From NCBI RefSeq assembly GCF_003790525.1, contig NZ_CP033635.1: a DNA stretch of 64,000 nucleotides, one strand, 5' to 3'. This DNA comes from Escherichia coli (lineage in GTDB: Bacteria > Pseudomonadota > Gammaproteobacteria > Enterobacterales > Enterobacteriaceae). Made by a program: the position numbers and the translations under genes. The notes under the pieces are model-generated. The model made no database searches and had not been told where the DNA came from. It saw only the letters and a program-made list of their open reading frames with translations. Position 1 is the stretch's first letter, and each line of letters starts with the position of its first letter. Positions 1 through 64,000 of the stretch are shown one piece after another.

Positions 1-19894: not shown

Positions 19895-19979
19895 TGAGTG
19901 CCCTGCGTTGAGTTCTGTTTGGATAATCTTACACTTAACCGTCGACGTCTGTCAGTGAAAGCGTATGCCCGTCATGATG

Positions 19980-20531
19980 TCAGGGCAATTCCGGCGGCAG
20001 CCACTCATCCACTTCTATCAACACCAGCAATGCCGCATCACCACCGTACTCTTTCGGTGCCTGATGAAATGCCATTACATGGGGATGTTGCGCCAGCCAC
20101 AGTGGCGTTTGCTGCTTCAAAATATGCTTACCATGACCATGCATCACACAGGCGCAAAACACATGTTCGCGGCGACAGGCGGCAATCAATGCGCCTAACT
20201 CCTGCTTGGCTTGCAGCTGCGTCAAACCGTGCAAATCCAAAAACAGCTCCGGTGAATAATCACCGCGCCGCAGTTTCTTCGCTTCAAAATGGCTGACATC
20301 CGGGCGAACATATTTCACCGGACCTTCGGTATTTAATAATGGTTGAAACTCATCGGAGAAATAATGGCTGGCATCGGCCTGCTCCTGAATCAACCGCTTG
20401 ACCGGCACTTCGCTGATTTTTTTACGCTGCGGTCGGTGGACAATCGTGTCCTGCTTAATCTTGCGAGTCCCCGCCATCAACTGGCGAAACAGCGCCTGGT
20501 CCTCCTCGCTAAGTGTTGTTTTCTTTTTCAT
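19980..20531 (-). CDS. smrB: Ribosome rescue factor SmrB (Smr-domain endonuclease)
   Basis: 183-aa ORF, Smr domain in C-terminal half; synteny next to prmB. Confidence 0.9.
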
Positions 20532-20696
20532 TTATCTGTCTCTATTTTTAATTTTCCTACAGTTTACCCGACTCACCGTACAATCGATCGCTTAAAACGT
20601 ATTTTTCCTCACTCACCGCGCGTGAATGCTGATTTATCGTCATCTTCATGGCAAACTAGCCGCCGAAATTATTGCGATCATGCCCTGGAGGAATAC

Positions 20697-21629
20697 GTGG
20701 ATAAAATTTTCGTTGATGAAGCAGTAAATGAGCTGCAAACCATTCAGGACATGTTGCGCTGGTCGGTGAGCCGCTTCAGCGCGGCGAATATCTGGTACGG
20801 CCACGGCACTGATAACCCGTGGGATGAAGCCGTGCAACTGGTGTTGCCTTCACTCTACCTGCCGCTGGATATCCCGGAAGACATGCGCACCGCGCGTCTG
20901 ACCTCCAGCGAAAAACACCGTATTGTTGAGCGCGTGATCCGCCGCGTCAACGAACGCATTCCGGTGGCTTACCTGACCAACAAAGCCTGGTTCTGCGGTC
21001 ATGAATTTTACGTCGATGAACGCGTGCTGGTGCCGCGCTCGCCGATTGGTGAACTGATCAACAATAAATTTGCCGGACTCATCAGCAAGCAACCGCAGCA
21101 CATTTTAGATATGTGTACCGGTAGCGGCTGCATCGCCATTGCCTGTGCTTATGCCTTCCCGGATGCAGAAGTCGACGCGGTTGATATCTCTCCCGACGCG
21201 CTGGCGGTTGCCGAACAGAATATCGAAGAACACGGTCTGATCCACAACGTCATTCCGATTCGCTCCGACTTGTTCCGTGATTTACCGAAAGTGCAGTACG
21301 ACCTGATTGTCACTAACCCGCCGTATGTCGATGCGGAAGATATGTCCGACCTGCCAAACGAATACCGCCACGAGCCGGAACTGGGCCTGGCATCTGGCAC
21401 CGACGGCCTGAAACTGACGCGTCGCATTCTCGGAAACGCGGCAGATTACCTCGCTGATGATGGCGTGCTGATTTGTGAAGTCGGCAACAGCATGGTACAT
21501 CTTATGGAACAATATCCGGATGTTCCGTTCACCTGGCTGGAGTTTGATAACGGCGGCGATGGTGTGTTTATGCTCACCAAAGAGCAGCTGCTGGCGGCCC
21601 GTGAACATTTCGCGATTTATAAAGATTAA
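20697..21629 (+). CDS. prmB: Ribosomal protein uL3 glutamine methyltransferase PrmB
   Basis: GTG start after GGAGG RBS gives 310-aa [14 protein letters not shown]...; NPPY methyltransferase motif; ORF-track 428-aa N-terminal extension rejected. Confidence 0.9.
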
Positions 21630-21663
21630 GTAAACACGCAAACACAACAATAACGGAGCCGTG

Positions 21664-22749
21664 ATGGCTGGAAACACAATTGGACAACTCTTTCGCGTAA
21701 CCACCTTCGGCGAATCGCACGGGCTGGCGCTCGGCTGCATCGTCGATGGTGTTCCGCCAGGCATTCCGCTGACGGAAGCGGACCTGCAACATGACCTCGA
21801 CCGTCGTCGCCCTGGGACATCGCGCTATACCACCCAGCGTCGTGAGCCGGATCAGGTCAAAATTCTCTCCGGTGTTTTTGAAGGCGTTACTACCGGCACC
21901 AGCATCGGATTGTTGATCGAAAATACCGACCAGCGTTCTCAGGATTATAGTGCGATTAAGGACGTTTTCCGTCCAGGTCATGCCGATTACACTTACGAAC
22001 AAAAATACGGCCTGCGCGATTATCGCGGCGGCGGGCGCTCTTCCGCCCGAGAAACCGCCATGCGCGTGGCGGCAGGGGCGATTGCCAAAAAATATCTCGC
22101 CGAGAAATTTGGTATTGAAATCCGCGGCTGCCTGACCCAGATGGGTGACATTCCGCTGGAAATCAAAGACTGGTCGCAGGTCGAGCAAAATCCGTTTTTC
22201 TGCCCGGACCCGGACAAAATCGACGCGTTAGATGAACTGATGCGCGCGCTGAAAAAAGAGGGCGACTCCATCGGCGCGAAAGTCACCGTTGTTGCCAGTG
22301 GCGTCCCCGCCGGACTTGGCGAGCCGGTCTTTGATCGCCTGGATGCCGACATCGCCCATGCGCTGATGAGCATCAACGCGGTGAAAGGCGTAGAAATTGG
22401 TGATGGTTTTGACGTGGTAGCGCTGCGTGGCAGCCAGAACCGCGACGAAATCACCAAAGACGGATTCCAGAGCAACCATGCGGGCGGCATTCTTGGCGGT
22501 ATCAGCAGCGGGCAGCAAATCATTGCCCATATGGCGCTGAAGCCAACCTCCAGTATTACCGTGCCGGGGCGCACCATTAACCGCTTTGGCGAAGAAGTTG
22601 AGATGATCACCAAAGGTCGTCACGATCCTTGTGTTGGGATCCGCGCGGTGCCGATCGCGGAAGCGATGCTAGCGATCGTTTTAATGGATCACCTGTTACG
22701 GCAACGGGCGCAAAATGCCGATGTGAAGACTGATATTCCACGCTGGTAA
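21664..22749 (+). CDS. aroC: Chorismate synthase AroC
   Basis: 361-aa product [20 protein letters not shown]... Confidence 0.95.
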
Positions 22750-22752
22750 AAA

Positions 22753-23577
22753 ATGAACAAAACCGCGATTGCGCTGCTGGCCCTGCTTGCCAGTAGCGCC
22801 AGCCTGGCAGCGACGCCGTGGCAAAAAATAACCCAACCTGTGCCGGGTAGCGCACAATCGATAGGCAGTTTTTCCAATGGTTGTATCGTCGGCGCTGACA
22901 CGCTGCCGATACAGTCCGAGCATTATCAGGTCATGCGTACCGATCAGCGTCGCTATTTCGGGCACCCGGATCTGGTGATGTTTATCCAGCGTCTGAGTCG
23001 CCAGGTGAGCAATCTGGGCATGGGTACGGTGCTGATTGGCGATATGGGGATGCCCGCTGGTGGTCGTTTCAACGGCGGTCACGCCAGCCACCAGACCGGA
23101 CTGGATGTCGATATCTTCCTGCAACTGCCGAAAACACGCTGGACCTCCGCGCAGCTCTTGCGCCCGCAAGCTCTGGACTTAGTTTCCCGCGACGGTAAAC
23201 ACGTTGTCCCCGCGCTGTGGAAGCCAGAAATTTTCAGCTTGATCAAACTCGCCGCCCAGGACAAAGACGTCACGCGCATTTTTGTTAATCCGGCGATTAA
23301 ACAACAACTTTGCCTTGATGCGGGCACCGATCGCGACTGGTTACGTAAAGTGCGACCCTGGTTCCAGCATCGCGCGCATATGCATGTACGATTACGTTGT
23401 CCTGCCGATAGTCTGGAGTGTGAAGATCAACCTTTACCGCCACCAGGCGATGGTTGCGGGGCAGAACTGCAAAGCTGGTTTGAACCACCAAAACCGGGAA
23501 CAACAAAGCCTGAGAAGAAGACACCGCCTCCGTTGCCGCCTTCCTGCCAGGCGCTACTGGATGAGCACGTGATCTAA
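22753..23577 (+). CDS. mepA: Penicillin-insensitive murein DD-endopeptidase MepA
   Basis: 274-aa signal-peptide ORF; synteny after aroC. Confidence 0.92.
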
Positions 23578-24386
23578 TGGAAACGTTTAATAGCCTGTTT
23601 ATGGTTTCCCCGCTGTTGCTGGGAGTTCTCTTTTTTGTCGCCATGCTGGCGGGATTTATCGACTCGATTGCCGGTGGCGGTGGGTTACTCACCATTCCGG
23701 CATTGATGGCGGCGGGGATGTCTCCGGCTAACGCGCTGGCAACTAATAAACTGCAAGCCTGCGGCGGCTCTATTTCCGCCACTATCTACTTTATTCGGCG
23801 CAAAGTGGTTAGCTTAAGCGATCAGAAACTCAATATCGCCATGACCTTTGTCGGCTCAATGAGCGGCGCGCTGTTGGTGCAGTATGTTCAGGCCGATGTC
23901 TTACGGCAGATTTTACCGATCCTGGTGATTTGTATCGGCCTCTATTTTTTGCTGATGCCAAAACTGGGAGAAGAAGATCGCCAGCGCCGGATGTATGGAC
24001 TGCCATTTGCGCTGGTGGCGGGGGGCTGCGTCGGTTTTTACGATGGATTCTTTGGCCCGGCTGCTGGGTCGTTTTACGCGCTGGCCTTTGTTACGCTGTG
24101 CGGATTCAACCTCGCCAAAGCCACGGCCCACGCCAAATTACTCAACGCAACGTCAAACATCGGTGGTTTGCTGCTGTTTATTCTCGGCGGCAAAGTGATT
24201 TGGGCGACAGGATTTGTGATGTTGGTAGGACAGTTCCTCGGCGCGCGCATGGGGTCAAGACTGGTGTTGAGCAAAGGACAAAAGCTGATCCGCCCGATGA
24301 TCGTTATCGTCTCGGCGGTGATGAGTGCCAAATTACTTTACGATAGCCACGGACAGGAGATCCTCCACTGGTTGGGGATGAACTAA
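23577..24386 (+). CDS. yfcA: TSUP-family inner membrane protein YfcA
   Basis: 269-aa hydrophobic ORF; synteny. Confidence 0.88.
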   Translation: METFNSLFMVSPLLLGVLFFVAMLAGFIDSIAGGGGLLTIPALMAAGMSPANALATNKLQACGGSISATIYFIRRKVVSLSDQKLNIAMTFVGSMSGALLVQYVQADVLRQILPILVICIGLYFLLMPKLGEEDRQRRMYGLPFALVAGGCVGFYDGFFGPAAGSFYALAFVTLCGFNLAKATAHAKLLNATSNIGGLLLFILGGKVIWATGFVMLVGQFLGARMGSRLVLSKGQKLIRPMIVIVSAVMSAKLLYDSHGQEILHWLGMN

Positions 24387-24934
24387 TGAACAGTACACAC
24401 CACTATGAGCAGTTGATTGAGATTTTTAATAGCTGCTTTGCCGATGAATTTAATACCCGTCTGATTAAAGGCGACGACGAACCGATCTATCTTCCTGCTG
24501 ATGCGGAAGCACCGTATAACAGAATCGTCTTCGCTCATGGCTTTTATGCCAGCGCCATCCACGAGATTTCGCACTGGTGTATTGCCGGGAAAGCGCGCCG
24601 TGAGCTGGTTGATTTCGGTTACTGGTATTGCCCGGACGGACGCGATGCCCAAACGCAAAGCCAGTTTGAAGATGTTGAAGTGAAGCCGCAGGCGCTGGAC
24701 TGGTTGTTCTGCGTGGCGGCGGGATATCCGTTTAATGTTAGCTGCGACAATCTGGAAGGGGATTTCGAACCGGATCGTGTGGTGTTTCAACGGCGGGTAC
24801 ATGCGCAGGTGATGGATTATCTGGCAAACGGCATTCCCGAACGTCCGGCACGCTTCATTAAAGCACTACAAAATTATTATCACACGCCGGAACTTACGGC
24901 GGAACAGTTCCCGTGGCCGGAAGCGCTCAACTGA
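24386..24934 (+). CDS. epmC: EF-P lysine hydroxylase EpmC (YfcM)
   Basis: 182-aa ORF; synteny. Confidence 0.88.
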   Translation: MNSTHHYEQLIEIFNSCFADEFNTRLIKGDDEPIYLPADAEAPYNRIVFAHGFYASAIHEISHWCIAGKARRELVDFGYWYCPDGRDAQTQSQFEDVEVKPQALDWLFCVAAGYPFNVSCDNLEGDFEPDRVVFQRRVHAQVMDYLANGIPERPARFIKALQNYYHTPELTAEQFPWPEALN

Positions 24935-24967
24935 AGCCAGCGCCACGTTTTACAATGAGGAAAGAAG

Positions 24968-25246
24968 ATGATCGCGGAGTTTGAATCACGCATTCTGGCA
25001 TTAATCGACGGTATGGTTGACTATGCCAGTGATGATGAGTTGTTTGCCAGTGGGTATTTGCGTGGCCACCTGACATTAGCCATCGCAGAACTGGAAAGTG
25101 GTGACGACCACTCCGCTCAGGCGGTACATACAACCGTTAGCCAGAGTCTGGAAAAAGCTATTGGTGCCGGTGAATTGTCGCCGCGTGACCAGGCGCTGGT
25201 GACCGATATGTGGGAACACCTGTTTCAGCAGGCGTCACAGCAGTAA
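24968..25246 (+). CDS. yfcL: Uncharacterized protein YfcL
   Basis: 92-aa ORF; synteny. Confidence 0.8.
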
Positions 25247-25253
25247 GTAATGT

Positions 25254-25283
25254 GCCGGATGCGGCGTTCACGCCATATCCGGC
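25254..25283. repeat. REP (repetitive extragenic palindrome) element
   Basis: GCCGGATGCGGCGTTCACGCCATATCCGGC between convergent yfcL and mnmC; classic REP sequence. Confidence 0.75.
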
Positions 25284-25301
25284 AAGCAATGCCAGAGCAG
25301 A

Positions 25302-27374
<2,073 letters not shown>

Positions 27375-27466
27375 CTATTAATTGGCTGATCGGACTTGTT
27401 CGGCGTACAAGTGTACGCTATTGTGCATGCGAAACTTACTCTATGTGCGACTTACAGAGGTATTGA

Positions 27467-28687
27467 ATGAAACGTGCAGTGATTACTGGCCTGGGCATTG
27501 TTTCCAGCATCGGTAATAACCAGCAGGAAGTCCTGGCATCTCTGCGTGAAGGACGTTCAGGGATCACTTTCTCTCAGGAGCTGAAGGATTCCGGCATGCG
27601 TAGCCACGTCTGGGGCAACGTAAAACTGGATACCACTGGCCTCATTGACCGCAAAGTTGTGCGCTTTATGAGCGACGCATCCATTTATGCATTCCTTTCT
27701 ATGGAGCAGGCAATTGCAGATGCTGGCCTCTCCCCGGAAGCTTACCAGAATAACCCGCGCGTTGGCCTGATTGCAGGTTCCGGCGGCGGTTCCCCGCGTT
27801 TCCAGGTTTTCGGCGCTGACGCAATGCGCGGCCCGCGAGGCCTGAAAGCGGTTGGCCCGTATGTGGTCACCAAAGCGATGGCATCCGGCGTTTCTGCCTG
27901 CCTCGCCACGCCGTTTAAAATTCACGGCGTTAACTACTCCATCAGCTCCGCGTGTGCGACTTCCGCACACTGTATCGGTAACGCAGTAGAGCAGATCCAA
28001 CTGGGCAAACAGGACATCGTGTTTGCTGGCGGCGGCGAAGAGCTGTGCTGGGAAATGGCTTGCGAATTCGACGCGATGGGTGCGCTGTCTACTAAATACA
28101 ACGACACCCCGGAAAAAGCCTCCCGTACTTACGACGCTCACCGTGACGGTTTCGTTATCGCTGGCGGTGGCGGTATGGTAGTGGTTGAAGAGCTGGAACA
28201 CGCGCTGGCGCGTGGTGCTCACATCTATGCTGAAATCGTTGGCTACGGCGCAACCTCTGATGGCGCAGACATGGTTGCTCCGTCTGGCGAAGGTGCAGTG
28301 CGCTGCATGAAGATGGCGATGCACGGTGTTGATACCCCAATCGACTACCTGAACTCTCATGGTACTTCGACTCCGGTTGGCGACGTGAAAGAACTGGCAG
28401 CTATCCGTGAAGTGTTCGGCGATAAGAGCCCGGCGATTTCTGCAACCAAAGCAATGACCGGTCACTCACTGGGCGCTGCTGGCGTACAGGAAGCTATCTA
28501 CTCTCTGCTGATGCTGGAACACGGTTTTATCGCCCCGAGCATCAACATTGAAGAGCTGGACGAGCAGGCTGCGGGTCTGAACATCGTGACCGAAACGACC
28601 GATCGCGAACTGACCACCGTTATGTCTAACAGCTTCGGCTTCGGCGGCACTAACGCCACGCTGGTAATGCGCAAGCTGAAAGATTAA
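27467..28687 (+). CDS. fabB: 3-oxoacyl-ACP synthase I FabB
   Basis: 406-aa [21 protein letters not shown]...; condensing-enzyme family. Confidence 0.95.
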
Positions 28688-28730
28688 TTCGGAGTGGTTA
28701 CGCACCAATGCGGCCTCCGGCACTAACGCA

Positions 28731-28757
28731 AAAGGGAACCCGATGGTTCCCTTTTTC
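28731..28757 (+). terminator. Intrinsic terminator after fabB
   Basis: AAAGGGAACCcgatGGTTCCCTTTTTC. Confidence 0.75.
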
Positions 28758-28915
28758 ACATCATTGACAATCGCCGCCAGTTCCAGGCAAACTTCCCGCT
28801 TTGTCGATATCCTGCTAAAAAGACGTATGCGTTAAATCCTGCCAACGCACCGTAACCCTGAAACCAGAGAGATGAGACGGGGATACTCCTCGCCTTGCGC
28901 TGCATTCTGGAGTAA

Positions 28916-31089
<2,174 letters not shown>

Positions 31090-31187
31090 TACGTATCCTT
31101 ATACCTGAAATCTTCGCAAGTATGCCTGGCCGCGAGATTATGGCACACTTGTCCGGTTAACTCTCGTCTCATACAGGTAACACAAAC

Positions 31188-32324
31188 GTGAAAATCCTTG
31201 TTGATGAAAATATGCCTTATGCCCGCGACTTATTTAGCCGTTTGGGTGAGGTGACCGCGGTTCCCGGGCGTCCAATTCCCGTCGCTCAACTGGCCGACGC
31301 GGATGCGCTGATGGTGCGTTCGGTCACGAAAGTGAATGAATCTTTGCTGGCAGGAAAACCCATTAAATTTGTTGGCACTGCCACAGCGGGGACCGACCAT
31401 GTCGATGAAGCGTGGTTAAAGCAGGCGGGAATTGGTTTTTCCGCTGCACCTGGCTGTAATGCGATTGCGGTGGTGGAATATGTTTTCTCCTCCCTGCTGA
31501 TGCTTGCCGAACGCGATGGATTTTCACTGCACGAGCGTACCGTGGGGATCGTGGGCGTTGGTAACGTTGGTCGCCGTTTACAGGCACGACTGGAAGCGTT
31601 AGGGATTAAAACCTTACTTTGCGATCCGCCTCGCGCCGACCGTGGAGATGAGGGTGATTTCCGCTCGCTGGATGAATTAGTTCAGCATGCGGATATTCTG
31701 ACTTTCCATACGCCACTCTTTAAAGACGGGCCGTACAAAACGCTGCATCTGGCGGATGAAAAACTGATCCGCAGCCTGAAACCAGGAGCGATTCTGATTA
31801 ACGCCTGCCGTGGCGCAGTTGTCGATAATACCGCCCTGCTGACCTGCCTGAACGAAGGCCAGAAGTTAAGCGTAGTGCTGGATGTCTGGGAAGGCGAACC
31901 GGAACTTAACGTGGAATTGCTGAAAAAAGTGGATATCGGCACGCCGCATATCGCAGGCTATACCCTGGAAGGTAAAGCACGCGGTACTACGCAAGTGTTT
32001 GAAGCTTATAGCAAGTTTATTGGGCATGAACAGCACGTTGCGCTGGATACATTACTGCCCGCGCCAGAGTTTGGTCGCATTACGCTGCATGGCCCGCTCG
32101 ATCAGCCAACGCTGAAAAGGCTGGTGCATTTGGTGTATGATGTGCGCCGCGATGACGCGCCACTGCGTAAAGTCGCCGGGATACCGGGTGAGTTCGATAA
32201 GCTGCGCAAAAACTATCTTGAGCGCCGTGAATGGTCATCTCTGTATGTAATTTGTGATGACGCCAGTGCGGCATCATTGCTGTGTAAACTGGGTTTTAAC
32301 GCCGTCCATCATCCGGCACGTTAA
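31188..32324 (+). CDS. pdxB: Erythronate-4-phosphate dehydrogenase PdxB
   Basis: 378-aa [15 protein letters not shown]..., D-2-hydroxyacid dehydrogenase family. Confidence 0.93.
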
Positions 32325-32389
32325 TCTCTTCTTCATGCTCTCTGCTGTAATATTGGCAGGGAGCTTTGCTATTTCTGGAGTAAACCACC

Positions 32390-33403
32390 ATGTCTGAAGG
32401 CTGGAACATTGCCGTCCTGGGCGCAACTGGCGCTGTGGGCGAAGCCCTGCTTGAAACGCTGGCTGAACGTCAGTTCCCGGTTGGGGAAATTTATGCACTG
32501 GCACGTAACGAAAGCGCAGGCGAACAACTGCGCTTTGGTGGTAAGACAATCACCGTGCAGGATGCCGCTGAATTCGACTGGACGCAGGCGCAGCTGGCGT
32601 TTTTTGTTGCAGGCAAAGAAGCTACCGCTGCCTGGGTTGAAGAAGCGACCAACTCAGGTTGTCTGGTGATCGACAGCAGCGGATTGTTTGCTCTCGAACC
32701 CGACGTACCGCTGGTGGTGCCGGAAGTAAACCCGTTTGTACTGACCGATTACCGCAACCGGAATGTCATCGCCGTACCAGACAGTCTGACCAGCCAGCTG
32801 CTGGCGGCACTGAAACCGCTAATTGATCAGGGCGGTTTATCACGTATCAGCGTTACCAGCCTGATTTCAGCCTCCGCCCAGGGTAAAAAAGCGGTCGATG
32901 CGTTAGCGGGGCAGAGTGCTAAATTACTCAATGGCATTCCGATTGACGAAGAAGATTTCTTCGGGCGTCAACTGGCATTCAATATGCTGCCGTTACTGCC
33001 GGATAGCGAAGGTAGCGTGCGTGAAGAACGTCGTATCGTTGACGAAGTACGCAAAATCCTGCAGGACGAAGGGCTGATGATTTCGGCAAGCGTCGTCCAG
33101 GCACCGGTATTCTATGGTCATGCCCAGATGGTCAACTTTGAAGCACTGCGTCCGCTGGCGGCAGAAGAAGCGCGTGATGCGTTTGCTCAGGGCGAAGATA
33201 TTGTGCTCTCTGAAGAGAACGAATTCCCGACTCAGGTGGGGGATGCTTCTGGTACGCCGCATCTTTCCGTTGGCTGCGTACGTAATGATTACGGTATGCC
33301 GGAGCAAGTTCAGTTCTGGTCGGTGGCCGATAACGTTCGCTTTGGCGGCGCGCTGATGGCAGTAAAAATCGCCGAGAAACTGGTGCAGGAGTATCTGTAC
33401 TAA
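32390..33403 (+). CDS. usg: Aspartate-semialdehyde dehydrogenase paralogue Usg
   Basis: 337-aa ORF with NAD-binding VLGATGAVG; overlaps truA start. Confidence 0.9.
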
Positions 33404-34215
33404 TGTCCGACCAGCAACAACCGCCAGTTTATAAAATTGCGCTGGGCATTGAGTACGACGGCAGTAAGTATTACGGCTGGCAACGGCAGAACGAAGTCCG
33501 CAGTGTGCAGGAGAAGCTGGAAAAGGCGCTCTCCCAGGTGGCGAACGAACCCATCACCGTCTTCTGCGCCGGGCGTACTGACGCAGGTGTACACGGCACC
33601 GGGCAGGTTGTGCATTTCGAAACGACCGCGCAGCGCAAAGACGCTGCGTGGACGTTGGGCGTAAATGCGAATTTACCTGGTGACATCGCCGTGCGTTGGG
33701 TTAAAGCTGTACCTGATGATTTTCATGCCCGATTTAGCGCCACGGCTCGCCGTTATCGCTACATCATCTACAATCATCGGCTGCGCCCGGCGGTATTGAG
33801 TAAAGGAGTAACCCATTTTTACGAACCGCTGGACGCTGAACGGATGCATCGGGCTGCGCAATGTTTGCTGGGCGAGAATGATTTCACCTCGTTCCGTGCG
33901 GTGCAGTGTCAGTCCCGGACCCCGTGGCGCAACGTTATGCATATTAATGTCACGCGTCACGGTCCTTATGTGGTGGTAGATATCAAAGCGAATGCCTTTG
34001 TACATCATATGGTCAGGAATATTGTCGGCAGCCTGATGGAAGTCGGTGCCCACAACCAGCCGGAGAGCTGGATAGCAGAGTTGCTGGCGGCAAAGGACAG
34101 AACGCTGGCGGCAGCAACGGCAAAAGCGGAAGGGCTATATCTGGTCGCGGTGGATTACCCTGACCGATATGATCTTCCAAAACCGCCAATGGGCCCGCTA
34201 TTTCTGGCGGACTAA
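33403..34215 (+). CDS. truA: tRNA pseudouridine(38-40) synthase TruA
   Basis: 270-aa ORF; catalytic RTDAGVH motif. Confidence 0.93.
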
Positions 34216-34297
34216 CGAGAATAACGCTCGGAACATTTCAGGCTGTAGCCAACGTAGTTACAGCCTGAAAGATGACGAGTACAAGGCATAGGCAAAT

Positions 34298-34957
34298 ATG
34301 GACCTGATTTATTTCCTCATCGATTTTATCCTGCACATTGACGTGCATCTGGCAGAACTGGTCGCGGAGTATGGCGTCTGGGTTTATGCCATTTTGTTCT
34401 TAATTTTGTTCTGTGAAACCGGTCTGGTGGTAACGCCGTTTTTACCGGGTGATTCATTGCTGTTTGTTGCCGGTGCGTTGGCATCACTGGAAACCAACGA
34501 TCTCAACGTCCATATGATGGTGGTGCTGATGCTGATCGCCGCGATTGTGGGTGACGCGGTGAACTACACCATTGGACGGTTATTTGGTGACAAACTGTTC
34601 AGTAATCCGGATTCGAAAATCTTTCGTCGCAGTTATCTTGATAAGACTCATCAGTTTTATGAGAAACATGGCGGCAAAACGATTATTCTCGCCCGTTTTG
34701 TGCCGATCGTCAGAACGTTCGCGCCGTTCGTTGCGGGAATGGGCCACATGTCGTATCGTCATTTCGCCGCTTTTAACGTCATCGGCGCGTTGCTATGGGT
34801 ACTGATTTTTACCTACGCGGGTTATTTCTTCGGAACGCTCCCCTTCATTCAGAGCAACCTTAAACTGATGATTGTTGGCATTATTTTTGTTTCAATATTG
34901 CCAGGTGTTTTCGAATTTATTCGCCACAAACGCGCTGCGGCACGCGCCGCAAAATAA
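34298..34957 (+). CDS. dedA: DedA-family inner membrane protein
   Basis: 219-aa hydrophobic ORF; synteny. Confidence 0.9.
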
Positions 34958-35112
34958 AAAGTAACTCCGCGGTTCGACCACTTTTTTATCCAAAGTTTCG
35001 GGCTGTTATGTTTTAATGTGCAACATTCATGGTCTGTTGGGGGCAAAAATGGCATTATGCGTCCCCAAAGATAAAACTGGCATCGAACCAGGTTCAGACA
35101 GAAAGGTCCCTA

Positions 35113-36027
35113 ATGAGCTGGATTGAACGAATTAAAAGCAACATTACTCCCACCCGCAAGGCGAGCATTCCTGAAGGGGTGTGGACTAAGTGTGATAGCT
35201 GCGGTCAGGTTTTATACCGCGCTGAGCTGGAACGTAATCTTGAGGTCTGTCCGAAGTGTGACCATCACATGCGTATGACAGCGCGTAATCGCCTGCATAG
35301 CCTGTTAGATGAAGGAAGCCTTGTGGAGCTGGGTAGCGAGCTTGAGCCGAAAGATGTGCTGAAGTTTCGTGACTCCAAGAAGTATAAAGACCGTCTGGCA
35401 TCTGCGCAGAAAGAAACCGGCGAAAAAGATGCGCTGGTGGTGATGAAAGGCACCCTGTATGGAATGCCGGTTGTCGCTGCGGCATTCGAGTTCGCCTTTA
35501 TGGGCGGTTCCATGGGGTCTGTGGTAGGTGCACGTTTCGTGCGTGCCGTTGAGCAGGCGCTGGAAGATAACTGCCCACTGATCTGCTTCTCCGCCTCTGG
35601 TGGCGCACGTATGCAGGAAGCACTGATGTCGCTGATGCAGATGGCGAAAACCTCTGCGGCGCTGGCAAAAATGCAGGAGCGCGGCTTGCCGTACATCTCC
35701 GTGCTGACCGACCCGACCATGGGTGGTGTTTCTGCAAGTTTCGCTATGCTGGGCGATCTCAACATCGCTGAACCGAAAGCGTTAATCGGCTTTGCCGGTC
35801 CGCGTGTTATCGAACAGACCGTTCGCGAAAAACTGCCGCCAGGATTCCAGCGCAGTGAATTCCTGATCGAGAAAGGCGCGATCGACATGATCGTCCGTCG
35901 TCCGGAAATGCGCCTGAAACTGGCGAGTATTCTGGCGAAGTTGATGAATCTGCCAGCGCCGAATCCTGAAGCGCCGCGTGAAGGCGTAGTGGTGCCACCG
36001 GTACCAGATCAGGAACCTGAGGCCTGA
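35113..36027 (+). CDS. accD: Acetyl-CoA carboxylase carboxyltransferase beta subunit AccD
   Basis: 304-aa product [10 protein letters not shown]... with Cys4 zinc finger (CDSCGQ...CPKCDHH); upstream extension of ORF 35029 rejected. Confidence 0.93.
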
Positions 36028-36036
36028 TAACTGATA

Positions 36037-36066
36037 AGGGCAGGGCCACTGGCTCTGCCCTTTTGC
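36037..36066 (+). terminator. Intrinsic terminator after accD
   Basis: AAGGGCAGggccactggctCTGCCCTTTTGC. Confidence 0.7.
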
Positions 36067-36096
36067 TATTCTCACCGTAACGAATCAGCGGATACC

Positions 36097-37365
36097 ATGA
36101 TTATCAAACGCACTCCTCAAGCCGCGTCGCCTCTGGCTTCGTGGCTTTCTTATCTGGAAAACCTGCACAGTAAAACTATCGATCTCGGCCTTGAGCGCGT
36201 GAGCCAGGTCGCGGCGCGTCTTGGCGTTCTGAAACCAGCGCCATTTGTGTTTACCGTTGCGGGTACGAATGGCAAAGGCACCACTTGCCGTACGCTGGAG
36301 TCGATTCTGATGGCGGCAGGGTACAAAGTGGGCGTCTACAGTTCGCCGCATCTGGTGCGTTATACCGAGCGCGTACGCGTGCAGGGCCAGGAATTGCCGG
36401 AATCGGCCCACACCGCCTCTTTTGCGGAGATTGAATCGGCACGCGGTGATATTTCCTTGACCTATTTCGAGTACGGTACGCTGTCGGCGTTGTGGCTGTT
36501 CAAACAGGCACAACTTGACGTGGTGATTCTGGAAGTAGGGCTGGGCGGTCGTCTGGACGCAACCAATATTGTCGATGCCGATGTCGCGGTAGTAACCAGC
36601 ATTGCGCTGGATCATACCGACTGGCTGGGGCCAGATCGCGAAAGTATTGGTCGCGAGAAAGCAGGCATCTTCCGCAGCGAAAAACCGGCAATTGTCGGTG
36701 AGCCGGAAATGCCTTCTACCATTGCTGATGTGGCGCAGGAAAAAGGTGCAATGCTACAACGTCGGGGCGTTGAGTGGAACTATTCCGTCACCGATCATGA
36801 CTGGACGTTTAGCGATGCTCACGGCACGCTGGAAAATCTGCCGTTGCCGCTTGTCCCGCAACCGAATGCCGCAACGGCGCTGGCGGCACTGCGTGCCAGC
36901 GGGCTGGAGGTCAGTGAAAATGCCATTCGCGACGGGATTGCCAGCGCAATTTTGCCAGGACGTTTCCAGATTGTGAGCGAGTCGCCACGCGTTATTTTTG
37001 ATGTCGCGCATAATCCACATGCGGCGGAATATCTCACCGGGCGTATGAAAGCGCTACCGAAAAACGGGCGCGTGCTGGCGGTTATCGGTATGCTACATGA
37101 TAAAGATATTGCCGGAACTCTGGCCTGGTTGAAAAGCGTGGTTGATGACTGGTATTGTGCGCCCCTGGAAGGGCCGCGCGGTGCCACGGCAGAACAACTG
37201 CTTGAGCATTTGGGTAACGGCAAATCATTTGATAGCGTGGCGCAGGCATGGGATGCCGCAATGGCGGACGCTAAAGCGGAAGATACCGTGCTGGTGTGTG
37301 GTTCGTTCCACACGGTCGCACATGTCATGGAAGTGATTGACGCGAGGAGAAGCGGTGGCAAGTAA
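36097..37365 (+). CDS. folC: Dihydrofolate synthase / folylpolyglutamate synthase FolC
   Basis: 422-aa ORF with P-loop GTNGKGT. Confidence 0.93.
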   Translation: MIIKRTPQAASPLASWLSYLENLHSKTIDLGLERVSQVAARLGVLKPAPFVFTVAGTNGKGTTCRTLESILMAAGYKVGVYSSPHLVRYTERVRVQGQELPESAHTASFAEIESARGDISLTYFEYGTLSALWLFKQAQLDVVILEVGLGGRLDATNIVDADVAVVTSIALDHTDWLGPDRESIGREKAGIFRSEKPAIVGEPEMPSTIADVAQEKGAMLQRRGVEWNYSVTDHDWTFSDAHGTLENLPLPLVPQPNAATALAALRASGLEVSENAIRDGIASAILPGRFQIVSESPRVIFDVAHNPHAAEYLTGRMKALPKNGRVLAVIGMLHDKDIAGTLAWLKSVVDDWYCAPLEGPRGATAEQLLEHLGNGKSFDSVAQAWDAAMADAKAEDTVLVCGSFHTVAHVMEVIDARRSGGK

Positions 37366-38017
37366 GTTTCAGAATCGGTTAGTGGGCACGATCGTGCTGG
37401 TGGCGCTGGGGGTGATTGTACTTCCAGGGCTGCTGGACGGGCAGAAAAAACATTATCAGGATGAGTTCGCGGCTATCCCGCTGGTGCCGAAAGCGGGCGA
37501 TCGCGATGAGCCTGATATGATGCCAGCAGCCACTCAGGCGTTGCCGACGCAGCCGCCGGAAGGCGCAGCGGAAGAGGTGCGGGCAGGTGATGCCGCAGCA
37601 CCGTCGCTCGATCCGGCCACTATTGCAGCCAATAACACCGAGTTTGAACCGGAACCTGCACCGGTCGTCCCACCGAAGCCGAAACCGGTAGAGCCGCCTA
37701 AGCCAAAGGTTGAAGCACCACCTGCGCCGAAGCCAGAACCGAAGCCGGTCGTGGAAGAAAAAGCAGCGCCAACGGGTAAAGCTTATGTTGTGCAACTGGG
37801 CGCGCTGAAAAATGCCGATAAAGTGAATGAGATTGTCGGTAAGCTGCGCGGTGCCGGTTATCGGGTTTATACGTCGCCATCCACGCCAGTGCAGGGTAAA
37901 ATTACCCGTATTCTGGTTGGGCCGGATGCCTCGAAAGATAAGCTGAAAGGTTCGCTGGGTGAGTTGAAGCAACTTTCTGGCTTAAGCGGCGTGGTAATGG
38001 GTTATACACCGAATTAA
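37355..38017 (+). CDS. dedD: Cell division protein DedD (SPOR domain)
   Basis: GTG start gives 220-aa MASKFQNRLVGTIVLVALG...; Pro/Lys-rich linker; ORF-track TTG start at 37337 is an alternative. Confidence 0.88.
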   Translation: MASKFQNRLVGTIVLVALGVIVLPGLLDGQKKHYQDEFAAIPLVPKAGDRDEPDMMPAATQALPTQPPEGAAEEVRAGDAAAPSLDPATIAANNTEFEPEPAPVVPPKPKPVEPPKPKVEAPPAPKPEPKPVVEEKAAPTGKAYVVQLGALKNADKVNEIVGKLRGAGYRVYTSPSTPVQGKITRILVGPDASKDKLKGSLGELKQLSGLSGVVMGYTPN

Positions 38018-38076
38018 TATGGTCTTGCCTGATGCGATACTAACGCGTCTTATCTGGTACAGATAAGGCGTTCACG
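38017..38076. repeat. BIME with two REP units
   Basis: GCCTGATGCGATACTAACGCGTCTTATC followed by GATAAGGCGTTCACGCCGCATCCG. Confidence 0.7.
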
Positions 38077-38252
38077 CCGCATCCGACACGCATTGCCCGA
38101 TGCCGCAAAGGCATAAAAAGTCGATGGCGTTGAATATTTTTTCAGCGCCATTTTTATTGATGCGCGGGAAGGAAATCCCTACGCAAACGTTTTCTTTTTC
38201 TGTTAGAATGCGCCCCGAACAGGATGACAGGGCGTAAAATCGTGGGACACAT

Positions 38253-38741
38253 ATGGTCTGGATTGATTACGCCATAATCGCGGTGATTGCTTTTTCCTCT
38301 CTGGTTAGCCTGATCCGCGGCTTTGTTCGTGAAGCGTTATCGCTGGTGACATGGGGTTGTGCTTTCTTTGTTGCCAGTCATTACTACACTTACCTGTCAG
38401 TCTGGTTTACGGGCTTTGAAGACGAACTGGTTCGAAATGGGATTGCCATCGCGGTACTGTTTATCGCTACCCTGATTGTTGGTGCTATCGTGAACTTCGT
38501 GATAGGCCAGTTGGTGGAGAAAACGGGGTTGTCAGGCACCGATCGGGTGCTGGGCGTCTGTTTCGGTGCGTTGCGCGGTGTGTTGATTGTTGCTGCCATT
38601 CTCTTCTTTCTCGACTCCTTTACCGGGGTGTCGAAAAGCGAAGACTGGAGCAAATCACAGCTGATCCCGCAGTTCAGTTTTATCATCAGATGGTTTTTTG
38701 ATTATCTGCAAAGCTCGTCAAGTTTCTTGCCCAGAGCGTAA
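38253..38741 (+). CDS. cvpA: Colicin V production protein CvpA
   Basis: 162-aa membrane ORF immediately upstream of purF. Confidence 0.9.
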   Translation: MVWIDYAIIAVIAFSSLVSLIRGFVREALSLVTWGCAFFVASHYYTYLSVWFTGFEDELVRNGIAIAVLFIATLIVGAIVNFVIGQLVEKTGLSGTDRVLGVCFGALRGVLIVAAILFFLDSFTGVSKSEDWSKSQLIPQFSFIIRWFFDYLQSSSSFLPRA

Positions 38742-38777
38742 GTGCTCTGAGATGTGGCTTAACGAGGAAAAAGACGT

Positions 38778-40295
38778 ATGTGCGGTATTGTCGGTATCGC
38801 CGGTGTTATGCCGGTTAACCAGTCGATTTATGATGCCTTAACGGTGCTTCAGCATCGCGGTCAGGATGCCGCCGGCATCATCACCATAGATGCCAATAAC
38901 TGCTTCCGTTTGCGTAAAGCGAACGGGCTGGTGAGCGATGTATTTGAAGCTCGCCATATGCAGCGTTTGCAGGGCAATATGGGCATTGGTCATGTGCGTT
39001 ACCCTACGGCTGGCAGCTCCAGCGCCTCTGAAGCGCAGCCGTTTTACGTTAACTCCCCGTATGGCATTACGCTTGCCCACAACGGCAATCTGACCAACGC
39101 TCACGAGTTGCGTAAAAAACTGTTTGAAGAAAAACGCCGCCACATCAACACCACTTCCGACTCGGAAATTCTGCTTAATATCTTTGCCAGCGAACTGGAC
39201 AACTTCCGCCACTACCCGCTGGAAGCCGACAATATTTTCGCTGCCATCGCTGCTACAAACCGCTTAATCCGCGGCGCGTATGCCTGTGTGGCGATGATCA
39301 TCGGCCACGGTATGGTTGCTTTCCGCGATCCTAACGGGATTCGTCCGCTGGTACTGGGAAAACGTGATATTGACGAGAACCGTACAGAATATATGGTCGC
39401 TTCCGAAAGCGTAGCGCTCGATACGCTGGGCTTTGATTTCCTGCGTGACGTCGCGCCGGGCGAAGCGATTTACATCACTGAAGAAGGGCAGTTGTTTACC
39501 CGTCAATGTGCTGACAATCCGGTCAGCAATCCGTGCCTGTTTGAGTATGTATACTTTGCTCGCCCGGACTCGTTCATCGACAAAATTTCCGTTTACAGCG
39601 CGCGTGTGAATATGGGTACGAAACTGGGCGAGAAAATTGCCCGCGAATGGGAAGATCTGGAAATCGACGTGGTGATCCCGATCCCGGAAACCTCGTGTGA
39701 TATCGCGCTGGAAATTGCGCGTATTCTAGGCAAGCCGTACCGCCAGGGCTTCGTTAAAAACCGCTATGTTGGCCGCACCTTTATCATGCCGGGCCAGCAG
39801 CTGCGTCGTAAGTCCGTGCGCCGTAAACTGAACGCCAACCGCGCCGAGTTCCGCGATAAAAACGTCCTGCTGGTCGACGACTCCATCGTCCGTGGCACCA
39901 CTTCTGAGCAGATTATCGAGATGGCACGCGAAGCCGGAGCGAAGAAAGTGTACCTCGCTTCTGCGGCACCGGAAATTCGCTTCCCGAACGTTTACGGTAT
40001 CGATATGCCGAGCGCCACGGAACTGATCGCTCACGGTCGCGAAGTAGATGAAATTCGCCAGATCATCGGTGCTGACGGGTTGATTTTCCAGGATCTGAAC
40101 GATCTGATCGAAGCCGTTCGCGCTGAAAACCCGGATATCCAGCAGTTTGAATGCTCGGTATTCAACGGCGTCTACGTCACCAAAGATGTTGATCAGGGCT
40201 ACCTCGATTTCCTCGATACGTTACGTAATGACGACGCCAAAGCAGTGCAACGTCAGAACGAAGTGGAAAATCTCGAAATGCATAACGAAGGATGA
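38778..40295 (+). CDS. purF: Amidophosphoribosyltransferase PurF
   Basis: 505-aa ORF beginning MCGIVGI (N-terminal nucleophile Cys). Confidence 0.95.
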
Positions 40296-40389
40296 TGCCT
40301 TCGCTCAGGGTGCCGTTCTGGCACCCTGACTTGCAACTCCCGCCGAAATCCTGCAAAGTCTGCCTGCAAGTCTGACAGGGCAACTATTT

Positions 40390-40959
40390 ATGAAACGACT
40401 CATTGTAGGCATCAGCGGTGCCAGCGGCGCGATTTATGGCGTGCGTTTATTACAGGTTCTGCGCGATGTCACAGATATCGAAACGCATCTGGTAATGAGC
40501 CAGGCAGCGCGCCAGACCTTATCCCTCGAAACGGATTTTTCCCTGCGCGAAGTGCAGGCATTAGCCGATGTGACGCACGATGCGCGCGATATTGCTGCCA
40601 GCATTTCTTCCGGTTCTTTCCAGACGTTGGGGATGGTGATTTTACCCTGTTCAATCAAAACCCTGTCCGGCATTGTCCATAGCTATACTGATGGCTTACT
40701 GACCCGTGCGGCAGATGTGGTGCTGAAAGAGCGTCGCCCGTTGGTGCTCTGCGTGCGTGAAACGCCACTGCACTTAGGCCATCTGCGTTTAATGACTCAG
40801 GCGGCAGAAATCGGTGCGGTGATTATGCCTCCCGTTCCGGCGTTTTATCATCGCCCACAATCCCTTGATGATGTGATAAATCAGACGGTTAATCGTGTTC
40901 TTGACCAGTTTGCAATAACCCTTCCTGAAGATCTCTTTGCCCGCTGGCAGGGCGCATAA
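40390..40959 (+). CDS. ubiX: Flavin prenyltransferase UbiX
   Basis: 189-aa ORF MKRLIVGISGASGAIYG..., flavoprotein fold. Confidence 0.92.
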   Translation: MKRLIVGISGASGAIYGVRLLQVLRDVTDIETHLVMSQAARQTLSLETDFSLREVQALADVTHDARDIAASISSGSFQTLGMVILPCSIKTLSGIVHSYTDGLLTRAADVVLKERRPLVLCVRETPLHLGHLRLMTQAAEIGAVIMPPVPAFYHRPQSLDDVINQTVNRVLDQFAITLPEDLFARWQGA

Positions 40960-41130
40960 CTCCGCTGTTGCCCTGTTTCAGGGCAATTTTGCAACCGCGA
41001 TCAAATCCTCGACATTTTGTTTCTGCCATTCAATCGAAACGCTGCGATTCAACCGCTATACCTGCTATCTTCAACTTCATGACAATAATGCAACGTCTTA
41101 TTAACATATTTAACGTTGAATGTTACTGCT

Positions 41131-41146
41131 GTCGTCAAGATGGCAT
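41131..41146 (+). promoter_or_regulatory. Candidate sigma-54 promoter of argT
   Basis: TGGCATaagacCTGCA has GG-N10-GC spacing of the sigma-54 -24/-12 consensus, about 80 bp upstream of argT; argT is known to be NtrC/sigma-54 controlled. Confidence 0.5.
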
Positions 41147-41224
41147 AAGACCTGCATGAAAGAGCCTGCAAACACACAACACAATACACAACATAAAAAA
41201 GCCATTTTCACTTGAGGGTTATGT

Positions 41225-42007
41225 ATGAAGAAGTCGATTCTCGCTCTGTCTTTGTTAGTCGGTCTCTCCGCAGCGGCTTCCAGCTATGCGGCGCTACCGG
41301 AGACGGTACGTATCGGAACCGATACCACCTATGCGCCGTTCTCGTCGAAAGATGCTAAAGGTGATTTTGTTGGCTTTGATATCGATCTCGGTAACGAGAT
41401 GTGCAAACGGATGCAGGTGAAATGTACCTGGGTTGCCAGCGACTTTGACGCGCTGATCCCCTCACTGAAAGCGAAAAAAATCGACGCCATTATTTCGTCG
41501 CTCTCCATTACCGATAAACGTCAGCAGGAGATTGCTTTCTCCGACAAGCTGTACGCCGCAGACTCTCGTCTGATTGCTGCCAAAGGTTCACCGATTCAGC
41601 CAACGCTGGATTCACTGAAAGGTAAACATGTTGGTGTGCTGCAGGGATCAACCCAGGAAGCGTATGCCAATGATAACTGGCGCAGTAAGGGGGTCGATGT
41701 GGTGGCCTATGCTAACCAGGATTTGGTCTATTCCGATCTGGCTGCAGGACGCCTGGATGCTGCGTTACAAGATGAGGTTGCTGCCAGCGAAGGTTTCCTT
41801 AAGCAACCCGCCGGTAAAGATTTCGCCTTTGCAGGCCCATCAGTGAAAGACAAAAAATACTTCGGTGACGGCACCGGTGTAGGGCTGCGTAAAGATGATG
41901 CTGAACTGACGGCGGCCTTCAATAAGGCGCTTAACGAGCTGCGTCAGGACGGCACCTACGACAAGATGGCGAAAAAGTATTTCGACTTTAATGTCTACGG
42001 TGACTGA
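41225..42007 (+). CDS. argT: Lysine/arginine/ornithine periplasmic binding protein ArgT
   Basis: 260-aa signal-peptide ORF; paralogue of downstream hisJ. Confidence 0.92.
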
Positions 42008-42227
42008 TACGTCGCAGGGAAGCTGTACCTGATGGAATGATCATCATGGTGCACGCCAGGTTTGTTGCACTATCGTGGTGCATTGAAATGCATACTTAAG
42101 CATTTTTAATGAAAAATAATACGTCTAACGGGGCGGGATATTTTGCCTTGATGGTCAATTTTATGGCACGATAAGTGTAACAAACCTGTAAATATTCCCT
42201 ATAAAAAGACAGTCAGTTGAGGACATT

Positions 42228-43010
42228 ATGAAAAAACTGGTGCTATCGCTCTCTCTGGTTCTGGCCTTCTCCAGCGCAACTGCGGCGTTTGCTGCGATTC
42301 CGCAAAACATCCGCATCGGTACCGATCCGACCTATGCGCCATTTGAATCAAAAAATTCACAAGGTGAACTGGTTGGCTTCGATATCGATCTGGCGAAGGA
42401 GTTGTGCAAACGCATCAATACGCAATGTACGTTTGTCGAAAACCCACTGGATGCGTTAATCCCGTCCTTAAAAGCGAAGAAGATTGACGCCATCATGTCA
42501 TCGCTTTCCATTACGGAAAAACGTCAGCAAGAAATAGCCTTCACCGACAAACTGTACGCTGCCGATTCTCGTCTGGTGGTGGCGAAAAATTCCGACATTC
42601 AGCCGACAGTCGAATCGCTGAAAGGCAAACGGGTAGGCGTATTGCAGGGCACCACCCAGGAGACGTTCGGTAACGAACACTGGGCACCAAAAGGCATTGA
42701 AATCGTCTCGTATCAGGGGCAGGACAACATTTATTCTGACCTGACTGCCGGACGTATTGATGCCGCGTTCCAGGATGAGGTCGCTGCCAGCGAAGGTTTC
42801 CTCAAGCAGCCAGTCGGCAAAGATTACAAATTCGGTGGCCCGTCTGTTAAAGATGAAAAACTGTTTGGCGTAGGGACAGGCATGGGCCTGCGTAAAGAAG
42901 ATAACGAACTGCGCGAGGCACTGAACAAAGCCTTTGCCGAAATGCGCGCTGACGGTACTTACGAGAAATTAGCGAAAAAGTACTTCGATTTTGATGTTTA
43001 TGGTGGTTAA
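42228..43010 (+). CDS. hisJ: Histidine periplasmic binding protein HisJ
   Basis: 260-aa signal-peptide ORF, highly similar to ArgT; precedes hisQMP. Confidence 0.92.
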
Positions 43011-43099
43011 TCGCCATCGGTGAAAGAAAGTCCGCTCCCTTCGGGTAACCGGAGGGAGACAAGAGGCGGTAATTCACCACACACGACAGGACAGGCAGC

Positions 43100-43786
43100 A
43101 TGTTGTATGGGTTTTCAGGTGTTATTTTACAGGGGGCGCTCGTCACGCTGGAGCTGGCTATCAGCTCTGTAGTGCTCGCTGTAATCATCGGTTTAATTGG
43201 CGCTGGCGGTAAGCTCTCGCAAAATCGGCTTTCGGGGCTGATTTTCGAAGGGTACACCACGCTGATTCGAGGCGTGCCGGACTTGGTGTTGATGCTGCTA
43301 ATTTTCTACGGTTTGCAGATTGCACTAAACACGGTGACGGAGGCGATGGGCGTCGGGCAGATTGATATTGATCCGATGGTCGCAGGTATTATCACTCTCG
43401 GTTTTATCTACGGAGCTTACTTTACCGAAACGTTTCGTGGCGCGTTTATGGCAGTGCCGAAAGGACATATAGAGGCGGCGACGGCGTTCGGTTTTACTCG
43501 TGGGCAAGTGTTTCGGCGGATCATGTTTCCGGCGATGATGCGTTACGCCCTGCCAGGCATTGGCAACAACTGGCAGGTGATCCTCAAATCTACCGCACTG
43601 GTTTCGTTACTCGGCCTGGAAGATGTGGTCAAAGCCACGCAGCTGGCAGGCAAAAGTACCTGGGAACCGTTCTATTTCGCTATCGTCTGTGGCGTGATTT
43701 ATCTTGTTTTCACCACCGTTTCCAATGGTGTGCTGCTGTTCCTTGAGCGCCGCTACTCCGTGGGTGTGAAGAGGGCTGACCTGTGA
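43100..43786 (+). CDS. hisQ: Histidine ABC transporter permease HisQ
   Basis: 228-aa membrane ORF. Confidence 0.92.
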   Translation: MLYGFSGVILQGALVTLELAISSVVLAVIIGLIGAGGKLSQNRLSGLIFEGYTTLIRGVPDLVLMLLIFYGLQIALNTVTEAMGVGQIDIDPMVAGIITLGFIYGAYFTETFRGAFMAVPKGHIEAATAFGFTRGQVFRRIMFPAMMRYALPGIGNNWQVILKSTALVSLLGLEDVVKATQLAGKSTWEPFYFAIVCGVIYLVFTTVSNGVLLFLERRYSVGVKRADL

Positions 43787-44499
43787 TCGAAATCTTACAT
43801 GAATACTGGAAACCACTGCTGTGGACTGACGGTTATCGCTTTACTGGCGTGGCGATCACCCTGTGGCTGCTGATTTTGTCGGTAGTGATAGGCGGAGTTC
43901 TGGCGCTGTTTCTGGCGATTGGTCGCGTCTCAAGTAATAAATACATCCAGTTTCCAATCTGGTTATTTACCTATATTTTTCGCGGTACGCCGCTGTATGT
44001 TCAGTTGCTGGTGTTCTATTCCGGCATGTACACGCTGGAGATTGTTAAGGGAACCGAGTTCCTTAACGCCTTTTTTCGCAGTGGCCTGAACTGTACCGTG
44101 CTGGCGCTGACGCTTAACACCTGTGCTTACACCACCGAGATTTTTGCCGGAGCGATCCGTTCAGTGCCGCATGGGGAAATCGAAGCCGCCAGAGCCTATG
44201 GCTTCTCGACCTTTAAAATGTATCGCTGCATTATTTTGCCTTCTGCGCTGCGTATTGCGTTACCGGCATACAGCAACGAAGTGATCCTGATGCTGCACTC
44301 TACTGCGCTGGCGTTTACGGCCACTGTGCCGGATCTGCTGAAAATAGCCCGCGATATTAACGCCGCCACGTATCAACCTTTTACCGCCTTCGGCATTGCC
44401 GCGGTGCTCTATTTAATCATCTCTTATGTCCTGATCAGCCTCTTTCGCAGAGCGGAAAAACGCTGGTTGCAGCATGTGAAACCTTCTTCAACGCACTGA
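43783..44499 (+). CDS. hisM: Histidine ABC transporter permease HisM
   Basis: 238-aa membrane ORF overlapping hisQ stop. Confidence 0.92.
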
Positions 44500-44506
44500 G
44501 AATACG

Positions 44507-45280
44507 ATGTCCGAGAATAAATTAAACGTTATCGATTTGCACAAACGCTACGGCGAACACGAAGTGCTGAAAGGGGTTTCACTGCAAGCGAATGCCGGAG
44601 ATGTAATTAGCATCATCGGATCGTCGGGATCGGGGAAAAGTACCTTTCTGCGCTGCATTAACTTCCTCGAAAAACCGAGCGAAGGATCGATCGTGGTCAA
44701 TGGCCAGACGATCAATCTGGTGCGCGACAAAGATGGTCAACTCAAAGTCGCCGATAAAAATCAGCTGCGCTTACTGCGCACACGCCTGACGATGGTATTC
44801 CAGCACTTCAATCTCTGGAGCCATATGACGGTGCTGGAAAACGTCATGGAAGCGCCGATTCAGGTGTTGGGCCTGAGCAAGCAGGAAGCGCGCGAGCGGG
44901 CGGTGAAGTATCTGGCGAAAGTCGGGATAGACGAACGTGCGCAGGGGAAATATCCGGTGCATCTTTCCGGCGGTCAGCAACAGCGTGTTTCCATCGCAAG
45001 GGCGCTGGCAATGGAACCGGAAGTTTTACTGTTTGATGAACCTACCTCGGCGCTCGATCCTGAACTGGTAGGCGAAGTGTTGCGTATTATGCAGCAACTG
45101 GCAGAAGAGGGGAAAACCATGGTGGTGGTGACCCACGAAATGGGCTTTGCTCGCCATGTTTCTACTCACGTCATTTTTCTCCATCAGGGGAAAATAGAGG
45201 AAGAAGGCGCGCCGGAGCAGTTATTTGGCAACCCGCAAAGCCCTCGTCTGCAACAGTTCCTTAAGGGATCGCTGAAATAA
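44507..45280 (+). CDS. hisP: Histidine ABC transporter ATP-binding protein HisP
   Basis: 257-aa ORF with Walker [18 protein letters not shown] signature, [11 protein letters not shown]alker B. Confidence 0.95.
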
Positions 45281-45286
45281 TTCCCC

Positions 45287-45317
45287 CTCCGGTAGCTAAC
45301 GCTGCCGGAGTATTTTC
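45287..45317 (+). terminator. Probable intrinsic terminator after hisP
   Basis: CTCCGGtagctaacgctgCCGGAG followed by TATTTTC. Confidence 0.5.
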
Positions 45318-45476
45318 AAGGGAAATTTGCGAGTCCGCTTCCGCTGAAATGTAAAAGTTGCAGCCCGCTAAAAATACTTCTGAATTCGCTGTCCAAAGAT
45401 AAAAACTGCCTGCTGCATTGGGTGTTAATCGTGGTTATTGTCGCGTCATCTTAAATTTGAGGGGTGACGGAACGCC

Positions 45477-46379
45477 ATGACAATATCGACAACTTCCACG
45501 CCGCATGATGCGGTATTTAAATCTTTTTTACGCCATCCAGACACCGCCCGGGATTTTATTGATATTCATCTCCCCGCGCCGCTGCGCAAACTGTGTGATT
45601 TAACGACGCTTAAACTGGAACCAAACAGTTTTATTGATGAAGACCTGCGGCAATATTATTCCGACCTCTTGTGGTCTGTGAAAACGCAGGAGGGAGCGGG
45701 TTATATTTATGTGGTGATAGAGCACCAAAGTAAGCCGGAAGAATTAATGGCTTTTCGCATGATGCGCTATTCCATTGCGGCGATGCAAAACCATCTTGAT
45801 GCAGGCTATAAAGAGCTTCCATTGGTGATCCCGATGCTGTTTTATCATGGTTGCAGAAGTCCTTATCCTTATTCACTCTGCTGGCTTGATGAATTTGCCG
45901 AGCCTGCTATAGCCCGCAAAATATATTCATCAGCTTTTCCGCTGGTGGATATTACCGTGGTGCCGGATGACGAGATTATGCAACATCGCAAAATGGCGCT
46001 GTTGGAGTTAATTCAGAAACATATTCGTCAGCGCGATCTGTTGGGATTAGTCGACCAAATTGTTTCGCTGCTAGTTACAGGAAACACTAATGACAGGCAG
46101 CTAAAAGCCCTGTTTAATTACGTATTACAAACGGGAGATGCCCAGCGTTTCCGTGCATTTATTGGTGAGATAGCGGAACGCGCACCACAAGAAAAGGAGA
46201 AACTGATGACTATTGCTGACAGATTACGTGAAGAAGGGCGGAATGATGGATTAATTCTGGGCAAACGCGAAGAAGCCCTGCGTATTGCTCAGGAGATGCT
46301 GGAGAGAGGTTTAGACAGAGAGTTAGTTATGATGGTGACCCGACTTTCACCAGACGATCTTATCGCGCAAAGCCACTAA
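45477..46379 (+). CDS. rpnB: Recombination-promoting nuclease RpnB (YfcI; transposase_31 / PD-(D/E)xK family)
   Basis: 300-aa ORF; synteny between hisP and yfcH. Confidence 0.8.
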
Positions 46380-46426
46380 TCCTGTAACACCGGGAGTTAA
46401 CTGGCGGATGTTTGCAGTAAACCACA

Positions 46427-47320
46427 TCAGCGAACAACATCCGCCAGCGCCTCTTCTAAATCGTACCAGCGAAACGCAAATCCCGCTTCTTCCAGCCGTT
46501 TAGGCAGCGCGCGTTGTCCACCTAATACCAGTACTGAAGATTCGCCCATTAACAGCCGAATGGCGGTTGCGGGGACGCGCAAAATAGCCGGGCGATGCAG
46601 CGCATGACCGAGCGCATGGGCAAATTGTTCATTGCGTACCGGGTAGGGCGAAACCATATTAAATGGCCCGCGCAGCTCGTTATCCAGCAGCCAGAGAATG
46701 CCGTTGACCATATCATCAATATGAATCCAGGCCAGATACTGCCGACCGGAACCAATCGGCCCGCCCAGGCCAAGACGAAACGGCGGCAGCATTTTACCGA
46801 GAATACCGCCATCCGGTGCCAGCACTACGCCGGTACGCAGCAGGCACACTCGCGTTTTGTCACTTTGTGCCCGACAGGCAATTTCTTCCCAGCGGGCGCA
46901 GAGTTTATGGGTAAATTCGTTATGCGGCGGTTCCTCTTCGGTAACCACCACTTCACCTAAGTCGCCATAATAGCCCGTTGCCGAGCCGGAAATGAGTACC
47001 GACGGTGGCGTGTCGCTGGCATTAATCAAATCGACCAGTTTTTGCGTGATATTCCAGCGGCTTTGGCAGAGACGCTCTTTTTGCTCGTGAGTCCAGCGTT
47101 TATCAGCAATCGGCTCTCCGGCCAGGTTGATTACCGCATCAAAGCCGTTGAGGTTACTTTGATCGGCAAGCCCTTGCCATAGTGTCACCCGAGGGCCGAG
47201 AACGGAACTGGCTTTCTGCGGGTTACGCGTCACTACCGTGATTTGATGGCCCAGATCCAGCAAACGCGGAATCAAATGGCGACCAATTAATCCCGTCCCT
47301 CCGGTGATCACTATCTTCAT
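46427..47320 (-). CDS. yfcH: NAD-dependent epimerase/dehydratase family protein YfcH
   Basis: 297-aa ORF with Rossmann motif ITGGTGLIG. Confidence 0.88.
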
Positions 47321-47340
47321 GCAGCCTCCCGATATGGCGG

Positions 47341-47703
47341 TTAACGCTGCCAGCTTAAGGTCATGGATACCGAATCGGCGTAGCGCAGCGCGTGCAGTTT
47401 ATCGATCTCCACTTCAGCATACGTCACCCAGTGATGTTCACGTGCGATATCGAGCACATCCTGAGTTAATTTTTCCAGCAAAGAGAAACGGTTATTCTCT
47501 ACATGCTGAATAATGTTTTTCGTTACGGTGCGATAATTCAGCGCATCGTTGATATCTTCGCTAGTGCGCGCTTTATCGGCGGGGTAGTGGATCGTCACAT
47601 TGATAACAATATCCTGACGGTTGTTAATTTCTTCTTCCTTAATTCCGATAAACGTACGTAAACGAAGGTTCTTTATACGAATAATAGCGGCAGGTTGTGC
47701 CAT
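47341..47703 (-). CDS. folX: Dihydroneopterin triphosphate 2'-epimerase FolX
   Basis: 120-aa ORF; synteny upstream of yfcH. Confidence 0.9.
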
Positions 47704-47759
47704 TGCAGGTTCTCCGTTGTTTTACTTAGGATGAAATAATACACGAGAACCTGTTTCTG

Positions 47760-49237
<1,478 letters not shown>

Positions 49238-49240
49238 TGA

Positions 49241-49795
49241 GTGATGAAACTGATGTTTGCATCGGACATTCATGGGTCGTTACCGGCGACGGAACGTGTT
49301 CTGGAGTTGTTTGCCCAAAGCGGTGCCCAGTGGCTGGTGATCCTTGGCGACGTGTTGAATCACGGCCCGCGTAATGCTTTACCGGAGGGTTACGCGCCAG
49401 CCAAAGTCGCTGAACGGCTTAATGAAGTGGCACATAAGGTTATCGCTGTGCGCGGCAACTGCGACAGCGAAGTGGATCAAATGCTGCTGCATTTCCCGAT
49501 AACCGCGCCGTGGCAACAGGTATTACTGGAAAAACAACGTCTGTTTTTGACGCATGGTCATCTTTTTGGCCCGGAAAACCTACCTGCTTTAAACCAGAAC
49601 GATGTGCTGGTGTACGGTCATACCCATCTGCCAGTGGCAGAACAGCGGGGGGAGATTTTCCACTTCAACCCCGGCTCGGTGAGTATTCCTAAAGGCGGTA
49701 ATCCGGCGAGTTATGGCATGCTGGATAATGACGTACTTAGTGTAATCGCACTCAATGATCAAAGTATCATTGCGCAGGTCGCGATTAATCCGTAA
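49241..49795 (+). CDS. yfcE: Mn-dependent phosphodiesterase YfcE (calcineurin-like)
   Basis: 184-aa ORF with metallophosphatase motifs (DIHG, GDVLNHG, GNCD). Confidence 0.88.
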   Translation: MMKLMFASDIHGSLPATERVLELFAQSGAQWLVILGDVLNHGPRNALPEGYAPAKVAERLNEVAHKVIAVRGNCDSEVDQMLLHFPITAPWQQVLLEKQRLFLTHGHLFGPENLPALNQNDVLVYGHTHLPVAEQRGEIFHFNPGSVSIPKGGNPASYGMLDNDVLSVIALNDQSIIAQVAINP

Positions 49796-49852
49796 TTTAC
49801 CCACAACTCAAAATGCGCCGTAAGAGCGCCAGAAAAAGAAGGTTTCCTGATA

Positions 49853-50395
49853 ATGGAACAGCGTCGTTTGGCAAGTACTGAATGGGTGGATATTGTCAAT
49901 GAAGAGAACGAAGTCATTGCACAAGCCAGCCGGGAACAAATGCGGGCACAGTGTCTGCGTCATCGTGCAACTTACATCGTCGTGCATGATGGCATGGGCA
50001 AAATTCTGGTCCAGCGTCGTACCGAGACAAAAGACTTTTTACCCGGCATGTTAGATGCGACCGCAGGCGGTGTGGTCCAGGCCGATGAGCAACTGCTGGA
50101 ATCCGCGCGTCGCGAAGCGGAAGAAGAGTTGGGCATTGCCGGTGTCCCCTTTGCCGAGCACGGGCAGTTCTATTTCGAAGATAAAAATTGCCGTGTCTGG
50201 GGCGCGTTGTTCAGTTGCGTCTCTCACGGTCCCTTCGCCCTACAGGAAGATGAAGTCAGTGAAGTTTGCTGGCTGACGCCGGAAGAAATCACCGCACGCT
50301 GCGATGAGTTCACTCCAGACTCGCTGAAAGCGCTGGCGTTGTGGATGAAGCGCAATGCCAAAAATGAAGCCGTAGAAACTGAAACGGCAGAATGA
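49853..50395 (+). CDS. yfcD: Nudix hydrolase YfcD
   Basis: 180-aa ORF with Nudix box ([23 protein letters not shown]). Confidence 0.88.
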
Positions 50396-50398
50396 AAA

Positions 50399-50430
50399 AA
50401 GAGCCGCAATTGCGGCTCTTAACATTTTTA
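50399..50430. terminator. Intrinsic terminator between convergent yfcD and yfcC
   Basis: AAGAGCCGCAATTGCGGCTCTT hairpin; T-run follows on the minus strand (yfcC side), weaker T-run on plus. Confidence 0.7.
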
Positions 50431-51948
50431 GTGGTAGCCCATCAACTGAGCGCCGATCACCACGACGCTGGACATAATAAACAGCAGTCCAAGCAGTGTC
50501 GCGCCCACCTTCAGCCAGTTACGGAAGTCCACCCGGCAAACACCGAGCGTTGCCATTAACGAAGCTGAGGTCGGGTAAATGATGTGGCTGAAGCCATCAC
50601 CAAACTGGAACGCCAGCACGGTAACCTGACGGTTAACACCGACCAGATCGCCAAGCGGTGCCAGTAACGGCATGGTTAACGCCGCCTGACCAGAACCGGA
50701 CGTCACGAAGAAATTAAATACTGCCTGGAAGAGCAACATAAACCAGGCCGCGACCGCGTTATCCAGACCGCTAATGGCATTGGCAATGCTGTTGAGGATG
50801 GTATTTAACACGCTGGCATCACCCGCTTCACCATTACCGACCAGCAGCAAAATCCCTTTGGCGAAACCCACCAGCAGGGCAGGGGCGATCATCATTCGCG
50901 CCCCTTCGGTAAAGGATGAAGCCATGGTATTAACCGTCATGCCGTTAAGGCGGAAAACGACGCCGATGATGCCAATCACCAGACCCATGGTGAAGAACTG
51001 GCTGGCAATTTCTGGAATAAACCAGGCATTAACGATCACGCCCCAAATCACCCAGACCATTACGGCGGTCAGGACAATCAATACCAGCCAGTCACCAAAG
51101 GTAAACGGACGTTGTTCAACATCCGCCTGCTTTTCACGAAAGAAGCGGTCGGACTCATGCACGCGTGACAGAAGAGGATTCTTTTTCACTCGTGAGGCGT
51201 ACACCATGGTAAAGATCAGGCCAATCAGAGTGGCGATAACCCATACCACGATGCGCAACCCGGAGCCAGAAAGCACCGGAACGCCGGCAATCCCCTGAGC
51301 AACGACCACACAAAACGGGTTCATCCACGAACTGGCAAAACCGATTTGCGTGGCAATATAAGTCACCAGGACGGTGGTAATACTGTCATAGCCCAGCCGG
51401 ACCATTAGCGGTGCGATGATAATGGCAAAGGCGACGGCCTCTTCCCCCATACCAAATACCGCACCGCCAAGTGAAAACAGAATAAACAGCGCAGGAATAA
51501 AGAGAATTTCATTCCCGCGAGTATGGCGAATAAGCGCCAGGATACCGTTATCAATGGTTCCTGTACGCATCACAATGCCAAACGCGCCGCCAATCACCAG
51601 CATAAACATGATGATGCCAACGGCTGTCCCGTATTTCGATCCTGAGGTTAACCCTTCAAACGGGAAGTTCATCAGACCCGGGCGTTCATCGCCCGTCGTG
51701 AACAGTTGTACGCGGTGATACTCAGGTTCGCCTGCTTCGTTAGTCAGAATGCGGAATGAGTGTGGATCTACGACTTTGCGTGTTTTTGTTTGACCATCAA
51801 CCTGATACTGCACTTCCTGACTGTCAAACATGCCCACCGGAACTACCCAGGTGGCAAGGCTGGTTAAAATGGCAACAAAAAAGATAATCACCAACGTATC
51901 GGGCATTGCCCATCTTCTTGTTGGTTTAGATTCAGTGATTGCGGACAT
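50428..51948 (-). CDS. yfcC: Putative C4-dicarboxylate/basic amino acid antiporter-family membrane protein YfcC
   Basis: ORF 50428-51969; internal ATG at 51948 gives 506-aa MSAITESKPTRRWAMPDTLVIIFF... Confidence 0.85.
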   Translation of the reverse strand: MSAITESKPTRRWAMPDTLVIIFFVAILTSLATWVVPVGMFDSQEVQYQVDGQTKTRKVVDPHSFRILTNEAGEPEYHRVQLFTTGDERPGLMNFPFEGLTSGSKYGTAVGIIMFMLVIGGAFGIVMRTGTIDNGILALIRHTRGNEILFIPALFILFSLGGAVFGMGEEAVAFAIIIAPLMVRLGYDSITTVLVTYIATQIGFASSWMNPFCVVVAQGIAGVPVLSGSGLRIVVWVIATLIGLIFTMVYASRVKKNPLLSRVHESDRFFREKQADVEQRPFTFGDWLVLIVLTAVMVWVIWGVIVNAWFIPEIASQFFTMGLVIGIIGVVFRLNGMTVNTMASSFTEGARMMIAPALLVGFAKGILLLVGNGEAGDASVLNTILNSIANAISGLDNAVAAWFMLLFQAVFNFFVTSGSGQAALTMPLLAPLGDLVGVNRQVTVLAFQFGDGFSHIIYPTSASLMATLGVCRVDFRNWLKVGATLLGLLFIMSSVVVIGAQLMGYH

Positions 51949-52065
51949 AGCGCAAATATTCCCTTGCACAAAACAAAGTGGTAAGTATGCAAAGTGAGAT
52001 GGCGCAATTCATTGATGCAGCGCAGTTAAGCAAGATAATCAGAAAGGATTAATGCAAATTAAGAG

Positions 52066-52097
52066 AATAAAAAACCGGAAATAGTGACTATTTCCGG
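52066..52097 (-). terminator. Intrinsic terminator of ackA-pta operon
   Basis: Minus strand CCGGAAATAGTCACTATTTCCGG followed by TTTTTTATTC, about 40 nt after pta stop; a second hairpin (ATCCGCAGC...GCTGCGGAT) lies between. Confidence 0.75.
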
Positions 52098-52137
52098 TTC
52101 CGATATCCGCAGCGCAAAGCTGCGGATGATGACGAGA

Positions 52138-54282
52138 TTACTGCTGCTGTGCAGACTGAATCGCAGTCAGCGCGATGGTGTAGACGATATCGTCAACCAG
52201 TGCGCCACGGGACAGATCGTTAACCGGCTTGCGCATACCCTGCAGCATCGGCCCGATGGAGATCAGATCGGCAGAACGCTGTACCGCTTTGTAGGTGGTG
52301 TTACCGGTGTTCAGATCCGGGAAGATGAACACGGTAGCGCGACCTGCAACCGGAGAGTTCGGCGCTTTGGATTTCGCAACGTCAGCCATTACCGCAGCGT
52401 CGTACTGCAGCGGACCGTCGATCATCAGGTCAGGACGTTTTTCCTGCGCCAGACGAGTTGCTTCGCGAACTTTTTCTACGTCGCTACCAGCACCAGAAGT
52501 ACCGGTGGAGTAGGAGAGCATAGCAACGCGCGGTTCGATACCGAAGGCCGCAGCGGAATCAGCGGACTGAATCGCGATTTCTGCCAGCTGTTCTGCAGTC
52601 GGATCCGGGTTGATCGCACAGTCACCGTAAACGTAAACCTGTTCCGGCAACAGCATGAAGAACACGGAAGATACCAGGGAGCTGCCCGGTGCAGTTTTGA
52701 TCAGCTGCAGCGGCGGACGGATGGTGTTTGCGGTGGTGTGAACAGCACCGGAAACCAGACCATCAACTTCATCTTGTTCCAGCATCAGCGTACCGAGAAC
52801 CACGTTGTCTTCCAGCTGTTCGCGGGCAACGGTTTCGGTCATGCCTTTGTTCTTACGCAGTTCGACCAGACGACCAACATAGCTTTCGCGAACCACTTCT
52901 GGATCAACGATTTCAATGCCTGCACCCAGTTCTACACCCTGAGACGCTGCAACACGGTTGATCTCTGCCGGATTACCCAGCAGTACGCAAGTTGCGATAC
53001 CACGTTCAGCACAGATAGCGGCTGCTTTAACGGTACGCGGTTCGTCACCTTCCGGCAGAACGATACGTTTGCCCGCTTTGCGCGCAAGTTCAGTCAGCTG
53101 ATAACGGAACGCTGGCGGAGACAGACGGCGGCTGCGCTCAGAAGTGGCAGTCAGAGAATCGATCCAGTCAGCGTTGATGTAGTTAGCAACGTATTCCTGA
53201 ACTTTCTCGATACGCTCGTGATCGTCAACCGGAACTTCCAGGTTGAAGCTCTGCAGGCTCAGAGAAGTCTGCCAGGTGTTGGTGTTCACCATAAATACCG
53301 GCAGGCCGGTAGCGAAAGCACGTTCGCACAGTTTAGAAATGCGCGCGTCCATTTCGTAGCCGCCAGTCAGCAGCAGGGCACCGATTTCTACGCCGTTCAT
53401 GGCAGCCAGGCACGCGGCAACCAGCACGTCAGGACGGTCTGCGGAAGTCACCAGCAGAGAACCAGCACGGAAGTGCTCCAGCATGTGTGGAATGCTGCGT
53501 GCGCAGAAAGTGACGGATTTAACGCGGCGAGTATTGATGTCACCTTCGTTGATGATGGTCGCATTCAGGTGGCGAGCCATATCGATCGCACGAGTCGCGA
53601 TCAGGTCAAAGCTCCACGGCACAGCGCCGAGAACCGGCAGCGGGCTGGATTCTTGCAGCTTCGCCGGATCAACGTTGTTCACTTTTGCTTTGGTGGAGTC
53701 GTCAAAAATCTCGGACAGATCCGGACGGGTACGACCCTGCTCATCAACCGGAGCGTTCAGTTTGTTAACGATAACGCCGGTAATATTGGTGTTTTTTGCA
53801 CCGCCGAAGCTGTTGCGAGTCAGTTCGATACGCTCTTTCAACTGTTCCGGAGTATCAGTGCCCTGAGACATAACGAAGACGATTTCCGCATTCAGCGTTT
53901 TAGCGATTTCGTAGTTCAGAGACTGGGCAAACTGGTGTTTACGTGTCGGGACCAGACCTTCAACCAGAACGACTTCAGCGTCTTTGGTGTTAGCGTGGTA
54001 GTTCGCGACGATCTCTTCCATCAGCACATCTTTCTGATTGCTGGAAAGCAGACCTTCAACGTAGCTCATTTTCAGCGGTTCAGCGGCCGTCGTGGTGGAA
54101 GAGTTCGCACGCACGATAGTCGTAGTCTGATCGGGCGCATCGCCACCGGTACGCGGCTGAGCGATAGGTTTGAAAACGCTCAGACGAACGCCTTTGCGTT
54201 CCATTGCACGGATCACGCCAAGGCTGACGCTGGTCAGACCGACGCTGGTTCCGGTAGGGATCAGCATAATAATACGGGACAC
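52138..54282 (-). CDS. pta: Phosphate acetyltransferase Pta
   Basis: 714-aa [25 protein letters not shown]... Confidence 0.95.
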
Positions 54283-54356
54283 GGTTTATCCTCTTTCGTT
54301 ACCGCCGATTTGGCGGGTTACAAAACAGCACCGCCAGCTTAGCTGGCGGTGTGAAA

Positions 54357-55559
54357 TCAGGCAGTCAGGCGGCTCGCGTCTTGCGCGATAACCAGTTCTT
54401 CGTTGGTTGGGATAACCACCGCAGGACGGGTACCTTCTTTGTTGATGAAACCAGATTTGCCGAAACGTGCAGCCAGGTTGCGTTCATGATCAACTTCAAA
54501 GCCCAGCACGCCCAGTTTGCCCAGAGACAGTTCACGAACCATCGCGGCATTTTCACCGATACCACCGGTGAATACAACAGCGTCCAGACGACCATCCATC
54601 AGCGCAGTGTAGGCACCGATGTATTTCGCCAGGCGGTGGCAGTAAACGTCCATTGCGCGCTTCGCGTCTTCTTTCGTCGCGTAGTTGTCTTCAACATAGC
54701 GGCAGTCGCTGGTCACTTCGGTCAGACCCAGCAGGCCAGACTCTTTGGTCAGCAGTTTGTTGATTGCGTCAACGCTCATGCCCAGGGTGTCGTGCAGGTG
54801 GAAGATGATCGCCGGATCGATATCACCAGAACGGGTACCCATGACCAGACCTTCCAGCGGGGTCAGGCCCATAGAGGTGTCAACGCATTTACCGTTGCGG
54901 ATAGCAGAAACGGAACCACCGTTGCCCAGGTGGCAGGTGATGATGTTCAGTTCTTCTACCGGTTTGTTCAGCATTTTTGCCGCTTCCTGGGTTACATAGA
55001 AGTGGCTGGTGCCGTGCGCGCCGTAACGACGGATGCCGTGCTCTTTGTACAGGTTGTACGGCAGGGCGTAGAGGTAAGACTCTTCCGGCATAGTCTGGTG
55101 GAACGCGGTGTCAAATACAGCAACGTTTTTGTCTTTCAGCTGTGGGAAAGATTTCAGAGCTTCTTCGATACCGATCAGGTGAGCCGGGTTGTGCAGCGGT
55201 GCAAAAGAAGCTGCATCTTTGATACCCTGAATAACAGACTCATCGATCACTACGGAGCTGGTATACTTTTCGCCGCCGTGTACGATACGGTGACCGATAG
55301 CAGTCAGCTGCGCAGACAGTTCTGGTTTTTGTGCCAGAATAGTATTAACGATAAAGTTGAGCGCTTCGCTGTGAGCGGCGCCTGCACCTAAAGCCGCTTC
55401 CTGTTTATTGCCGTCCATTTTCCATTTGATACGTGCTTCGGGCAGGTGGAAACATTCGGCTAAACCAGAAAGGTACTCTTCACCATTTACTGCATCGATG
55501 ATGGCAAATTTCAGTGAAGAACTACCGCAGTTCAGAACCAGTACTAACTTACTCGACAT
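54357..55559 (-). CDS. ackA: Acetate kinase AckA
   Basis: 400-aa [23 protein letters not shown]... Confidence 0.95.
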
Positions 55560-55896
55560 GGAAGTACCTATAATTGATACGTGGCTAAAAAAACGTCAGG
55601 GAGCCATAGAGCGTAGCGCATGATGACACCGACATTTATGATTAACATCATGCACTGCAAATTTTTTTTGCATGATGGAAGAAATATCTTGAGTCTATGC
55701 CATTTTGCGTAATTTTCAGCCAATGGCATAATGTATATGAATTTGACGACTCAATGAATATGTACTACTTAGGCCTTCAGGCTGCTAAAGGATACCTGAT
55801 AGTGGGTATGGAAGACAAAATGTTTTGAACGTTGTCCCGCTGAGTTGTGAATTTGCACAAATTTTTGAATCTTTATATGTGAAGTTGAGGTGAAGC

Positions 55897-56352
55897 ATGT
55901 CAACGCCGGATAATCGTTCTGTTAATTTTTTTAGCTTGTTTCGCCGGGGACAGCATTACTCAAAGACGTGGCCGCTGGAAAAACGCCTTGCCCCAGTCTT
56001 TGTCGAAAATCGCGTTATCAAGATGACGCGTTATGCGATCCGTTTTATGCCGCCGATCGCCGTATTTACTCTCTGCTGGCAGATTGCCCTGGGCGGTCAG
56101 CTTGGGCCGGCAGTTGCCACTGCGCTGTTCGCCTTAAGTTTACCCATGCAGGGATTGTGGTGGCTGGGCAAGCGTTCTGTAACGCCATTACCCCCTGCTA
56201 TCCTCAACTGGTTTTATGAAGTTCGCGGTAAATTGCAGGAGTCTGGACAGGTGTTGGCACCCGTTGAAGGCAAGCCTGATTACCAGGCATTAGCTGACAC
56301 GCTTAAGCGCGCCTTCAAACAACTGGATAAAACTTTCCTTGATGATTTGTAA
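55897..56352 (+). CDS. yfbV: UPF0208 membrane protein YfbV
   Basis: 151-aa ORF divergent from ackA. Confidence 0.88.
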
Positions 56353-56356
56353 TTGA

Positions 56357-56929
<573 letters not shown>

Positions 56930-56939
56930 GGAGGCCCGC

Positions 56940-57590
56940 GTGCGGTGCAAAGGTTTTCTGTTTGATCTTGATGGAACGCTGGTGGATTCCCTGCCTGCGG
57001 TAGAGCGGGCGTGGAGCAACTGGGCCAGACGTCATGGGTTAGCGCCGGAAGAGGTGCTGGCTTTCATTCACGGTAAACAGGCGATCACCTCTCTGCGCCA
57101 TTTTATGGCGGGCAAATCCGAGGCTGATATTGCCGCCGAGTTTACGCGTCTGGAGCAAATCGAGGCCACGGAAACCGAGGGTATTACCGCGCTTCCGGGG
57201 GCAATCGCCTTACTCAATCATTTGAATAAAGCAGGTATTCCGTGGGCCATTGTGACTTCTGGCTCCATGCCGGTAGCGCGAGCGCGCCATAAAGTAGCTG
57301 GGCTTCCCGCACCAGAGGTGTTTGTAACCGCTGAGCGAGTGAAGCGCGGAAAACCAGAACCTGATGCGTATCTGTTAGGCGCGCAGCTGCTGGGGCTTGC
57401 GCCGCAGGAGTGTGTGGTGGTGGAAGATGCTCCCGCTGGCGTGCTTTCTGGCCTGGCGGCGGGGTGTCATGTCATTGCGGTTAACGCTCCGGCAGATACC
57501 CCGCGCCTGAATGAGGTCGATTTAGTCCTCCACAGTCTGGAGCAAATTACTGTGACCAAACAGCCAAATGGCGATGTTATTATTCAGTGA
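56940..57590 (+). CDS. hxpA: HAD-family sugar-phosphate phosphatase (HxpA/YfbT)
   Basis: GTG start after GAGGAGG RBS; 216-aa ORF with HAD motif I FLFDLDGTLVDS. Confidence 0.88.
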   Translation: MRCKGFLFDLDGTLVDSLPAVERAWSNWARRHGLAPEEVLAFIHGKQAITSLRHFMAGKSEADIAAEFTRLEQIEATETEGITALPGAIALLNHLNKAGIPWAIVTSGSMPVARARHKVAGLPAPEVFVTAERVKRGKPEPDAYLLGAQLLGLAPQECVVVEDAPAGVLSGLAAGCHVIAVNAPADTPRLNEVDLVLHSLEQITVTKQPNGDVIIQ

Positions 57591-57608
57591 AACACCTGAT
57601 CATGATTT

Positions 57609-57636
57609 AGCCCCGTCTCGTCGGGGCTTTTTTATG
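57609..57636 (+). terminator. Intrinsic terminator after hxpA
   Basis: AGCCCCGtctcgtCGGGGCT followed by TTTTTAT. Confidence 0.75.
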
Positions 57637-57676
57637 GCAGAATCAAGTCATCCCCCTCAATTAACAAGGATAAGTT

Positions 57677-59509
57677 GTGAACGGTGAATTGATTTGGGTT
57701 CTTTCATTACTGGCCGTTGCCATCGTCTTGTTTGCGACGGGCAGAGTGCGTATGGATGCGGTCGCTTTGTTTGTTATTGTCGCGTTTGCATTAAGCGGAA
57801 CGCTGACGGTCCCCGAAGTATTTTCCGGCTTTTCCGATCCTAACGTTGTCCTGATTGCCGCCTTGTTCATTATTGGCGATGGTTTGGTCCGTACCGGTGT
57901 TGCCACTGTAATGGGGACATGGCTGGTCAAAGTGGCGGGCAACAGTGAAATCAAAATGTTGGTTTTGTTGATGCTGACCGTCGCGGGGCTTGGCGCGTTT
58001 ATGAGTTCAACCGGCGTTGTCGCTATCTTTATTCCCGTGGTGTTAAGCGTTGCCATGCGTATGCAAACTTCGCCGTCGCGCCTGATGATGCCGTTGAGTT
58101 TTGCCGGGCTGATTAGCGGCATGATGACGCTGGTGGCGACGCCGCCGAACCTGGTAGTCAACAGTGAATTGCTGCGTGAAGGCTATCACGGCTTCAGTTT
58201 CTTTAGCGTAACACCTATTGGCCTGGTCGTGCTGGTGCTGGGTATTTTGTATATGTTAGTGATGCGTTTCATGCTGAAAGGGGATACCCAGACCCCGCAG
58301 CGCGAAGGCTGGACGCGTCGAACCTTTCGCGATCTTATCCGTGAATATCGACTGACCGGGCGTGCGCGTCGTCTGGCTATTCGCCCCGGTTCGCCAATGA
58401 TTGGTCAACGGCTGGACGATCTCAAATTACGTGAGCGTTATGGCGCTAACGTCATCGGTGTTGAACGCTGGCGGCGTTTTCGTCGCGTTATCGTGAACGT
58501 TAATGGGGTTTCTGAATTTCGCGCGCGTGACGTTTTGCTTATTGATATGTCTGCGGCTGATGTCGATCTCCGGCAATTTTGTAGTGAGCAATTGCTGGAG
58601 CCGATGGTACTGCGCGGCGAGTATTTTTCTGACCAGGCCCTTGATGTGGGCATGGCAGAGATTTCATTAATTCCTGAGTCTGAACTTATTGGTAAATCGG
58701 TGCGCGAAATTGGTTTTCGTACCCGCTACGGACTGAATGTGGTGGGGCTAAAGCGCAATGGCGAGGCGATGGAAGGTTCGCTGGCGGATGAGCCTCTGCT
58801 GCTGGGCGATATCATCCTGGTTGTGGGTAACTGGAAACTGATCGGTATGCTGGCAAAACAGGGGCGTGACTTTGTGGCGCTGAACTTACCAGAAGAAGTG
58901 AGTGAAGCATCGCCAGCACACAGTCAGGCACCTCATGCCATTTTTTGCCTGGTGTTGATGGTGGCGTTAATGCTGACCGATGAAATTCCTAATCCTGTTG
59001 CCGCTATCATCGCCTGCCTGCTGATGGGGAAATTCCGCTGTATAGATGCTGAAAGCGCCTATAAATCCATTCACTGGCCGAGCATTATTTTGATCGTTGG
59101 GATGATGCCATTTGCTGTGGCATTACAGAAAACGGGAGGTGTCGCGCTGGCGGTGAAAGGGCTGATGGACATTGGCGGCGGTTATGGGCCACATATGATG
59201 CTGGGGTGTTTGTTTGTCTTGTCGGCGGTTATTGGGCTATTTATTTCTAATACCGCGACGGCGGTGTTGATGGCTCCGATTGCGCTGGCTGCTGCCAAAA
59301 CGATGGGTGTGTCGCCTTATCCATTTGCGATGGTCGTGGCGATGGCAGCATCCGCCGCCTTTATGACACCGGTTTCTTCACCGGTTAACACACTGGTTTT
59401 AGGCCCGGGAAATTACAGCTTCAGTGACTTTGTGAAGTTGGGGGTACCGTTCACCATTATCGTGATGGCGGTTTGTGTGGTGATGATCCCGATGCTGTTT
59501 CCGTTTTGA
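57677..59509 (+). CDS. yfbS: Putative transporter YfbS (SLC13/DASS-like with TrkA-C domains)
   Basis: 610-aa GTG-initiated ORF; hydrophobic ends with soluble central region. Confidence 0.88.
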
Positions 59510-59519
59510 CAAGAGGCTG

Positions 59520-59556
59520 ATGTCGCATCCGGCGCTTATTGCCCGATGCGACGCAG
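59520..59556. repeat. REP-like palindromic element
   Basis: GATGTCGCATCCGGCGCTTATTGCCCGATGCGACGC between convergent yfbS and yfbR. Confidence 0.55.
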
Positions 59557-59567
59557 ACTCCGGCTGC

Positions 59568-60167
59568 TTACAGCGGTGAATCCTGGCTAATCTCATCGAG
59601 CGAAAGATGGAAGCTGGGAACAAAGACTTCCATGAAGTAGTCCATCTCCTGGCTGCGGCGCGCTTCAAGCGTCGCTTCCAGTCGCGTTTTTGCCAGCAAG
59701 AATTCATTATTTCCCGCCGCGAGTTCTTCCAGACATTTCAGATATGCACAGAGTGCATCTGCCTGTTTCACCAGCGATTTTTCTTCATCGCTATATGCAT
59801 GCTCGTCAATTAACGGCGCAAAGATATCCCGCAGCTCTTCCGGAACCATATCGACCAGTTTTTGCTGAGCGATTTTTTCAATCGCCTTGTACTCCTGAGC
59901 GATTTGCGAATTGAAGTATTTCACCGGGGTAGGGAGATCGCCGGTAAGCACTTCTGAGGCATCGTGGTACATCGCCAGTAAAGCGATACGTTCGGCGTTG
60001 ACATTACCGCCAAATTTCCGATTTTTGATAGCAGCCAGCGCATGGGCGACCATCGCTACCTGCAAACTGTGTTCGGACACATTTTCCGTCCGCACGTTGC
60101 GCATTAGCGGCCAGCGGTTAATGAGTTTCAGGCGGGAGAGATGGGCAAAAAAATGGCTCTGTTTCAT
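59568..60167 (-). CDS. yfbR: 5'-deoxynucleotidase YfbR (HD domain)
   Basis: 199-aa ORF with HD-domain residues (HSLQVAM...HDASE). Confidence 0.9.
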
Positions 60168-60250
60168 AGTGACCTTACGTATGATGACATCATCAGGTCA
60201 TTGTGGCGGGATAACACTGCCGGATGCAATCTCCGGCAGTGAAATTAAGA

Positions 60251-61468
60251 TTACAGCTGATGATAACCAGAAAGGAAACGCGCGAACTTACTCAAAGACA
60301 GCTCGATATCATCGACACGCGGTAGCGTGACAATGCGGAAGTGATCCGGCCACGGCCAGTTGAATGCCGTCCCTTGCACCAACAGAACTTTTTCCTGCAA
60401 CAGGAAATCCAGCACCATTTTCTGATCGTCGTGAATATTAAAGCGTTTGGCGTCGATTTTCGGGAACATGTACAGCGCACCACGAGGTTTCACGCAGGAA
60501 ACGCCCGGAATATCATTGATCAATTCCCATGCGCGGTTACGCTGCTCATAAAGACGACCGCCAGGGGTAATAAATTCACTGATGCTCTGATAACCGCCCA
60601 GCGCGGTCTGAATGGCGTGTTGCGCAGGAACGTTAGCACACAGGCGCATTGAAGCCAGCATTTCCAGACCTTCGATGTAACCTTTGGCGTGTTTTTTCGG
60701 CCCGTTCAACACCATCCACCCCTGACGGAAGCCAGCAACGCGGTACGTTTTCGACAGTCCGTTAAAGGTAATGGTCAGCAGATCAGGTGCCAGCGGCGCA
60801 ATTGAGTGATGCTCAGCGTCGTCGTAGAGAATTTTGTCATAAATTTCATCGGCGAAGATAATGAGATTATGCTGACGTGCAATCTCCACTATCTCCATTA
60901 AAAGCTCTTTGGAATATACCGCGCCGGTTGGGTTATTTGGGTTGATAATAACGATCCCACGCGTACGAGGCGTAATTTTAGCGCGAATATCATCAAGGTC
61001 CGGGAACCAGTCAGAGGATTCATCGCAAAGATAATGCACCGCTTTACCGCTGGAGAGCGAAACCGCCGCGGTCCATAGTGGGTAATCAGGTGCAGGAACC
61101 AACATTTCGTCCCCGCTGTTCAGCAATGCCTGCATTGCCTGAACGATAAGCTCCGATACACCATTGCCGATGTAAATATCTTCCACGGTAACATCACGCA
61201 TGCCACGAGCCTGGTAGTGCTGCATGATGGCTTTACGTGCGGAGTAAAGCCCTTTGGAATCGCAATACCCTTGAGCGGTAGGCAGGTTGCGAATCACGTC
61301 AACGAGGATTTCATCTGGCGCGTCAAAACCGAACGGGGCAGGATTGCCGATGTTCAGTTTCAGTACCTTGTTACCTTCTTCTTCCAGGCGTTTTGCTTCT
61401 TTCAGCACCGGACCACGGATGTCGTAACAGACATTCTCTAATTTGCTGGATTTTTCAATGGGGGACAT
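60251..61468 (-). CDS. alaA: Glutamate-pyruvate aminotransferase AlaA (YfbQ)
   Basis: 405-aa class I/II aminotransferase-like ORF. Confidence 0.92.
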   Translation of the reverse strand: MSPIEKSSKLENVCYDIRGPVLKEAKRLEEEGNKVLKLNIGNPAPFGFDAPDEILVDVIRNLPTAQGYCDSKGLYSARKAIMQHYQARGMRDVTVEDIYIGNGVSELIVQAMQALLNSGDEMLVPAPDYPLWTAAVSLSSGKAVHYLCDESSDWFPDLDDIRAKITPRTRGIVIINPNNPTGAVYSKELLMEIVEIARQHNLIIFADEIYDKILYDDAEHHSIAPLAPDLLTITFNGLSKTYRVAGFRQGWMVLNGPKKHAKGYIEGLEMLASMRLCANVPAQHAIQTALGGYQSISEFITPGGRLYEQRNRAWELINDIPGVSCVKPRGALYMFPKIDAKRFNIHDDQKMVLDFLLQEKVLLVQGTAFNWPWPDHFRIVTLPRVDDIELSLSKFARFLSGYHQL

Positions 61469-62384
61469 GAATCTTGACCTTTTTTGCTGTTATCGCCACT
61501 CCCTGCCGTGGAAGTCAGCTTAGAACAATGTACTCCCCCAGGACGGCGTTTTGAAGGTCTGCAGAATAAGATTTTGCCAGAGTGGAAGGCTTGATTGTGC
61601 TGTTAATAACTTAATAATGGCAAAATAATGAGGTGTATATGCTTAATAATTAATGTTATGTAGTGAATTGTTCTGATTCTTAATTGTGAGTGTGGTTTTT
61701 TTATCTGTAAGATAATTGTTTGAAAATGCCTCGTTTAAGAATTCACTAATGAATCGTGATGATGATATTTCCGCATTACGGAGAGTTTAACAGCGTGATG
61801 ATTTCCGAGGTGTCGTAATGGGTGCAAGGTGTGAAACTATTGTTAAGCGGGATTAATGAATGAGGATGATGCTAATTAATTATTATTTAATATTCAAAAA
61901 GGTTTTGTTGTGCTTATTAATAATAGAAGATTACTTTGCCTAACATAACATAACTTTGCATCAGATAATTCGCAATGACCCTTATAAATAAAAGGTTTTT
62001 GGGGTAAAATGCTCGCATAAATGACGGATCCCTGCTCTTGATGCCGCCTCACCATTGCTGTTTGTACGTGTTCGCGTATGACCAGCGATGCTGCACGAGA
62101 GTGGAACAAGGACTCACATTTACATTTATACAAACACGCGCATGTCATAAATACAAAAGAGTGAGTAACTTAATAGATATGCGATTCCTGAAGATATATT
62201 CTGTGATCTACTTCAGGCATTATAACGGAACAATGTGAGTCGCTTTTTTAGTGCAACTCATATGCATTTTTACTTTCGTCCGGGTTCCGGATGAAACTGC
62301 CAGGGAGGCACATTACAAATGGAATTGCTTGTTTGTGTGTGCACAGCATTAACCAGCTCAGTATGAGCCGCCAGTAAGTGATAA

Positions 62385-63326
<942 letters not shown>

Positions 63327-63370
63327 TCGACGGACCATAGATAATTTCTGAGACAATAGTGTAAAAACGA

Positions 63371-63410
63371 GCCGCTGGGGGTGTTTTAAACCCCAGCGGC
63401 TTTTTTTTAG
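63371..63410 (+). terminator. Intrinsic terminator after lrhA
   Basis: GCCGCTGGGGGtgttttaaaCCCCAGCGGC followed by TTTTTTTT. Confidence 0.8.
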
Positions 63411-63955
63411 TAAAAAGCCTTCCTCGTATCGTGCAGAACGTACAAAACTGTTCGTTTTTCAATCACCAGAGATTCACGTCCCGAACGCACAAATAATCGC
63501 CTGAAAAAAATCACCTGCTACAATGATGTTAAAAAATACGTAAATTTGTTGCTGCGTTTTTGTTATGGAATGACAAAAGCGTGTCACAGATCAAGAAAAT
63601 ACTCTCTTTTGGGGGGAGGAATCGACACAAATTCCTGTCAAAATAGACCCGTATTTTTTCCATTGCTTCACAACGGACACGATTCAACAACATCTAATTA
63701 TCCTGGAGTCGTCAAGGATCTGGGGTGAAAGGGCATTAAATGCTAATGGTGTTGATATTATGTAAACTAATGTGAAGAAACTTTTGTTAAAGTTGACAAA
63801 AGGTTATAGAAAGGAGTAAAAGACCACATCAATTAGCTGTATAAAAGAATTTCTACAGTGATTGTAAGGTTTTTTTTATTCCTCCCCATGAATCGATGTG
63901 GCGTCCATCTGCCGTGAAGAGCAGTGAATCTGGCGCTACTTTTGATGAGTAAGCA

Positions 63956-64000: not shown

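What the first reader, a model, noticed from the sequence alone, without database searches (positions are those of the whole stretch)
19895..19979. Only 85 bp separate smrB from the inserted ATPase gene; candidate own promoter or read-through from smrB
The ATPase gene starts 85 bp downstream of the co-directional smrB stop, with no obvious terminator between them and a weak Shine-Dalgarno. On the minus strand there is a sigma-70-like element CTGACA-N18-TAAGAT (plus coordinates ~19926-19955). The pair could therefore be expressed from this weak promoter and/or by read-through from the housekeeping smrB promoter, which would tie defence gene expression to a ribosome-rescue gene.
Basis: inference. 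Interest (0 to 1): 0.4.

Follow-up and report, generated by a model that had tools for sequence, protein, structure and literature searches.

The report
Septu defence cassette's own weak promoter
The 85 bases between smrB and the ATPase gene are the front end of an already catalogued, imported Septu phage-defence gene pair; they most likely hold its own weak, ordinary promoter, and nothing stops smrB transcripts from running in as well.

Summary
On the minus strand smrB ends at 19980 and the ATPase gene starts at 19894. The 85-bp spacer has no terminator or hairpin, the Shine-Dalgarno is weak, and CTGACA-N18-TAAGAT lies at 19955..19926.

The two genes are a type I Septu system (ptuA, ptuB). 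It is about 99% identical to the published 'Septu EcB88' and is already catalogued at 'yfcO-yfcN'.

The whole spacer belongs to a 2,128-bp segment that replaced the native smrB-yfcO intergenic region, hairpin or REP pair included.

Alone, the promoter-like motif is near chance level. Two things raise it:
- Its last ~70 bp travel with ptuAB into three other gene neighbourhoods (after gltD, hmuV and a marR-like gene). The -35/-10 pair, the 18-bp spacing and the distance to the ATG are kept while the surrounding sequence diverges.
- A published clone that starts 296 bp upstream of ptuA lacks the smrB promoter yet protects E. coli from phages.

An own weak sigma-70 promoter is therefore the best-supported reading. 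Read-through from smrB is structurally permitted but untested. A functional tie to ribosome rescue is not supported, because relatives sit beside unrelated genes or inside type I restriction-modification operons.

This is an ordinary feature of low interest.

The parts
19980..20531 (-). smrB (ribosome-rescue endonuclease), the core gene upstream of the spacer
   Evidence: ORF and translation. NCBIfam NF003432 SmrB scores 316 bits against a cutoff of 128. RefSeq annotation agrees.
19895..19979 (-). The 85-bp smrB-ptuA spacer. It lies entirely inside the imported segment and has no terminator or hairpin.
   Evidence: Homology with empty-site genomes breaks at the smrB stop codon. There is no terminator-like site, no inverted repeat, an unremarkable fold z of +0.49 and no Rfam match.
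19895..19965 (-). The ~70-bp 5' flank that travels with ptuAB in other genomic contexts
   Evidence: The local alignment with L085 (PtuA 90% identical, located after gltD) starts at spacer position 15 and runs to the ATG. The four-context alignment is A1.
19950..19955 (-). Candidate -35 hexamer CTGACA (5 of 6 matches to TTGACA)
   Evidence: Found by the scan, coordinates confirmed. The homologous positions read CTGACA, CTGACA, CTTACA and TTTACT in the four contexts; T2, A4 and C5 are invariant.
19926..19931 (-). Candidate -10 hexamer TAAGAT (4 of 6 matches to TATAAT, with A2 and T6 present), 18 bp after the -35
   Evidence: Found by the scan. Five of its 6 columns are invariant across the four contexts (TAAGAT x3, TATGAT), and there is no indel between -35 and -10. 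The scan independently calls the same site in L099 and L086.
19923..19939 (-). Conserved 17-mer GTTAAGTGTAAGATTAT that covers the -10
   Evidence: It matches exactly in L088 and L100-L108, whose PtuA is only 74% identical and whose neighbourhood is different, at the same distance from the ATG. It is unique in the window.
19917..19921 (-). Predicted transcription start, 5-9 nt after the -10, giving a 5' UTR of about 25 nt. This is inferred, not mapped.
   Evidence: Inference from the usual sigma-70 geometry, from my own knowledge. The -10-to-ATG distance of 33-34 nt is conserved.
18536..19894 (-). ptuA, the Septu ABC-type ATPase (Walker A K43)
   Evidence: PADLOC PtuA1 scores 559.5 bits, E = 1.8e-168. 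It is about 99% identical to PtuA of Septu EcB88, WP_000981116.1.
17893..18552 (-). ptuB, the Septu HNH nuclease (H75, N91); overlaps ptuA by 17 nt
   Evidence: PADLOC PtuB1 scores 315 bits, E = 5e-95. It differs by one residue from PtuB of Septu EcB88, WP_016243072.1.
17862..17888 (.). Hairpin after ptuB (11-nt arms, 5-nt loop). It is the only stem-loop between smrB and the convergent yfcO, and the likely end of both transcription units.
   Evidence: Inverted repeat, 91% complementary. It has no T-run, so the terminator scan does not call it.
17852..19979 (-). The whole imported 2,128-bp segment, running from the yfcO stop codon to the smrB stop codon, that replaced the native intergenic region
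   Evidence: Comparison with empty sites L002, L003 and K-12 L094. The supplement of PMC10121019 lists it as 'yfcO-yfcN', Septu, 2129 bp, with no mobile element.

Best explanation
The spacer is the 5' flank of a horizontally acquired type I Septu cassette (ptuA-ptuB). The cassette replaced the native smrB-yfcO intergenic region from stop codon to stop codon.

The promoter-proximal ~70 bp (19965..19895) belong to the cassette. They carry a weak housekeeping (sigma-70) promoter, CTGACA-N18-TAAGAT. Transcription is predicted to start near 19919, giving a leader of about 25 nt with a weak ribosome-binding site. The result would be low constitutive expression of the translationally overlapping ptuA-ptuB pair, ending at the hairpin at 17888..17862.

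The replacement also removed the hairpin or REP elements that normally follow smrB. smrB transcripts therefore probably continue into ptuAB and add to its expression.

Shown: gene identities, insert boundaries, absence of a terminator, conservation of the motif across contexts, and phage defence from a fragment lacking the smrB promoter (published).

Inferred: that the conserved motif is the promoter actually used, the start-site position, and any read-through.
For: 1. Gene identities. PADLOC gives PtuA1 559 bits and PtuB1 315 bits.

2. Insert boundaries. They lie at the two stop codons, and the native structured elements are missing:
- REP pair in L002/L003 (fold -59.3 kcal/mol, z = -1.9).
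- 9-bp GC hairpin in K-12.
- 11-bp GC hairpin in B2-type L001.
- Nothing in the window spacer.

3. The motif travels with the cassette.
- Enterobacter chuandaensis L085/L099 (PtuA 90% identical, after gltD, behind a 16-nt-arm hairpin) has identical CTGACA-N18-TAAGAT. Homology to the window begins only ~70 nt before the ATG.
- The hemin-ABC context L088/L100-108 (74% identical) keeps an exact 17-mer over the -10 and reads CTTACA-N18-TAAGAT.
- Sodalis L086/L109 (75% identical) reads TTTACT-N18-TATGAT.
- The 18-bp spacing has no indel, and the -10-to-ATG distance is 33-34 nt in all four.
- Hexamer columns are invariant in 8 of 12 cases, against 16 of 59 elsewhere (Fisher p = 0.012).

4. E. coli alleles. 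The sampled alleles carry two SNPs in the spacer and none in either hexamer.

5. Published experiment (PMC13096335).
- The cloned 2,598-bp fragment of Septu EcB88 starts at the window equivalent of 20190, that is 211 nt of smrB plus the spacer, which differs at one base.
- On the p15A vector pLG001 it protects DH10B.
- The mutations K43A, D316A, H75A and N91A abolish protection.

6. Within those 296 nt the motif is the only minus-strand consensus hit and the top PWM site.
Against: - The motif is weak: 9 of 12 matches, a suboptimal 18-bp spacer and no TG extension. It is not above chance on its own.
- The -35 G3 position is not conserved, and the L100 version falls below the scan threshold.
- There are only four independent contexts, and they form two related pairs, so p = 0.012 is modest.
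- No transcription start site has been mapped.
- The published clone is multicopy. Read-through from the vector, or a cryptic promoter in the 211 nt of smrB coding sequence, cannot be excluded.
- Read-through from smrB rests only on the absence of a recognisable terminator. Rho-dependent termination was not testable.
Confidence: 0.6

Rival explanations
1. Read-through only. ptuAB has no functional promoter of its own in the chromosome and is transcribed as the tail of the smrB mRNA. The CTGACA-N18-TAAGAT match is incidental. Expression from the published plasmid came from vector transcription or from a cryptic start inside the smrB 3' coding part.
For: - There is no terminator, hairpin or significant structure between smrB and ptuA, whereas every other allele of this intergenic region has one.
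- In all four stand-alone contexts the cassette is co-oriented with the gene upstream.
- In many orthologues ptuA is a downstream cistron, overlapping or within 21 nt of hsdS. The lineage is therefore used to being expressed from an upstream promoter.
- The motif alone is at chance level.
Against: - Conservation of the hexamers, their spacing and their distance to the ATG across contexts where the flanks are unrelated is not explained.
- In Enterobacter a 16-nt-arm hairpin separates gltD from the cassette.
- The functional clone lacks the smrB promoter and the first 341 nt of smrB.
- The vector primer sequences suggest that the neighbouring lac-promoter region points away from the insert. This is my inference from primer KCO-0022.
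Confidence: 0.2
2. The conserved block GTTAAGTGTAAGATTAT is not a -10 element. It would instead be a binding site for a regulator, or an RNA-level element in a longer leader, with transcription starting further upstream.
For: - Conservation extends 8 nt upstream of the hexamer (G.TAA.TG), further than a plain -10 needs.
- The -35 is only partly conserved.
Against: - There is no Rfam match and no stable or conserved structure.
- The block has no dyad symmetry.
- The 8-bp palindrome CGTCGACG next to it is E. coli-specific and is broken by a SNP in natural alleles.
- Homology with the Enterobacter cassette starts only ~10 nt upstream of the -35, leaving no room for a conserved upstream promoter.
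Confidence: 0.1
3. Chance motif in front of silent, decaying genes. The cassette would not be expressed at all at this locus.
For: - Much of phylogroup B2 retains only a ptuB 3' relic at this site, 547 genomes.
- Some carriers have a shortened ptuA: CE10 is annotated at 1,215 nt, and there is a 403-aa cluster, P0005.
- These show that the locus does decay.
Against: - Intact, overlapping ORFs are kept at >=98.8% identity in 183 genomes.
- The near-identical allele is active against T5-like phages, T4 and T6 when expressed from this upstream region.
Confidence: 0.05

Closest known systems
Septu EcB88 of E. coli JBBDAGI-19-0041 (PMC13096335, Nat Commun 2026)
   Same: - Same two genes: PtuA is about 99% identical and PtuB differs by one residue.
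- Same upstream DNA: the forward cloning primer matches window 20190..20170 exactly, and the spacer is identical apart from one T>C two bases after the -10.
- The system is reported as 'expressed from the native promoter'. It blocks Demerecviridae, T4 and T6 by cleaving tRNA-Tyr.
   Different: - The paper does not map the promoter or a transcription start.
- It does not mention smrB.
- It tests a p15A plasmid rather than the chromosomal locus, so read-through from smrB is not addressed.
'yfcO-yfcN' Septu locus in the E. coli defence-island catalogue (Hochhauser et al. 2023, PMC10121019, supplement)
   Same: Same insertion site (yfcN is smrB), same content (Septu only) and same size: 2,129 bp listed against 2,128 bp measured here. 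No mobile-element genes are present.
   Different: It is a catalogue entry only. It gives no analysis of boundaries, of the replaced hairpin or REP elements, of expression signals, or of the relic in B2 strains.
Ordinary weak sigma-70 promoters of horizontally acquired defence operons
   Same: A -35/-10 pair with 16-18 bp spacing, a short leader, a weak ribosome-binding site and low constitutive expression of a potentially toxic effector pair.
   Different: Activity here is not measured. The -35 is only partly conserved among relatives, and conservation around the -10 is broader than the hexamer.
Defence genes embedded in type I restriction-modification operons (prrC and rloC are the classic cases, from my own knowledge; ptuAB shown here)
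   Same: - Orthologues of this ptuAB at 50-78% identity lie between hsdS and hsdR.
- ptuA overlaps, or lies within 21 nt of, the hsdS stop codon, so they are expressed as cistrons of the host operon.
- This is analogous to being fed by the gene upstream.
   Different: - In the window the upstream gene is smrB, not hsdS, and the gap is 85 bp without translational coupling.
- A relic of the hsdS 3' end in the spacer could not be demonstrated.
Retron Ec78/Eco7 (type I-A retron, 'Septu type II')
   Same: The PtuA/PtuB effector pair is homologous: NCBIfam PtuA 352 bits and PtuB 93 bits, both below the cutoffs. PDB retron PtuA chains match at E = 1e-46 to 5e-63.
   Different: - There is no reverse transcriptase ORF and no msr-msd RNA upstream.
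- The 85-bp spacer has no Rfam match.
- The PADLOC stand-alone PtuA1 model scores higher than the retron I-A ATPase model, 559 against 381 bits.

Membership tests
Sigma-70 (housekeeping) promoter | -35 hexamer resembling TTGACA | tested here: met
   CTGACA at 19955..19950 matches 5 of 6. T2, A4 and C5 are invariant in four contexts, but G3 is not.
Sigma-70 (housekeeping) promoter | -10 hexamer resembling TATAAT, with A at position 2 and T at position 6 | tested here: met
   TAAGAT at 19931..19926 matches 4 of 6, with A2 and T6 present. Five of 6 columns are invariant across contexts.
Sigma-70 (housekeeping) promoter | Spacer of 16-18 bp between the hexamers | tested here: met
   The spacer is 18 bp, which is suboptimal, and is the same in all four contexts with no indel.
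Sigma-70 (housekeeping) promoter | A transcription start 5-9 nt downstream of the -10 that depends on the hexamers | not testable with these tools
   No transcription start data were available. The only indirect evidence is that a fragment starting 296 nt upstream is sufficient for defence on a plasmid (PMC13096335).
Sigma-70 (housekeeping) promoter | Occurrence above chance | tested here: inconclusive
   Alone, the motif is not above chance: 3 sites against 5.9 expected in 4.5 kb, and 0.04 expected per 85 nt by my own PWM. With cross-context conservation the hexamers stand out at p = 0.012.
Intrinsic (Rho-independent) terminator between smrB and ptuA | GC-rich stem-loop followed by a T-run | tested here: not met
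   There is no terminator-like site in 19895-19979, no inverted repeat and an unremarkable fold z of +0.49.
Septu type I defence system | PtuA ABC/AAA_15-21 ATPase with Walker A and B motifs | tested here: met
   PADLOC PtuA1 scores 559.5 bits over residues 2-450. The GNNGAGKT motif places K43 where expected. D316 of the published allele is essential.
Septu type I defence system | Adjacent PtuB HNH nuclease in the same operon | tested here: met
   PADLOC PtuB1 scores 315 bits. ptuB overlaps ptuA by 17 nt. H75 and N91 are present in the translation.
Septu type I defence system | No associated reverse transcriptase or ncRNA (this separates it from retron I-A, also called Septu II) | tested here: met
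   Only smrB and yfcO flank the pair, and there is no Rfam match in 17700-20700.
Septu type I defence system | Anti-phage activity | not testable with these tools
   Activity is published for the ~99% identical EcB88 allele (PMC13096335). It was not tested for this exact sequence.
Type I R-M-embedded ptuAB (hsdM-hsdS-ptuA-ptuB-hsdR) | hsdS immediately upstream and hsdR downstream | tested here: not met
   In the window the neighbours are smrB and yfcO. The arrangement is present in relatives L087, L089, L093 and in 11 further loci.
Type I R-M-embedded ptuAB (hsdM-hsdS-ptuA-ptuB-hsdR) | Relic of the hsdS 3' end in the 5' flank, as in stand-alone relatives L010, L034 and L043 | tested here: inconclusive
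   - Two nhmmer profiles of hsdS tails do not hit the spacer.
- The best pairwise score, 29 against L034, beats 500 of 500 shuffles.
- That score is only about the 99th percentile against other real pieces of the window.

The most novel reading that the evidence does not exclude
Main reading. ptuAB cassettes escape from type I restriction-modification operons carrying the last few dozen bases of hsdS, and that dead coding tail was remodelled into the cassette's promoter. The -35 would derive from the Leu-Leu-Thr-Gly codons (TTG TTG ACG GGT). The -10 would derive from the Arg-Arg-Val-Lys codons (CGN CGN GTT AAG) after a small insertion restored an 18-bp spacing.

The evidence does not exclude this:
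- The closest relatives of the stand-alone clade are R-M-embedded.
- Three stand-alone orthologues carry statistically clear hsdS-tail relics directly upstream of ptuA.
- The E. coli spacer resembles those relics at the right offset.
Against it, profile searches do not confirm the resemblance.

Second, less likely reading. Co-transcription with smrB would be functionally meaningful: Septu cleaves tRNA-Tyr, which stalls ribosomes, and SmrB cleaves mRNA at collided ribosomes. I put that below 0.05.
Probability: 0.12. Interest if true: 0.45.

Novelty: new member of a known kind. Interest (0 to 1): 0.17.

Why it matters
It matters little beyond annotation.

Practical value:
- It fixes the boundaries of a small Septu cassette, 2,128 bp from stop codon to stop codon, with no mobility genes.
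- It points to the roughly 70 bp that should be kept when moving the system 'with its native promoter'.
- It tells anyone studying Septu EcB88 in its native chromosome that smrB transcription may contribute to expression, because the smrB terminator was lost.

Evolutionary value:
- This ptuAB lineage alternates between being a cistron inside type I R-M operons and being a self-sufficient two-gene cassette.
- A large part of phylogroup B2, including Nissle 1917 and LF82, carries a fossil of it.

Tried and rejected
1. Spacer as a fossil of the hsdS 3' end.
- An nhmmer profile of 11 intact hsdS tails did not hit the spacer; the best window hits, at E >= 1.5, were elsewhere.
- A second profile that included the significant relics L010, L034 and L043 also failed.
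- Pairwise Smith-Waterman gave score 29 against L034. That beat 0 of 500 shuffles, but it is only about the 99th percentile against real sequence.
- I keep this as a weak idea, not a finding.

2. Microhomology junction. GCCCTGA at the smrB stop resembles the GCC CTG ATG codons of hsdS. This was seen by eye only, could not be tested, and is not claimed.

3. Structured RNA, riboswitch or ncRNA in the spacer. There are no Rfam matches at E <= 1 and the fold z is +0.49.

4. Operator. The palindrome CGTCGACG (19947..19940) lies between -35 and -10. It is absent from Enterobacter and broken by a natural SNP in E. coli alleles.

5. Terminal repeats or an att-like site of a mobile element. No repeat joins the two ends of the insert. 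The 12-nt direct repeat CGTCGACGGTTA (spacer and ptuB 3' part) is at chance level by my estimate, about 0.14 expected.

6. Sigma-54-like GGCAC near the ATG. The downstream half does not fit (by eye).

7. Leader peptide. The 7-codon ORF at 19975..19952 is not conserved in L085.

8. Solved structures of this exact system. PtuA matches only distant chains, and PtuB matches none.

9. Canonical terminators insulating the cassette in the other contexts. The scan calls none. Only a T-less hairpin after gltD in Enterobacter was found.

10. Literature on Septu inside type I R-M operons. Nothing explicit turned up in the papers opened. Septu inserted within hma operons is reported in PMC11232893.

Full report
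**Observation.** On the minus strand the window holds four features in order.
- smrB lies at 20531..19980 (183 aa; NCBIfam SmrB 316 bits).
- An 85-bp gap lies at 19979..19895.
- A 452-aa ATPase gene lies at 19894..18536.
- A 219-aa gene lies at 18552..17893 and overlaps the ATPase gene by 17 nt.

The consensus scan reports CTGACA-N18-TAAGAT at 19955..19926 on the minus strand and no terminator-like site in the gap. The gap has no inverted repeat. The RNA fold of the smrB 3' end plus the gap is unremarkable (z = +0.49), and there is no Rfam match. Shine-Dalgarno pairing is -3.1 kcal/mol, equal to the median of random 20-mers.

The motif alone is not above chance. The scan found 3 promoter-like sites in 4.5 kb against 5.9 expected. 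An approximate PWM of my own expects a site this good 0.04 times per 85 nt.

**What the genes are.** PADLOC assigns them to PtuA1 (559 bits) and PtuB1 (315 bits), a type I Septu system with no reverse transcriptase.

The window is 100% identical to E. coli strain 165. Of 5,426 complete E. coli genomes, 183 carry the pair, always next to smrB and at >=98.8% identity.

The system is already in the literature.
- The supplement of Hochhauser et al. 2023 lists a 2,129-bp Septu-only locus 'yfcO-yfcN' with no mobile element. yfcN is smrB.
- PMC13096335 characterises 'Septu EcB88' from E. coli JBBDAGI-19-0041. Its PtuB differs from the window's by one residue, and its PtuA carries the same K43 and D316 positions.

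**Boundaries.** I compared the window with genomes that lack the pair. Homology breaks exactly at the smrB stop codon on one side and at the yfcO stop codon on the other. The imported segment is therefore 17852..19979, 2,128 bp, and the whole 85-bp spacer belongs to it.

What it replaced is structured in every other allele I examined.
- Strains D3 and MZ1211 have a REP pair (fold -59.3 kcal/mol, z = -1.9).
- K-12 has a 9-bp GC hairpin.
- The B2-type allele has an 11-bp GC hairpin.

In the window the only stem-loop between smrB and yfcO lies after ptuB, at 17862-17888. Nothing recognisable would therefore stop smrB transcripts before ptuA. That is a structural inference; no transcript data were available.

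**Does the promoter-like element mean anything?** Within E. coli the spacer is nearly invariant. The sampled alleles carry two SNPs, neither in a hexamer. I therefore looked for relatives elsewhere and found the closest ones in three other neighbourhoods.
- Enterobacter chuandaensis: PtuA 90% identical, located after gltD and behind a 16-nt-arm hairpin.
- An unnamed enterobacterial lineage: 74% identical, located after the hemin ABC-transporter ATPase gene.
- Sodalis: 75% identical, located after a marR-like gene.

In every case the pair is co-oriented with the upstream gene and faces a convergent gene.

Homology of the window with the Enterobacter flank begins only ~70 nt before the ATG and includes an identical CTGACA-N18-TAAGAT. 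The hemin-locus flank shares an exact 17-mer, GTTAAGTGTAAGATTAT, over the -10, although its protein is only 74% identical, and it reads CTTACA-N18-TAAGAT. Sodalis reads TTTACT-N18-TATGAT.

The 18-bp spacing carries no indel, and the -10-to-ATG distance is 33-34 nt in all four, while the leader sequence itself diverges. Hexamer columns are invariant in 8 of 12 cases against 16 of 59 elsewhere (Fisher p = 0.012). The scan independently calls the homologous site in Enterobacter and Sodalis. The hemin-locus version, at 8 of 12 matches, falls below its threshold.

**Experimental support from the literature.** The EcB88 fragment cloned in pLG001 (p15A) is described as 'expressed from the native promoter'.
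- Its forward primer matches window 20190..20170 exactly.
- The published insert therefore begins 296 nt before the ptuA ATG. It holds the last 211 nt of smrB plus a spacer that differs from the window at one base, two positions after the -10.
- It lacks the smrB promoter and the first 341 nt of smrB.
- It still protects DH10B against T5-like phages, T4 and T6.
- Walker A, Walker B and HNH mutations abolish protection.

Within those 296 nt the motif is the only minus-strand consensus hit and the top PWM site.

Two caveats apply. The plasmid is multicopy. Vector read-through is not formally excluded, although the primer sequences suggest that the adjacent lac-promoter region points away from the insert (my inference).

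**Mechanism proposed.** The cassette brings its own weak sigma-70 promoter. The predicted start is near 19919, with a leader of about 25 nt and a weak ribosome-binding site. This suits low constitutive expression of an ATPase-nuclease pair that cleaves tRNA-Tyr on infection (mechanism from PMC13096335). In the chromosome, smrB transcripts probably add to this because the terminator was lost.

I put 0.6 on this combined picture. The rivals are read-through only (0.2), the conserved block being a regulatory site rather than a -10 (0.1), and silent genes (0.05).

**The smrB link.** The comparative data argue against any functional coupling with ribosome rescue. The smrB placement is a single E. 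coli event, and close relatives sit beside unrelated genes.

More distant orthologues (50-78% identity) are very often cistrons inside type I R-M operons.
- In 11 of 42 loci ptuA overlaps, or lies within 21 nt of, an hsdS-like stop codon.
- Three further loci have Pfam-annotated Methylase_S (hsdS) overlapping ptuA. Klebsiella L087 and Undibacterium L093 show the full hsdM-hsdS-ptuA-ptuB-hsdR order; L089 is a short contig that shows only the hsdS overlap.
- Several 'stand-alone' loci have hsdS within 3 kb upstream or a significant hsdS-tail relic directly upstream of ptuA.

**Origin idea, not established.** The E. coli spacer resembles such relics at the right offset. However, two profile searches failed to detect it, and the pairwise score is only about the 99th percentile against real sequence.

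**Verdict.** The feature is an ordinary promoter region of a known, published defence system at a catalogued locus. Interest is low.

Noticed in passing
L001:1464-1782 (E. coli K-15KW01); the equivalent site in the window is 17852-19979: In 547 of 5,426 complete E. coli genomes the smrB-yfcO gap is 319 bp and contains an unannotated fossil of the 3' third of a diverged ptuB, starting right after the smrB stop codon. These genomes include Nissle 1917, LF82 and NU14. Septu at this site is therefore old and was lost by deletion in that lineage.
   Followed up: partly
L094:2159-2228 (K-12), L002:1653-1773, L003:1651-1790, hit H16 (strain 2013C-3264): The smrB-yfcO intergenic region is highly polymorphic in E. 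coli. K-12 has 70 bp with a GC hairpin. Other strains have 121-140 bp with a REP pair. One strain has an IS621 insertion. The flanking smrB 3' end and yfcO are themselves only ~90% identical between lineages.
   Followed up: partly
L087:3185-13386 (Klebsiella quasipneumoniae), L093, L089, and L006-L039: Orthologous ptuAB pairs sit between hsdS and hsdR of type I R-M operons. The hsdS stop overlaps the ptuA start, either as TAATG or as an 11-nt overlap. In Klebsiella the operon follows a phage-type integrase gene and is followed by CBASS genes (Cap15, CD-NTase).
   Followed up: partly
L010:2912-2972, L034:2938-2986, L043:2939-2987: Stand-alone ptuAB loci in Halomonas and Marinomonas carry statistically significant relics of an hsdS 3' end directly upstream of ptuA (nhmmer E = 6e-10 to 2e-3). 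L043, L017, L029, L031 and L046 have hsdS-like sequence 1-3 kb upstream.
   Followed up: partly
L098 (E. coli CE10, NC_017646.1 2761404-2762618); protein cluster P0005: Some carriers have a shortened ptuA. It is annotated as 1,215 nt in CE10, and a 403-aa cluster has 17 members. Septu may therefore be inactivated in part of the 183 genomes.
   Followed up: no
window 19952-19975 (minus strand): A 7-codon mini-ORF, ATGACGGGCATACGCTTTCACTGA, starts 4 nt after the smrB stop and ends inside the -35 hexamer. Its 5' part lies outside the region conserved with Enterobacter.
   Followed up: partly
window 19936-19956 and 17951-17971: A direct repeat with a 12-nt exact core, CGTCGACGGTTA on the minus strand, occurs in the spacer between -35 and -10 and again in the 3' part of ptuB (codons PVDGY). 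By my estimate it is about chance level.
   Followed up: no
L005 (contig DXKH01000145.1, labelled Citrobacter sp. MAG): This contig holds a 99% identical ptuA with the same smrB-side spacer (one SNP). It is probably an E. coli-derived contig binned as Citrobacter, or the result of very recent transfer.
   Followed up: no
L099, L100-L108, L086/L109 and window 17852-19979: In all four stand-alone contexts the cassette lies between convergent genes and is co-oriented with the upstream gene (smrB, gltD, hmuV, marR-like). No integrase or transposase is nearby.
   Followed up: partly
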